Shown here: piece by piece, positions 1 to 12,415 of the stretch
How the letters are laid out: every line of letters starts with the position of its first letter
How positions within the stretch are numbered: the first letter of the stretch is position 1
DNA from: a virus
Lineage: Duplodnaviria > Heunggongvirae > Uroviricota > Caudoviricetes
Length of the DNA: 12,415 bases
Reading direction: 5' to 3' (one strand)
Virus record (IMG/VR): IMGVR_UViG_2541047931_000014
Location: 1 to 12,415 of that record
Made by a program: the position numbers and the translations under genes
The notes under the pieces: model-generated
Database searches by the model: none
What the model was told of the DNA's origin: nothing
The model's input: the letters and a program-made list of their open reading frames with translations, nothing else

Positions 1-177
1 GCGGAGGTAATACACCGTAAGAGCTGGAAAAACCGTGCAGAAGTGGAACTGGCCACACTCACGTGGGTGGACTGGTATAACAATCGACGATTGCTGGAAA
101 GGCTGGGCCATACTCCTCCGGCAGAAGCAGAAAAAGCTTATTATGCTTCCATCGGAAACGATGATCTGGCAGCCTGA
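1..177 (+). CDS. IS3-family transposase (OrfB-like), C-terminal fragment; 5' part lies outside the window
   Basis: Frame 1 reads ...LTWVDWYNNRRLLERLGHTPPAEAEKAYYASIGNDDLAA* with stop TGA at 175-177. The W-Y-N-x-R-R-L-x-x-x-L-G-x-x-P-P-x-E pattern is the conserved C-terminal tail of IS3-family DDE transposases (recalled family knowledge). The track ORF 35..370 is a different frame. Confidence 0.6.
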   Translation, partial: AEVIHRKSWKNRAEVELATLTWVDWYNNRRLLERLGHTPPAEAEKAYYASIGNDDLAA

Positions 178-280
178 GTTCACAGATAAAACACTCTCCA
201 GGAAACCCGGGGCGGTTCAATCCGTACGGGGACGGGATACCGTTTTAATTCACAACAGCGAACAGAGTAATTACAGGGGA
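1..280 (+). mobile_element. Right end of an IS3-family insertion sequence (partial); exact terminal inverted repeat not identified
   Basis: The transposase ORF ends at 177 and the next gene's RBS and start are at about 275-287, so the IS terminus must lie in about 180-280. I cannot place the inverted repeat without its left-end partner. Confidence 0.4.
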
Positions 281-284
281 AGGC

Positions 285-782
285 ATGACAAAGCTGACCA
301 TAAACAGAAAACCGAAGGGCATTTACGGCACGCCGCAGAAAACAGCACAGGCGGCGCAGCAGCAGAATAAAACCACATCGGCGCATAAAGTGATGCCAGA
401 TAACCAGAACACACAGCAGAAGCTCACAGGAGCAACACCGCGGCGGCGTATGACCAAACAGCAGCGTAAAAACCGCAGACGCGTTAACCGTCTTATTGAG
501 CTATGGCCTGAATTATTCAGCCAGGAATCACCTAAGCCGCTTAAGGTGGGGATATTTGACGACCTGATACAGGATATTGCCGCGAGAGGTATTTCACTCG
601 GACAGGGAACACTACGCGCAACGCTGGCGCGTTATGTGCAGACTCCGCGCTATTACCGCGCCCTGGTAGCTGGTGGCGCGCGTTACGACCTGAAAGGCCA
701 GCCGTGCGGCGAGGTAACACCACTACAACAGACGCACGCAGGAAAACTACTGGAGGAGATGAATGGAAATAGTAAGAAATGA
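285..782 (+). CDS. ProQ/FinO-family RNA-binding protein (FinO-like RNA chaperone) with a basic, Gln-rich N-terminal extension
   Basis: ATG at 285 preceded by AGGGGAAGG. The C-terminal half reads [14 protein letters not shown]...[37 protein letters not shown], matching the ProQ/FinO domain signature as I recall it from E. coli ProQ (PLKIGIF.DL ... Y ... G..R.DL.G.PCGE). The N-terminal ~75 aa are K/R/Q-rich and low complexity. Confidence 0.75.
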
Positions 783-1179
783 TCACGCACATGGTCGCCG
801 TGCAGGTGATCACATTGTGGATGAAATTGCGGAAAAACAAAGAGTTGACATTGTTGTCAGTGTCACAGTCGAGAGCGCGAAGCGCCAAAATAAGCGTATA
901 AATGATCATTCAGATGTACATGGTGTGATCACTCGTTTACGCCAGACTTTTGTAACTCGTGAAGAGATGATTGAAGCTATTGACCAGCATACAGCATGTA
1001 TCAGCGTCAGGGATATACCGGAGATCATTGCTAACTACTTCATGATCACCAGACGCCTTTACCGGAGAAAAGACAAGAGCACGGTTAACCGTCTCCTGAT
1101 GTCTGATATTCGCGAATACCTGCAAGAAAGGGGCTATGTGAATCCACCAGAACAGCACTACGGAAGAGTCGGAGGCTAA
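763..1179 (+). CDS. Hypothetical protein, 138 aa, translationally coupled to the upstream FinO-like gene
   Basis: ATG at 763 preceded by GGAGGAG (752-758); overlaps the 3' end of the FinO-like gene by 20 nt. No recognisable motif. Confidence 0.5.
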
Positions 1180-1419
1180 CTAAAACCCTGTACCGAAGAG
1201 CGGCGGCGCGATGGGGTGAAGTAATGCAGTTGGGGAACTGACAAGGAACGGTATTACATATCAATGCGACGACTGGAATGTTCCAGGAAGGCACAGAGGC
1301 CACCGAAGCAACCGGATAATTTAGAAGACCTGAAACGGTCGCTTAAACGCACTGAAAAAGAAATGGGGATAGATGGGATCGGGAAATCAGTATGGCGTAA
1401 CTACCAGAAGTAAGCACAG

Positions 1420-1445
1420 AGCCGGAGCAATCCGGCTTTTTTTTG
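1420..1445 (+). terminator. Rho-independent terminator
   Basis: AGCCGGA-GCAA-TCCGGCT hairpin (1420-1437) followed by an 8-T run (1438-1445). Confidence 0.65.
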
Positions 1446-1544
1446 GCTGAAATCAATCAATCTGTTTTTGTGATAGAAATATGTTTATCTACCACTTTTT
1501 CAGATCAATAATGTGCATAGTTTAGTCAGTAAGAGGAAATTGCT

Positions 1545-1751
1545 GTGAATTGTATTAACGACCTGAACACAGGCGATGTCAGAGGTGGTTCCGTTCATCT
1601 GGATGCACAGACCGTGATGCGCCTTAAGCAGTACAGAATCGACCATGTGAACAATCACCCTGATCAGCCATTACCAGGCGTGGCGCAGATTGTCAGACAT
1701 GCCGTAAACGCCTGGCTTAATCAGAATGGTTTTGCATCGGGGGGTGAGTAA
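1545..1751 (+). CDS. Small hypothetical protein (68 aa); possible small DNA-binding regulator (speculative)
   Basis: GTG start at 1545 with AAGAGGAAA about 8 nt upstream, lying 100 nt after the terminator in an AT-rich promoter-like stretch. The segment GSVHLDAQTVMRLKQYRID ... VAQIVRHAVNAWL loosely resembles a strand-helix-helix layout, but this is not a confident call. Confidence 0.4.
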   Translation: MNCINDLNTGDVRGGSVHLDAQTVMRLKQYRIDHVNNHPDQPLPGVAQIVRHAVNAWLNQNGFASGGE

Positions 1752-1847
1752 TGAATCGCTGGTACAGCATCAAAGCAGAGGGACGCCAATGTTATCTAAC
1801 TCAGGTTTTATGAATTCTGACTCCCGATTCAAAATAGGAGGTTACTA

Positions 1848-4379
1848 ATGCCAGTCGTACCAACAGTATCCGGACGTCAGGTTGAGAGCCGTGGAGTTCA
1901 GTCAGCAGGCTTACAGACGTTTTCTCAGCCAGGTATTAGTGATGCTTTTGTTCGTGCAGGAGCAGAAGCAATTGATATTCTGGGTCAGGCAAAACAGCGT
2001 GCCAATATTGCCTTGGTTCAGGAGGCATCCCTTAAACTCAGTCAGACAGGCAGTGATCTGCTGAATAATCCTGAAACAGGATTGCTTAACCTGAAAGGGA
2101 AAAATGCTATTGGAAAAGGCCATGAGTATACACAGCAGTTTGATGCTCAGATCGAACAACTGGCTATGTCGCTGCCGGATGAACAGGCTCGTAATGCTTT
2201 CATGCAGCAGGCGCAGCAGCAGCGTATTCAGTTCGCTACGCAGGCCGGGAGGTACGAGATAGGGCAAATAAATGCCTACGAAGAAGGCCAGTTTCAGGCT
2301 ACGCTGCTGAACAATGGTAAAAATGCCGCAGCATTGTATGGCGACAACGCAGCATACATATTGGCTAATACGCAAACTTTCCAGCAAATTGAGGAGTACG
2401 GCATTGCGCATGGCTGGAGCGACGAGCAGATTCGGGCCAGGAAAATCGAGTTTAAAGAAGCAACAGCAAAAGCAACTGCTCAAAATGCTATTGGAGCAAA
2501 CTATCTTCAGGTAAGACAGCAAAACGGCGAGTTAAGCGATACTGCTGCTGGAGCTCGCCGTGCTGTAGCAGATAGTGGATCTTCCGATCGTATCCGCGGT
2601 ATACGCAACAATAACCCCGGCAATCTTGAATACAGCAAAACTAATCCGTGGGTTGGGCAGACTGGTGATGATGGTCGCTTTGCCAAATTCGAAACCCCTG
2701 AACACGGTATTCGTGCATTAGGGCGGAACCTGATGTCGTATCAGCGGCAGGGTATTGATACCGTCAGTGAGATAATTAATCGCTGGGCACCGCCCACTGA
2801 TAAAAATGACACAATGTCGTATATCAAAGCAGTGTGCGAACAACTTGGCGTTTCTGCTGATGAGCCTCTCGATGCATCTAATCCGGATACCCTGAAGGCG
2901 CTTTGTGCAGCCATTATCCATCATGAAAACGGTAGCCAGCCATACAGTGATCAGCAGTTAACTGCTGGTGTTAGTGCCGCGCTGGGGCTTTCTCAGCTAC
3001 CGACAAAAAATAAACGTTATACCGGTGTAGCCTGGTTCGATGCTTTAAGTGAATCAGATCAGGCCAGCGTGTTGCGACAGACTGATGCACTAGCCAGACA
3101 ACAGCAGGCTGAATATAAAACGATGCTCGACAGCCGGGTTCGCGATGCGACGGCTGCGTATATGCGTGGCGTTGAATTTCCTAACCCACCTGGTGAGGAT
3201 GATTTTATTGCAGCTTATGGAGTCAGAGAAGGAAACCTGCGATATACCGAGTTTAAGAATACGCAGATCGCCGGACAGTATATAGGCTCTTTCCGCAACA
3301 TGCCGACAAGCAGCATTACAGCATATGTTGAGCAATTACGCCCGGATACTGGTGATACAGGGGAGGGGTATGCGTCTCGTGCGGAGTTATTCGACCGGGT
3401 ATCGGCGGCAGCCACGAAGGTAATAACCCAGAGGCAGAATAATCCGTTTAGTGCAGCGGTGGAAATCGGATCCTATAAGCCGATCACCAGCAACAACCCT
3501 GACGACATCACTGCTGAGGTGGCTAACCGTTTCTCGTCGCAGGAAAGCTTACGCGCGTTGGGAATTAATGCCCCAATCCTCAATAGTGAAGAGGCGGCTG
3601 CGCTGGCACAGCAGGTGCGCGGCACTCAGAACGTTGACCAGACAATTAAACTATTGCAGAGCATGGGGGAAAAGCTACCTGCGCCAGCAATACGGCAGGT
3701 GGCATCTGTAATTGCTCCGAACAGTGCAGCAACAGCCTATTCTGCGCTGCTGCTGGGCACGCCGGATAATCAGTACGATAACACCAGGCCGTCGATCCCA
3801 TATAGTCAGTTCATCGGGTATAAGCCGACGATGAACAAGTACGACGTTGCAAAGGTTATTCTTTCCGGTGACCAACTACTGAATCCGACGAAGGCTATGA
3901 AGAATGCGGGCATAACTCCGGTACAGTTGCCGAGCGAAGATAAAATGAAGCGCGCTTTCGACGAACAGGTTGGTAATGCATTTGCCCGTAACCCAGAGAC
4001 GCGCCAGATCAGTTATAGCCTTTTCAAAGCCGCTTACGCAGGAATCGCTTATCAGTCTGGTAATACGTCTATGACGAGCACAGATGCGGTTAACTCCGAT
4101 GTGGCGGAGAAAGCTGCGCAGTACGCAACAGGCGGTGTATACAAGAGATTTAATGGTGGTGATGTTGTAATGCCTTTCGGCATGGATGAATCCACTTTCA
4201 AAGATCGCTATACCACATCAGCGAAACAAGCACTGAAAGATGCCGGACTTAACGTAAATGCAGTGTCAAACTTCACACCAGTTAATATCGGCAATAACCG
4301 GTATCGGCTGGTAAATGGTAGCGGACGCTGGGCAACAGATCCCAGAACCAATGAAGCTATTGTCGTGAGGGTTGAATAA
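1848..4379 (+). CDS. Large hypothetical protein (843 aa); phage ejection/internal-virion-like, with a conserved-looking NNPGN region that may be a cell-wall-hydrolase-like domain
   Basis: ATG at 1848 with AGGAGG at 1836-1841; 2.5-kb uninterrupted frame; Ala/Gln/Gly-rich. RIRGIRNNNPGNLEY...GRFAKFETPEHGIRALGRNL...INRWAPP lies at about nt 2590-2950. No Walker A or helicase motifs. Confidence 0.85.
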   Translation: MPVVPTVSGRQVESRGVQSAGLQTFSQPGISDAFVRAGAEAIDILGQAKQRANIALVQEASLKLSQTGSDLLNNPETGLLNLKGKNAIGKGHEYTQQFDAQIEQLAMSLPDEQARNAFMQQAQQQRIQFATQAGRYEIGQINAYEEGQFQATLLNNGKNAAALYGDNAAYILANTQTFQQIEEYGIAHGWSDEQIRARKIEFKEATAKATAQNAIGANYLQVRQQNGELSDTAAGARRAVADSGSSDRIRGIRNNNPGNLEYSKTNPWVGQTGDDGRFAKFETPEHGIRALGRNLMSYQRQGIDTVSEIINRWAPPTDKNDTMSYIKAVCEQLGVSADEPLDASNPDTLKALCAAIIHHENGSQPYSDQQLTAGVSAALGLSQLPTKNKRYTGVAWFDALSESDQASVLRQTDALARQQQAEYKTMLDSRVRDATAAYMRGVEFPNPPGEDDFIAAYGVREGNLRYTEFKNTQIAGQYIGSFRNMPTSSITAYVEQLRPDTGDTGEGYASRAELFDRVSAAATKVITQRQNNPFSAAVEIGSYKPITSNNPDDITAEVANRFSSQESLRALGINAPILNSEEAAALAQQVRGTQNVDQTIKLLQSMGEKLPAPAIRQVASVIAPNSAATAYSALLLGTPDNQYDNTRPSIPYSQFIGYKPTMNKYDVAKVILSGDQLLNPTKAMKNAGITPVQLPSEDKMKRAFDEQVGNAFARNPETRQISYSLFKAAYAGIAYQSGNTSMTSTDAVNSDVAEKAAQYATGGVYKRFNGGDVVMPFGMDESTFKDRYTTSAKQALKDAGLNVNAVSNFTPVNIGNNRYRLVNGSGRWATDPRTNEAIVVRVE

Positions 4380-6439
4380 TGTCTGATGTTTTTTCTTTGG
4401 CTCCAGAAGGTCAGGCATGGATTGACGACAAAACAGTTGCCAACCCAGCAAGGCCAGAAGACTACGATCCGACTCCCTTCCAGGGTTCAGGTACTGCACT
4501 TTTTAGCGGCGTGGCGGAGGGGGCTCTCGGTCTCGCGCAGTCTGCCGTCGGATTCAGCAAGCGCCTGATTAGCGATCCGGCATTTACCGCAGACGTGGCA
4601 CCGACTGTTAACATTTTTCGGGAGATGTTCCCTGATGCTGACAAAACACTGAATGATACATACGACACGATCGGAAAACAGTTACAGGATGCCCGCAGCT
4701 ATGTGAAGCCTGATGCAGGCAGCCAGGGAATGGCGGCAGAGGTATTAAATGAGCTTGGTAAATTTGTTCCTGCAATCGGAACAACTATGTTTGGCGGTCC
4801 CCTCATCGGCGCTGCTACAACCTTCAGTTCTACGTATGAGCAATCCTATCAGGATTTTAAAGGGAAGGGAGTAGACGAGGCTACGGCGCGTAACCTGGCA
4901 ACGCAGCAGAGCCTTTTCAATGCTGTGGGTATGGCCTTACCCGCTGCCGTCGGCACCACACTGGCAACGCGCATTGCCTCAGGTGTGGCAATCAACACCG
5001 GATTCGGTGGACTGAACCGTTACTCAGTAGGCGCAACACTGGAGGAAAAAGGCTACACGGAGATGGCAAAACAGTACCGGGTATTTGACGGTCAGGCGAT
5101 GTTAGTCGATGCCGTTTTAGGCGGGGTCTTTGGTGGCGTTCATCACCTGACTACCCATAATAACCATGATGGTACAGAGTCGAACATTTCTGCAGAAGAA
5201 ATAAAATCAACTTTTGGTGAACATTATCAGCAATCTCCTGATGGTAACATTGAGTCAATGGTTCGTGATTTATCTGATTCAGGAGTAATAGAACTTATTA
5301 ATGAACCAGCAATAAAAAATAGTGATGGAGAAATACTTCTGAATAAAGGTCATGTGACAGTAGCTTCTGGAAAAGAACCAATAATAAGAATAAATATTAA
5401 TGGATTAAAAGACCATGAAGAACTGTTAGAAACCCTTCATCACGAGGCGCTTCATCTTGAGCAGCGCCATTACCCTGACTGGAAGGCCAGAAAGCTAGCT
5501 AATGCTGTACTTAAATCTGCAAACAAGCATTCTGACTATCCTGAATTTGCATATGGGATGTCACAATATTATGAATATAAGAAAAGGGGTGAGTACCCTG
5601 AAACATATCCTGAGTGGTTGTACGCTGAAGAAGTTGCCGCACATGCAGTAAATCCATCTCTAAAGACAAGCGTTTCATCATGGGAAAAAATTATTTCAGG
5701 TTTTAAAGCCTATATATTCAGATACAGTGGTATTCAGGTTGGAACCGTTACACCTGAGCAGTTACGGTTACTCGTAAGTATGCGTCTTCGCAATATGAAA
5801 CTGGAAGCCGCAGTAGAAAAAGTTTTTGGTATCCGGGCGAGGGAAAGAATAAAACCAAGCGATATTGATGCAGCCCACATTTTGAATGAGGGGCTTCATT
5901 ACGATATTGAATCGTCACCAGTGCTTCACACCAGCAATGAGAGCATCAACAGCCATGTTGACGCCATGGATGAAGCATACAGGCAACTTAATGATGGTCA
6001 GCCTGTAAATGTTGGGGGGATGGCGCGAGGGCTTGATGGTCCATTGCGATCAGATATATCTGATACTTACCAAGAGCAATACCATGAAATACAAAAGGTT
6101 TTTGAAGAAAATGGTGTCAGATATGAAACATCATCAGAGCCAATTAGTGAATCGCCTGTCCCTCGTGCTGAAAGTGCTTTCTCATCGGCTGGTGAACACA
6201 GAGGGGACGTCAGCGTTGATCCAGATACAGGGCAGGTTCTCTCATCCAACAGCTATGACCTTATGGCTGCCAGGGACATGGCTGTTGCCAATCCTGAGCT
6301 GACTATAGCTCACCCGGAAACCGGAAACCCGACAAAACTTTCTGATCTCCTGGCTGAGTTGGATGAACAGATTAAGACAGTCCAGAACGAATCGAAGGTT
6401 TATTCTGTAGCGGCAGCGTGCTTCTTGAGGAACCCATAA
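4379..6439 (+). CDS. Large hypothetical protein (686 aa); Gly-rich hydrophobic N-terminal half and a low-GC C-terminal segment containing an HEXXH (HEALH) motif
   Basis: ATG at 4379 overlaps the upstream stop (TAATG, 4377-4381). Gly/Ala-rich hydrophobic stretches (GTTMFGGPLIGAATTF, MALPAAVGTTLATRIASGVAINTGFGG, VDAVLGGVFGGV). HEALH is encoded at 5441-5455 within a segment of about 35% GC (about 5160-5760) versus roughly 45-57% in the flanking coding sequence. Confidence 0.85.
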   Translation: MSDVFSLAPEGQAWIDDKTVANPARPEDYDPTPFQGSGTALFSGVAEGALGLAQSAVGFSKRLISDPAFTADVAPTVNIFREMFPDADKTLNDTYDTIGKQLQDARSYVKPDAGSQGMAAEVLNELGKFVPAIGTTMFGGPLIGAATTFSSTYEQSYQDFKGKGVDEATARNLATQQSLFNAVGMALPAAVGTTLATRIASGVAINTGFGGLNRYSVGATLEEKGYTEMAKQYRVFDGQAMLVDAVLGGVFGGVHHLTTHNNHDGTESNISAEEIKSTFGEHYQQSPDGNIESMVRDLSDSGVIELINEPAIKNSDGEILLNKGHVTVASGKEPIIRININGLKDHEELLETLHHEALHLEQRHYPDWKARKLANAVLKSANKHSDYPEFAYGMSQYYEYKKRGEYPETYPEWLYAEEVAAHAVNPSLKTSVSSWEKIISGFKAYIFRYSGIQVGTVTPEQLRLLVSMRLRNMKLEAAVEKVFGIRARERIKPSDIDAAHILNEGLHYDIESSPVLHTSNESINSHVDAMDEAYRQLNDGQPVNVGGMARGLDGPLRSDISDTYQEQYHEIQKVFEENGVRYETSSEPISESPVPRAESAFSSAGEHRGDVSVDPDTGQVLSSNSYDLMAARDMAVANPELTIAHPETGNPTKLSDLLAELDEQIKTVQNESKVYSVAAACFLRNP

Positions 6440-9195
6440 TGAAACAGGCATGTGTTGAAGCTATTGCGCAGACACTTGGTCGCCAGCCAAAGGCTGATGA
6501 GCTGAAAAATATTGAAGATCGTATCAAAGAAGCTGTGCAGCATGTGCACAGAAAGAATGCAAAAGAAGGCAAAAGTGGTATTCCTGATGCTCAAACATAC
6601 ATGGATGCAGCAGAACTGGTACGCCAGCGTGTGGTTCATGATGTGTACAAGAAAAGACAGCGTGTTGCCCAGAATGCGATCGCCATCAGTAAAATTACTG
6701 ACACTCTCGATGCTAACATCCCGCCTGATCAGCAGACACCTGTTAATTTGCAGCAGTTTATTTTTGCTGGCCGACGATCGAGAGACAAAGCTGATATCTC
6801 CGTTACTTCTGCTGAAGAGCTTGCAATTGGGGCATATCAGGACTGGTCCCGTCAGCTCAGTGCTGAACTTCTAAAAGCAGGTGATGACGTCCGCAAATTC
6901 TTCGAGCAGAGCAGGGCGCTTGGAGAGCAGCGGTTTCGGAGTGTATTCGACAGGCAGGCGGCAAAGTCTGCACAACTCCAGATCCTGAAAGAAATTTATG
7001 GCGAAGATACCGGGAATCCCCTGGCGAAGAAAATTGCACAGATTTGGAAGGATGTAACAGGGCGTGTTCGTCATGAGATGAACGACAACGGCTTTGACAT
7101 AGGCCTGCGAGAAGACTGGCATACGCCATATGTGGATGATGCTGACCTTATTCGCAATGCCGGGCGCGAAGAATGGCTGGCATCGTTACCAGTGGCAGAG
7201 CAAGCTACAGTACGTCTTTCAGGTCGCCAGCCACCTATTGAGTTTGCCCGCCAGAAATGGGTTGATGACGCTTACAACACGCAGGATCGCAGCAATTACG
7301 TTAATCCTGACGGCAGCATTATGAATGACGTCGAGTACCGTCAGGCACTGGAAGCGATCTTTGAAACGAAGGCCACTGATGGGGCAAACAAAATTGAGCC
7401 CGGTACATTTATGGGAGACGGAGGAATAAAGAGCCGTGGTTCTCAGCACAGGGTGATGGCGTTCAAGGATGCGCAGTCACACTTCGCCTATATGGAGCGA
7501 TACACTCAGCAGCCGCTGGTGGGGGTGATGATGTCGCACCTGCAATCATCATCCAGGGATTTGGGCGTCGTTAAAGCCTTTGGTCCGGACGCCGAAAGAA
7601 ACTTTTCCCTGGTACTGGATCGCATCTATAAGCGCGCAGTAACAGGCGGGAAACGCAAAAAAGAAATGGAGGATGAGGCCAAATTAGTTGCCCGTATGTT
7701 CAACTCAATGGCTGGCCTAAATGGTGTCGCTTCATCGAGTGTGTTCTCTTCAGCAGTTGGTGGTCTGCGTAACCTGATGACCAGCGCCATGCTTGGCACC
7801 AGCGTACTGACAGCAACCAGCGACCAGGCAATTATGCGGGCAAATGCGCAGGCGCTGGGCTTTACCCGTGGTGGAATGCGGCTTTCCGTTAACACTATCA
7901 AAAACCTGTTTAGTGGAGATGCCAAAAAGGCGAATGCTGAACTCGGTCTGCTGGTGGATTCACATGCTGCTGTGGTTTCGAAAATGGGCGGGTTTGACTT
8001 GTCTCGCGGCATAACTGGCTGGTTCGCAGAGAAGACACTGAAGTGGTCCGGGCTGATCGCTATGGACCGCGCAAACAAAGCGTCGTTTGGTCTCCTGATG
8101 TACAAAAACATTGGCGAGCTGACCAGAAAATTTAAGACGCTGGACGATATAAAAGGAACCGATAAAACCATTCTGGCTAACAAGGGATGGAGCAATGAGG
8201 ACTGGGCCATCATGGCAGCGGCAGAACTCAGGCCGATGACTACTGCCGGGCATATGGGGATGACGCCAGACGCGATTTACGCTGTGCCCGATAACGTAAT
8301 CGCCGACATTATGGCAGACCGTATTGCCCGGATTCGTGCCGGGAGTGAAAAGGCACTGGCAGCCCTTGGAGATCTCCCTCCAGAACGCCTGAAACGGATG
8401 AAAGAAGCATTCGACGCAGAGGCTGAGCAGACCATCACGCGCATGATTCGTAATGCACGCGCTGAAGCAGCCCAGAAATTGCTGGGAATTACGCACGGTG
8501 AGATGACCAATGCTGTGACCACCGCTACGGGTATTGATACATATGCCCATGACGATGCTGGCGAGTTAATGAAGAGCTTCATGCTCTTCAAAACAACCCC
8601 ATTTGCTGGATTTCGGCAACTTGTTAACAGAACACGGGATTTGGACACCGTTCCGGCCATTAAATTTCTGGCCTCATATATCGGGGGAACAACTCTTGCT
8701 GGTATGTTTGCGATCCAGATGAACAGTTTGTTAAATGGTAATGATCCGCTGGATATGACAAAACCAACCACATGGGTTCAGGCTTTACTGAAAGGTGGTT
8801 CGTTCGGTATCTACGGTGATTTTATTTTCCAGGACCATACGCAATATGGCTCCAGCATCGGTGCCACTATGGGTGGCCCTGTGTTGAGCTTTGCAGAGCA
8901 GTTAACAAAATTACTGATTACTAACCCACAGAAGGCTCTACAGGGTGAAGAAACATCATTCGGTGCCGATGCACTGAAAACAGCCCGCATGATCACCCCA
9001 TTCGCAAACCTGTGGTATGCGAAAGCGATAACCAATCACCTGATATTGCAACAACTTCAGGAGATGGCAAACCCTGGTTACAATGATCGAGTAAGGGACC
9101 GCGCGCAACGGGAGTTCGACATAACGAGTTGGTGGGAACCGGGTGCTATTGCGCCACGTAGAGCACCGGATTTTGGAAAGGCGGTAGGGGAATGA
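6439..9195 (+). CDS. Large hypothetical protein (918 aa from the ATG at 6439; the track's 6418 start is an upstream in-frame GTG); ejection/internal-virion-like
   Basis: ATG at 6439 overlaps the upstream stop in the same TAATG arrangement (6437-6441), with GAGGAA 7 nt upstream. 2.75-kb frame. No nucleotide-binding motifs seen. Confidence 0.85.
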   Translation: MKQACVEAIAQTLGRQPKADELKNIEDRIKEAVQHVHRKNAKEGKSGIPDAQTYMDAAELVRQRVVHDVYKKRQRVAQNAIAISKITDTLDANIPPDQQTPVNLQQFIFAGRRSRDKADISVTSAEELAIGAYQDWSRQLSAELLKAGDDVRKFFEQSRALGEQRFRSVFDRQAAKSAQLQILKEIYGEDTGNPLAKKIAQIWKDVTGRVRHEMNDNGFDIGLREDWHTPYVDDADLIRNAGREEWLASLPVAEQATVRLSGRQPPIEFARQKWVDDAYNTQDRSNYVNPDGSIMNDVEYRQALEAIFETKATDGANKIEPGTFMGDGGIKSRGSQHRVMAFKDAQSHFAYMERYTQQPLVGVMMSHLQSSSRDLGVVKAFGPDAERNFSLVLDRIYKRAVTGGKRKKEMEDEAKLVARMFNSMAGLNGVASSSVFSSAVGGLRNLMTSAMLGTSVLTATSDQAIMRANAQALGFTRGGMRLSVNTIKNLFSGDAKKANAELGLLVDSHAAVVSKMGGFDLSRGITGWFAEKTLKWSGLIAMDRANKASFGLLMYKNIGELTRKFKTLDDIKGTDKTILANKGWSNEDWAIMAAAELRPMTTAGHMGMTPDAIYAVPDNVIADIMADRIARIRAGSEKALAALGDLPPERLKRMKEAFDAEAEQTITRMIRNARAEAAQKLLGITHGEMTNAVTTATGIDTYAHDDAGELMKSFMLFKTTPFAGFRQLVNRTRDLDTVPAIKFLASYIGGTTLAGMFAIQMNSLLNGNDPLDMTKPTTWVQALLKGGSFGIYGDFIFQDHTQYGSSIGATMGGPVLSFAEQLTKLLITNPQKALQGEETSFGADALKTARMITPFANLWYAKAITNHLILQQLQEMANPGYNDRVRDRAQREFDITSWWEPGAIAPRRAPDFGKAVGE

Positions 9196-9533
9196 AAAAG
9201 TTAAATACACCAACCAAAAGAGTTGGGGGGCTTCTGATTGTCATTGGAATTATATTTATACTTGCATCTATAATAGAAATATCAAGTAATGAGTTTGCTA
9301 TTTCTGATAGTCCATATTATCGATCGCTAAATGCATATGATATTATTTTTATGTATTTAGAGCGAATTACAGATACTTTCATCATGACTCTAACATTTCA
9401 AACATGGAGTAGCCGTTTCAGTATATTAATGTTAGTAGGGTTTTGTTTATTTATTGTTGGTGTTCTTATTTCATATTTTTACGATGCTGGAATTGGCAGG
9501 GTTGTTAAGTGGATAAGAACGGGTAATTGGTGA
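9192..9533 (+). CDS. Small integral membrane protein (113 aa, two predicted transmembrane helices), very low GC; candidate exclusion/immunity-type cargo
   Basis: ATG at 9192 overlaps the upstream stop (ATGA, 9192-9195). Hydrophobic stretches LLIVIGIIFILASII and FSILMLVGFCLFIVGVLISYF. GC is visibly much lower than in the upstream genes. Confidence 0.7.
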   Translation: MKKLNTPTKRVGGLLIVIGIIFILASIIEISSNEFAISDSPYYRSLNAYDIIFMYLERITDTFIMTLTFQTWSSRFSILMLVGFCLFIVGVLISYFYDAGIGRVVKWIRTGNW

Positions 9534-9864
9534 TTATAAGCAAGCTATTGGTTTCATTGTTTATATCGTTGTCGGAACTTTTTCAACTGACAGCAATCAT
9601 AGCCGGGCTTGAATCGTGGTGGGGATTGCACTGGATAATTGCAGCCCCATTGCTTTCATCGTGAGCTATATTCCATTTGTTGGAGCGATTGTTGGTATGG
9701 TTGGCGCTATGGATGTATGGTGTTGGGAGTGGTGGCAGGCTGGCCTTCTATTCTTTGGCGGATCATCTTTGCTATTGTCAGCGGTGGAATGTCATCATTT
9801 TTCGAATGGCTATCATTCAGAAAAAGAGCGTGACATGTCACAGGCCGCTTTCGCGGCCTTGTTT

Positions 9865-10026
9865 TTAACGAATGCCACCACCGCCCGGGCGGGAATCCGC
9901 AGAACGCCCACCGCAGCGGGAGCCGTCAGCGGCAGTATCGCTGTCGTGCTGACAACGACCGGCAAAGGCCTGAGTTGAAGCTACCAGAGACAACAAAACG
10001 AACAGTGCAGCAAATGCTTTTTTCAT
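9865..10026 (-). CDS. Candidate small secreted peptide (53 aa) with an N-terminal Sec-type signal peptide
   Basis: Minus-strand ATG at 10026-10024 encodes MKKAFAALFVLLSLVASTQAFA|GRCQHDSDTAADGSRCGGRSADSRPGGGGIR, with an AxA-type cleavage site. Candidate promoter TTGACG-N16-TATAGA lies just upstream on the minus strand (about 10040-10070). It is antisense to overlapping plus-strand ORFs, so assignment is uncertain. Confidence 0.35.
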   Translation of the reverse strand: MKKAFAALFVLLSLVASTQAFAGRCQHDSDTAADGSRCGGRSADSRPGGGGIR

Positions 10027-10096
10027 TGTGAAATTTCCATCTATAAGCCACCTCGATGTGGCGTCAATGAATGTAGCACTGACTTTTGTTTCGTCC

Positions 10097-10119
10097 ACAA
10101 AAAAGCCCGCGCTGCGGGC
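10097..10119 (-). terminator. Rho-independent terminator acting on the minus strand
   Basis: GC-rich hairpin GCCCGC-GCT-GCGGGC (10105-10119) preceded on the plus strand by an A-run (10097-10104), so the minus strand reads hairpin then TTTTTTGT. Confidence 0.5.
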
Positions 10120-10728
10120 TTACCAAAACTTGTACCACGGGGATTTATCCTTCAATGGACAATCCTTCCATCGTGTGGCCAGCCATTCATATTCTTTGTC
10201 TTTTCTTCAGTACCGGCTTTGCATCTTCTACACCCTGAAAGATGTCGTTTTATGGTGTATCTGATGATTTATTCCCTAACAATAGATATTCGAAAAATTA
10301 ATCAGTTAAAACAATTATTTGGATAATTTCAGGTAAAAACTATCTTAATCTTCTGGTGGATCTCAATGCGCCGTGACGGTATCGGGATTAAGGGCGTGGA
10401 TATTCGCGATATATGCCGCTACACCCCTCAACAGTAATAGATATGCGCTTTTCACTCTCTCCTTTCACTGCTGAGAACGGCAACAACGTGCCACAGGAAC
10501 GCGCTGTAATCGATTCTGACGCACTTAATTGCGTTGGGTAATGGTTTGCCAGCCTGTGGGGGTAACTCTGTTTTATGAGGCTTTGGCTATAGTGCAAAAA
10601 TGCACTTTGTCTTGCCTCTCAATTTGATGAGACTGGAACGACAACAGGACAGACCACCAGCAACAGTTACCGTATTCAGCCGTTCTGTGGCACCAGTGGA
10701 ACTATCCACCCCTGCTTTCAGCAATGTG

Positions 10729-10782
10729 TTTGCGGGTTATTTTGGGGCGTTTGCGGGTTATTTGGGATGTTTTGCGGGTTAT
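10729..10782. repeat. Iteron-like array: three perfect 12-bp direct repeats TTTGCGGGTTAT at 21-bp phasing
   Basis: Copies at 10729-10740, 10750-10761 and 10771-10782, separated by 9-bp spacers. Confidence 0.85.
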
Positions 10783-10857
10783 GCGATGCTTGAATAATGA
10801 ACAGTGCATTTTGCAACATATTGATACTAAAGAACAAAAAATAGTTAGCACGCTAAG

Positions 10858-10884
10858 ATAACCCGGTAACCCGCATAACCCGCA
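10858..10884. repeat. Three tandem inverted copies of the iteron core
   Basis: ATAACCCGG (10858-10866), TAACCCGCA (10867-10875) and ATAACCCGCA (10875-10884) are reverse complements of TGCGGGTTAT. They are separated from the direct array by a 75-bp AT-rich spacer. Confidence 0.75.
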
Positions 10885-11406
10885 CTGTTTTGTATATATA
10901 TACGAAAAATTGCATTCAGGAGGGGGGATCGAAATCCCTACAACCCATTGCTTATGGGACCGCCGCCTCGTCAAATTTTTACACCCGCGAAATAAAAAAT
11001 ACTTCACGCTGGTGGGCATGATGCTGATATGAGAGGCTTCCATAACGCCACCATTCGAAACTATGCAAATCTGCATAGAAAAGGGGATGCCTGATACAAT
11101 ACCCTCGCCCGATAAAATCACACCGATAAACTCATCTGCCACGAGTAGAAAGAGCGAACGAACCCGATACGCAGTAATGCTGGTCGGGTCCAGCTTTTTA
11201 AGGCGGCTGTAGATATCAGGCCATCCGTGATCATCCACCAGCGTAATTGCTGAACGCTTTAAAAAAACGTGTACATAAGGGTGTACATAATCAAAAACCG
11301 CATTAGAAAGAAACCAGCTACAATGCGGCATTGAAGCCAACACTCTACAAACAGATTCAACATCGAATAACTCGTAACGCCAATTCTTACTTTTCCGCCT
11401 TCACAA

Positions 11407-11438
11407 ATGCCGCCACTCAAACAGAGCGGCATTTTTCT
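11407..11438 (+). terminator. Rho-independent terminator with no plus-strand ORF feeding into it (orphan)
   Basis: ATGCCGC - 11-nt loop - GCGGCAT (11407-11431) followed by TTTTTCTT. All three plus-strand frames are closed immediately upstream. Confidence 0.5.
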
Positions 11439-11530
11439 TCCCCGCAACATTCAATTCTGTTTTGCGTGCCTGCTCCAGATTTTGCGATGTTTTTTTGCCC
11501 AGCACACTGAGAACGTGAGATACTCACAAC

Positions 11531-11546
11531 TGTATATAAATACAGT
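11531..11546 (+). promoter_or_regulatory. LexA operator (SOS box) in the dinD promoter
   Basis: CTGTATATAAATACAG matches the CTGT-N8-ACAG consensus and sits 45 nt upstream of the dinD start, overlapping a TATATAAAT -10-like element. Confidence 0.8.
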
Positions 11547-11590
11547 TACAGATTTACTTTCTTTGCAATTGATATCACATGGAGTGGGCA

Positions 11591-12415
11591 ATGAACGAAC
11601 ATCATCAACCTTTTGAAGAGATAAAACTGATTAATGCAAACGGAGCAGAACAATGGTCAGCAAGACAACTTGGGAAACTACTGGGTTATTCAGAGTATCG
11701 TCACTTTATACCTGTATTAACGCGCGCCAAAGAAGCCTGTGAGAACAGTGGTCACACAATTGATGACCATTTCGAGGAGATCCTCGATATGGTCAAAATT
11801 GGCTCAAATGCCAAAAGAGCATTAAAAGACATCGTACTCTCCCGCTATGCCTGTTACCTGGTAGTACAAAACGGCGCCCCTGCGAAACCGGTCATTGCGG
11901 CAGGGCAGACTTATTTTGCTATCCAGACCCGACGGCAGGAGCTTGCTGACGATGAAGCATTTAAGCAACTTCGTGAAGACGAAAAGCGTCTGTTTCTGAG
12001 AAATGAGTTGAAAGAACATAACAAACAATTGGTTGAGGCAGCACAGCAAGCTGGGGTAGCGACAGCTACTGATTTCGCCATATTTCAGAATCATGGTTAC
12101 CAGGGGCTGTATGGTGGATTAGATCAGAAAGCTATTCATCAGCGGAAGGGGCTGAAAAAGAATCAGAAGATCCTGGATCATATGGGTTCAACAGAACTGG
12201 CGGCTAATCTCTTTCGAGCTACCCAAACAGAAGAAAAACTCAAGCGGGATGGCGTGAATTCAAAACAGCAAGCAAACACCACACACTTTGACGTGGGTCG
12301 CAAGGTGAGGCAAACCATTCAGGAACTTGGCGGAACCATGCCTGAGGAGTTGCCGACCCCGCAGGTCAGCATCAAGCAGTTGGAAAACAGTGTAAAAATT
12401 ACAGAGAAGAAATAG
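11591..12415 (+). CDS. dinD: DNA-damage-inducible protein D (DinD), apparently intact at 274 aa
   Basis: ATG at 11591 with GGAGTGGG just upstream (the track's 11579 start is an upstream in-frame alternative). The sequence MNEHHQPFEEIKLINANGAEQWSARQLGKLLGYSEY... matches E. coli DinD as I recall it, and the LexA box directly upstream supports SOS regulation. Stop TAG at 12413-12415. Confidence 0.8.
   Translation: MNEHHQPFEEIKLINANGAEQWSARQLGKLLGYSEYRHFIPVLTRAKEACENSGHTIDDHFEEILDMVKIGSNAKRALKDIVLSRYACYLVVQNGAPAKPVIAAGQTYFAIQTRRQELADDEAFKQLREDEKRLFLRNELKEHNKQLVEAAQQAGVATATDFAIFQNHGYQGLYGGLDQKAIHQRKGLKKNQKILDHMGSTELAANLFRATQTEEKLKRDGVNSKQQANTTHFDVGRKVRQTIQELGGTMPEELPTPQVSIKQLENSVKITEKK

Follow-up and report, generated by a model that had tools for sequence, protein, structure and literature searches.

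FinO-family proteins work through cis-antisense RNAs on mobile elements, and characterised members from such elements (FinO, FopA) act specifically on antisense RNAs encoded in cis, although FinO/ProQ proteins also bind foreign RNAs (PMC9977716). In FinO of the F plasmid, the N-terminal extension is disordered (PMC9977716). In E. cloacae, an annotation note counts ProQ/FinO and PerC among the PICI accessory genes (PMC13612085), and it was all that our literature search for functional studies of PICI-borne FinO gave. The second system that bears on this locus is the pac site of phage P1, which lies within pacA and has a functional extent of 161-162 bp (PMC10028697). We analysed a window of 12,415 nt of viral DNA (IMG/VR record IMGVR_UViG_2541047931_000014, positions 1 to 12,415), in which a finO-like gene is followed by an overlapping reading frame that contains P1-like DNA (Table 1).

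Table 1. Features of the window, with positions counted from its first nucleotide
Feature	Coordinates	Strand	Evidence or remark
3′ end of IS3-family element (IS629/IS1203-like)	1-235	+	megablast: transposase ends of IS629/IS3 in records of phages and E. coli
Last ~29 nt of SSB gene and SSB-finO spacer	220-284	+	100% match to L001 20001-20065
finO-like gene (165 aa)	285-782	+	PF04352, PDB matches, family alignment, dN/dS
N-terminal basic, Gln-rich tail (aa 1-63)	285-473	+	
FinO/ProQ domain (aa 64-162)	474-770	+	PF04352
GGAGG (752-756) and ATG (763-765) of the 138-aa ORF	752-765	+	sequence, junction mapping
Chimeric 138-aa ORF	763-1179	+	PHROG: terminase aa 5-68, Ant aa 57-127
P1 pac-site homolog	780-935	+	156 bp ungapped, 83% identity to P1 90729-90884
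Intact TGATCA hexamers	780-785, 807-812, 903-908, 926-931		
IHF box equivalent	835-847		
Cleavage-position equivalent	855-864		
5′ fragment (codons ~5-69) of P1-like ant	949-1143	+	~81% identity to ant/roi of RCS47, 673R5-type punaviruses
Decayed (frameshifted) PerC-family gene	1188-1413	+	RefSeq annotation in L001/L002; tblastn with intact L007 PerC
Strong intrinsic terminator	1418-1449	+	closes the finO-perC transcription unit
Island cargo: 68-aa ORF, three virion/ejection-type proteins (843, 686 and 925 aa), 113-aa membrane-like ORF	1545-9533	+	PHROG
Island right end and chromosomal junction	9540-11590	.	small moron-type ORFs, then att/flank
dinD (chromosomal flank)	11579-12415	+	NCBIfam NF008573, 485 bits

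A FinO-family gene in a satellite island

The open reading frame at 285-782 matched PF04352 with 86.7 bits (E = 1.3e-24; gathering score, 27 bits), with residues 64-162 aligned to profile positions 5-102 of 109. In a PDB sequence search, the protein was similar to solved chains of ProQ, FinO, RocC and NMB1681; the best match was 5nb9 (ProQ; E = 1.9e-14), and the others included 1dvo (FinO; 4.3e-11), 6s10, 3mw6 and 7rgt-u (RocC). The FinO/ProQ assignment made in the preliminary description is thus borne out by the domain search. The protein scored below the cutoffs of both the NCBIfam FinO subfamily (NF010317; 57 bits vs 136) and the ProQ equivalog (NF003434; 59 bits vs 127), and by these scores the window FinO is a distinct island subfamily that belongs to neither.

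Residues 1-63 contain 14 K+R, 1 D+E and 10 Q, confirming that the N-terminal tail is basic and Gln-rich. The tail had also been called unusual, but it is kept throughout the island FinO family, with I6 and R8 invariant and LTINRKP nearly invariant in the alignment, and it parallels the extension of F-plasmid FinO. When the window finO was compared with five PICI-type relatives, dN/dS was 0.20-0.24 for the tail and 0.18-0.23 for the domain; a sixth relative, in a non-PICI island (L009), gave 0.43 and 0.14, respectively. The values of ~0.2 indicate purifying selection on both tail and domain. The C-terminal basic tail of the relatives is missing from the window protein, whose homology to them stops at 765, and two sampled copies of the gene (L010 and L011) carry a frameshift. 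An AlphaFold2 model built from a 20-sequence alignment had low confidence (mean pLDDT ~50) and would fit a disordered tail plus a FinO-like order of secondary structure, nothing more. A promoter scan found no sigma-70-like promoter in 1-1900. From its sequence, the finO product is predicted to be a functional-looking FinO-family RNA chaperone.

The mobile-element setting proposed earlier was also confirmed, and the element is an integrative island. In related islands the replication operon runs icd-like ... DUF4222, primase, SSB, finO, perC, with finO at the distal end. In the window, the IS3-family element replaces or interrupts all island DNA upstream of the SSB 3′ end: transposase orfB stops at 177, the IS ends at about 229-244, and homology to sister island L001, in which the SSB coding sequence ends at 20029, begins at window position 220. 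Owing to this IS, island DNA in the window is limited to what lies to the right of SSB. Its exact IS-finO junction had no match among complete genomes. An element was classed as PICI-type when it had an integrase, an AlpA-like regulator and a primase/replication module and was small, att-flanked and devoid of a complete morphogenesis/lysis set; sister copies L001, L002, L010 and L014 have this composition.

PerC, which in L007 matches PF06069, follows FinO in the diverged islands L007, L015, L016 and L020, and an unrelated 83-aa ORF does so in L006. Hairpins equivalent to the window terminator are found after PerC in L007 and after the 83-aa ORF in L006. The ancestral downstream neighbour of finO is perC, and FinO and PerC travel as an accessory pair beside variable cargo. 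Along its entire length, the 843-aa cargo protein shares 80% identity with a protein of an epsilon15-like podovirus. Identification of the three big cargo proteins as P1 Dar-type head proteins was considered and rejected, since they are epsilon15-like. No terminase gene of the island's own was found in this lineage.

Of 5426 E. coli genomes, 1078 (about a fifth) had FinO homologs, and the PICI-type form was present in about 260 genomes. The co-occurrence figures derive for the most part from the E. coli collection and from sampled loci; a species-level locus scan gave 4 loci. On this distribution, finO is an optional backbone gene of enterobacterial PICI-like satellites.

P1 pac and ant DNA in the overlapping reading frame

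The two reading frames overlap by 20 nt (763-782) as had been reported, and ATG-763 has a good SD, GGAGG 6 nt upstream. The second frame, however, is not the conserved partner of FinO that it had been taken for. A Pfam domain search of the 138-aa ORF gave no match, and the ORF proved to be an in-frame fusion of a PacA-internal fragment with ~65 aa from the N-terminus of a P1-like Ant. Only residues equivalent to ~5-69 of Ant are represented, and the ORF6N and KilAC/ANT domains (117-201 and, for ANT, 259-360 in RCS47 Ant) are absent. The junction between finO-family and P1-derived DNA maps to 765, within the overlap; on this mapping, the overlap is a recombination junction that removed the basic C-tail of FinO. 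Full-length copies of the ORF were found in 45 of the 5426 genomes, all at ≥95% identity, compared with 1078 for FinO, and full-length homologs were seen at ≥93% identity only. Of eight sampled copies, four (L010-L013) have indels that disrupt the frame, and natural +1 and -2 indels occur among copies of the pac half. The co-occurrence analysis, in which the downstream ORF was not conserved with FinO, thus refuted the partnership on the terms of the preliminary description itself. By composition and distribution, the ORF is a young P1 patchwork.

The ant-like half has an omega of ~0.22 and lies within an ORF in all variants, and alternative-start variants are 132-133 aa long; given these observations and the good SD, a small Ant-N-domain protein may be made from this region. 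AlphaFold2 modelling of the 138-aa ORF (15 sequences) gave a mean pLDDT of ~50, again of low confidence. The pac half shows depressed dS and no third-position excess in its mismatches with P1 (5/11/10 by codon position), and its amino-acid identity (71%) is lower than its DNA identity (83%). A tie between the ant fragment and P1 c4-RNA control was rejected, since c4 has its targets upstream of icd, not within ant, and no C4 model match was obtained.

The pac homology is collinear with P1 through the IHF site and the cleavage core, with 13 of 14 positions identical in the IHF box and 9 of 10 at the cleavage positions. The hexamer set is incomplete: four of seven are kept, as 2 + 2 rather than the 4 + 3 of P1, and the others now read GTAAGA, TGGTCG and TGTACA, whereas all seven are intact in P1, 673R5 and the other punavirus copies examined. 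The segment is present in all 45 genomes and in E. albertii, and is ~15% diverged from each of 548 plasmid-borne P1-like pac copies. P1-like plasmids occur in about 10% of E. coli genomes, and the island was found together with a P1-like plasmid in one strain. In RCS47-type P1 relatives, pac and ant lie about 3 kb apart.

These observations leave two readings of the segment. It could be an inert recombination scar of a past encounter with a P1-like phage, in which the segment and its ORF are decaying; we judge the chances of this to be evenly balanced. The lost hexamers and frame-breaking indels point in this direction, as do the frameshift in the adjacent perC, those in some finO copies and the IS insertions nearby. 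Decay does not readily account for boundaries that coincide with those of functional pac, for the conserved IHF box and cleavage core, or for a 156-bp alignment to P1 without gaps despite ~17% divergence.

Alternatively, and somewhat doubtfully in our estimation, the segment could be a working packaging signal, at which PacAB of resident or infecting P1-like phages would cut at ~855-864 and start headful packaging of the island or of DNA rightward of it; the 138-aa ORF would be incidental, much as P1 pac itself is contained in pacA. The conserved IHF box and cleavage positions count for this reading too, as do the length of the homology, close to that of functional pac and ending at both of its sides, and the depressed dS without third-position bias. 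Other points in its favour are the retention of the segment in the 45 genomes and E. albertii despite its divergence from the plasmid copies, the lack of an island terminase and the strain with both elements. Chromosomal pac sites are reported to raise P1 packaging, according to work cited in PMC10028697. The same paper shows that hexamer mutation lowers P1 packaging, and three of seven Dam hexamers are destroyed in the island copy; moreover, the +1 and -2 indels alter the spacing of the hexamer blocks, and the structural cargo is epsilon15-like, not P1-like. No precedent for a natural P1 satellite or for pac capture was found in the literature searched.

Candidate RNA ligands of the island FinO

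The preliminary description suggested that a cognate RNA could lie in a structured non-coding region at 9540-11590. Part of this region is indeed a spacer, since the 3′-end duplicate of yicC (att) and the yicC-dinD spacer extend from ~11352 and the last ~240 nt are ordinary chromosome; the rest contains small PHROG-matching ORFs, for example at 9868-10098 on the minus strand. Coverage of ≥80% of the region was seen in only 11 genomes; its conservation is patchy and does not follow that of finO. Rfam searches at the gathering threshold gave no match on the window or on the full sister island, and permissive searches of the island and 9400-11700 detected no C4/CI-type, FinP or other family. The only sub-threshold match, SymR-like at 27 vs 61 bits, served as a lead. 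The covariance model described below also had no match anywhere in the window. The proposed location of the RNA was abandoned.

Intact islands occur, for example, in E. coli 3908 and STEC388. In such islands, we found a candidate antisense RNA of ~80 nt with two stem-loops, which lies over the RBS and start codon of the operon's first, icd-like gene; in L001 it runs from ~16520 to 16432 on the minus strand. Its folding z was -5.9 (vs -2.3). The minus strand forms 27 pairs, almost all of them conserved, and shows compensatory changes as well as G.U pairs; the plus strand forms 17 pairs with C.A breaks. A covariance model gave 90-105 bits for ten loci that coincide with its training sequences or lie close to them; L015, a match independent of these, scored 45 bits. 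The leader RNA was present in five of six sampled islands without FinO, and FinO homologs occur in islands without the RNA (L008, L009, L016 and L017), so the association of FinO with the leader RNA is neither necessary nor sufficient. The antisense RNA and operon leader are missing from the window, because the island is cut by the IS3-family element immediately upstream of finO; this finO copy may therefore have lost the link to its native control. That the island FinO has some cognate antisense RNA is still plausible, with the best candidate outside the window.

This loose co-distribution could also mean that the island FinO acts in trans on helper-phage or host RNAs, for interference or takeover, and not on an island antisense RNA. 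The FinO-PerC pair adjoins variable cargo, and the family can bind foreign RNAs, as noted above. We consider trans action unlikely, as no candidate target was identified in this analysis and FinO and FopA are specific for their cis-encoded RNAs. The original proposal, a translationally coupled RNA-regulatory module of FinO and the 138-aa protein with its RNA in 9540-11590, could draw on the overlap, the GGAGG and the presence of both ORFs in the 45-genome lineage, but is scarcely credible and largely refuted by the distribution of the partner, which is missing in >95% of FinO-bearing genomes and is a pac/ant mosaic with a frame often broken, while the supposed RNA region consists of att/flank and moron ORFs.

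Proposed mechanism and comparison with known systems

The explanation that we favour, and hold to be fairly probable as a whole, combines a FinO of the satellite backbone, an ORF that is a by-product of a P1 insertion and, we infer, FinO acting on an antisense RNA. About 400 bp of P1-like DNA, comprising pac and the first ~65 ant codons, would have been inserted between finO and perC, clipping the basic C-tail of FinO and giving rise to an ORF of 138 codons whose first 20 nt lie within finO. Because the pac/ant insertion would have made the ORF, the 138-aa "partner" would be its by-product and not a cofactor. FinO would bind an RNA that has a stem-loop and a 3′ tail, and would promote antisense pairing, by analogy with FinO/FinP-traJ and FopA/Inc-repZ. 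Its most plausible ligand would be the ~80-nt cis-antisense RNA over the icd-like RBS and start codon, and pairing could then feed back on satellite replication. A link between the window FinO and any RNA is putative.

A more elaborate reading, which we regard as decidedly improbable, is that the PICI-like satellite uses the captured P1 pac and Ant N-domain for packaging by P1-like plasmid prophages, carries epsilon15-type ejection proteins and thereby exploits two phage types, with FinO and the leader RNA as a FinOP-like replication circuit.

As it stands, the main yield of the analysis is a correction, in that the "partner" and the "RNA region" had been misread. A recurrent, selected FinO subfamily in phage satellites would extend the theme of antisense-RNA regulation, by which FinO-domain proteins are known to control plasmid transfer and replication, to satellite biology, and the leader antisense RNA provides a concrete RNA candidate for it. 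If active, a chromosomal P1 pac copy would be a new route of P1-mediated mobilisation for the island and the adjacent chromosome on the dinD-spoT-recG side.

Among known systems, FinOP of F-like plasmids (FinO with FinP against the traJ leader) resembles the island in having a FinO domain after a basic, disordered N-terminal extension of ~60 aa, a gene in distal position within a long mobile-element operon and, in intact islands, a two-stem-loop cis-antisense RNA over the RBS of the first operon gene. It differs in that the island FinO falls below the NCBIfam FinO cutoff, the N-terminal tails are unalignable, the element is a phage satellite and not a conjugative plasmid, and the island RNA is only a candidate partner that is also found without FinO. 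FopA/Inc-repZ of IncI and other plasmid FinO-like proteins likewise place a FinO-domain protein beside replication genes on a mobile element (PMC9977716), which makes antisense-RNA control of a replication operon plausible for the island FinO, although the putative island target is the leader of an icd-like/primase operon. Chromosomal ProQ provides the best PDB match through its N-terminal domain, but the island-borne FinO lacks the linker and Tudor C-terminal domain and scores below the ProQ equivalog cutoff.

The island shares with the PICIs and capsid-forming PICIs of Enterobacteria an integrase, AlpA-like HTH, Rha/Ant/BRO, icd-like, DUF4222, DUF927/DUF5906 primase and PerC genes, a size of ~19 kb and several att sites, and sister island L006 has a capsid/portal/terminase set. 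In contrast, the window lineage has three epsilon15-like virion/ejection proteins as its cargo and lacks capsid and terminase genes, and its helper dependence is putative. The pac copy has the collinear 156 bp, IHF box, cleavage core and four Dam hexamers of P1 pac in their P1 positions, but lacks the full 4 + 3 hexamer set, has no pacA or pacB nearby and lies in a chromosomal satellite. Some satellites, such as the cos-carrying SaPIs, carry the packaging site of their helper. If the pac copy works, the island would similarly mimic a helper packaging signal in place of a terminase of its own, although its signal would be a P1-type pac.

The finO gene and its island

The preliminary description had read two overlapping open reading frames (ORFs) as a FinO/ProQ-family RNA chaperone translationally coupled to a 138-aa partner, with a cognate RNA that could lie in 9540-11590. 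Both ORFs and their overlap were present (table), and the family membership held: PF04352 scored 86.7 bits (gathering score, 27) over aa 64-162 in the Pfam profile search, and the protein matched the solved chains of ProQ-NTD (5nb9, E=1.9e-14), F-plasmid FinO (1dvo, E=4.3e-11), RocC, NMB1681 and a second ProQ-named chain (6s10). Because the scores against the NCBIfam ProQ equivalog (59 bits, cutoff 127) and the F-type FinO subfamily (57 bits, cutoff 136) were both far under the cutoffs, the window FinO belongs to a separate subfamily. The FinO assignment is already known from RefSeq, which labels the gene 'ProQ/FINO family protein' and the 138-aa ORF 'hypothetical protein'; the island subfamily itself is uncharacterised.

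Residues 1-63 form the long basic, Gln/Thr-rich tail described earlier (14 K+R, 1 D+E and 10 Q). Among 20 homologs (50-89% identity), the LTINRKP motif was almost invariant, with no change at all in I6 or R8, and the basic block MTKRQRKNRRR(V/I)NRL was well kept; the tail is a feature of the island FinO family rather than an unusual extension. Relative to five relatives from phage-inducible chromosomal islands (PICIs), dN/dS was 0.20-0.24 in the tail and 0.18-0.23 in the domain; relative to a sixth, L009 from a non-PICI island, it was 0.43 and 0.14, respectively. Two of the sampled copies, L010 and L011, have a frameshift in finO. A basic C-tail (…LNEKRKRQRR…) continues in the relatives, whereas the window protein stops at …EEMNGNSKK. 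Given the precedent of RocC, a FinO-domain protein whose C-terminal extension is essential (PMC9977716), this clipping may matter for function.

Of 5426 complete E. coli genomes, 1078 carry FinO-gene homologs, in every case on the chromosome, and about 263 have PICI-type copies, defined by at least 80% nucleotide identity. The majority class (60-80% nucleotide identity, ~815 genomes) lies in different islands, namely YfjJ/inovirus-Gp2-type and adhesin islands (e.g. L008 10992-11500 and L009 10843-11367), where the gene downstream is hypothetical and convergent and the leader antisense RNA is absent. PerC-family regulator genes recurrently come after finO in the PICI-like satellites. Intact PerC followed FinO in L007 (4-nt overlap), L015 (E. 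ruysiae) and L016 (E. albertii), a frameshifted PerC in L020 and an unrelated 83-aa ORF in L006. As an accessory pair, FinO and PerC seem to move together, being absent from sister islands without either, and both were named as accessory genes, without functional study, in an E. cloacae PICI (PMC13612085). These results show that the window finO is a selected FinO-family gene, an optional backbone member of PICI-like satellites that usually comes with PerC.

Identical or near-identical copies of the island occurred in 45 complete E. coli genomes. Copies not hit by an insertion sequence (IS) were located at yicC/dinD (L001, an intact sister copy), at tRNA-Gly (L002 and L014) and in E. albertii (L010); in these, the element is integrative and ~19 kb in size. 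The IS-island junction of the window was absent from all 5426 complete E. coli genomes. In a curious parallel, an IS3 insertion inactivates the finO gene of the F plasmid.

The island begins with integrase, a hypothetical gene, AlpA-like HTH, Rha, AntA or GIY-YIG, BRO-N and YlcI (minus strand), continues with icd-like, hypothetical, DUF4222, DUF927 primase, SSB, FinO, the 138-aa ORF and a frameshifted PerC, and ends with a 68-aa ORF, large proteins of 843, 686 and 918-925 aa and a small membrane-like ORF. This gene order is enterobacterial PICI architecture. The main cargo of the window lineage consists of three large virion/ejection-type proteins; the one of 843 aa has a transglycosylase-like segment at aa ~244-406 and shares 80% identity along its entire length with a protein from an epsilon15-like Salmonella podovirus. 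A satellite with helper-type internal/ejection proteins as its main cargo, without capsid or terminase, is unusual. In the diverged relative L006 the cargo position holds full capsid, portal, TerS and TerL, like capsid-forming PICIs, and in L007, also diverged, PICI-like small morphogenesis genes.

Features of the window and of comparison loci (window positions unless a locus is named)
Feature	Position	Strand	Description
IS3-family end (IS629/IS1203-like)	1 to ~235		Breaks island within last SSB codons, 50 bp upstream of finO
finO ORF	285-782		165 aa; ProQ/FinO domain aa 64-162
138-aa ORF	763-1179		Overlaps finO by 20 nt
Decayed PerC	1188-1413		Directly after mosaic in window lineage; intact equivalent L007 11555-11842
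Cargo ORFs	1848-4379, 4379-6439, 6418-9195		PHROG virion and ejection family matches
Small ORF	9616 to 9975/9978	plus	Strong PHROG match; overlaps 9868-10098
Small ORF	9868-10098	minus	77 aa, signal-peptide-like; full-length phrog_3117 match (1e-53), 'membrane associated' moron family
Antisense element	L001 16432-16520	minus	~80 nt, two stem-loops; opposite icd-like leader, RBS and ATG

A P1 pac and ant mosaic downstream of finO

The 138-aa ORF had no Pfam match in the profile search, and two unrelated PHROGs matched it, a terminase family at aa 5-68 and the Ant antirepressor family at aa 57-127. Over 156 bp, positions 780-935 aligned ungapped with phage P1 90729-90884 with 26 mismatches (83% identity), and other punaviruses aligned equally well. 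Both the IHF site (90784-90796) and the four primary pac cleavage positions (90804-90813), as annotated in the curated P1 record, fall within the aligned stretch. As pac has been described as a 161-bp element within pacA that combines an IHF site and a central cleavage site with seven TGATCA/G Dam hexamers in a 4 + 3 arrangement (PMC10028697), the homology covers essentially the functional pac site; it ends on both sides of pac and excludes the rest of pacA. Positions 949-1143 were ~81% identical to codons ~5-69 of ant/roi in RCS47 and 673R5-type P1 relatives, and the ORF6N and KilAC domains of Ant are missing. The order in these phages is pacA, pacB, (icd), ant, with ~3 kb from pac to the ant start; the mosaic would be explained by a single P1-like fragment that had lost an internal segment. 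Since finO DNA homology to relatives stops at 765 and the C-tail is lost, the P1-derived DNA went in between finO and perC, clipping FinO. The 20-nt overlap, previously taken as translational coupling, is the recombination junction itself. Together, the alignments show that a lineage-specific insertion of the P1 pac site and the ant 5′ end created the overlapping ORF.

The full 138-aa ORF was present in 45 of the 5426 genomes against 1078 with finO, so it is not a conserved partner; by the preliminary description's own standard, this refutes the partnership. The P1-pac-like segment occurred in 598 genomes, with 548 places on P1-like plasmids (identity up to 85.3%) and 59 on chromosomes, 45 of which represented the window lineage (at least 95% identity); none fell between 85.3% and 95%. 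In a 5.8-billion-protein database, full-length homologs were found only at 93% identity or higher, in E. coli and E. albertii, and the remaining matches covered the Ant half only.

Mismatches between the pac half and P1 pacA were spread over codon positions 1, 2 and 3 (5, 11 and 10, respectively), amino-acid identity (71%) was lower than nucleotide identity (83%), and omega was ~0.4-0.46 with low dS, the signature of constraint acting on the DNA rather than on the protein. The island lineage is otherwise ~99% identical; two independent indels lie in its pac half, +1 A in a poly-A run (L010-L012) and -2 (L013), and leave only 28 or 42 codons of the ATG-763 frame in four of eight copies examined. 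There, gene callers switch to an ATG at 779 in a different frame. As such, the 138-aa protein is not maintained. A small Ant-N-domain protein could nevertheless be made, because the ant half has an omega of ~0.22 and lies inside some ORF in every variant, and GGAGG is located 6 nt upstream of ATG-763.

That the pac/ant segment is now an inert scar is about an even prospect: three hexamers are lost (the first, third and sixth of P1, replaced by GTAAGA, TGGTCG and TGTACA), indels alter the spacing, and the cargo is epsilon15-like, not P1-like. A pac copy that still functions is a possibility to be held more tentatively, although its boundaries coincide with those of functional pac, the IHF box (13/14) and cleavage positions (9/10) are conserved, four hexamers survive (at 780, 807, 903 and 926), and the island lacks any terminase. 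If P1 packaging proceeds the same way as pacA transcription, toward lox, packaging from the island pac would run rightward via the cargo and, in situ, into dinD-yicG-ligB. At least one strain, SCEC020022, carries both the island on its chromosome and a P1-like plasmid prophage with an ant-type gene (NZ_CP032892.1 / NZ_CP032890.1), indicating that the island and a potential P1-like helper meet in nature.

The right-end region

The last ~240 nt of 9540-11590 (from 11352) are ordinary chromosome, comprising the yicC 3′-end duplicate (att) and the yicC-dinD spacer, and are present in ~4800 genomes. The rest is patchy, with at least 80% of the region in only 11 genomes, and includes small prophage-type ORFs. 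No Rfam match was obtained in 9540-11590, even at E<=5. These results show an unrelated right-end region that does not track finO; with a P1 mosaic in place of a partner, the proposed module of FinO, partner and RNA region is unsupported. GC-rich terminator-like hairpins were seen at 9842-9859 (plus strand) and 10121-10103 (minus strand). dinD was absent in L007, another island at the same yicC site. Because dinD carries a BRO-N domain, it may have been left behind by an earlier element that occupied this attachment site.

A candidate leader antisense RNA in intact islands

In intact islands, finO closes an operon opened by the icd-like gene, and the start of the latter is covered by a minus-strand element, with equivalents in L002, L006, L007, L010-L015 and L018. 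This element, which lies outside the window, is a stronger RNA candidate than 9540-11590. The L001 element folded at -50.7 kcal/mol (z=-5.9) on the minus strand and at -34.8 (z=-2.3) on the plus strand. Across eight distinct islands, nearly all of the 27 minus-strand consensus pairs were retained, among them compensatory changes (GC/UG/CG and GC/CG) as well as G.U pairs whose counterparts on the other strand would be A.C, while the plus strand had only 17 pairs, with C.A breaks. Loops were hypervariable and stems conserved, and on the minus strand an upstream TGnTATGAT extended -10 and, after the GC-rich second stem-loop, a U-rich tract could be read from the sequence. A covariance model gave 90-105 bits for the ten loci identical or close to the sequences used to train it, and 45 bits for L015, an independent match; it had no match in the window, L008, L009, L016, L017 or P1-like loci. 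No Rfam family reached threshold for the element, a SymR-like match scoring only 27 bits.

The sense promoter of the icd-like operon (TTGACG-18-TACATT, within L001 16333-16412) is embedded in inverted repeats TGTAAGACAC / GTGTCTTACA, and a third copy of this repeat type lies upstream of it. These repeats, beside a divergent ylcI/ynfO-family gene, are likely operator sites of the island repressor.

The antisense element was present in 1373 E. coli genomes and five of six sampled carriers lacked finO, indicating a general feature of the satellite superfamily for which FinO is at most an optional enhancer. That this RNA is FinO's ligand is possible but less likely than not. FinO would bind a stem-loop RNA with a 3′ tail and assist antisense control, which would act most plausibly on the satellite's own replication operon. 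Two points of interest stand out: a satellite that carries a natural copy of P1 pac, and a covarying antisense RNA heading the finO operon. The geometry in intact islands is like that of FinP/traJ, with an antisense RNA over the leader and finO at the far end of the operon.

Follow-up and report, generated by a model that had tools for sequence, protein, structure and literature searches.

The stretch of DNA analysed here, the window, spans 12,415 nucleotides of IMG/VR virus record IMGVR_UViG_2541047931_000014 and contains four consecutive genes, here termed A to D (Table 1). A sequence-only reading of the window had described these genes as chained by overlapping stop and start codons, and the overlaps are all found in the sequence, namely TAATG at 4377-4381, TAATG again at 6437-6441 and ATGA at 9192-9195, with an AGGAGG ribosome-binding site 5' of A. 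The junctions between gp15, gp16, gp17 and gp18 of the Uetakevirus epsilon15 are likewise TAATG, TAATG and ATGA, so the overlaps in the operon are inherited and not the product of chance. The small membrane protein expected after the three large ones is recognisable in D, whose sequence includes long hydrophobic stretches at aa 6-38 and aa 71-102; none occurs in A, B or C at a Kyte-Doolittle value of at least 1.6 over 19 residues.

The surroundings of the operon were also read correctly, with an insertion sequence fragment and a FinO-like gene on its flank, a small open reading frame upstream and no capsid, portal, terminase or tail genes by Pfam and PHROG searches of the window, a result that extends to the complete 20-kb island in which the operon lies. 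The control region that precedes the operon is conserved across PICIs of E. coli, Citrobacter and Enterobacter (alignment A2) and is absent from Uetakeviruses and from the E. coli PICI EcCIMP1, and the stretch between the terminator (1418-1439) and the up68 ORF contains no recognisable sigma-70 consensus promoter. The up68 product looks, by eye, ribbon-helix-helix-like, and tblastn gave no match to it in phage records. Among the neighbouring genes, the PerC frameshift is marked by RefSeq in all four RefSeq-annotated copies inspected, PHROG yields nothing beyond weak matches to Ant and terminase N-terminal regions for the 138-aa protein, and the 213-aa ORF of the right arm has no match in Pfam, PHROG, NCBIfam or PADLOC.

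Table 1. Features along the window, with positions counted from its first nucleotide
Feature	Position	Strand	Remarks
IS3-family insertion sequence, 3' end	1..219	+	Outside the island; homology to other islands begins at 220
IS3-family transposase C-terminus	1-177	+	Last 58 aa; Pfam rve_2/rve_3
Island ssb gene, final 9 codons (...PYGDGIPF*)	222..248	+	Cut by the IS
ProQ/FinO-family gene	285..782	+	Island backbone; PF04352, 1.3e-24
138-aa backbone gene	763..1179	+	Kept in all island copies
PerC-family regulator pseudogene	1187..1412	+	Frameshifted; broken reading frames
Intrinsic terminator closing the upstream unit	1418..1447	+	Hairpin 1418-1439, conserved in sister PICIs
Conserved non-coding control region of PICI late operon (AATCTnTTTTTnTGATAGAAATAT...)	1448..1544	+	
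up68, first gene of PICI late operon	1545..1751	+	68 aa; phrog_4934, 1.9e-31
Protease/major-capsid fusion gene scar	1751..1813	+	First ~10 codons (MNRWYSIKAE), TAATG-coupled to up68
A	1848..4379	+	843 aa; epsilon15 gp15 / phiV10 p18 homologue, predicted virion core/injection protein
B	4379..6439	+	686 aa; epsilon15 gp16 homologue
C	6439..9195	+	918 aa; epsilon15 gp17 homologue, predicted virion structural/injection protein
D	9192..9533	+	113-aa hydrophobic protein in the slot of epsilon15 gp18 / phiV10 p21
Module 3' flank	9521..10122	.	94% identity to the region after p20/p21 of a co-resident-type Uetakevirus prophage; frameshifted small membrane-protein gene (~9539-9835), terminator 9842-9859, small minus-strand ORF
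Island right arm	10123..11351	-	213-aa ORF 10702-11343, minus strand; arm conserved in other island copies
attR, yicC 3'-end repeat (CAGATTCAACATCGAATAA)	11352..11370	+	Chromosomal DNA begins here
dinD	11579..12415	+	Core chromosomal gene beyond the island

The encoded proteins and their phage relatives

Sequence comparison identifies A, B and C as homologues of the virion core/injection proteins of Uetakeviruses, namely epsilon15 gp15-gp17 and phiV10 p18-p20. PHROG profiles are matched over the full length by A (phrog_992, 1.9e-297) and C (phrog_684, 3e-295), with the match of B to phrog_1145 (5.4e-136) spanning both of its conserved ends. DNA identity with epsilon15 is 76-79% across the three genes, and at the amino acid level reaches ~80% for A with gp15, 89% for C with gp17 and 67% overall for B with gp16, rising to 89% in the N-terminal part of B; C is only distantly related to phiV10 p20 (27-30%). 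The PHROG matches and the identity with epsilon15 bear out the earlier suggestion that the three large proteins are podovirus virion-internal or injection proteins. Homology to a non-phage family was considered and fails.

The proteins had also been described as lacking ATPase and nuclease motifs, a description that stands only in part, as A is not free of enzyme motifs: its residues 250-403 (nt 2595-3056) form a peptidoglycan-hydrolase domain, matched by Gp29 (PDB 9vvp_L, 3e-38) and by the endolysin 7q47. B is conserved at both ends (aa 1-272 and aa ~520-686; alignment A1), with a replaced central portion of ~240 aa (nt ~5195-5923, GC 41%) that contains an HEALH motif, is identical in two phages (L029 and L031) and is without a homologue in Pfam, among 5.8 billion proteins searched by word index or in a set of 1.84 billion representatives. 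D, translationally coupled to the late structural gene C, occupies a hypervariable slot, its version being present in only eight of 37 islands, and the other islands examined have an unrelated 104-aa protein there. As D has no significant match in Pfam, NCBIfam or PADLOC and only a weak one in PHROG (0.0075), its proposed likeness to P22 sieA finds no sequence support in Pfam, PHROG or PADLOC.

The sets to which the operon had been likened, T7 gp14/15/16 and P22 gp7/20/16, do resemble those of the parent phages in genome position and in comprising large internal virion proteins, one of them muralytic, although here it is the first of the large proteins, and not the last, that bears the muralytic domain. 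The homology check against these proteins gave no sequence or profile similarity for A, B or C in Pfam or PDB; PDB searches with single sequences and profiles returned the muralytic domain alone, and no T7 gp15/gp16 or P22 gp20/gp16.

The genes of epsilon15 (gp15-gp18) and phiV10 (p18-p21) share with the island their homology, order, overlaps and downstream terminator region. In Uetakeviruses this segment comes directly after the portal, capsid, gp11, gp12, gp13 and gp14 genes, whereas in the island it follows a satellite primase/SSB/ProQ block and a PICI leader gene. The gp14 gene, immediately 5' of gp15 in epsilon15, matches Pfam T7_gp14 (PF24072, 31.3 bits), and the prophage gene carries the RefSeq name 'T7 gp14 family'. 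Homologues of both gp13 and gp14 are absent from the island, and the island's injection set is therefore incomplete. The presence of epsilon15 gp15-gp17 in virions and their ejection on infection were reportedly described by Jiang in 2006, Chang in 2010 and Guichard in 2013. Literature cited in two articles (PMC8954989, PMC12391199) likewise places these proteins in the virion and has them ejected on infection, and the first of these, a review, states that epsilon15 ejects internal proteins during infection (PMC8954989).

A satellite island and its late-operon slot

The operon resides in a discrete integrative island with the hallmarks of a PICI satellite, measuring 20,104 bp at the 3' end of yicC and 20,210 bp at a tRNA-Gly gene. 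At the first site it lies between yicC and dinD, flanked by a 21-bp imperfect direct repeat (L001, 8815-8835 and 28940-28960), and comparison with an insertion-free strain, K-12, finds this site empty (L003, 2816-2836). The tRNA-Gly island is 97.9% identical, has a different integrase and is bounded by an exact 19-bp repeat, and the island also occurs in E. albertii with the layout seen in E. coli. Pfam identifies a P4-type integrase (Arm-DNA-bind_3/Phage_integrase), DUF4222, a DUF927 primase and AlpA (Phage_AlpA, 26.4 bits against a cut-off of 21), to which RefSeq annotation adds Icd-like, SSB and PerC genes. The integrase, AlpA and primase genes share a single orientation, in an order repeated in the other copies inspected.

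The island around the operon has an integrase and no capsid, portal, terminase or tail genes; an ordinary prophage late region, with capsid genes directly upstream, was considered and none are there. Pfam, PHROG and PADLOC found no morphogenesis, lysis or known defence genes on the island. Nor could a small terminase subunit, a pac site or a gene for redirecting capsids be recognised, and beyond the module no DNA similarity to the helper was detected. The island departs from the rule that PICIs carry no structural genes in having three genes for virion proteins, an exception also made by EcCIMP1 and, more strongly, by capsid-forming PICIs (cf-PICIs). An attP junction of the island was not found in IMG/VR; the single junction seen in a metagenome comes from a related island, and tandem integration would explain it just as well.

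In sister PICIs, up68 is coupled to a gene encoding a ClpP-protease/major-capsid fusion together with DUF1441, an arrangement present in E. coli UK_Dog_Liverpool, where the element is helper-embedded (compare the HE-PICIs, PMC10111431), and in free-standing elements of Citrobacter and Enterobacter. These PICIs share with the island the integrase, AlpA, Icd-like, DUF4222, primase and sometimes SSB genes, a common late-operon control region and an up68 leader of 74-90% amino acid identity. They differ in being ~10 kb in size, with genes for head and packaging functions directed at lambda-like siphoviruses, whereas the island is ~20 kb, carries podovirus injection genes and has Rha, AntA/B, Bro-N, ProQ and the 138-aa protein in addition. 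The module stands directly 3' of the conserved control region and leader gene and has its own ribosome-binding site, and the peptide encoded by the scar in between, MNRWYSIKAE, aligns with the starts of the fusion genes in two sister loci (MNHWYTIKAA and MKNWYTIKAS in L006 and L026). Judged by this alignment, the module has replaced the protease/capsid fusion gene of the sister satellites' late operon.

A division of labour akin to that of cf-PICIs would follow from the use we propose below, the satellite making some virion parts and the helper giving the rest. While tails are all that cf-PICIs take from the helper, the capsid, portal, connectors and terminase being their own, the island has no major capsid, portal, head-tail connectors or terminase small subunit of its own, only the 10-codon scar. 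It would borrow capsid, portal, tail and terminase, its contribution being the internal or injection proteins alone.

A closer parallel is EcCIMP1, an E. coli PICI that was mobilised experimentally by the podovirus vB_EcoP_Kapi1 (Pick, Stadel & Raivio, ISME J 2025, PMC11773190); mobilisation is thus proven by experiment for EcCIMP1, whereas the island is known here from sequence alone. At 19,963 bp against the 39,436 bp of Kapi1, EcCIMP1 is, like the island, ~20 kb and about half the size of a helper genome, and the two share integrase, AlpA, DUF4222, Icd-like and PerC genes, with 60% amino acid identity in AntA/B and 62% in the DUF927 primase. Downstream of its primase, EcCIMP1 has DUF2824, P22_gp7 (1.9e-72), a member of the P22 gp20 family and an SLT-domain protein, so that in both elements a helper-type podovirus injection operon comes after the primase, the DNA being helper-like at its 5' end only. 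The module of EcCIMP1 is of the P22 type and includes a gp7/gp14-class protein, while that of the island is of the epsilon15/phiV10 type and lacks one; EcCIMP1 also integrates at a tRNA-Thr, has no up68 leader and shares no control motif with the island. In the original article these genes are called no more than 'similar to DNA transfer proteins', with a role in packaging suggested (PMC11773190). By its gene content, the EcCIMP1 operon is an analogous, P22-type injection operon that went unrecognised as such.

Distribution, allele exchange and maintenance

The island family is found in ~46 of 5426 complete E. coli genomes. A match to the Uetakevirus protease-capsid gene elsewhere in the genome was detected in 26 of the 37 carriers of window-type islands against 521 of 5389 other genomes (9.7%), a co-occurrence (odds ratio 22, p = 2e-18) calculated with strain relatedness ignored and with one second match inspected, that of strain PU-1, which holds the island and a complete Uetakevirus prophage of 39,742 bp. 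In the remaining 11 carriers a Uetakevirus prophage was not detected.

At least two module alleles are carried by the island family, both of them also present in real phages. A phiV10-type module with 97.3% identity to phiV10 sits on the same island backbone, and the window-type module is found in a true Uetakevirus (L029; B 99.6% and C 99.3% identical), with the same set of 843-, 686- and 918-aa genes in a further Uetakevirus, L031. Within A, resident phiV10-like prophages of E. coli match the 5' 1.5 kb (1837-3382) at 96-97% identity, and beyond 3382 the allele is a different one. All eight island copies and both phage copies checked have intact A, B and C genes, while the PerC gene and the small membrane-protein gene beside the module are broken. 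The dN/dS values between islands are 0.07-0.24 and are the same between islands and phages; such low values could reflect import by recombination from phage copies rather than selection within the island.

This exchange bears on an alternative in which the proteins are dispensable to the island and only their DNA matters, the 1.5-7.4 kb of helper-identical sequence allowing the island, once excised, to recombine into concatemers of the replicating helper and be packaged by the headful mechanism without a pac site of its own; in a variant, the island merely shuttles injection-gene alleles among phages. Both module flanks are 94-97% identical to resident prophages around a swappable interior, both alleles are common to phages, the island has no recognised terS or pac site, and its dN/dS equals that of the phages, as expected for imported variation. 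We consider this account improbable all the same, since DNA homology alone would not hold 2447 codons open in every copy checked as neighbouring genes decay, nor does it sit well with the precise graft of the module into an expression slot, behind a late-operon leader and with its own ribosome-binding site. In EcCIMP1, moreover, no more than ~370 nt of DNA is helper-like, and yet the P22-type set is kept in full.

The decayed prophage that the sequence-only reading had allowed for fares worse. That proposal is rejected, since the island is discrete, encodes an integrase, AlpA and a primase of its own and has direct repeats at two chromosomal sites; a defective prophage was likewise rejected, there being no Uetakevirus DNA similarity outside the module, intact ORFs and two att sites in two species. 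In another form the idea makes the module an inert fragment of a Uetakevirus prophage lying by chance beside unrelated island genes, and the phage origin of the genes, the missing remainder of the phage and the IS elements that interrupt the island in some strains, the window included, would suit such a remnant. We regard this as highly improbable, and it is already contradicted by the recurrence of the same gene order next to different integrases, by the number of genomes and the two alleles in which the family occurs, by the intact reading frames and low dN/dS of every copy checked, and by the precise replacement of a capsid gene in a PICI operon.

Proposed use of the injection proteins in helper exploitation

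The explanation that we hold, on balance, to be the probable one is that a PICI-type satellite has captured the injection set of a Uetakevirus and supplies injection proteins to helper-built particles. The co-occurrence with Uetakevirus capsid-gene matches and the exchange of alleles with these phages lend indirect support to a putative helper-dependent excision, replication, packaging and transfer. When a phiV10/epsilon15-type podovirus, resident or incoming, turns lytic, the satellite would excise and replicate, and A to D would then be expressed as a single translationally coupled unit. Their products would enter helper-made capsids, where the helper-like N-terminal half of A may give the fit, while the capsid, portal, tail, terminase and the homologues of gp13 and gp14 would still come from the helper. 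A pair of satellite copies (~40.2-40.4 kb) would approximate one helper headful (39.7 kb genome). At the next infection the proteins would be ejected, the hydrolase domain of A opening the cell wall, and would help the satellite DNA across the envelope. The benefit, at a guess, may be that the satellite no longer depends on the injection-protein allele of its helper, or that it escapes exclusion directed against that allele.

The same genes might instead serve a satellite or defence island by acting inside the carrier cell rather than in particles, jamming the envelope channel of incoming Uetakeviruses or poisoning helper virions with an incompatible core allele, with D or its slot alternative as a membrane-level exclusion or immunity factor. 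For EcCIMP1, in which no known defence system was found, the sole reported phenotype in which the injection operon could take part is an added immunity of lysogens to superinfection by the helper, and not better transfer (PMC11773190), yet no mapping ties this immunity to the injection genes. The specificity of P22 SieA maps to the ejection proteins gp16 and gp20 (PMC10461980), the island and co-resident prophage of PU-1 differ in allele, B and C having only 27-30% identity with the helper p19 and p20, and the variability of the slot after C would also be in keeping with exclusion. Against this, the operon lies behind a terminator, has no sigma-70 consensus promoter and uses the control region under which sister PICIs place their structural genes, which indicates that it encodes virion parts made late and upon induction. 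In addition, 7.7 kb of full-length structural genes would make a costly decoy, the same allele serves in real phages and PADLOC returned no match, and we therefore consider exclusion unlikely. Domestication of the module for exclusion or envelope attack, as the sequence-only reading had suggested, is neither shown nor needed, as the module fills the helper-exploitation operon of a PICI satellite. The observation made in that reading is confirmed and its interpretation partly supported.

The presence of the injection module in a satellite points to a barely recognised mode of helper-phage exploitation. It is possible, though we put this forward only tentatively, that there is a distinct class of 'injection-protein-encoding' PICIs that parasitise short-tailed phages, taking the capsid, tail and terminase of the helper and loading injection proteins of their own. 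If so, the island, of the Uetakevirus type, and EcCIMP1, of the P22 type, would be its first two members, and the half-helper size of both elements would reflect dimer packaging in unmodified helper heads. Allele swaps would then let the satellite, or recombinant phages, change injection type and evade injection-level exclusion in helper lysogens, the very recipients that the satellite most needs.

Homology of the module to podovirus injection genes

By sequence comparison, the module of four coupled genes, A to D, is homologous to virion injection genes. The products of A, B and C match PHROG families 992, 1145 and 684, respectively (E-values near 1e-296 for A and C), and their genes align at the DNA level with gp15 to gp17 of Salmonella phage epsilon15 at 76-79% identity; E. 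coli phiV10-like phages match A over its initial 1.5 kb, and some 600 bp downstream of D, at 89-97% (DNA). In epsilon15 and phiV10, these genes lie downstream of those for the portal, the capsid, the tail proteins gp11-gp12 and the internal proteins gp13-gp14. The sequence-only reading had noted the absence of capsid, portal, terminase and tail genes, and none were found in the window; the stop/start overlaps that it described are present (TAATG at 4377-4381 and 6437-6441, ATGA at 9192-9195), and epsilon15 has the same junctions. Its description of three large ejection-protein-like products followed by a membrane protein is accurate, except that A holds a peptidoglycan-hydrolase domain (residues 250-403). 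A simple hydropathy scan places two long hydrophobic stretches in D and none in A, B or C.

According to a review (PMC8954989), epsilon15 ejects internal proteins, which build a tube spanning the envelope, and gp15 and gp17/16 are listed among the parts of its injection apparatus (PMC12391199). The Pfam family T7_gp14 includes epsilon15 gp14, so that by position gp15 to gp17 correspond to T7 gp15/gp16; neither sequence nor profile comparison found any similarity of A, B or C to T7 or P22 ejection proteins (Pfam; in the PDB, the muralytic domain only).

The central ~240 residues of B (~273-515) replace the coiled-coil-like middle of epsilon15 gp16. This segment, which has a GC content of 41% and carries a HEALH (HExxH-type) motif, has no homologue in Pfam, among 1.84 billion representative proteins or, by word-indexed search, among 5.8 billion proteins, and its single-sequence AlphaFold model has a pLDDT of 51; it could be an injected enzyme domain. 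Directly behind C lies a hypervariable slot; the small hydrophobic proteins encoded there share no mutual similarity and match no family, their lengths being 113 aa in the window, 104 aa in most islands and in the Uetakevirus contig L029, 128 aa in a second such contig, L031, and 64 aa and 46 aa in epsilon15 and phiV10, respectively. Start coupling to C is seen for the slot gene of the island and for that of epsilon15.

A mobile island and its late-operon slot

From position 220 on, the window belongs to a 20,104-bp insert that in E. coli M21170 lies between the yicC 3' end and dinD, bounded by an imperfect 21-bp direct repeat, and the same site is empty in K-12. A 99.7% identical copy of the yicC-end/dinD region is found in the Campylobacter phage records MG065686 and MG065691, where it most likely reflects contamination or misassembly of those records. 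From left to right, the island encodes an integrase, a hypothetical protein, AlpA, Rha, AntA/B, Bro-N, two small reverse genes, an Icd-like protein, a hypothetical protein, DUF4222, a DUF927 primase, SSB, ProQ/FinO and a 138-aa protein, followed by a PerC pseudogene, up68 (a 68-aa ORF), A, B, C, D and a short right arm. The island of strain 2022E04-002 (20,210 bp in total) lies in tRNA-Gly with an exact 19-bp repeat and differs in its integrase block, the part between Rha and the right end being 97.9% identical; E. albertii likewise carries the island. Outside the module no Uetakevirus DNA similarity was found in the island, nor were any known defence genes, nor any regulatory motif or pac-like DNA common to the island and the helper (the phage that a satellite exploits). 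The decayed prophage that the sequence-only reading had considered thus gives way to a mobile island, with two att sites and with Uetakevirus similarity confined to the module, and the domesticated module that it had offered instead is not a free-standing operon but cargo of a predicted satellite.

In the window's strain, an IS3-family element cuts the island ssb nine codons before its stop (222-248 encode ...PYGDGIPF and the stop), and ssb is intact in other island copies. RefSeq flags the PerC-family regulator gene as frameshifted in all four annotated island copies that were inspected, which may represent a tolerated loss or a programmed frameshift. In the window, a small membrane-protein gene following D lacks its ATG and carries a frameshift; the gene encodes 98 aa in two prophages (L018 and L021, the latter from strain PU-1) and survives as 78 aa in another compared locus, L005. 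The M21170 island (L001) lacks a 195-bp stretch that the window and L005 share. Searches of Pfam, PHROGs, NCBIfam and PADLOC gave no match to the right-arm ORF (234 aa in L001), which lies where satellites usually keep accessory or defence cargo.

Features of the window and of compared records (window positions unless a record is named)
Feature	Position	Strand	Remark
IS3-family element	transposase C-terminus 1-177; element end about 219		Pfam
ProQ/FinO gene	285-782	+	Pfam
PerC-family regulator gene	~1187-1412		
up68	1545-1751		68 aa
A	1848-4379	+	843 aa
Variable patch in A	2650-3050		A nt ~800-1200; hydrolase-domain region
B	4379-6439	+	686 aa
B central segment	~5195-5923		
C	6439-9195	+	918 aa
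D	9192-9533	+	113 aa; post-C slot
Small membrane-protein gene	~9539-9835		
195-bp stretch	9904-10098		
Right-arm ORF	10702-11343	-	213 aa
yicC-end/dinD region	11352-12415		
Post-C slot, L022	20348-20662		further compared locus
Post-C slot, L017	19326-19520		L017 and L002: further compared loci
Post-C slot, L002	19345-19485		
PU-1 prophage tailspike	L021 35654-38773		K1-type endosialidase

The module occupies the late-operon slot of this mobile island, which is of the PICI type of phage satellite, and its genes are intact. Integrase, AlpA, DUF4222 and primase form a backbone common to the island and to PICI-type satellites of E. coli, Citrobacter and Enterobacter, in which up68 and the preceding non-coding stretch (a terminator hairpin, then AATCTnTTTTTnTGATAGAAATAT...) are conserved as well. 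Those satellites couple up68 translationally to a ClpP-protease/major-capsid fusion gene, after which comes DUF1441. In the window, the up68 stop overlaps the ATG of a 20-codon ORF, the first ten residues of which, MNRWYSIKAE, match the start of the capsid fusion (MNHWYTIKAA, MKNWYTIKAS), and the ribosome-binding site and start of A follow this capsid-gene remnant by ~55 nt. Since the start of the capsid gene survives between up68 and A, the injection module has replaced capsid cargo in the late operon. No sigma-70 consensus promoter was found before up68, up68 has no match in phage records and the control motif is absent from Uetakeviruses; at the level of sequence, the missing consensus promoter and the control motif fit activator-dependent, satellite-controlled expression.

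The predicted attP is GAAGCCAACACTCTACAAA-CAGATyCAGAAyATyGAATAA-GCTATCAGCAAAAATC; predicted attP junctions are absent from IMG/VR, and three IMG/VR contigs with the island are collinear with the integrated form. The metagenome contig Ga0209547_100127 (L037, 1-14517) has a tRNA-Gly-type right-end/core/left-end junction at 14390-14428, so that its island is either circular or tandemly integrated. This is a related island with different cargo, namely pieces of phrog_6216, a 680-aa protein (phrog_7694) with the type of muralytic domain found in A, and a terminase-small-subunit-like protein. No packaging signal, terS or gp14-class protein was found in the present island, nor any direct sign of excision or packaging.

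Association and exchange with Uetakeviruses

The island is associated with Uetakevirus prophage genes and its module is exchanged with Uetakeviruses. The window-type module is found in 37 of 5426 complete E. coli genomes (96.3-99% identity), in all 37 within the island context, and the island backbone leads into an A gene in nine further records, which lack the window-type interior. The one of these nine inspected, ETEC1749, holds a phiV10-type module (837/600/824 aa plus a 98-aa membrane protein) that is 97.3% identical to phage phiV10, with the backbone joint at the same point. A Uetakevirus morphogenesis region is present in 502 genomes (about 9% of complete E. coli), and with a composite query the island carriers ranked first. 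A second match, to Uetakevirus protease-capsid genes, was obtained in 26 of 37 island carriers versus 521 of 5389 other genomes (odds ratio 22, Fisher p = 2e-18, a calculation that ignores the kinship of strains and in which one second match was inspected). The inspected match, from PU-1, is to a complete prophage (39,742 bp) that is located at guaA and carries a phiV10-type allele, and the island length is 0.51 of the length of this helper. PU-1 is a septicaemic pig strain, and several island carriers are O2:K1-type APEC/ExPEC. ExPEC XM and APEC E18055 are further natural double carriers. A one-genome-per-species scan with A returned ten loci in other Enterobacterales; of these, four were inspected, all of them ordinary Uetakevirus prophages in which portal, capsid and gp11-gp14 lie directly upstream, and hence the stand-alone arrangement is not general outside Escherichia in that collection.

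True Uetakeviruses, too, carry the window-type allele, including the 240-residue central segment of B and the 104-aa protein that takes the place of D in most islands: in L029 and L031, portal, capsid and gp11-gp14 lie directly upstream of the module, and L029 is 99.6% (B) and 99.3% (C) identical to the window. The notion of a satellite-specific B-C allele was dropped, as these two phages carry the identical allele. Because the alleles occur in both islands and phages, they form one pool of at least two module types; in PU-1, the island allele differs from that of the co-resident prophage.

That the module might be an inert remnant is contradicted: every copy examined, eight from islands and two from phages, encodes A, B and C at full length. 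Compared pairwise, the islands give dN/dS values of 0.24 (A), 0.07 (B) and 0.14 (C), no different from island-phage comparisons. The most variable patch between island copies is the hydrolase-domain region of A, with 38-39 differences per 200 nt compared with 0-16 in every other 200-nt bin, and looks like a recombination patch from its pattern of differences. Recombination brought in some of the variation, clearly so in A, and a low dN/dS alone is therefore no proof of selection within islands.

Injection genes as predicted satellite cargo

Satellites are known to exploit helpers by resizing their capsids, by redirecting packaging or by making heads of their own (cf-PICIs). Satellite-encoded DNA-injection proteins are not described in the literature searched. 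A close parallel is EcCIMP1, a published E. coli PICI that was shown experimentally to excise only on induction of podovirus Kapi1 and to be transduced by it (PMC11773190). It shares 62% identity with the present island in the primase and 60% in AntA/B, and its length relative to Kapi1 (19,963 bp versus 39,436 bp) gives the same half-length ratio as that of the island to the PU-1 helper. On the 3' side of its DUF927 primase lie DUF2824, a P22_gp7-family protein (1.9e-72), a P22 gp20-family protein (Inj_translocase) and a 906-aa SLT-domain protein, which, judged by these family matches, together make up a P22-type injection operon. In the literature searched, EcCIMP1 is the only published carrier of injection genes, unrecognised as such.

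We predict that the module is cargo of a PICI-type satellite of Uetakeviruses. The helper would trigger the island, A to D would be expressed late as one coupled unit and incorporated into helper capsids, with the helper-like N-terminal half of A as the candidate part that determines the fit, and the satellite DNA would be delivered using A to D together with gp13/gp14, capsid, tail and terminase from the helper. In P22, ejection proteins specify SieA exclusion (PMC10461980), and a different allele might therefore aid a satellite entering helper lysogens, a gain that is speculation by analogy. Our confidence in the functional part of this explanation is limited. A role of the module inside the cell, in exclusion or interference, is supported by the superinfection immunity that EcCIMP1 adds in Kapi1 lysogens (PMC11773190), but is weakened by the expression context. 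Use of the module as a homology handle for cointegrate packaging is weakened by its open reading frames and by the precision of the graft.

Should the proteins of this predicted satellite be loaded into particles, this would be molecular piracy of a new kind, directed at entry, and satellites would serve temperate podoviruses as a reservoir and exchange route for their fast-evolving injection genes; should the module act in the cell instead, it would represent a new exclusion principle. A direct test is feasible, as there are natural strains with both the island and a helper of clearly different allele. Uetakeviruses reside in about 9% of complete E. coli genomes, including those of K1-capsule ExPEC/APEC, and an exchange route for injection genes bears on superinfection exclusion and on phage host range.

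Follow-up and report, generated by a model that had tools for sequence, protein, structure and literature searches.

The endolysins ORF39 of the Hafnia phage Enc34 (PDB 7Q47) and M4Lys of the Salmonella phage BSPM4 are lysis-cassette proteins of ~26 kDa with a C-terminal two-helix membrane domain. The Enc34 domain lyses E. coli, P. aeruginosa and Hafnia cells whose outer membrane has been permeabilised (PMC8943055). In a superposition with GH73 and GH23 enzymes, three of its residues, Glu131, Trp79 and Tyr95, coincide with catalytic ones, and the catalytic role of the glutamate was deduced from this superposition, without mutagenesis or a bound substrate (PMC8943055). The order of the core helices in the Enc34 type is permuted compared to SLT domains, which moves the catalytic Glu from the first core helix to the last (PMC8943055). 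The bond specificity of the type is unsettled, since an N-acetylglucosaminidase activity was inferred while HPLC data on M4Lys also suggested an endopeptidase. CDD lists the family as PHA02564 and provisionally labels it a domain of virion proteins (PMC7143992).

Members of this domain family also occur in virions. Tailless membrane phages have lysins that carry it (PM2 P5-like proteins, NO16 GP11 and Jorvik Stl), with a proposed role in entry, although these are small, stand-alone proteins of the Vinavirales and not parts of a podophage ejectosome. Among podophages, T7 gp16 sets the example of a wall-cleaving module on an ejected core protein, in its case an N-terminal SLT (GH23) lytic transglycosylase. 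Gp29 (PDB 9VVP; 1295 aa, four chains), a podophage internal or ejection protein, is the closest solved relative of the domain described here.

The analyzed window, a stretch of 12,415 nucleotides, contains an open reading frame of 843 aa (1848..4379, + strand). Orthology identifies its product as the counterpart of epsilon15 gp15 and phiV10 p18, that is, as a predicted internal virion or ejection protein. The AlphaFold model of the full-length protein (pLDDT 80, pTM 0.51) predicts a helical N-terminal region (aa 37–226), a wall-hydrolase domain (aa ~248–382) whose final helix spans aa 368–378, a second helical region (aa 395–760) and a small alpha/beta C-terminal domain (aa 764–841). On sequence and model, aa ~248–382 are predicted to fold into a peptidoglycan glycosidase domain that is all-helical, related to lysozyme and inserted between N- and C-terminal helical regions. 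Rich in Ala and Gln and largely helical, the protein has no hydrophobic segment in a Kyte-Doolittle scan with a 19-residue window (maximum 1.35).

The original prediction had pointed to positions 2590–2950 as a conserved-looking NNPGN region, possibly a virion-associated peptidoglycan-degrading domain. A real domain lies there, with slightly different borders. The start was one base out of frame, as the codon of Arg248 begins at 2589 and translation from 2590 runs into stop codons, and the fold extends ~40 nt beyond the proposed 3′ end, to about aa 382 (nt ~2993), giving a domain at 2589..2993 (+ strand; aa 248–382). The NNNPGN motif was correctly placed at 2607..2624 (+ strand) and corresponds to aa 254–259 in translation and alignments, within the conserved N-terminal loop RGIRNNNPGN. 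The translation of 1848–4379 includes DRIRGIRNNNPGNLEYSKTNPWVGQTGDDGRFAKFETPEHGIRALGRNLMSYQRQGIDTVSEIINRWAPP, matching the peptide quoted with the prediction. The rest of the protein had been described as low-complexity, which does not hold: the Shannon entropy is 3.3–4.1 bits throughout (40-aa windows), with its peaks in the wall-hydrolase domain.

The family, which had been left unnamed, is that of the Enc34-type enzymatically active domain (CDD PHA02564). Residues 249–368 match the catalytic domain of Enc34 ORF39 (7Q47; phmmer E=2.8e-17), and the domain matches residues 4–151 of the 1295-aa Gp29 (9VVP; phmmer E=3e-38), in which the W/Y/E residues are conserved. PHROG families with annotated endolysins or transglycosylases also match the domain, with E=1e-21 to 1e-69. 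Pairwise alignment maps the Enc34 signature Trp79/Tyr95/Glu131 to W313/Y325/E360; in this alignment, chain index 80 equals residue 79 of the published numbering. Together with the muralytic activity of the Enc34 domain (PMC8943055), these matches support the suspected wall-degrading function, and by its sequence aa ~248–382 is a peptidoglycan-cleaving domain of the known Enc34 endolysin type, a predicted enzyme.

Conservation is concentrated on this domain. Glu360 (codon 2925..2927, + strand), in an HHENGS motif and equivalent to the proposed catalytic Glu131, is invariant both in an alignment of 62 diverse homologs and in a full-length alignment. Epsilon15 and phiV10 keep it as well, as do the island variants discussed below. 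Trp313 (codon 2784..2786, + strand), the counterpart of the substrate-positioning aromatic Trp79, and Tyr325 (codon 2820..2822, + strand), the counterpart of Tyr95, show conservation of at least 90% in the 62-sequence alignment and are invariant in the full-length one; their putative roles are taken from Enc34 (PMC8943055). The residues invariant among the 62 homologs also include G251, R253, N256, G258, N259, A314, P315 and G362, while N254, N255 and P257 reach 90% conservation or more. RNNNPGN[I/L/V] occurs in 104 of the 120 homologs listed. In the full-length alignment, where identities go down to 27%, 36 of the 42 invariant columns fall in aa 250–378, so the impression of a conserved region was well founded. 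Identity to epsilon15 gp15 is 98% in aa 251–300 versus 48% in aa 201–250, and dN/dS inside the domain is 0.13 between two island lineages.

Pfam-A gave no match at E≤1 for the gp15-like protein, which is the profile check that had been suggested along with the prediction; taken by itself, this empty result would have led to a wrong dismissal of the wall-hydrolase idea. Pfam-A and NCBIfam together returned no meaningful match for the gp15-like protein, the isolated domain or the gp16-like and gp17-like proteins encoded downstream. Although ~18,900 clusters at 50% identity match the domain, neither Pfam nor NCBIfam holds a curated model, and routine annotation pipelines therefore overlook the Enc34-type domain. 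Among the existing labels, epsilon15 gp15 (AAO06078.1) is a 'putative lytic transglycosylase' and phiV10 p18 is 'similar to structural protein P5 from PM2'; both are orthologs with nearly identical domains. The GenBank label of epsilon15 gp15 rests on an HHpred match to SltB, while its actual family is the Enc34 type.

The gene context indicates what kind of protein carries the domain. Overall, the gp15-like product is 79% identical to epsilon15 gp15. The ten related loci from other genera all belong to complete epsilon15-like prophages that share the order gp11-gp12-gp13-gp14-gp15-gp16-gp17, and RefSeq names the upstream neighbor in intact prophages 'virion core protein, T7 gp14 family'. In these ten prophages, in further prophages of E. 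coli and in the phages epsilon15 and phiV10, the gp15 ortholog lies directly 3′ of the gp14-family gene, in a block between tail and tailspike genes. Foldseek with the full-length model returned T7 gp15 as the top three PDB matches (7k5c_A, 9jyy_G and 6yt5_A) at E=1.6e-3 to 1.5e-2 and a probability of 0.95–0.99, but with low TM values of 0.15–0.24. Epsilon15 gp15 has reportedly been detected in virions by mass spectrometry. The orthology supports the assignment of the gp15-like protein as a probable podophage DNA-ejection protein, an interpretation raised in the original prediction. A review (PMC8954989) lists epsilon15 'gp11/12/13' with sizes at odds with the epsilon15 record, and its table was set aside.

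In the window, the gp14 gene is reduced to its last ~22 codons. This 3′ remnant (1780..1848, + strand) ends in GTPMLSNSGFMNSDSRFKIGGY before the stop codon, has a C-terminus identical to that of the gp14-family protein of prophage L025, and forms the left border of the phage-derived segment, with the gp14 body missing. As read from the sequence, a Shine-Dalgarno AGGAGG (1836..1841, + strand) lies 6 nt 5′ of the gp15 ATG at 1848. Overlapping the gp15 stop is the start of a gp16-like ejection protein of 686 aa (4379..6439, + strand) with an HExxH motif (HEALH), a region with no PDB match and with weak PHROG matches only. It is followed by a gp17-like virion core protein of 918 aa (6439..9195, + strand), 89% identical to epsilon15 gp17, and, at the gp18 position, by a 113-aa protein with two predicted transmembrane helices (9192..9533, + strand). 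The annotated ATG of the gp17-like gene is at 6439, and the open reading frame lister places the start at an upstream GTG, 6418.

Exchange of the domain between alleles speaks for a function equivalent to that of a lytic transglycosylase. The allelic gp15 of an intact E. coli prophage shares aa 1–235 with the gp15-like protein at 67% identity and then has a Pfam SLT domain (PF01464, E=1.6e-17) at aa 233–339, in the same slot as the Enc34-type domain. The sole local similarity between the domains of the two alleles, AIIHHENGSQPY versus AIIWQESGGNQY, is not significant (E=0.54). Uetakevirus gp15 alleles thus exchange the Enc34-type domain for an SLT domain. One could suppose that the domain is a non-catalytic peptidoglycan-binding or structural module that anchors or spaces the ejection channel without cutting the wall, as large ejection proteins hold many structural segments and no substrate was trapped in the Enc34 crystals. 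We regard this as very improbable. The proposed catalytic Glu does not vary in either alignment, conservation of the Trp/Tyr pair is complete or at least 90%, the homologous domain is muralytic on its own (PMC8943055), and a mere spacer is hard to reconcile with its replacement by an SLT catalytic domain.

The alternative of a lysis enzyme, acting as an endolysin from within at the end of infection and not at entry, draws on the best-characterised relatives, Enc34 ORF39 and M4Lys, which are endolysins, and on the 'endolysin' label of several matching PHROG families. The domain is common to these proteins and the gp15-like protein, whereas the endolysin architecture is not. In the gp15-like protein, which is 843 aa long and encoded in a virion core gene block and not in a lysis cassette, the domain lies inside the chain, and the C-terminal two-helix membrane domain of Enc34-type endolysins is absent. 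In addition, phiV10 owns a separate holin/endolysin/spanin cassette, and the closest solved relative, Gp29, is an internal virion protein. A lysis role is accordingly the least credible of the functions considered, with hardly any probability left to it.

The position of the domain differs among ejection proteins. In Gp29 and in Kayfunavirus phages, it is at the extreme N-terminus of the third, gp16-like protein, which in Kayfunavirus occupies the position of T7 gp16 and is annotated 'internal virion protein with endolysin domain', whereas here it starts from aa ~248 of the gp15-like protein. There is no sequence-detectable homology between the T7 gp16 SLT domain and the gp15-like domain (no Pfam SLT match), and the chemistry of the latter may be hydrolytic, unlike that of the T7 lytic transglycosylase.

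We consider it likely that the domain is an Enc34-type glycosidase on an ejection protein, used for local digestion of the wall at DNA ejection. Under this proposal, gp15 would be packaged in the head of Uetakevirus (epsilon15/phiV10-like) virions and would leave through the portal and tail at infection. Once the protein is in the periplasm, Glu360 would serve as general acid while Trp313 and Tyr325 hold the glycan in position. The domain would then cut glycan strands locally, opening a hole in the sacculus through which the ejection proteins would assemble their trans-envelope DNA channel. By analogy, this role would equal that of the T7 gp16 SLT domain, and a glycosidic bond would be cleaved during entry. 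Going by what is reported of the activity of T7 gp16, the activity of the domain may matter only under particular conditions.

The domain itself is ordinary, and the unexpected part is the place of its gene, in a small mobile island of E. coli and not in a phage. Epsilon15 and phiV10 have the same neighbors, gp14 upstream and gp16 and gp17 downstream, but in complete phage genomes. The window is chromosomal DNA of a ~20-kb integrase/AlpA/DUF927 island with att repeats. Family matches of the island genes include Phage_integrase, Phage_AlpA, DUF927 and SSB, and the island also encodes Rha/Ant/Bro regulators and an Icd-like protein. The gp15–gp17 trio are its only structural genes; capsid, portal, terminase, tail and lysis genes are absent. 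The 3′ end of yicC recurs as an imperfect 21-bp repeat at both ends, detected by comparison with K-12, which has the empty site; a search for exact matches was negative. The right boundary is formed by the attR-like repeat CAGATTCAACATCGAATAA (11352..11370, + strand), beyond which lies host DNA with dinD (11579–12415). At the other end of the window is the 3′ end of an IS3-family transposase gene (1..219, + strand), inserted in this copy in the 3′ end of ssb.

Left of the phage-derived segment is a site like that of phage P1 pac (778..935, + strand). It matches the P1 pac region at 84% identity, the cleavage center (here at ~850–870) included, and has TGATCA hexamers at 780, 807, 903 and 926. 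The site falls inside an open reading frame, 763–1179, in which an N-terminal fragment of PacA is fused to an Ant1-like fragment and which has no similarity to phiV10 TerS. As a Uetakevirus packaging site it was rejected, as phiV10 has neither a similar sequence nor a TGATCA cluster. An origin of the whole island as a deleted Uetakevirus prophage was rejected as well. Its left 10.6 kb are unmatched at the nucleotide level in 50,697 phage records, save the P1-like pac fragment and 67 nt just 5′ of gp15, and the replication genes of phiV10 are lambda-type O/P-like and not DUF927. A scan of IMG/VR for the junction found one match, a contig from an isolate genome that is uninformative for packaging. 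PADLOC found no match for the trio and the small neighboring open reading frames, leaving a known defence system unsupported.

What the island does with these genes can be read in two ways. The island gene may be an unused leftover: illegitimate recombination would have brought a Uetakevirus prophage fragment (gp14 3′ end to gp18) into an integrative element of unrelated origin, where the hydrolase domain would have no present role. The truncation of gp14, the missing capsid, portal, terminase, tail and lysis genes, a frameshifted PerC, the IS3 insertion in this copy and the lack of any sigma-70-like promoter found 5′ of the gp15-like gene all fit such a capture. However, island copies from at least two chromosomal sites, which carry two different integrases, have the three large open reading frames (843, 686 and 918 aa) intact; the second site adjoins tRNA-Gly. 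Furthermore, the arrangement occurs in ~38 complete E. coli genomes, the strong Shine-Dalgarno and the overlapping start and stop codons are kept, and dN/dS is 0.05–0.25, low values that could stem from phage alleles acquired via recombination. On balance we judge an unused leftover possible but somewhat unlikely. Genes for capsid, portal, terminase, tail and gp14 are all missing from the island, an IS3 element has inserted nearby, and its gp15 copy may never become part of a particle.

The second reading compares the island with PICI and P4-like satellites. Like these, it has an integrase, an AlpA-family regulator, a DUF927 primase-like replication gene, site-specific insertion with att repeats, a size of ~20 kb and a pac-like site, and it lacks capsid, terminase and tail genes. 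It differs in the P1-type pac-like site beside structural genes derived from a Uetakevirus. Our literature search found no described satellite with podophage ejection-protein genes or a P1 pac site. We tentatively suggest, while thinking it rather doubtful, that the ~20-kb element is an undescribed kind of phage satellite with a PICI-like backbone, possible P1-type pac packaging and its own podophage ejection proteins (gp15 with its wall hydrolase, gp16 and gp17), without capsid-remodelling genes. As a satellite, it might use an ejectosome of its own to deliver island DNA, or the proteins it encodes might spoil helper particles.

For the gp15-like gene of the window, the preferred reading of an entry glycosidase replaces the 'hypothetical protein' of public records (RefSeq) with a more precise annotation, a predicted Enc34-type wall glycosidase on an ejection protein, and it names E360, W313 and Y325 as the residues for mutation. 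The same domain is carried by the gp15-like protein in Uetakevirus and by the gp16-like protein in Kayfunavirus. If the satellite proposal is true, a satellite bringing its own ejection proteins would represent a new satellite strategy.

The conserved region lies in the 843-aa gp15-like protein encoded on the + strand at 1848–4379, and the peptide quoted in the original prediction is present in the translated ORF. The NNNPGN motif is indeed encoded at nt 2607–2624, corresponding to residues 254–259, while the proposed region start of 2590 is out of frame by one base, as the Arg248 codon opens at 2589, and translation from 2590 runs into stop codons. Two alignments and a comparison to epsilon15 gp15 confirmed that this is a conservation island. 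Gly251, Arg253, Asn256, Gly258, Asn259, Ala314, Pro315, Glu360 and Gly362 are among the residues invariant across 62 diverse domain homologs, and Asn254, Asn255, Pro257, Trp313 and Tyr325 are at least 90% conserved in the same alignment. When 37 proteins are aligned over their full length, down to 27% identity, residues 250–378 hold 36 of the 42 invariant columns. Identity to epsilon15 gp15 is 98% at residues 251–300, compared to 48% at residues 201–250. The rest of the protein had been described as low-complexity, a description that does not hold: entropy is 3.3–4.1 bits throughout (40-aa windows) and the AlphaFold model displays ordinary long helices.

Neither Pfam-A (2025 copy), the profile check originally proposed, nor NCBIfam gave a match to the domain. 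PHROGs gave strong matches, to family members annotated as head protein, endolysin, tape-measure protein or tail injection transglycosylase. A PDB sequence search matched two entries, 9VVP and 7Q47. The first match is to residues 4–151 of the 1295-aa Gp29 chain (E=3e-38), in an entry with four chains, and the second is to the catalytic domain of the phage Enc34 endolysin (E=2.8e-17). The Enc34 domain family corresponds to CDD PHA02564, and the domain on its own lyses E. coli, P. aeruginosa and Hafnia cells whose outer membranes have been permeabilised (PMC8943055). Its Glu131, Trp79 and Tyr95 occupy the same spatial positions as the GH73 and GH23 catalytic residues; N-acetylglucosaminidase activity is the authors' inference (PMC8943055). 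The HMMER alignment numbers these residues one higher throughout, as chain positions 132, 80 and 96, and pairs them with Glu360, Trp313 and Tyr325 of the window protein. Family and active-site conservation are established here, and we infer catalysis by the window protein and the bond cleaved. By homology, the domain is thus assigned as a putative Enc34-type wall hydrolase, a known type, on a podophage ejection protein, which supports the earlier interpretation of a wall-hydrolase-like domain in an ejection protein.

An exhaustive profile search with the 62-sequence alignment recovered 18,903 representatives of 50%-identity clusters at E<=1e-3, of which 13,514 pass E<=1e-10. With ~18,900 matching clusters and no Pfam-A or NCBIfam model, this is a very large family absent from general-purpose domain libraries. 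Among the best 150 of the 18,903, the domain stands alone, is N-terminal with short tails, is internal in 700–1270-aa proteins, or is C-terminal. Homologs mostly carry the label 'hypothetical protein'. The domain also occurs in Chi-like siphophage endolysins, Mu-like Pseudomonas phage proteins, some Microviridae and virion proteins of tailless phages, such as NO16 GP11. Peptidoglycan degradation has been reported for Stl of the tailless phage Jorvik, which has the same domain.

The whole gene is 74.5% identical to epsilon15 gp15 at the nucleotide level. Its first 1527 nt are 89–97% identical to E. coli Uetakevirus phages (HEMP4, phiV10, ZX5 and others), while the last 40% is epsilon15-like at only ~75%, and this closer 5′ match within a whole-length epsilon15 match indicates a mosaic allele. 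The epsilon15 record names gp15 a 'putative lytic transglycosylase', based on an HHpred match to SltB, and the phiV10 record lists PM2 structural protein P5 as similar. The related loci in other genera, 10 in number, are all complete epsilon15-like prophages with genes ordered gp5...gp11-gp12-gp13-gp14-gp15-gp16-gp17, and the gene upstream of gp15 has the RefSeq name 'virion core protein, T7 gp14 family'. The full-length AlphaFold model (pLDDT 80, pTM 0.51) predicts a helical region at residues 37–226, the hydrolase domain, a second helical region at 395–760 and a small alpha/beta C-terminal domain; no transmembrane segment was predicted in the protein. The three best Foldseek matches in the PDB are T7 gp15 chains, from 7K5C (periplasmic tunnel), 9JYY (mature core) and 6YT5, with E values of 1.6e-3 to 1.5e-2, probabilities of 0.95–0.99 and a TM of only ~0.2. 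The modeled full-length likeness to T7 gp15 is taken as suggestive.

In L014, an intact E. coli Uetakevirus prophage (NZ_OZ546925.1), the gene in the gp15 position (9012–11633) encodes 873 aa. Its product is 67% identical to the window protein over residues 1–235, with the first 140 nearly identical, and carries a Pfam SLT domain at residues 233–339 (E=1.6e-17), exactly in the slot of the Enc34-type domain. Two modules that cleave the wall have thus been exchanged for one another in nature. Conversely, in T7-like Kayfunavirus, an Enc34-type domain sits N-terminally on the large protein in the T7 gp16 position, the place of the SLT domain in T7, and records label this protein 'internal virion protein with endolysin domain' or 'DNA ejectosome component'. 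Judged from sequence, the interchange points to the domain being functionally equivalent to a transglycosylase. We considered and rejected a role as lysis enzyme, because phiV10 has its own separate holin/endolysin/spanin cassette. The best-supported reading is that the domain would be a wall glycosidase carried by an ejected core protein, which would open the sacculus locally during genome delivery. The same role has been assigned to T7 gp16-N (PMC8954989). Predicted fold, phage gene context and domain interchange are established here; the domain probably acts at entry.

Rather than being a phage genome, the window lies in an island of ~20 kb in the E. coli chromosome. Positions 220–12415 match E. 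coli chromosomes at ~99%. Nt 1–219 belong to an IS3-family transposase gene, of which they form the 3′ end; this sequence occurs at >25,000 places across E. coli genomes and, in this copy of the island, interrupts the ssb 3′ end. The island spans window 220–11370, and the whole element spans 8836–28960 of L002, a complete copy. The copy in strain M21170 measures ~20.1 kb and sits at the yicC 3′ end between imperfect 21-bp repeats (CAGATCCAGAATATCGAATAA / CAGATTCAGAACATTGAATAA); the site is empty in K-12. The right repeat lies at window 11352–11370, with dinD next. In other strains, the same element with a different integrase adjoins a tRNA-Gly gene, and the 843-aa protein is identical in both settings. 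The island-type gene is present in ~38 of 5,426 complete genomes, and some Uetakevirus gp15 5′ region in 609.

The island begins with an integrase and an AlpA-family helix-turn-helix regulator, followed by Rha, AntA and Bro-N regulators, an Icd-like protein, DUF4222, DUF927 (708 aa), SSB, ProQ/FinO and a 138-aa ORF. A frameshifted PerC, a 68-aa ORF, gp15, gp16, gp17 and a small two-transmembrane-helix protein complete it. PADLOC found no defence genes among gp15–gp17 and the small ORFs nearby. Searched against 50,697 phage records, the left 10.6 kb of the island gave no nucleotide match except for a P1-like pac fragment and 67 nt immediately before gp15. An ORF at 763–1179 fuses an N-terminal fragment of P1 PacA (residues 7–68, 62–68% identity) to an Ant1-like fragment. 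Within it, window ~778–935 is 84% identical to the P1 pac region at the DNA level, including the P1 DNA cut centre, and TGATCA hexamers at 780, 807, 903 and 926, the only such cluster in the window, flank this centre. No sequence comparable to this P1-type pac-like site is present in phiV10.

The epsilon15-like gp15–gp17 trio comprises the sole structural genes of the island. The phage-derived segment starts inside gp14 and stops near window 10120. Only the last ~22 codons of the 'T7 gp14 family' core gene remain (1780–1848), just upstream of gp15; this remnant marks an illegitimate recombination junction, and the ejectosome outer-membrane component is therefore missing from the island. At 1418–1439, ahead of the 68-aa ORF and the trio, a terminator-like hairpin is followed by a T-run. 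Window 1100–1900 showed no sigma-70-like promoter, so expression may need an activator. The gp16-like protein (4379–6439) contains an HExxH motif, HEALH, at residues ~354–358 in a central region not common to epsilon15 gp16. This region has weak PHROG matches only (DarB-like antirestriction, E=2e-4; phrog_10499) and no match in a PDB sequence search; it could represent a metallopeptidase-like module or an injected effector. Directly after gp17, with stop/start overlap, a 113-aa ORF (9192–9533) encodes two strongly hydrophobic stretches (residues 6–38 and 71–105) and has no family match.

Every copy examined keeps the three large ORFs intact. Comparing island lineages gave dN/dS values of 0.20 (gp15), 0.13 (the gp15 domain), 0.05 (gp16) and 0.25 (gp17). 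Patches of ~80% identity between lineages at gp15 residues 301–400 and 701–800 suggest that phage alleles have recombined into the gene, and some of the dN/dS signal may accordingly be phage-inherited. The island may be an undescribed satellite-like mobile element with its own ejection proteins; our literature search for satellites with ejection proteins or a P1 pac site found no description of such an element. It may instead be a mobile element that captured a prophage fragment and makes no use of it. The domain itself is of modest interest; the island context is the part deserving follow-up.

Follow-up and report, generated by a model that had tools for sequence, protein, structure and literature searches.

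Little is understood about the ejection proteins of short-tailed phages. Among the closest described systems to the one presented here is the zincin-like MPTase of "polyvalent" proteins, which are delivered with DNA by phages and plasmids (Iyer, Burroughs, Anand, de Souza, Aravind 2017, J Bacteriol 199:e00245-17). The polyvalent relatives relevant here are giant "DarB-like antirestriction / PLxRFG" proteins from Ralstonia phage GP4, Klebsiella ZX1, Serratia Parlo, and Ochrobactrum POI1126. In all four, an HExxH motif is followed ~60–75 aa on by EE-x-x-A-Y-A and then by G-x-Q-x-G-x-VTP-x-QLR, and the domain adjoins the Pfam LPD3, GNAT, and LPD39 polyvalent-protein domains.

A second described domain of this kind is C1 of the N4 virion RNA polymerase (vRNAP; gp50), which spans residues from about 2124 to 2375 and has been solved (9pnr, 11gp, others). 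Iyer et al. 2017 (PMC5512222) classed N4 aa 2130–2448 as a zincin-like MPTase with an N-terminal helix, three strands, an HExxH helix, and a Glu helix, and used HHpred to tie it to anthrax lethal factor. Furthermore, the phiKMV-type gp37 (1337 aa; PDB 9sfn chain G) is a podophage ejection protein with an internal HExxH...E-L-V-A-W domain, although its carrier family (T7 gp16-like with a lysozyme domain) and host differ from those at our locus.

A replaced low-GC cassette in a gp16 homolog

We analyzed a window of 12,415 nucleotides of phage-related DNA, which contains three large genes homologous to gp15, gp16, and gp17 of phage epsilon15. See Table 1 for all coordinates. The second gene matches phrog_1145 in a PHROG search (E value of 5e-136), is homologous to gp16 on both flanks, and has the gp15 homolog on one side and the gp17 homolog on the other. 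It overlaps each neighbor, its start codon with the gp15 homolog's stop codon and its stop codon with the gp17 homolog's start codon, the same synteny and overlaps as for epsilon15 gp16 (NP_848224) and other Uetakevirus gp16 (phrog_1145). The DNA homology to epsilon15 begins exactly where gp15 starts and ends exactly at the stop of gp17 (9195). Both neighboring homologs are collinear with their epsilon15 counterparts and carry no swapped cassette. The epsilon15 record annotates a lytic transglycosylase domain in gp15, and epsilon15-type gp14, a neighbor in the virion module, is annotated as a T7 gp14-family core protein. The product of the second gene is a gp16 homolog, and it would be an internal virion (ejection) protein of the epsilon15 gp16 type. 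Its N-terminal domain, common to all gp16 homologs, is rich in Gly and Ala and contains several stretches of moderate hydrophobicity (Kyte-Doolittle peaks 1.2–1.3).

Table 1. Features of the gp15–gp17 region (window coordinates)
Feature	Coordinates	Strand	Basis
Epsilon15 gp15 homolog, 843 aa	1848..4379	+	79% aa identity over full length; phrog_992/1044
686-aa homolog of Salmonella phage epsilon15 gp16 (phrog_1145)	4379..6439	+	ORF list, PHROG match, tblastn, alignment
Conserved N-terminal domain, aa 1-257	4379..5149	+	83% aa identity to epsilon15 gp16 aa 1-281
Foreign low-GC cassette, aa 258-490, replacing the variable middle of gp16	5150..5848	+	Homology gap, GC/GC3, homolog variability
HExxH domain, aa 288-475	5240..5803	+	Homologous to metallopeptidase-like domain of DarB-like/PLxRFG polyvalent phage proteins
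HEALH motif (H355, E356, H359): two predicted metal ligands and predicted catalytic base	5441..5455	+	Sequence, conservation
E417-E418 in LYAEEVAAHAV, second conserved helix; E418 predicted third metal ligand	5627..5632	+	Conservation, hhalign register
C-terminal signature G-x-Q-x-G-x-VTP-x-QLR-x-L...R, aa 451-471	5729..5791	+	Invariant family-alignment columns G166...R186
Conserved C-terminal gp16 domain, aa 491-686	5849..6436	+	74% aa identity to epsilon15 gp16 aa 428-634
Epsilon15 gp17 homolog, 918 aa from ATG 6439	6439..9195	+	89% aa identity over full length; phrog_684

An earlier note on this DNA had described a low-GC segment at 5160–5760 and proposed that it was a horizontally swapped domain. 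The dip is real and lies where it was placed: GC in 60-nt blocks is 0.35, 0.37, 0.28, and 0.28 across 5161–5400 and 0.30 at 5521–5580, versus about 0.47–0.66 at the 5' end of the gene. The borders, on the other hand, had to be widened. In comparisons with three epsilon15-like genomes (epsilon15 itself, BUCT554, and a prophage of this type in E. coli), nucleotide homology breaks off at 5148/5152 and restarts at 5848/5849, and thus 5150–5848 is a replaced cassette. Within it, we found no DNA homology to epsilon15, ET358, or BUCT554.

The overall GC of the cassette is 0.383. Its GC at third codon positions (GC3) is 0.262 (61/233), half that of the flanks, compared with 0.485 (1073/2214) for the remainder of the three large genes (Fisher p = 5e-11); against equal-sized segments elsewhere, whose minimum is 0.395, the z is -4.6. 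Because the drop is seen at the third codon position, the dip is not an amino-acid effect.

Comparison of gp16 homologs also bears out the proposed swap, as the flanks are epsilon15-like and the middle varies in both length and sequence. The middle is ~180 aa in epsilon15, unrelated to the 232 aa found here and lacking HExxH, and in BUCT554 it is only a linker of ~65 aa, making three different middle cassettes. We found no DNA or protein similarity between the 232 aa here and any other gp16. The conserved ends of gp16 therefore flank a permissive middle that serves as a plug-in site. We also considered the epsilon15-type middle as a degenerate version of the HExxH domain, since "SRIQQGIIPESMRGLV" resembles "SGIQVGTVTPEQLRLLV", and rejected this (HMM score of -0.6 bits; hhalign probability of 0.1%).

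The HExxH domain and its relatives

The HEALH motif is located exactly where the earlier note had placed it (CAC GAG GCG CTT CAT; aa 355–359 of 686). The note had cautioned that such a pentapeptide can arise by chance. By chance alone, this 686-aa protein should contain about 0.01 HExxH motifs and the three giant proteins combined 0.04. A chance origin is rejected on this expectation and because the motif is conserved in the domain's relatives. Across 16 sequences from two families, H355 and E356 are invariant and H359 is nearly so. The EE pair is invariant in the polyvalent-family alignment, and once this is merged with the N4 vRNAP C1 domains, H355, E356, E418, and A421 are invariant throughout. 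E418, 59 residues past H359, is thus a good candidate for the downstream acidic zinc ligand that had been suggested, with its role as a ligand predicted from conservation.

The domain alone matches a 16-member family profile built without it (hhalign probability of 97.1%, E value of 7.5e-11, 165 columns), with HExxH and EE placed in register. An HMM also built without the domain scores it at 33.9 bits, versus a maximum of 7.6 for 5000 shuffles, and the best-scoring part of the match is the C-terminal signature. The domain also matches phrog_10089 (E value of 2e-4), and tblastn gave matches as well. Like the polyvalent domains, it is ~190 aa long, sits mid-protein, and belongs to a phage virion gene module. 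The two share the same order of motifs: a D-G-x-I strand, HExxH, a variable helical insert, EE-x-x-A-x-A, W, and G-x-Q-x-G-x-VTP-x-QLR. However, identity is only 25–30%, and the window copy has an extra insertion of ~18 aa ahead of the HExxH helix that is absent from the polyvalent relatives. The cassette is low in GC, whereas the known relatives come from high-GC hosts, and its carrier is a 686-aa protein with a single added domain rather than a multi-enzyme polyprotein of 3000–4800 aa.

The family profile, in turn, matches an alignment of seven N4-like vRNAP C1 domains (E values of 6e-7 to 9e-7, 120 columns), with a probability of 92% when the window sequence is included and 91% when it is left out. 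Against the single N4 sequence, the probability is 57%, and the window domain by itself did not detect N4 C1 with hhalign. The C1 alignment was assembled from phage records; a protein search with N4 C1 gave two fragments only. The strand, HExxH, and (E/N)E-F-x-A-(Y/W) are in register between N4 C1 and the window family, but N4 C1 has N-E instead of E-E, lacks the VTP-x-QLR tail, and is carried by an RNA polymerase. N4 vRNAP is an ejected podophage virion protein with an internal HExxH domain, as the gp16-type carrier is predicted to be by homology. The phiKMV-type gp37 matches N4 C1 (hhalign probability of 96%, E value of 2.5e-9) and the merged profile (E value of 2.7e-4). Its similarity to the window family was undetectable in a direct comparison, and it is through N4 C1 that profile similarity places the gp37 domain in the same superfamily.

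Via the family profile, the cassette therefore shows profile similarity to an accepted zincin-like MPTase (N4 vRNAP aa 2130–2448). The cassette is tied to zincins of known structure transitively and in part through the literature, and this remote homology, first to the polyvalent family and then to N4 C1, supports the earlier suggestion of a putative zincin-type module in an ejection-like protein. Direct assignment of the cassette to a family through Pfam, PADLOC, and PDB sequence searches gave nothing. Pfam returned only a spurious FapA_N match at E <= 10, and no Pfam model covers the corresponding region of the four polyvalent proteins or N4 C1. We found no significant sequence or structural match to the solved gluzincins (thermolysin, lethal factor, IrrE/ImmA, SprT/Spartan); the weak PDB matches at the motif are to the zincins Spartan and IrrE. 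Two AlphaFold models were of low confidence (pLDDT about 50); at that confidence, HEALH is predicted to be helical in both, and the order of secondary-structure elements is that of the Iyer et al. architecture.

Closer relatives were sought widely. A word-index protein search with the cassette gave zero matches, phmmer, run exhaustively against 1.84 billion representatives, yielded just one 74-aa fragment of the same protein, and scans of GTDB genomes, IMG/VR, and metagenomes gave only copies of the same element at 97–100% identity. Therefore, these searches revealed no intermediate relatives and no donor lineage. Among 11 independent copies of the element, all five polymorphic sites in the cassette are synonymous, and the gene as a whole has about 7 nonsynonymous and about 28 synonymous sites. 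Both the cassette and its carrier gene are under purifying selection.

Predicted role of the domain

We favor, with a probability of roughly 0.6, a gp16-type ejection protein with a swapped-in cassette that encodes a zincin-like HExxH domain, most likely a delivered metallopeptidase. The low-GC cassette would have recombined into the permissive middle site. H355, H359, and E418 would bind the metal, with E356 as the catalytic base. Particles with an epsilon15-like capsid would carry the protein and eject it along with the DNA, and in the envelope or cytoplasm of the recipient, the domain would most likely act as a metallopeptidase. It may cut its own carrier protein, separating or activating its parts, or it may cut a protein of the host or of a rival element early in infection.

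A clearly less probable reading is that the cassette is a passenger or spacer of peptidase-like descent, serving as filler or as a packaging or interaction module without catalysis, as N4 C1 may be. The gp16 site does accept a 65-aa linker or unrelated inserts of 180 and 232 aa. N4 vRNAP was reported to be packaged unprocessed, with the MPTase-containing region needed for encapsidation (Iyer et al. 2017, PMC5512222), and the N4 vRNAP structure papers report no activity for the HExxH C1 domain. However, the four catalytic-motif residues are intact at merely 25–30% identity to the relatives, every polymorphism in the cassette is synonymous, and retention of HExxH with a distal Glu would be unexpected for mere filler.

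It is improbable that the domain is instead a non-peptidase metal enzyme, such as an Fe/alpha-ketoglutarate HExxH oxygenase type or another hydrolase. An N4 vRNAP structure paper notes HExxH in radical-SAM-associated alpha-KG-HExxH enzymes, and no solved peptidase is a significant sequence match. On the other side, HExxH with a distal Glu and the preceding predicted strands fit zincins, as do the HHpred tie of the N4 domain to anthrax lethal factor (Iyer et al., PMC5512222) and the identity of the weak PDB matches at the motif.

Island context and implications

The three genes reside on a ~20 kb island between yicC and dinD in E. coli, with an att-like 24-nt direct repeat at both ends. The island encodes an integrase, AlpA, an Icd-like protein, a DUF4222 protein, a primase, and SSB, and has no capsid or terminase genes. 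In the window's strain, the island ssb gene is cut by an IS3-family element, and the island PerC gene is annotated as frameshifted. We also considered an anti-phage defense system and an RNA gene or tRNA; PADLOC gave zero matches for any ORF in the window, and no RNA gene or tRNA was found within it.

The lack of other virion genes on the island, together with the interrupted ssb and frameshifted PerC, might suggest a stranded, decaying prophage fragment whose insert is illegitimate-recombination junk with a chance HExxH, but this is very improbable and largely refuted by three ORFs (843, 686, and 918 aa) that overlap at their start and stop codons and are all unbroken in 37 genomes, a strong synonymous excess, homology borders exactly at the gp15 start and gp17 stop, an in-frame cassette homologous to a conserved domain family with its motif kept, and the low chance expectation given above.

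The integrase, AlpA-type regulator, primase/replication module, and incomplete virion gene set make the island satellite-like, and its gene content is comparable to that of PICI and P4-like E. coli phage satellites, except that the cargo here is three ejection-protein genes. A sister island in strain D5 shares a 340-bp region with this island, and the slot behind that region is filled there by a prohead protease/major capsid fusion. The gp16-homolog ORF is unbroken in 37 complete E. coli genomes, and a second gp16 homolog is absent from all 37 of these island-bearing genomes, which indicates that there is no co-resident epsilon15-like prophage. GF4 and APEC E18055 are examples of strains with the island. 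Tentatively, and with less confidence than in the delivered metallopeptidase itself, the island could be a new type of satellite that parasitizes epsilon15-like (Uetakevirus) podophages via its own gp15–17 homologs and an injected zincin-like "warhead." Such a satellite would not remodel capsids or redirect packaging and would supply three ejection/core proteins of its own instead; dependence on a helper and transfer are predicted features. The gp16 peptidase might then work in the next host, aiding establishment or beating a defense, or alternatively it might sabotage the helper particles that incorporate it. A satellite-like island whose only virion genes are ejection-protein genes hints at a hijacking strategy for which we found no description in the literature searched, including any satellite with a cargo of three such genes.

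For the delivered metallopeptidase that we favor, the HExxH cassette is a fresh example of an already known theme, the zinc-peptidase-like modules injected by phages and plasmids. One plug-in that occurs naturally at the middle of gp16 is enzyme-like and belongs to the type of domain predicted to be co-injected with DNA. With its single added domain, the 686-aa carrier offers a compact system for probing the widespread HExxH domains found in polyvalent proteins, N4 vRNAP, and phiKMV gp37, where the question is self-processing or attack on host proteins. Furthermore, the middle of gp16 is a cargo-insertion site that could be exploited for protein delivery into bacteria.

Replacement of the gp16 middle

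The window DNA is E. coli chromosome, and its three large ORFs are homologs of gp15, gp16, and gp17 of Salmonella phage epsilon15; the epsilon15 record annotates a lytic transglycosylase domain in gp15. Coordinates are listed in the table. Full-length protein identity to epsilon15 is 79% for the gp15 homolog and 89% for the gp17 homolog, and the gp16 homolog matches in two blocks, at 83% and 74% protein identity. Against three epsilon15-like genomes (epsilon15, Enterobacter phage BUCT554, and an epsilon15-like prophage of E. coli ET358), nucleotide homology spans 1847 to 5148/5152 and then 5848/5849 to 9195. Its limits are the gp15 start codon and the gp17 stop codon, with 5150–5848 as the sole gap.

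Coordinates of the island, the three large ORFs, and neighboring genes (window positions unless marked L001, the island locus of E. coli GF4)
Feature	Position	Size	Remarks
Whole island	L001 6813-26395; window part 1-11291		
gp15 homolog	1848-4379	843 aa	From ORF list
gp16 homolog	4379-6439	686 aa	From ORF list; middle of the three large ORFs
gp17 homolog	6439-9195	918 aa	From ORF list; length counted from ATG
ProQ/FinO-family RNA-binding protein	285-782		Pfam E 1e-24
Anti-repressor Ant-like ORF	763-1179		Resembles phrog_63; follows the ProQ/FinO gene

The middle is the one variable part of gp16 homologs. The window copy has 232 aa there; epsilon15 and E. coli prophages have an unrelated stretch of ~180 aa, and BUCT554 and one E. 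coli prophage have a ~65-aa linker. Because the middle alone varies among homologs and interrupts the DNA homology, we read the low-GC segment as a cassette swapped in at a permissive position. The alignment thus bears out the earlier note, which had proposed a foreign, low-GC mosaic segment at 5160–5760; only its extent needs correction, as the homology borders are somewhat wider.

The drop in GC content is confirmed. Sliding-window GC falls from ~0.50–0.58 to 0.31–0.42 over 5100–5800, and the 60-nt blocks picked in the earlier note have GC of 0.35, 0.37, 0.28, 0.28, and 0.30. The drop is greatest at third codon positions, with GC3 of 0.07–0.13 in codons 271–345. GC3 over the whole cassette is 61/233 = 0.262 vs 1073/2214 = 0.485 in the remainder of the three genes (Fisher p = 5e-11), a z of −4.6 relative to same-size windows elsewhere, the lowest of which is 0.395. 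The HEALH motif is encoded exactly where it had been placed, at 5441–5455 (aa 355–359).

Family membership of the cassette

Direct searches with the cassette gave no Pfam family and no match in the PDB sequence or word-index protein searches. Among 1.84 billion representative proteins, only its own fragment was found, and scans of genomes, viruses, and metagenomes returned nothing beyond near-identical copies of this element. Two weak leads agree in direction. One is phrog_10089, "DarB-like antirestriction," matching segment residues 21–216 (E 2e-4); the other is a set of tblastn matches (E ~2e-3) to giant proteins of 3200–4800 aa annotated "DarB-like antirestriction" or "PLxRFG," carried by ~60 kb phages of Ralstonia, Klebsiella, Serratia, and Ochrobactrum.

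In every giant protein read, the match corresponds to the C-terminal half of a larger unit of ~190 aa. This unit begins its motif series with D-G-T-I-x-L and L-H-E-x-F-H, followed ~60–75 residues past the latter by E-E-(F/L)-x-A-Y-A-(I/V)-E, and ends with G-x-Q-x-G-x-V-T-P-x-Q-L-R-A-L. The cassette follows the same order: DGEILL, LHHEALH, AEEVAAHAV, and GIQVGTVTPEQLRLL. Identity to the units is 25–30% over ~200 columns, with the H, E, H, W, EE, and tail positions invariant. With the window sequence left out, a 16-member family HMM gives the cassette 33.9 bits, and none of 5000 shuffles exceeds 7.6 bits; hhalign of the cassette alone against this 16-member family gives 97.1% probability (E 7.5e-11) over 165 columns, and both motifs line up. 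These match statistics are solid. In the polyvalent proteins, the unit is flanked by Pfam LPD3, GNAT, and LPD39 domains, and metagenomic members are fusions with PF18760, PF18809, and PF18858. The last is LPD39; the first two we take to be the polyvalent-protein domains ART and PBECR1. We estimate a probability of about 90% that the cassette belongs to this polyvalent HExxH family.

The middle cassette of epsilon15 gp16 ends with SRIQQGIIPESMRGLV, a sequence that looks similar by eye to GIQVGTVTPEQLRLLV, the tail of the HExxH domain (window 5700–5800 vs epsilon15 aa ~405–425). Profile tests show no relationship between the epsilon15-type middle and the HExxH domain (HMM −0.6 bits, hhalign 0.1%), and the likeness is either a coincidence or a relic below scoring length.

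A probable zincin-like domain in ejection-type proteins

The zincin-like "MPTase" is the commonest polyvalent-protein domain, built from an N-terminal helix, a three-stranded sheet, the HExxH helix, and a second helix with a Glu ligand; an HHpred match with anthrax lethal factor led to its recognition in N4 vRNAP aa 2130–2448 (Iyer et al. 2017, PMC5512222). We aligned this N4 region (N4 C1) from seven diverse N4-like phages. The cassette family profile matches it at 91–92% (E 6e-7 to 9e-7, 120 columns), and in both comparisons, with and without the window sequence, the strand, the HExxH motif, and (E/N)-E-F-x-A-(Y/W) line up. When both groups are merged, H355, E356, E418 (the predicted third metal ligand), and A421 are invariant, and H359 is nearly so.

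With the merged profile, PDB 9sfn chain G is also recovered (E 2.7e-4); it is an internal virion protein of 1337 aa from phiKMV-type Pseudomonas phages. This protein, also in phiNFS and phiNV3, has an internal HEAVH...KELVAWGL region, and its HExxH region matches N4 C1 by hhalign at 96% (E 2.5e-9). Such proteins are annotated merely as "internal virion protein with endolysin domain." HExxH domains of this superfamily thus recur in ejected podophage proteins. It is likely that the cassette has a true zincin-like fold, and the earlier proposal that a zincin-type module was acquired horizontally and placed within an ejection-type protein gains support from this remote homology.

Of 5426 complete E. 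coli genomes, 37 carry the ORF intact at ≥99% identity. Across 11 independent copies, the gene has ~7 nonsynonymous vs ~28 synonymous sites overall, and all five polymorphic cassette sites (S330, D345, R471, V479, and A487) are synonymous; this indicates purifying selection on the protein, insert included. The N-terminal domain is Gly/Ala-rich and moderately hydrophobic. Together with the conserved C-terminal domain, it presumably fills the gp16 role in an epsilon15-type core or ejection apparatus, with the middle as cargo. Once ejected, the HExxH domain would act inside the recipient cell, where it would either process the protein that carries it or cut one from the host or a competitor, the two options proposed for polyvalent-protein MPTases (Iyer et al. 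2017, PMC5512222). The cassette retains the full set of catalytic-motif residues; that it is an active peptidase after delivery is a tentative prediction, at slightly less than even odds.

The island and its cargo slot

The gp15–17 trio is not in a prophage. In GF4, it lies in a ~19.5 kb island between yicC and dinD with genes for an integrase, AlpA, Rha, a GIY-YIG nuclease, BRO, an Icd-like protein, DUF4222, a DUF927 primase, SSB, ProQ/FinO, and PerC; its annotation holds no capsid, portal, terminase, or tail genes. The PerC-family regulator, downstream of the ProQ/FinO and Ant-like genes, is frameshifted in that annotation. Genuine epsilon15-like prophages with ordinary gp16 occur in 17 other E. 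coli genomes, and none of the 37 island genomes among the 5426 surveyed has both kinds of gp16. A 24-nt direct repeat, CGTGTACATA(AG/GA)GGTGTACATAAT, bounds the island, with copies at window 11268–11291 and L001 6813–6836; one lies upstream of the integrase gene, the other just upstream of dinD. Within each copy GTGTACATA is duplicated, and the two are probably the attL and attR of the island.

Several smaller features were observed. Window 1–219 (~220 bases) is the end of an IS3-family element, IS629/IS1203-like, with thousands of copies in E. coli. Because ssb continues at the same place in GF4, we conclude that the island ssb of the window's strain was cut in its 3′ part by the IS. Directly after the gp17 stop is a second low-GC (0.30) foreign segment, 9192–9828, with a 113-aa ORF (9192–9533) containing hydrophobic membrane-like stretches. 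Epsilon15 has gp18, unrelated in sequence, at this position, and window 9196–9828 has no match at the same place in GF4; we regard the segment as another variable slot. Near the island right end, two to three tandem 21-nt units with TTGCGGGTTAT (window ~10727–10784; L001 25832–25889) are iteron-like, and a further TTGCGGGTTATGCG copy lies just downstream of the primase gene (L001 15257–15270). These might mark a replication origin or regulator binding sites.

A sister island in E. coli D5 (NZ_CP010145 219547–229422), between cspD and clpS, has the identical layout of integrase, Icd-like, DUF4222, primase, and SSB genes. It shares with window 1430–1770 a 340-bp region of 89.5% identity, directly upstream of the cargo. 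Behind this region, D5 carries a ClpP-like prohead-protease/major-capsid fusion and DUF1441 in place of gp15–17, which suggests that a common regulatory region drives interchangeable morphogenesis modules. Judged by its genes, the GF4 island has an architecture similar to that of PICI/P4-like satellites, here with ejection proteins as cargo, and the pair of islands resembles a satellite backbone whose morphogenesis slot can be exchanged. We found no description of satellites carrying ejection-protein genes in the literature searched. The cassette fits the known theme of polyvalent proteins; what is unusual is its epsilon15 gp16 carrier and the satellite-like setting.

Follow-up and report, generated by a model that had tools for sequence, protein, structure and literature searches.

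A conserved 53-codon minus-strand gene for a putatively exported peptide, carried in a moron-like cassette of prophages and other mobile elements

The locus and its coding strand

The window analysed in this work, a stretch of viral DNA of 12,415 nucleotides (IMGVR_UViG_2541047931_000014), carries on its minus strand a micro-gene of 53 codons plus TAA (9865..10026), which begins with the ATG at 10026, ends with the TAA at 9867..9865, and has as its translation MKKAFAALFVLLSLVASTQAFAGRCQHDSDTAADGSRCGGRSADSRPGGGGIR. The first 22 codons (9961..10026) specify a putative signal peptide, recognized by inspection, and the remaining ones a mature peptide of 31 aa (9868..9960). On the side of the start codon the gene is preceded by an intrinsic terminator of the same strand (10095..10121); directly past the stop codon there is a GC-rich hairpin (9842..9859), followed by a perfect 12-bp palindrome, GTGACATGTCAC (9830..9841). 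Because the window contains 97 ORFs of at least 40 aa, a length of 53 codons is not above chance, and the status of this ORF as a gene rests on its conservation and not on its length.

The ORF is present in the databases under several names. Its product is 100% identical to gp43 of phage TL-2011b, a "putative transmembrane anchored protein", to which the name "transmembrane anchored protein" in other database records can be traced, and the copies in other E. coli phages also encode a protein 100% identical to it. WP_000708858.1 ("hypothetical protein") is the RefSeq annotation of exactly this ORF at the homologous place in E. coli relatives, and several hundred E. coli chromosomes share 95-99% identity with the region. 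The peptide also matches PHROG 14503 (E 2.3e-40, residues 1-53 against a 53-position profile), a family labelled "membrane associated protein" and assigned to the moron category. Searches of Pfam and NCBIfam gave zero matches for the peptide, a PDB profile search with E up to 10 gave nothing, and neither the peptide nor its neighbours match any PADLOC model. When 27 members of the family were searched against Pfam with E up to 10, the only matches were weak, restricted to single members and located outside the conserved core. In the literature we found nothing on the micro-gene, whether by its family name, motif or accession or by way of TL-2011b.

The strand under coding selection was determined on a codon alignment of 14 orthologues from different Enterobacterales genera. 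The overall pN/pS of the sense frame is 0.27, and the block of the mature peptide has 0.15, with a pS of about 0.71, that is, with synonymous sites near saturation; the minimum numbers of substitutions at codon positions 1, 2 and 3 are 52, 28 and 105, respectively. The frame of the plus-strand ORF 9616..9978 gives a pN/pS of 1.8 and has stops in 10 of the 14 orthologues. All the frames other than the sense frame range from 1.8 to 2.7, save one antisense frame that shares wobble positions, whose pN/pS is 0.22 and which yet has stops in 7 of the 14 sequences. Furthermore, 80 viral contigs with an identical protein comprise 34 DNA haplotypes, with about 20 polymorphic sites that are all third-position and synonymous; as this set was picked for protein identity, it is supportive and not independent evidence. 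The preliminary description had proposed this minus-strand micro-gene and held that just one strand could be coding, and both the selection test and the conservation across the family bear this out: the micro-gene codes for a protein and is under purifying selection. The minus-strand frame is a genuine gene, annotated already but never studied.

As to the three plus-strand ORFs that had been described as overlapping it in antisense, this is correct for ORF 9616..9978 (120 aa), which shares 114 nt with the micro-gene, while the overlap amounts to merely 4 nt for 9677..9868 and to none for 9639..9833. The long ORF is an artefact, a frameshifted remnant of a membrane-protein gene that crosses the terminator. 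In strain 2022E04-002 there is an intact gene for a small membrane protein of 78 aa, which extends from about 9599 to 9833 in window coordinates. Compared with the intact 78-aa gene of locus L001, the window presents one-base deletions near 9645 and 9760, in addition to a change of ATG to ATA at 9599-9601. The two deletions leave the gene divided among three frames; the frame of 9616..9978 skips the normal stop (9833), passes the terminator and enters the antisense of the micro-gene. Its residues 10-54 match phrog_3075, the real gene, and its residues 52-120 match phrog_25977, which is nothing but this antisense ORF in those phage records that call it, and both matches fit the frameshift origin. 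The reverse reading, with ORF 9616..9978 as the real gene and the micro-gene as its accidental shadow, has next to no probability: the plus-strand ORF is the longer of the two, it has two PHROG matches, and in ExPEC XM PGAP annotates a 96-aa plus-strand gene with its start at about the same position, but its frame within the overlap shows the pN/pS and the stops mentioned above, and its N-terminal half is a piece of a gene that normally stops before the terminator.

Terminators, promoter and cassette

Both terminators are confirmed. The upstream one, already recognized on the minus strand in the preliminary description, consists of a stem at 10121..10103 with 8 pairs, followed by the T-tract TTTTTTGT. 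In phages it comes right after the stop codon of the upstream variable gene, and the comparison of the 80 viral contigs showed that the hairpin sequence is swapped in some loci, with the T-tract and all the downstream sequence remaining constant. The hairpin past the stop codon of the micro-gene is a good terminator for the plus-strand operon, with the tail TGTTTTTAA, and the phiV10 record labels the equivalent region 'terminator'. It is also the sole terminator available to the micro-gene, here without a T-run in the gene's own direction; such a T-run is found in loci L006, L007, L014 and L017. A hairpin past the stop is present in 13 of 14 Enterobacterales loci, and the other one, L011, has none in the 90 nt shown. 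The convergent plus-strand operon terminates at 9842-9868, short of the micro-gene ORF. The palindrome, which is kept in Klebsiella, Kluyvera and Buttiauxella loci, marks the 3' edge of the conserved cassette. Rfam, searched with the whole window and E up to 1, gave no match, and a tRNA search found none in the window.

The promoter had to be reassigned. The preliminary description had given the gene a near-consensus promoter, TTGACG-N16-TATAGA (10040..10067, minus strand), with TTGACG at 10067..10062, TATAGA at 10045..10040 and a spacer of 16 nt. We judge that this element is probably not the one that drives the gene. It matches 9 of 12 consensus positions and has no T at -7; the promoter scan omits it precisely because TATAGA lacks a T at the last position, and 9/12 matches occur in the region at chance level (5 observed, 6.5 expected). 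Neither hexamer is conserved in other genera, and the element overlaps a hairpin that is. Besides, a transcript starting from it at about 10033 would have a leader of about 7 nt, which would exclude the conserved GGA ribosome-binding motif.

The alignment of the 77 nt before the ATG in 14 genera points instead to a probable extended -10 element, TGcTACATT (10070..10078, minus strand), 25 nt upstream of the former assignment. The T, the A and the final T of a TAnnnT hexamer are conserved in at least 90% at a constant distance from the hairpin; the hexamer reads TACATT (10075..10070) in the window and TACAAT, TACACT, TACGCT or TATTAT elsewhere. In the E. coli copies a TG stands one base before the hexamer, as in extended -10 elements, and all other E. 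coli copies read TGcTACACT where the window has TGcTACATT. In the 80 viral contigs the element is constant and lies at the start of the conserved block. A weak candidate for the -35 element is TGGACG (10092..10097, minus strand), 16 nt upstream of the -10: TTG or TGG recurs at this place, poorly conserved, directly after the T-tract of the upstream terminator. By consensus the proposed promoter is weak, with 4 of 6 positions in each hexamer, and the micro-gene may also be transcribed by read-through from upstream. A sigma-54 promoter of the form TGGC-N7-TGG was considered by eye and rejected, given that the essential GC at -12 is missing and that the pattern is absent in Pectobacterium.

Between the -10 element and the start codon there is a hairpin, GCCAC-atcgag-GTGGC (10047..10062, minus strand), which is kept in 12 of 14 genera as a stem of 4-7 bp located 6-8 nt past the -10. 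Its arms differ and still pair (GCCGC/GCGGC, GCCGTC/GATGGC, TTGCC/GGCAA, ACAAATC/GATTTGT), and hairpins are enriched over shuffled sequences (combined Fisher p 4e-6). RNAalifold, run on a MAFFT alignment of the upstream regions, predicted no pairs, owing to the different loop lengths of the sequences; for this reason the hairpin was judged by per-sequence searches and shuffles and its covariation by eye, which is weaker than a formal test. The fold of the whole predicted mRNA is uninformative (z = -1.8). A Shine-Dalgarno-like GGA (10036..10038, minus strand) is located 9 nt before the ATG, within a conserved box, ATAGAT/ACACAT-GG-(A/T)AA (10034..10044), and the other genera present AAGGA, AGGT or GGTAAG at its position. 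Transcription would most likely start at about 10062-10064, and such a start would give a leader of about 37 nt that opens with the hairpin. It is also possible that the hairpin acts as an operator at the DNA level.

The limits of the cassette could be read directly from the 80 viral contigs. Their identity starts at the T-tract of the upstream terminator and stops just past the palindrome, and beyond either edge there are at least 10 unrelated sequences, which delimits a cassette of about 270 bp (9830-10101 in the window). The GC content is 0.56-0.59 over the ORF compared with 0.27-0.48 in the flanks. In complete epsilon15-like prophages the order is constant, with a rightward operon of ejection proteins, a small membrane gene and the leftward micro-gene; in TL-2011b and in locus L069 an Arc/antirepressor pair replaces the small membrane gene. 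Upstream on the strand of the micro-gene there are the terminator, the variable gene (a YafO-family toxin, DUF2335, DUF4760 or a hypothetical protein) and a BRO-N gene, and beyond them the tailspike and lysis genes. The cassette is present in TL-2011b, HEMP4, phiv142-3 and EC.W1-9. In phiV10 the gene is absent, with the terminator and 23 nt from the end of the ORF as all that is left, and in ExPEC XM it is deleted, with about 44 nt remaining. The window copy encodes the same 53-aa protein as TL-2011b gp43 and is flanked by the same cassette, but where TL-2011b is a complete epsilon15-like prophage, the window copy is found in an island of about 20 kb without capsid or tail genes, and it lacks the upstream variable gene.

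Altogether, the cassette was found in 426 of 5426 complete E. coli genomes (about 8%) and on 304 IMG/VR contigs. In a mobilisable Klebsiella plasmid of the ColE1 type, of 3.36 kb, the micro-gene is the only cargo gene listed. Morons, reportedly a concept of Juhala, Hendrix and colleagues, are said to be extra genes with a promoter and a terminator inserted between conserved phage genes. The cassette has this layout: it is patchily present between conserved genes and among variable neighbours, it is flanked by terminators on both sides, and its base composition is deviant; its own promoter is a candidate deduced from the alignment. It differs from phage morons in that it is also found on plasmids and islands, with homologues far outside phages.

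The encoded peptide and its family

The N-terminus of the protein presents the features expected for Sec export, as the preliminary description had proposed: MKK, a hydrophobic core of 13 residues (AFAALFVLLSLVA) and A-F-A followed by G, all recognized by inspection. A22, at position -1, does not vary among 40 homologues and is usually followed by G, and the sequence of the signal peptide drifts across homologues with its hydrophobicity kept. These features suggest that the protein is a substrate of Sec export and that signal peptidase I cuts it after A22. A lipoprotein or a bacteriocin release protein was discarded, as there is no lipobox L-[AS]-[GA]-C; in the F-A-G-R-C stretch an Arg stands between the G and the C.

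The mature peptide, described from the beginning as Gly-rich and with two cysteines, does contain 8 Gly and 2 Cys among its 31 aa, along with 5 Arg and 4 Asp, and is hydrophilic. In three alignments the columns of the core C25-x4-D30-x-A32-x-D34-G-S-R-C38-G-x-R41-x4-R46-P-G-G49 are invariant or nearly so, and the protein of the window has every invariant column of this core (C-x4-D-x-A-x-DGSRCG-x-R-x4-RPGG). Conservation is thus concentrated from C25 to G49, which is nearly invariant, while the hydrophobic segment is variable. The two cysteines, C25 and C38, most likely form a disulfide that would close a loop of 12 residues. An AlphaFold2 model (pLDDT 74, pTM 0.35) shows a helix for the signal peptide and then a loop with a bridge and short turns; it is only moderately confident and adds little, and Foldseek of this model against the PDB gave no fold match.

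An alternative to cleavage is that the segment is an uncleaved signal-anchor, which would hold the 53-aa protein in the inner membrane and leave its conserved tail facing the periplasm, as with MgrB and other small membrane regulators. The database names are in its favour ("transmembrane anchored protein" in RefSeq and TL-2011b, "membrane associated protein" in PHROG 14503). We nevertheless regard this topology as unlikely, considering that the A-x-A site is canonical, with an invariant A at -1 and usually a G after it, that the hydrophobic core has just about 13 residues, that in homologues a lipobox or an unrelated signal peptide takes the place of the segment, and that the tail is conserved and the helix is not.

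The family extends well beyond the phages of E. coli. A pattern scan with one genome per species gave 57 loci or genomes, in Enterobacterales and beyond; the carriers outside this order include Mesorhizobium, Rhizobium, Bradyrhizobium, Devosia, Methylobacterium, Agrobacterium, several cyanobacteria, Vibrio, Bacteriovorax and a myxobacterium. A profile search gave at least 681 clusters at 90% identity, and an exhaustive HMM search 570 representatives at 50% identity. Nearly all the members have 45-60 aa, made up of a signal peptide, the core C-x4-D-[RT]-A-[AS]-D-G-S-R-C-G-x-R-[AS]-x3-R-P-G-G and 1-5 further residues. Some cyanobacterial homologues have a lipobox instead of a signal peptidase I site. 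The settings include a probable prophage, a copper and arsenic resistance island and rhizobial plasmids, and no neighbour gene is shared across the 57 loci.

There are also longer proteins. One group of them starts with a signal, followed by the domain, a transmembrane helix and about 170 aa of cytoplasmic tail, an arrangement that places the domain outside the cytoplasm, and in other long proteins the motif is C-terminal or in tandem; Pfam gave no match for 20 longer fusion proteins. A few long homologues have a lipoprotein signal, then an internal hydrophobic segment and only then the domain, which would be cytoplasmic there if this segment spans the membrane. The topology of a few C-terminal cases is uncertain, and some long homologues may be over-extended gene calls. 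The family is best described as a widespread uncharacterised mini-domain, whose membership is established by the searches and whose location is probably extracytoplasmic.

Among known domains, we compared the family with Excalibur, a calcium-binding domain with the motif DxDxDGxxCE. The two are alike as extracytoplasmic mini-domains in which a D-x-x-x-D-G-x-x-C stretch is preceded by another Cys. However, Excalibur (PF05901) was not matched in the Pfam search of 27 members with E up to 10, the Cys spacing is 12 in the micro-gene family compared with about 30 residues, and the micro-gene family has one invariant acidic position and three invariant Arg.

Possible working and function

Taken as a whole, we consider it probable that this is a genuine and independently transcribed small gene, located in a moron cassette of about 270 bp and encoding an exported peptide. 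A sigma-70 promoter with the extended -10 TGcTACATT (10078..10070), immediately downstream of the terminator of the neighbour gene, would produce an mRNA from about 10062-10064, with a short stem-loop, the GGA site, the ATG at 10026 and its end at the hairpin 9859..9842. Sec would export the product of 53 aa, signal peptidase I would cut it after AFA (residue 22), and a hydrophilic Gly/Arg-rich peptide of 31 aa would be released into the periplasm, where the C25-C38 disulfide would close the loop of 12 residues. Our guess is that the peptide might then serve the prophage, plasmid or island that resides in the cell by binding a conserved envelope component, and that its role might be an accessory function of the lysogenic-conversion or exclusion type.

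As no partner gene is conserved, the peptide probably acts alone, and as there are three invariant Arg and one invariant acidic residue, an anionic ligand is favoured over a metal site. A more detailed proposal, tentative and rather unlikely to be right in all its parts, is that of a mini-domain outside the cytoplasm, about 26 residues long and with three invariant Arg and one disulfide, present in several phyla and spread by phages, plasmids and islands as a promoter-gene-terminator cassette, which would act alone in the periplasm on a universal anionic ligand of the envelope or on an incoming enzyme, e.g. a phage ejection transglycosylase, and would produce an exclusion or protection phenotype.

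T4 Spackle is a phage exclusion factor aimed at the tail lysozyme, and Ivy, MliC and PliC are periplasmic lysozyme inhibitors, of which Ivy uses a disulfide-closed loop. The micro-gene product might likewise be a periplasmic inhibitor or decoy that shields the lysogen, for instance by blocking, like Spackle or Ivy, the ejection proteins with which superinfecting epsilon15-like phages cut the cell wall. It would be a specific version of the general explanation given above. The position of the micro-gene in prophages is suggestive, since it adjoins the ejection-protein operon, with its annotated lytic transglycosylase, and belongs to a leftward accessory cluster with variable genes, among them a YafO-family toxin; the predicted periplasmic location and the putative disulfide-closed loop would also be suitable. 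The resemblance to Spackle, Ivy, MliC and PliC, which are all small periplasmic proteins exported by Sec, is an analogy only: there is no detectable similarity of sequence or fold to any of them, nor any match in Pfam, PADLOC or the PDB, and the peptide is much smaller, with 31 aa. The presence of the family in a metal-resistance island, rhizobial plasmids and cyanobacteria speaks against a purely phage-specific role, and the CQHD loop of the enterobacterial copies is not kept family-wide. We consider that such an inhibitor is improbable as the specific function.

A released bacteriocin, microcin or signalling peptide is very improbable. A small Gly-rich peptide with cysteines, carried by mobile elements that include a tiny ColE1-type plasmid, might recall one, but its leader is of the Sec type and not the double-glycine type of class II microcins, genes for immunity, export, modification or a receptor are absent from its vicinity, as is any conserved neighbour in the 57 loci, and the extreme conservation of the mature sequence across phyla is contrary to the diversification that such peptides typically show. 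An arbitrium-like phage signal was also considered and rejected, in view of the conservation of the mature sequence across phyla and of its presence in non-phage settings.

The preliminary description had also suggested a toxin-like peptide, or that the upstream hairpin could mark the 3' end of a minus-strand sRNA. The small size, the hydrophobic N-terminus, the convergent transcript nearby and the strong terminator could be expected for a type I toxin-like membrane peptide under an antisense RNA or for an sRNA ending at the 10097-10121 hairpin. We see barely any probability in either, because the conserved part of the peptide is the hydrophilic mature domain and the hydrophobic segment is variable, the plus-strand operon terminates before reaching the ORF, Rfam has no match, and in phages a variable protein gene has the upstream hairpin immediately past its stop codon, as the end of its mRNA, with different hairpins exchanged at this place.

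Regarding the window itself, the coding strand is settled, the promoter assignment is corrected and the long antisense ORF is explained as a frameshift artefact. The micro-gene is of a known kind, a prophage moron for a small, putatively exported peptide; its extreme conservation, with no curated family to describe it, makes it a modest lead rather than a surprise. On a wider scale, this work draws attention to a very small protein family for which we found no Pfam entry, structure or literature, and no unusual mechanism is indicated. The family hardly changes in sequence between E. coli prophages, rhizobia and cyanobacteria, mobile elements carry it about as a self-contained cassette, and a conserved accessory gene of this kind is a reasonable candidate for work on small proteins or on phage-host interaction.

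The island that holds the window

Positions 1-11351 of the window make up the right-hand part of a ~20-kb island, whose whole extent could be seen in the related locus L005, where the integrase adjoins tRNA-Gly. The island of the window is placed between yicC and dinD, and the chromosomal homology starts again at ~11352. Its gene content includes Rha/Ant/BRO-N, Icd-like, DUF4222, a DUF927 primase, SSB, ProQ/FinO (285-782) and PerC, the last of which is followed in island order by genes for three large internal virion (ejection) proteins of the epsilon15/phiV10 type (1848-4379, 4379-6439 and 6418-9195). Capsid, terminase and tail genes were not found in the ~20 kb island, as covered by the window and L005. 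Judged by its sequence, the element looks like a phage satellite equipped with podovirus ejection proteins; to our knowledge, satellites bearing such proteins have not been described.

Another aspect to mention is a stretch of 82 bp (10919-11000) that presents 86% identity to the annotated cos site of the Stx phage phiP27, which would fit a satellite island packaged by cos. Near this stretch, positions 11130-11200 match a fragment of P1 rlfB. The minus strand of the same region carries an ORF of 213 aa (10702-11343), a candidate gene that had no match in Pfam, NCBIfam, PHROG or PADLOC; a 251-aa version of it is annotated in E. coli ExPEC XM, and no gene is annotated at its place in strain GF4. 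In E. coli A3176 (locus L003, 15483-15605), a sister island with different large cargo genes, DUF919 among them, is adjoined by a truncated cas5 of the type I-E CRISPR-Cas locus.

Sequences flanking the micro-gene

The conserved cassette that surrounds the minus-strand micro-gene has its 3' edge marked by a perfect 12-bp palindrome, GTGACATGTCAC (9830-9841), flanked by a plus-strand stop codon on one side and by the terminator hairpin on the other. The Klebsiella, Kluyvera and Buttiauxella loci retain this palindrome at the same position, where it may serve as a binding site for a protein or mark a recombination junction. The leader contains, after the 5' hairpin and ahead of the micro-gene's start codon, a conserved box (10034-10044) composed of ACACAT/ATAGAT and then GG(A/T)AA. 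It is present in most of the Enterobacterales copies, and is longer than a ribosome-binding site requires.

On the plus strand, the window has only a pseudogene version of a small membrane-protein gene (78 aa, 9599-9833) that strain 2022E04-002 carries intact: its start codon has changed from ATG to ATA (9599-9601), and a single base has been lost near 9645 and another near 9760. All three lesions are also present in ExPEC XM.

Plasmid copy and long relatives of the peptide

A copy of the micro-gene, 72% identical, was found in a 3.36-kb ColE1-type Klebsiella plasmid (NZ_CP138754.1; locus L072, 2104-2265), where it is the sole non-mobilisation gene listed in the PLSDB gene tables, which are incomplete. 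Furthermore, the Cys-loop domain of the peptide occurs in a subfamily of longer proteins of 220-290 aa (P0151, P0159, P0162, P0183 and P0194), for which the Pfam scan gave no match. Besides a signal peptide and the Cys-loop domain, these present a conserved NPDTDW and a transmembrane helix, and their cytoplasmic domain, uncharacterised and ~170 aa long, contains the motif GGNxxDAAxxYML. The free peptide encoded by the micro-gene may have a receptor-like relative in this subfamily.

Follow-up and report, generated by a model that had tools for sequence, protein, structure and literature searches.

The array of short repeats that begins at position 10729 of the DNA analysed here, a stretch of 12,415 nucleotides referred to below as the window, is very probably a Rep-binding, origin-type iteron unit of a PICI; any specific role for it is assigned with less confidence. 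We propose that it forms the distal unit of a two-part iteron-type origin of the PICI in the 3′ end of yicC, where it sits beside a phiP27-type cos, about 470 bp inside the island end. Three observations taken together point to this conclusion: the repeat recurs as a twin cluster behind the Rep gene of related islands, it co-varies with the Rep C-terminus, and it is independent of the integrase. A sequence-only reading had left the choice between an iteron-type origin and a cluster of recombinase arm sites; these observations, and agreement with the grammar published for SaPI and PICI origins (PMC9371898, PMC6092414), favour the former. The kind of element is a known one, the PICI replication origin.

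Geometry of the repeat array

The window is E. coli chromosomal DNA; of a ~20-kb island between yicC and dinD it takes in the two thirds nearer dinD. Its features relevant here are, with strand where one applies:

10591-10606: palindrome AGTGCAAAAATGCACT, absent as a conserved feature in relatives
10729-10782, plus strand: three phased iterons, TTTGCGGGTTAT, with the core TGCGGGTTA at 10731, 10752 and 10773
10783-10857: AT-rich spacer of 75 bp, 33% GC, variable in sequence; candidate melting region
10859-10884, minus strand: three abutting inverted iterons, TAACCCGG (degenerate), TAACCCGCA and TAACCCGCA
10885-10912: conserved element CTGTTTTGTATATATATACGAAAAATTG with the 12-bp palindrome GTATATATATAC, from an alignment over six iteron classes
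10919-11000, plus strand: phiP27-like cos region, 86% identity over 83 nt, E 1e-13 (blastn)
11269-11277 and 11281-11289, plus strand: two GTGTACATA repeats, likely integrase arm-type sites
11352-11370, plus strand: right end of the island with the att core, CAGATTCAACATCGAATAA, which duplicates the 3′ end of yicC

As first described from the sequence, three perfect copies of the 12-mer start at 10729, 10750 and 10771, a period of exactly 21 bp, and a 75-bp AT-rich spacer follows, its 33% GC to be compared with 47.6% for the window; the 40-nt minimum, 27.5%, falls at 10800-10859. The same description had three tandem inverted copies beyond the spacer: two of these are perfect (10867-10875 and 10876-10884), while the third, at 10859-10866, is degenerate, matching at 7 of 8 positions with an 8-bp offset, and nearly all relatives have TAACCCGC in its place. 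The right-hand limit originally given to the feature, 10890, cuts through the conserved element at 10885-10912, which belongs to the unit.

The expected count of any given 9-mer in the window, both strands included, is 0.095; five exact copies lie within the 154 bp of the array, and neither strand of the window holds a further one. When ~450 kb of related loci were scanned for 8-mers of any kind occurring three times at ~21-bp phase, the result was origin units almost exclusively, with 2 other matches; on this comparison the 21-bp phased triple is a hallmark of the DUF927-Rep origin family. The array also presents opposed iterons, at least two on each side of an AT-rich region, the criterion for such origins drawn from PMC9371898.

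Both of the TGCA palindromes that had been thought to flank the direct repeats exist, but neither is conserved in relatives. The one at 10591-10606 probably lies outside the origin unit, homology to related units beginning only at ~10715; the other, an imperfect palindrome at 10803-10817, is inside the spacer rather than flanking. Promoter and terminator scans gave no enrichment over shuffles, and an Rfam scan of 10000-11600 gave one sub-threshold CRISPR-DR match (E 0.27), taken as chance.

A period of 21 bp is also seven codons, and the phased repeats might encode a repeated peptide: the ORF at 10600-10797 reads FAGYFGA / FAGYLGC / FAGYAML in frame, a 65-aa ATG ORF and a 213-aa minus-strand ORF cover the array, and RefSeq has a minus-strand 'hypothetical protein' annotated across it. 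We give this reading practically no credence and rejected it, for the overlapping ORFs have no Pfam matches, the homologous region of island L004 is full of stops in all six frames, an identical grammar is seen with other iterons and in either orientation, and the RefSeq ORF, which is annotated in some genomes but not in others, crosses the att core and continues into the chromosome.

The island, its attachment site and its cos neighbour

Judged by its sequence, the island is PICI-type and integrated in the yicC 3′ end. Its gene content is known from related genomes, APEC E18055 (loci L001/L002) and UTAK-6 (L003): a tyrosine integrase adjoining yicC, an AlpA-type HTH protein, Rha/AntA/BRO genes, Icd-like and DUF4222 genes, a 708-aa DUF927 protein, ssb, proQ/finO and perC, after which come variable cargo and then ~1 kb of non-coding DNA containing the array. 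The attributes of a PICI are present: integrase, alpA-type regulator and rep-ori module by the annotation of L001, L002 and L003, together with a cos-like block and a specific, catalogued att site of the kind that prophages do not use; close relatives of the Rep are located in capsid-forming PICIs. A yicC-dinD PICI with the core GAGCAGATTCAA is catalogued in Table S1 of Fillol-Salom et al. 2018 (PMC6092414). In the window itself, ssb is interrupted at position 219 by an IS3-family element, whose end occupies positions 1-219; none of 5426 complete E. coli genomes shares this junction. PADLOC and Pfam searches of the cargo ORFs returned no matches.

The 201-bp unit is present in 300 of the 5426 complete E. 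coli genomes, with a median of one per genome, and in that genome set it is never on a plasmid. Looking for the repeat elsewhere, as had been suggested, was productive in related genomes, where a second cluster lies after rep; megablast of 10300-11400 against phages and plasmids gave just irrelevant short matches.

The right boundary of the island was set by alignment with the empty site and with the left junction, strains with an empty site aligning from 11352 on. The proposed comparison with an island-free strain thus does locate an att core, at 11352-11370, but the array is 470-640 bp away from it. Being near one end of the island and made of direct and inverted short repeats with helical phasing, the array might be read as arm-type sites for the island's tyrosine integrase or for an excision factor at attR; it is, however, on one side only and absent from the int-side arm, and the same iteron is found directly after rep, ~11 kb from the dinD-side att end. 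A separate motif, GTGTACATA, is present at either end of the island at a distance of 60-100 bp from the att core, twice in the window and three times beside int at the opposite end (L002 22554-22605). The ~90-bp arm is common to other islands at the same att site, and the motif makes the better arm-site candidate.

On its other side the array has a phage-derived neighbour. The cos-like region contains, at ~10961-10969, a counterpart (CGCCGCCTC) of the annotated 10-nt cos site of phiP27, from which it differs by one deletion and one substitution; a search there for the lambda cosN pattern found nothing. Since this region begins only ~35 bp downstream of the unit, the repeats could be TerS recognition sites, a cosB-like part of the adjacent cos. 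In phiP27, where the annotated cos lies between the HNH and terS genes, the likeness is to the array's neighbour and not to the repeats: such repeats are missing upstream of its cos, and homology begins only at 10919. The 9-mers also occur beside rep, where there is no cos in the vicinity, and vary together with the Rep C-terminus (see below); in island L006 the distal unit lacks the cos block. We rejected this explanation, which we regard as very unlikely.

A twin cluster follows the rep gene

In L002 the 9-mer forms exactly two clusters, the array and a second cluster downstream of the DUF927 gene. The idea that the repeats might be a known IS terminus or a widespread dispersed element was rejected, exact 9-mers occurring only in these two origin clusters of the island. 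The rep-proximal cluster (L001 3544-3668) has six perfect copies and begins 24 bp past the DUF927 stop: two abutting copies, an AT-rich spacer, then four opposite copies spaced 11, 21 and 21 bp. The distal unit mirrors it, with a triple at 21-bp phase, spacer and abutting triple. This proximal cluster lies immediately downstream of rep, as expected of such origins; the array does not, being ~10.8 kb from the rep stop codon (L001).

Of the 24 islands that have a DUF927 Rep, 14 have the two units contiguous, spanning ~300 bp (L007, L009-L019, L024, L026). The units are separated by ~10.8 kb carrying ssb, proQ, perC and cargo genes in the window's island, by 9 kb in L006, 8 kb in L004/L029, 7.5-8 kb in L025 and L027, and 2.2 kb in L008; in L005 a third, distal unit exists in addition to the two adjacent ones. 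In every case the distal unit is at the far island end, and in L006 it is matched to the Rep but has no cos block adjoining it.

It had been correctly noted that no initiator gene is visible in the window, but the partner protein need not be called unknown: going beyond the window, as recommended, finds in related islands both a DUF927 Rep and a tyrosine integrase, with the DUF927 gene placed by those genomes just outside the window. DUF927 is the sole Pfam domain in this Rep, WP_032273012. Against the PDB, the profile of the family finds 8tch, 'Pathogenicity island protein' (E 2e-16), as well as 5dgk, the Cch helicase (E 4e-5), and the NCBIfam SCCmec Cch1 model matches Rep at E 1e-9, a score below that model's curated cut-off; by these profile matches the DUF927 Rep is related to the helicase-initiators SaPI Rep and SCCmec Cch. 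An AlphaFold2 model built from a 29-sequence alignment was poor (pLDDT 49, pTM 0.27), and a PDB sequence search with the Rep C-terminus returned nothing significant.

SaPI Reps are self-loading helicase-initiators whose C-terminal winged helix binds iterons, and SaPI origins consist of 6-12 iterons directly after rep, in opposite directions on both sides of an AT-rich region (PMC9371898); E. coli PICIs reportedly organise their origins in this way too, and EcCICFT073's pri-rep-ori fragment is a functional replicon (PMC6092414). The island's own DUF927 initiator-helicase probably recognises TGCGGGTTA. By analogy with SaPI origins, the iterons flanking the spacer would be occupied by oligomers of Rep, which would melt the AT-rich DNA between them and load themselves as helicase; the partner unit in this scheme would be the two abutting and four phased iterons directly after the rep stop codon.

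Iteron class tracks the Rep C-terminus

We compared 26 related islands, 14 from E. coli and 12 carrying relatives of the Rep in other Enterobacterales; 24 have a DUF927 Rep. Every one of these 24 shows the same grammar after rep, including 12/12 of the Rep relatives from other Enterobacterales. The iterons fall into six classes, TAACCCGCA, TAACCCAC, TTGTCCCA, GTTGGTTCA, CGTGGTTCA and YCGGTTCA. The 9-nt core, suggested earlier to define a new DNA-binding specificity, is accordingly not an isolated case; the Rep family is widespread and has at least six iteron classes, of which this is one.

Class membership is reflected at one end of the protein. Among Reps of one iteron class the C-terminal 42 residues are 82% identical, and among Reps of different classes 41%, whereas the corresponding values for the helicase core are 82% and 77%. 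The Reps of L001 and L005 amount to a natural domain swap: their cores are 94% identical, their C-termini 29%, and their iterons are different. This pattern places the presumed determinant of iteron specificity in the last ~50 residues of Rep, which in our scheme would select the sequence to be bound. As a control, the k-mer method recovered TGTTCACC downstream of a P4-alpha homologue (49% identical) in L028, a sequence that the P4 record carries as its type-1 iteron.

Integrase identity shows no such coupling. The integrases of L001 and L006 are 98% identical and use the same att site, yet the iterons are TAACCCGCA and GTTGGTTCA respectively; those of L004 and L007 are only ~26% identical to that of L001, yet the iteron is again TAACCCGCA, as it still is in L025 and L027; all four have other integrases and occupy other att sites. 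Because the iteron varies with the Rep C-terminus and not with the integrase or att site, integrase arm sites are excluded: the arm-site reading, extremely improbable in our estimate, is refuted by these comparisons together with the distance of the array from the core and its absence from the int-side arm.

The origin-type reading also gains from the distal units themselves. Their iterons are those of the resident Rep's proximal unit in 9 of 11 sampled islands, three classes being represented, namely TAACCCGCA, GTTGGTTCA and TTGTCCCA. The sequence on either side of the distal unit in L005 and L008 is 84-90% identical to the window, and the iteron unit itself has been replaced by one of the island's own Rep class. 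Such replacement inside conserved flanks argues for selection for matching, and not mere linkage.

A conserved TATATA element adjoins the abutting triple

Alignment across the classes shows that TTTTGTATATATATACGAAAAATTG, which starts at 10885 directly after the abutting triple, is conserved in every iteron class. The invariant columns of the six-class alignment fall within 10885-10912, and the iterons themselves are class-specific. The family-wide TTTTGTATATATATAC (TATATA) element is part of the distal unit, and the rep-proximal unit is without it. From its conservation we consider 10885-10912 a candidate unwinding or loading element.

Within the TAACCCGCA class, for which 10 units were aligned, identity reaches 97% both in the iteron columns, of which 85% are invariant, and in the TATATA element, as against 80% identity and 31% invariance for the other columns, namely linkers and spacer. 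Conservation of iterons and TATATA element above that of the linkers is what is expected of protein-binding sites plus an element independent of specificity. The spacer is poorly conserved in sequence among relatives, though its length and A/T richness are retained.

Distal units without a matching Rep

The two islands of the 11 in which distal and proximal iterons do not correspond are L023, with a primase-family Rep and GGTAGACA iterons, and L028, with a P4-alpha-like Rep and TGTTCACC iterons. Both have a TAACCCGCA distal unit that is intact or nearly so, and with it the cos block. Units lacking a matching Rep indicate that the unit can travel with the cos-bearing end module and persist, and the distal unit may be auxiliary or dispensable. 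Its candidate roles may accordingly be listed as firing origin, crr-like cooperation with the proximal unit, and modulation of copy number.

One could go further and see in the unit a non-functional passenger, moved with the cos-bearing end module during PICI recombination and having no role in this island. Besides the two mismatched islands, the physical linkage of the unit to the phiP27-like cos block and the possibility that Rep is missing from the window's strain would fit such a history. We think it unlikely, given the match in 9 of 11 islands over three classes, with unit replacement inside conserved flanks, the 97% conservation of the iterons beside 80% for neighbouring columns, and the matched distal unit of L006 that no cos block adjoins.

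An auxiliary Rep-binding locus, as distinct from a firing origin, is a possibility we take more seriously while still doubting it. The unit might be a cis partner resembling P4 crr, or a titration or handcuffing locus resembling P1 incA, an extra iteron cluster that limits copy number. Two clusters of a single iteron, kilobases apart, are annotated in the P4 record, an arrangement repeated here with one cluster after rep and the other near att, and the orphan units of L023 and L028 stand alongside complete origins of a different type, suggesting that replication there does not require the unit. Against an auxiliary role, the unit alone has the full grammar of an origin, with opposed iterons and an AT-rich centre; it holds the sole family-wide conserved AT palindrome, an element that the rep-proximal unit is without; and in most relatives the two units are contiguous and resemble a single origin.

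Relation to known replication systems

The proposed origin unit bears a close likeness to the SaPI/PICI origins (SaPIbov1, SaPI1 ori, EcCICFT073 pri-rep-ori). These too have opposed short iterons around an AT-rich region; their cognate initiators are likewise self-loading helicases of the SaPI Rep/Cch kin with specificity in the C-terminus, a feature assigned here by sequence; and the host element, with its int, alpA-like HTH, rep and cos, is likewise a PICI. The published origins, however, lie immediately 3′ of rep, whereas this unit is ~10.8 kb away at the far end, beside cos and twinned, and the iterons are 9 bp here and 5-6 bp there. In the SaPI/PICI literature searched we did not find the grammar of phased triple, abutting triple and TTTTGTATATATATAC described, nor, in the literature searched overall, the split two-unit layout, the TATATA element or the code relating Rep C-terminus to iteron.

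Satellite P4 resembles the island in having two separated clusters of one initiator-binding iteron, one of them adjoining the initiator gene: in the P4 record crr is directly after alpha and beside attP, and ori is 4.7 kb away. The integrase arm repeats of P4 are, as here, a separate motif near the core. The differences are that the DUF927 Rep has no detectable similarity to alpha (best BLASTP E-value 0.12), where the L028 Rep, serving as control, is 49% identical to it, and that crr is made of two 120-bp direct repeats, an architecture unlike that of our unit. In P4 the cluster next to the initiator gene is the auxiliary crr; we do not carry the same assignment of roles over to this island.

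Iteron plasmids (P1 incC/incA, F, R6K) also have helically phased initiator-binding repeats inside and outside the minimal origin. Their initiators are winged-helix dimers of the RepA type, in contrast to the hexameric helicase-initiator considered here, and they are plasmids whereas the present element is integrative.

A possible splittable origin and the slot between its halves

Whatever the role of the distal unit, the analysis offers a function and a likely protein partner for a 200-bp element, unannotated or mis-annotated, that ~300 of 5426 complete E. coli genomes contain. It yields a grammar for finding origins in the large PICI and capsid-forming-PICI replicon family (21-bp phased triple, abutting triple, TTTTGTATATATATAC), and the six-class table of Rep C-terminus against iteron could guide engineering of specificity. 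The split layout and the orphan units also raise the questions of whether satellites use two cooperating origin halves and how replication and packaging modules recombine.

A more elaborate model can be put forward only tentatively, and we suspect that it is more than the island will bear out: a PICI origin that can be split, in which two mirrored units that bind Rep, on roughly opposite sides of the excised circle, would act together by way of Rep in the manner of P4 ori and crr, the unit with the unwinding element would lie beside cos and so couple initiation to packaging, and a permissive cargo slot would lie between the units. The arcs between units in the excised circle measure 10.8 and ~9 kb here, 9 and 11 kb in L006, and 8 and 7 kb in L004. 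If the model is true, the two units bracket accessory and late genes, and the slot is a permissive site where cargo, defence genes for example, accumulates. The genes found between the halves are variable and may interest those searching for defence systems. In UTAK-6 different cargo lies between identical units, showing that the slot between the halves is variable.

Probable packaging and integration sequences beside the distal origin unit

The sequence following the iteron array resembles a packaging site: window positions 10919-11000 are 86% identical to a region of phiP27 annotated as the cos site, and this block is common to three of the related islands compared, L005, L008 and L023. A terminase of the phiP27/HK97 type probably serves to package the island. 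Further along lies the attachment site, formed by the end of yicC and adjoined, at both ends of the island, by GTGTACATA repeats, which are likely arm-type sites for the integrase.

about 10961-10969: CGCCGCCTC, counterpart of the phiP27 cos core
11269-11289 (and 22554-22605 in L002, an island of the same type in strain APEC E18055): GTGTACATA repeats adjoining the att core
11352-11370: att core, the final ~19 nt of yicC
10702-11343, minus strand (14403-15158 in L001, also from APEC E18055): WP_170991934.1, a RefSeq 'hypothetical protein' of 251 aa

The last of these covers not only the iteron array but also the cos region and att core; its ORF is annotated in only some genomes, and it is very likely a spurious gene call.

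Orphan units and evidence for exchange of modules

Two islands, L028 and L023, which fall among the PICIs and capsid-forming PICIs, carry a replication module from another family. L028 encodes a Rep protein with 49% identity to P4 alpha, after which come P4-type TGTTCACC iterons. At the far end of both islands an orphan TAACCCGCA unit is retained.

L028: replication module 3629-5661, orphan unit 14008-14154
L023: replication module 9189-11200, orphan unit 16008-16154

Because the orphan unit persists in islands with an other-family replication module, the sequences of these islands provide evidence for the exchange of replication and packaging modules in modular fashion.

Copy number and spacing of origin units

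In L024, six copies of TAACCCGC make up an enlarged block of abutting iterons (16112-16153), the 8-bp unit having apparently been duplicated in tandem; the abutting half of the origin unit is thus plastic in copy number. The distances separating the distal and proximal units in the two directions round the excised circle are 10.8 versus about 9 kb in L001/L002, 8 versus 7 kb in L004 and 9 versus 11 kb in L006. The units would sit roughly opposite one another in these circles, which may be coincidence; in L005 and L008 they do not.

Cargo between the origin halves

Three large co-directional ORFs occupy the slot that separates the two origin halves, and matches to them were sought in Pfam and by PADLOC without success.

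1848-4379: ORF, 843 aa
4379-6439: ORF, 686 aa
6418-9195: ORF, 925 aa
9192-9533, 9616-9978, 10028-10264: small ORFs

Since the corresponding slot of the UTAK-6 island holds other hypothetical genes, the site appears to be a hotspot for variable accessory genes, among them possibly defence genes. An IS3-family transposase C-terminal end with IS terminal sequence (window 1-219) is inserted in the island's ssb, a junction absent from the complete E. coli genomes of the collection searched.

Other conserved stretches lie near the array. Upstream of it, 59 bp (10489-10547) are 83-85% identical to the matching position upstream of the L005 and L008 distal units, and 66 bp at 11177-11242 are also kept in these islands. 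On the minus strand, ~70 nt at 11130-11200 are 83% identical to part of rlfB (rapB), a replication-linked gene of phages P1 and P7, and are probably a gene fragment.

Follow-up and report, generated by a model that had tools for sequence, protein, structure and literature searches.

How the chromosomal gene dinD has come to stand behind a long run of DNA in which its usual neighbour yicC is absent, and to which gene the orphan hairpin just upstream of dinD belongs, are the questions raised by the right-hand end of the window, that is, of the whole 12,415-nucleotide stretch analysed here (IMG/VR virus record IMGVR_UViG_2541047931_000014). A sequence-only reading started from E. coli K-12, where yicC lies immediately upstream of dinD; it proposed that accessory DNA abuts or has displaced this ancestral neighbour, and it placed the right boundary of the island within positions 11000-11400. 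The adjacency on which this proposal relied is real, as yicC adjoins dinD without any island in strains J53, O157:H7, GN05505 and CUVET19, and about 95% of genomes, with every flank haplotype represented, have yicC abutting dinD. The boundary also falls within the interval anticipated. Specifically, when window positions 10300-11600 were compared by megablast with 5,426 complete E. coli genomes, 4,745 of them were matched, and most matches start at query base 1053, which is window position 11352, and mostly fall beneath the gene pair yicC and dinD. In other words, homology to K-12 runs from 11352 onwards, the breakpoint is 11351/11352, and the DNA to its left is foreign. The features of the region are collected in Table 1.

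In the K-12 derivative J53 the 3′ end of yicC reads ...CAGATTCAGAACATCGAATAA and is followed by a 221-bp spacer, hairpin included, that corresponds to window 11371-11591, and then by dinD. Across the junction the window reads ...CTCTACAAA / CAGATTCA--ACATCGAATAA / CTCGTAACG..., where the middle part is what is left of yicC, a remnant of 19 nt closed by a TAA at 11368-11370. The earlier observation that no plus-strand open reading frame ends before the hairpin is therefore correct for frames of at least 50 aa ending between 11000 and the hairpin, and incomplete with regard to this remnant, which was missed in the list of reading frames because of its shortness. The hairpin itself has a 9-bp stem, AAAUGCCGC/GCGGCAUUU (11405-11434), followed by UUUUUCUU, and its predicted energy is -12.2 kcal/mol (z = -2.6 relative to shuffled sequences). 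Such a stem, running into a U-tract past the end of a gene, has the features of an intrinsic (Rho-independent) terminator, as predicted from sequence, and an identical one stands equally placed behind yicC in J53. The suspicion of an orphan terminator was thus well founded: the predicted terminator is yicC's own, stranded here about 19 kb from the gene. Further downstream, the element CTGTATATAAATACAG at 11530-11545 is presumably the LexA box of dinD, an assignment based on the consensus CTGT-N8-ACAG and on the SOS regulation of this gene.

Table 1. Coordinates of the features discussed, in window numbering
Feature	Position	Strand	Basis or remark
Epsilon15-type ORFs: gp15 (lytic transglycosylase type), 843 aa; gp16, 686 aa; gp17, 925 aa; small gp18-position ORF
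Spurious 213-codon ORF	10702..11343	-	spans arm, P1-like element, cos and iterons
Candidate replication origin	10729..10884	.	iteron architecture
Cos-like packaging site	10919..11000	+	phiP27 similarity
Non-coding island tail	11001..11243	.	also in tRNA-Gly-site copy
Island-side attR arm, specific to yicC-type integrase	11244..11351 (108 bp)	+	sequence comparison
Two tandem GTGTACATAA copies	11269-11278, 11281-11290	+	starts 12 bp apart
attR core CAGATTCA--ACATCGAATAA	11352..11370	+	6 last yicC codons (Q I Q N I E *)
Ancestral yicC-dinD spacer	11371..11591	+	99.2% identity to J53
Predicted yicC terminator, hairpin and U-tract	11405-11441	+	fold; same position in J53
dinD (DNA damage-inducible protein D), chromosomal	11592..12415	+	RefSeq homologous position; Pfam Bro-N match

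A search for a target-site duplication, which had been suggested as a check, gives a clear answer in the relatives. The duplicated site is the 21-bp core CAGATTCAGAAYATYGAATAA, whose second copy lies at attL beside yicC and the integrase gene int. Both attL and int are outside the window, and the full configuration was read in close relatives (98-99% identical), not in the source genome; the closest relatives share 97-99% identity across window 220-12415. In strain UTAK-6 the element measures 18,985 bp from core to core, and it is about 19-20 kb long among the close relatives. Its left end reads ...GCGCGAG / CAGATTCAGAATATCGAATAA / GCTATCAGC..., and int starts 189 bp downstream (core 2069-2089 and int 2278-3540 in the UTAK-6 sequence). 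A terminator-like hairpin (AAAGCCCG...CGGGCTTTTTTG) occurs in UTAK-6 at 2126-2153, directly past the restored yicC stop. This island-supplied hairpin, a putative terminator, replaces the one stranded at attR. With respect to the fate of the neighbouring gene, the sequence-only reading was right about displacement: it is site-specific integration, and not loss, that has moved yicC about 19 kb upstream.

Excised forms of the island are also on record. The chromosome of strain Z1323CEC0013 carries a related island of about 12 kb at this site, whose cores start at 2940 and 15092, a distance of exactly 12,152 bp, and the same assembly contains a circular record (pZ1323CEC0013_1-4) of 12,152 bp, the spacing between attL and attR. 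In this circle the arm of the window type runs directly into the core, and the core into the int-proximal arm, upstream of int, forming attP. Strain NRZ14408 has a second, separate excised record ('phage_14408_2') carrying attP, and three metagenome contigs carry attP as well. Consequently, attB, attP, attL and attR have all been found, a complete Campbell set. Between the circular attP of Z1323CEC0013 and its chromosomal attL and attR there are mismatches at core positions -1 and 15, which counts against the circle being a simple excision product, since such a product should match the chromosomal junctions. The chromosomal DUF927 gene of the same strain has an internal stop that is absent from the circle. 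Three further metagenome contigs (L027, L028 and L033) carry the usual attR arm and core followed by a different flank (GCGACATATCTCCGTAGG...), which differs both from the yicC-dinD spacer and from the arm usually seen on the int side; a tandem island, another host context or another type of attP could account for it.

Taken together with the abrupt onset of chromosomal homology and the gene adjacency at the empty site, these findings lead us to read window 11244-11370 as attR, the right-hand junction of a satellite island, with a probability of about 0.9. According to this model, a satellite bearing a tyrosine integrase would recombine its own attP with an attB located within the final 21 bp of yicC. 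The island would bring replacement yicC codons and its own terminator beside int, so that yicC is intact at attL, while the original yicC tail and its terminator would be left at attR, shortly before the dinD promoter. Compared with attB, attL and attP, the attR core of the window is 19 bp long and lacks 2 bp (positions 8-10), so that the cores of attL and attR are not identical over the overlap segment. This inequality bears on the present mobility of the island and not on its origin. The exact boundary and the stranded terminator are identified here; the type of junction is textbook and has already been documented.

Indeed, both the kind of element and its integration in yicC are already known. 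An int-bearing insert with attL and attR between yicC and dinD has been described in strain SCEC020022 (PMC10050402), and this island is 98.1% identical to the window; in addition, reference phage-inducible chromosomal islands (PICIs) integrated in yicC have been reported (10.1101/2022.07.18.500453). The arm and core occur beside dinD in 256-309 of the 5,426 complete E. coli genomes (about 5%), with a matching attL in 280 of 5,426. A search for the exact arm pattern in a set of one representative genome per species gave no match, and none was found outside E. coli.

The island side of the junction is built as a module. Window 11261-11351 is common to different islands at the yicC site, with 92-99% identity, and about 250 genomes and 19 metagenome contigs match only this arm of about 90 bp, which at least three different island bodies adjoin. 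The other border of the module is 11243/11244. In strain 82.0312 (L022, 3687-23100) a tRNA-Gly gene (glyU) beside yqeG is the insertion site of the same body, with its cargo and with the tail as far as window 11243, and this copy departs from the window after 11243. The integrases of different island bodies at the yicC site are 94% identical, and the one at the tRNA-Gly site is only 29% identical to the yicC type. The comparison indicates that satellites which are identical in other respects exchange their int/att modules as a whole.

Within the arm lie the two tandem GTGTACATAA copies that the sequence-only reading had pointed out. A 10-mer repeated within 20 bp appears in 0.65% of shuffles of 11000-11440, and the pair is non-random and meaningful. 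It is invariant in 16 of 17 isolate attR sequences and in 19 of 19 metagenome sequences, save for one base in two of the rows. The contained 9-mer GTGTACATA has five copies in the 41 kb of the UTAK-6 sequence, about 0.3 being expected, and all of them are in att arms: two in tandem in the attR arm (20971+ and 20983+), and two in tandem plus one inverted upstream of int (2198+, 2210+ and 2241-). The int-proximal arm has four TGTACA words in all, the one beyond the three GTGTACATA copies lying between them. At the tRNA-Gly site the attR arm carries a different word, TGTGTATAGA, twice and 12 bp apart, and the module before int holds related direct and inverted copies of it, in the same layout as in the yicC module. 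The yicC-type Int has the Pfam domain Arm-DNA-bind_3 together with central and catalytic domains. In other words, the 9-mer stands in each of the att arms and nowhere else in these 41 kb, and it is accompanied by an Int with an arm-binding domain. On account of its distribution, its conservation and its co-variation with the integrase module, the GTGTACATAA repeats are probably arm-type sites for the N-terminal domain of Int; the pair and the four int-side TGTACA words would then be bound by this domain, giving rise to an intasome. Between the tandem repeats and the core, the conserved arm also contains a 7-bp inverted repeat, CCGCATT...AATGCGG (11298-11304 and 11322-11328, with a 17-nt loop), as read from the sequence. 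A search for the IHF consensus returned no match in the att arm.

Concerning the position of strand exchange, natural variation of the target offers some indications. At empty sites the yicC ends vary synonymously at core positions 6 (T/C), 12 (C/T), 15 (C/T) and 18 (A/G), and these alleles are linked to the flank haplotypes. At attR, the alleles of positions 15 and 18 agree with the chromosomal flank without exception, and that of position 12 agrees in nearly all cases; the base at position -1 is of the island type in all junctions except one, and position 6 is found in both states in attR as well as in attP records. This pattern suggests a crossover between core positions 1 and 11, approximately, a placement that is tentative because the flank type concerned is represented by a single empty-site genome, and position 6 would probably be inside the overlap. 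The putative core-type inverted repeat, ATTCA/TGAAT, extends over 5 bp only and is imperfect in many alleles, which counts against well-defined core-type sites.

The loss of 2 bp from the attR core is not peculiar to the window. In a sample composed of the window and of sequences L001, L003, L006, L009-L020 and L023-L042, 25 of the 29 attR cores at yicC are deleted, with at least 10 distinct alleles. The full 21-bp core is present in 4 of 16 isolate attR junctions (window included), and all 13 metagenome junctions with a chromosomal flank are deleted. The deletions measure 2, 4, 5, 6, 7, 9, 10, 11 or 16 bp; their left break is at core positions 6-11 in every one of the 25, with right breaks ranging from 9 to 25. 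The arm of about 90 bp and the right flank are essentially free of indels. Cores of attP are full length in 4 of 4 cases and those of attL in 59 of 60 (spread sample), and about 23% of attR cores are intact, as judged by the length of 60 matches sampled from across all 258. In the two strains for which an excised record exists separately, the attR core is intact. The particular 2-bp gap of the window is shared by three island bodies and occurs in two flank haplotypes; UTAK-6, GF4 and EA13 have it, and cores of full length are present in A287, CUWW11, Z1323CEC0013 and NRZ14408. Two explanations of this gap were discarded: a mismatch in the overlap, tied to the host C/T allele at core position 12, as both alleles occur in the intact and in the deleted class, and a reciprocal shift of the crossover (a secondary attB), as UTAK-6 has an attL of normal length and an attR 2 bp short.

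These observations have to be weighed against other ways of reading the locus. That the 11 kb upstream of dinD might be ancestral DNA deleted in K-12-like strains, with no island ever inserted, is a formal possibility with nothing further in its favour, and it deserves next to no credence: it is opposed by the roughly 95% of genomes, across all flank haplotypes, in which yicC abuts dinD, by the duplicated core, the adjacent integrase and a circle of exactly the attL-attR length, and by the presence of the same body at the tRNA-Gly site with a different integrase. Within the island reading, the tandem GTGTACATAA copies could conceivably be bound by a protein other than Int, either a host factor or an excisionase or regulator of the AlpA type, given that the island encodes an AlpA/HTH_17 protein and that excisionases, too, recognise direct repeats within a single att arm. 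The word is, however, present in both arms, in direct and inverted orientation just before int, as is typical of arm-type Int sites, and Int does possess an arm-binding domain; moreover, the word is swapped along with the integrase, though neighbouring small genes are swapped as well. Binding by another protein is consequently improbable, and arm-type Int sites remain our preferred assignment.

A closer contest concerns the origin of the attR deletions. They might represent the neutral decay of a useless 21-bp gene remnant, in which the integrase plays no role and after which the island may still excise. Being without a coding role, the attR remnant tolerates indels, and since indels at attL would alter yicC, this alone could explain why 59 of 60 attL cores are full length. 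Hence, neutral decay combined with selection on attL accounts for the asymmetry between attL and attR; it does not account for the fixed left end, as 25 deletions with at least 10 alleles in 29 junctions all start at positions 6-11, beside an arm and a flank that are essentially free of indels and with attP invariably of full length. The intact attR of both strains with an excised record, against about 23% intact overall, speaks in the same direction, and we consider neutral decay unlikely. The reading that we prefer, tentatively and at somewhat less than even odds, is that the attR core is a deletion hot spot made by the integrase, which would repeatedly and irreversibly lock islands in the chromosome. 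The enzyme would cut abortively at an edge of the overlap, close to core positions 7-10, and 2-16 bp of the chromosomal half-site would then be lost on one side; about three quarters of the integrated copies, that of the window included, would be dead for excision, with attL and attP remaining intact. As far as the window is concerned, the 2-bp loss probably disables excision, so that the island would be stuck in the chromosome. If the deletions are made by the integrase, the series would represent a natural footprint of the cleavage site and a concrete mechanism that turns satellites into permanent residents of the genome. This anchored deletion series is the only part of the present analysis with a possible wider significance. 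The preprint 10.1101/2022.07.18.500453 mentions 'attB drift' for PICIs in yicC, without this deletion analysis, and an account of 'grounded' prophages (Ramisetty and Sudhakari 2019; PMC6379469) puts forward the idea that attL/attR mutations immobilise an integrated element; it names such mutations in general terms only, and its passages on attR contain no anchored one-sided deletion series.

As for the kind of element, its genes and sites, by which it is known here, make it very probably a Gram-negative satellite of the PICI type, of about 19-20 kb. In elements of the UTAK-6 type, the intact end of yicC is followed by the tyrosine integrase, a small AlpA/HTH protein, AntA/Bro-N genes, an Icd-like ORF, DUF4222, a DUF927 primase-type protein, SSB, ProQ/FinO, PerC, four large ORFs and dinD. 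The order int - alpA - (Bro zone) - pri/rep - ori - late/accessory zone, within 10-20 kb, is that of PICIs, as seen in the annotation of three island copies (L001, L003 and L022) complemented by Pfam. With PICIs of the EcCICFT073 type (Fillol-Salom et al. 2018/2019) the island shares an integrase gene located at one end, the small HTH protein, the Bro/AntA zone, a primase-type replication protein (here DUF927), an iteron origin, a cos site, captured phage late genes, a size of 10-20 kb and integration in yicC, which is on record; it differs from them in a cos that resembles phiP27 rather than lambda or phi80, and in a cargo consisting of an epsilon15 gp15-gp17 cassette. In contrast, it has only an Icd-like ORF and a DUF927 protein as themes in common with P4-like satellites, to which it probably does not belong; the P4 hallmarks psu, sid, delta and alpha primase are not annotated in any of four island copies, a comparison made on annotation only.

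Integrases of the lambda/P4 type target icd, tRNA genes and the 3′ ends of genes, bringing a replacement sequence. The attachment site described here shares with the heterobivalent sites of that type an identity block duplicated at attL and attR, a gene end supplied by the island, arm repeats in both arms and an Int with an arm-binding domain; it differs in that the core-type inverted repeats of the island are weak and that the attR block is damaged in most copies. In Vibrio, the genomic islands (MGIs) MGIVflInd1, MGIVchUSA1 and MGIVmi1 also integrate in the 3′ end of yicC by means of a tyrosine recombinase (PMC5704250). Target gene, target end and type of recombinase are therefore shared; compared by description only, those islands are mobilised by conjugative elements (SXT/R391) and carry an oriT, whereas the present one has a cos, late genes and an Icd-like ORF.

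The cargo occupies window 1848-9533 and is a cassette of the epsilon15 gp15-gp18 type. Its 925-aa ORF is 88.8% identical to gp17 of epsilon15, and the cassette encodes virion proteins of a podovirus, of the tail-hub or ejection type, carried by a satellite. Sister islands at the yicC site have P22-type ejection genes in place of this cassette. Towards the left end of the window, a gene for an RNA chaperone of the ProQ/FinO family (285-782; Pfam E = 1e-24) lies beside the SSB gene of the island.

The region from the cargo genes to dinD is made of cis-acting sites (ori, cos and att arm) and not of genes, a distinction that is useful for annotation. Its first element, probably the origin of the island as judged by its architecture, consists of three iterons TTTGCGGGTTAT in direct orientation, spaced by 21 bp, then an AT-rich spacer and three more iterons in inverted orientation; the spacer contains the only IHF consensus of the window (10814-10826). 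This putative origin and the DUF927 primase gene are separated by the late-gene cassette, which puts them about 9 kb apart. Next comes a segment with 85.9% identity over 82 bp to the cos region of the Stx2e phage phiP27, where a cos site of 10 nt is annotated between HNH and terS. With respect to phiP27, the cos core of the island has one base deleted and one substituted (CGCC-GCCTC versus CGCCCGCCCC). Shorter matches to the cos region are present in Klebsiella prophage-like phages.

Further to the right, a 71-bp element (11130-11200) has 83% identity to P1/P7 DNA immediately downstream of rlfB and comprises a hairpin, GAACCCGA...TCGGGTCC, with a T-run; a terminator-like site is located at 11179-11194, and the homologous DNA is non-coding in P1/P7. 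Homologues are also found in many P1-like plasmids. A derivation of this match from the rlfB gene itself was rejected, as the annotation puts the homology past the rlfB stop. Between the cos-like and the P1-like element lies the palindrome CTATGCA-AATC-TGCATAG (11061-11078), which the sequence-only reading had listed along with the tandem repeats as lying in the junction interval. It is present as described, in the island body rather than in the att arm, and is no more frequent than chance would have it: inverted repeats with 7-bp arms and a loop of at most 10 nt occur in 17% of shuffles of 11000-11440, and across the window there are 0.64 of them per 441 bp. We have consequently dropped it as a functional site.

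The long minus-strand reading frame that runs through these elements does exist and, in agreement with the earlier opinion, is non-coding. It gave no Pfam, PHROG or PADLOC match, and a search of 5.8 billion proteins retrieved only eight, mostly near-identical E. coli sequences; having no protein family in either kind of search, it was dropped as a gene. Its stop shifts with an A6/A7 homopolymer, its start sits in whichever att arm is present, and PGAP leaves it unannotated in several genomes. No RNA family was found when the entire window was scanned with Rfam (E <= 1). A different minus-strand frame is found shortly before the origin: a small ORF (9865-10098), unannotated in UTAK-6 and in an interval of A287 that is likewise devoid of a minus-strand CDS, which begins with a signal-peptide-like stretch and matches PHROG 3117 (E = 1e-53) and PHROG 14503 (7e-40), both described as 'membrane associated protein' in the moron category, with a terminator-like hairpin nearby at 10103-10121.
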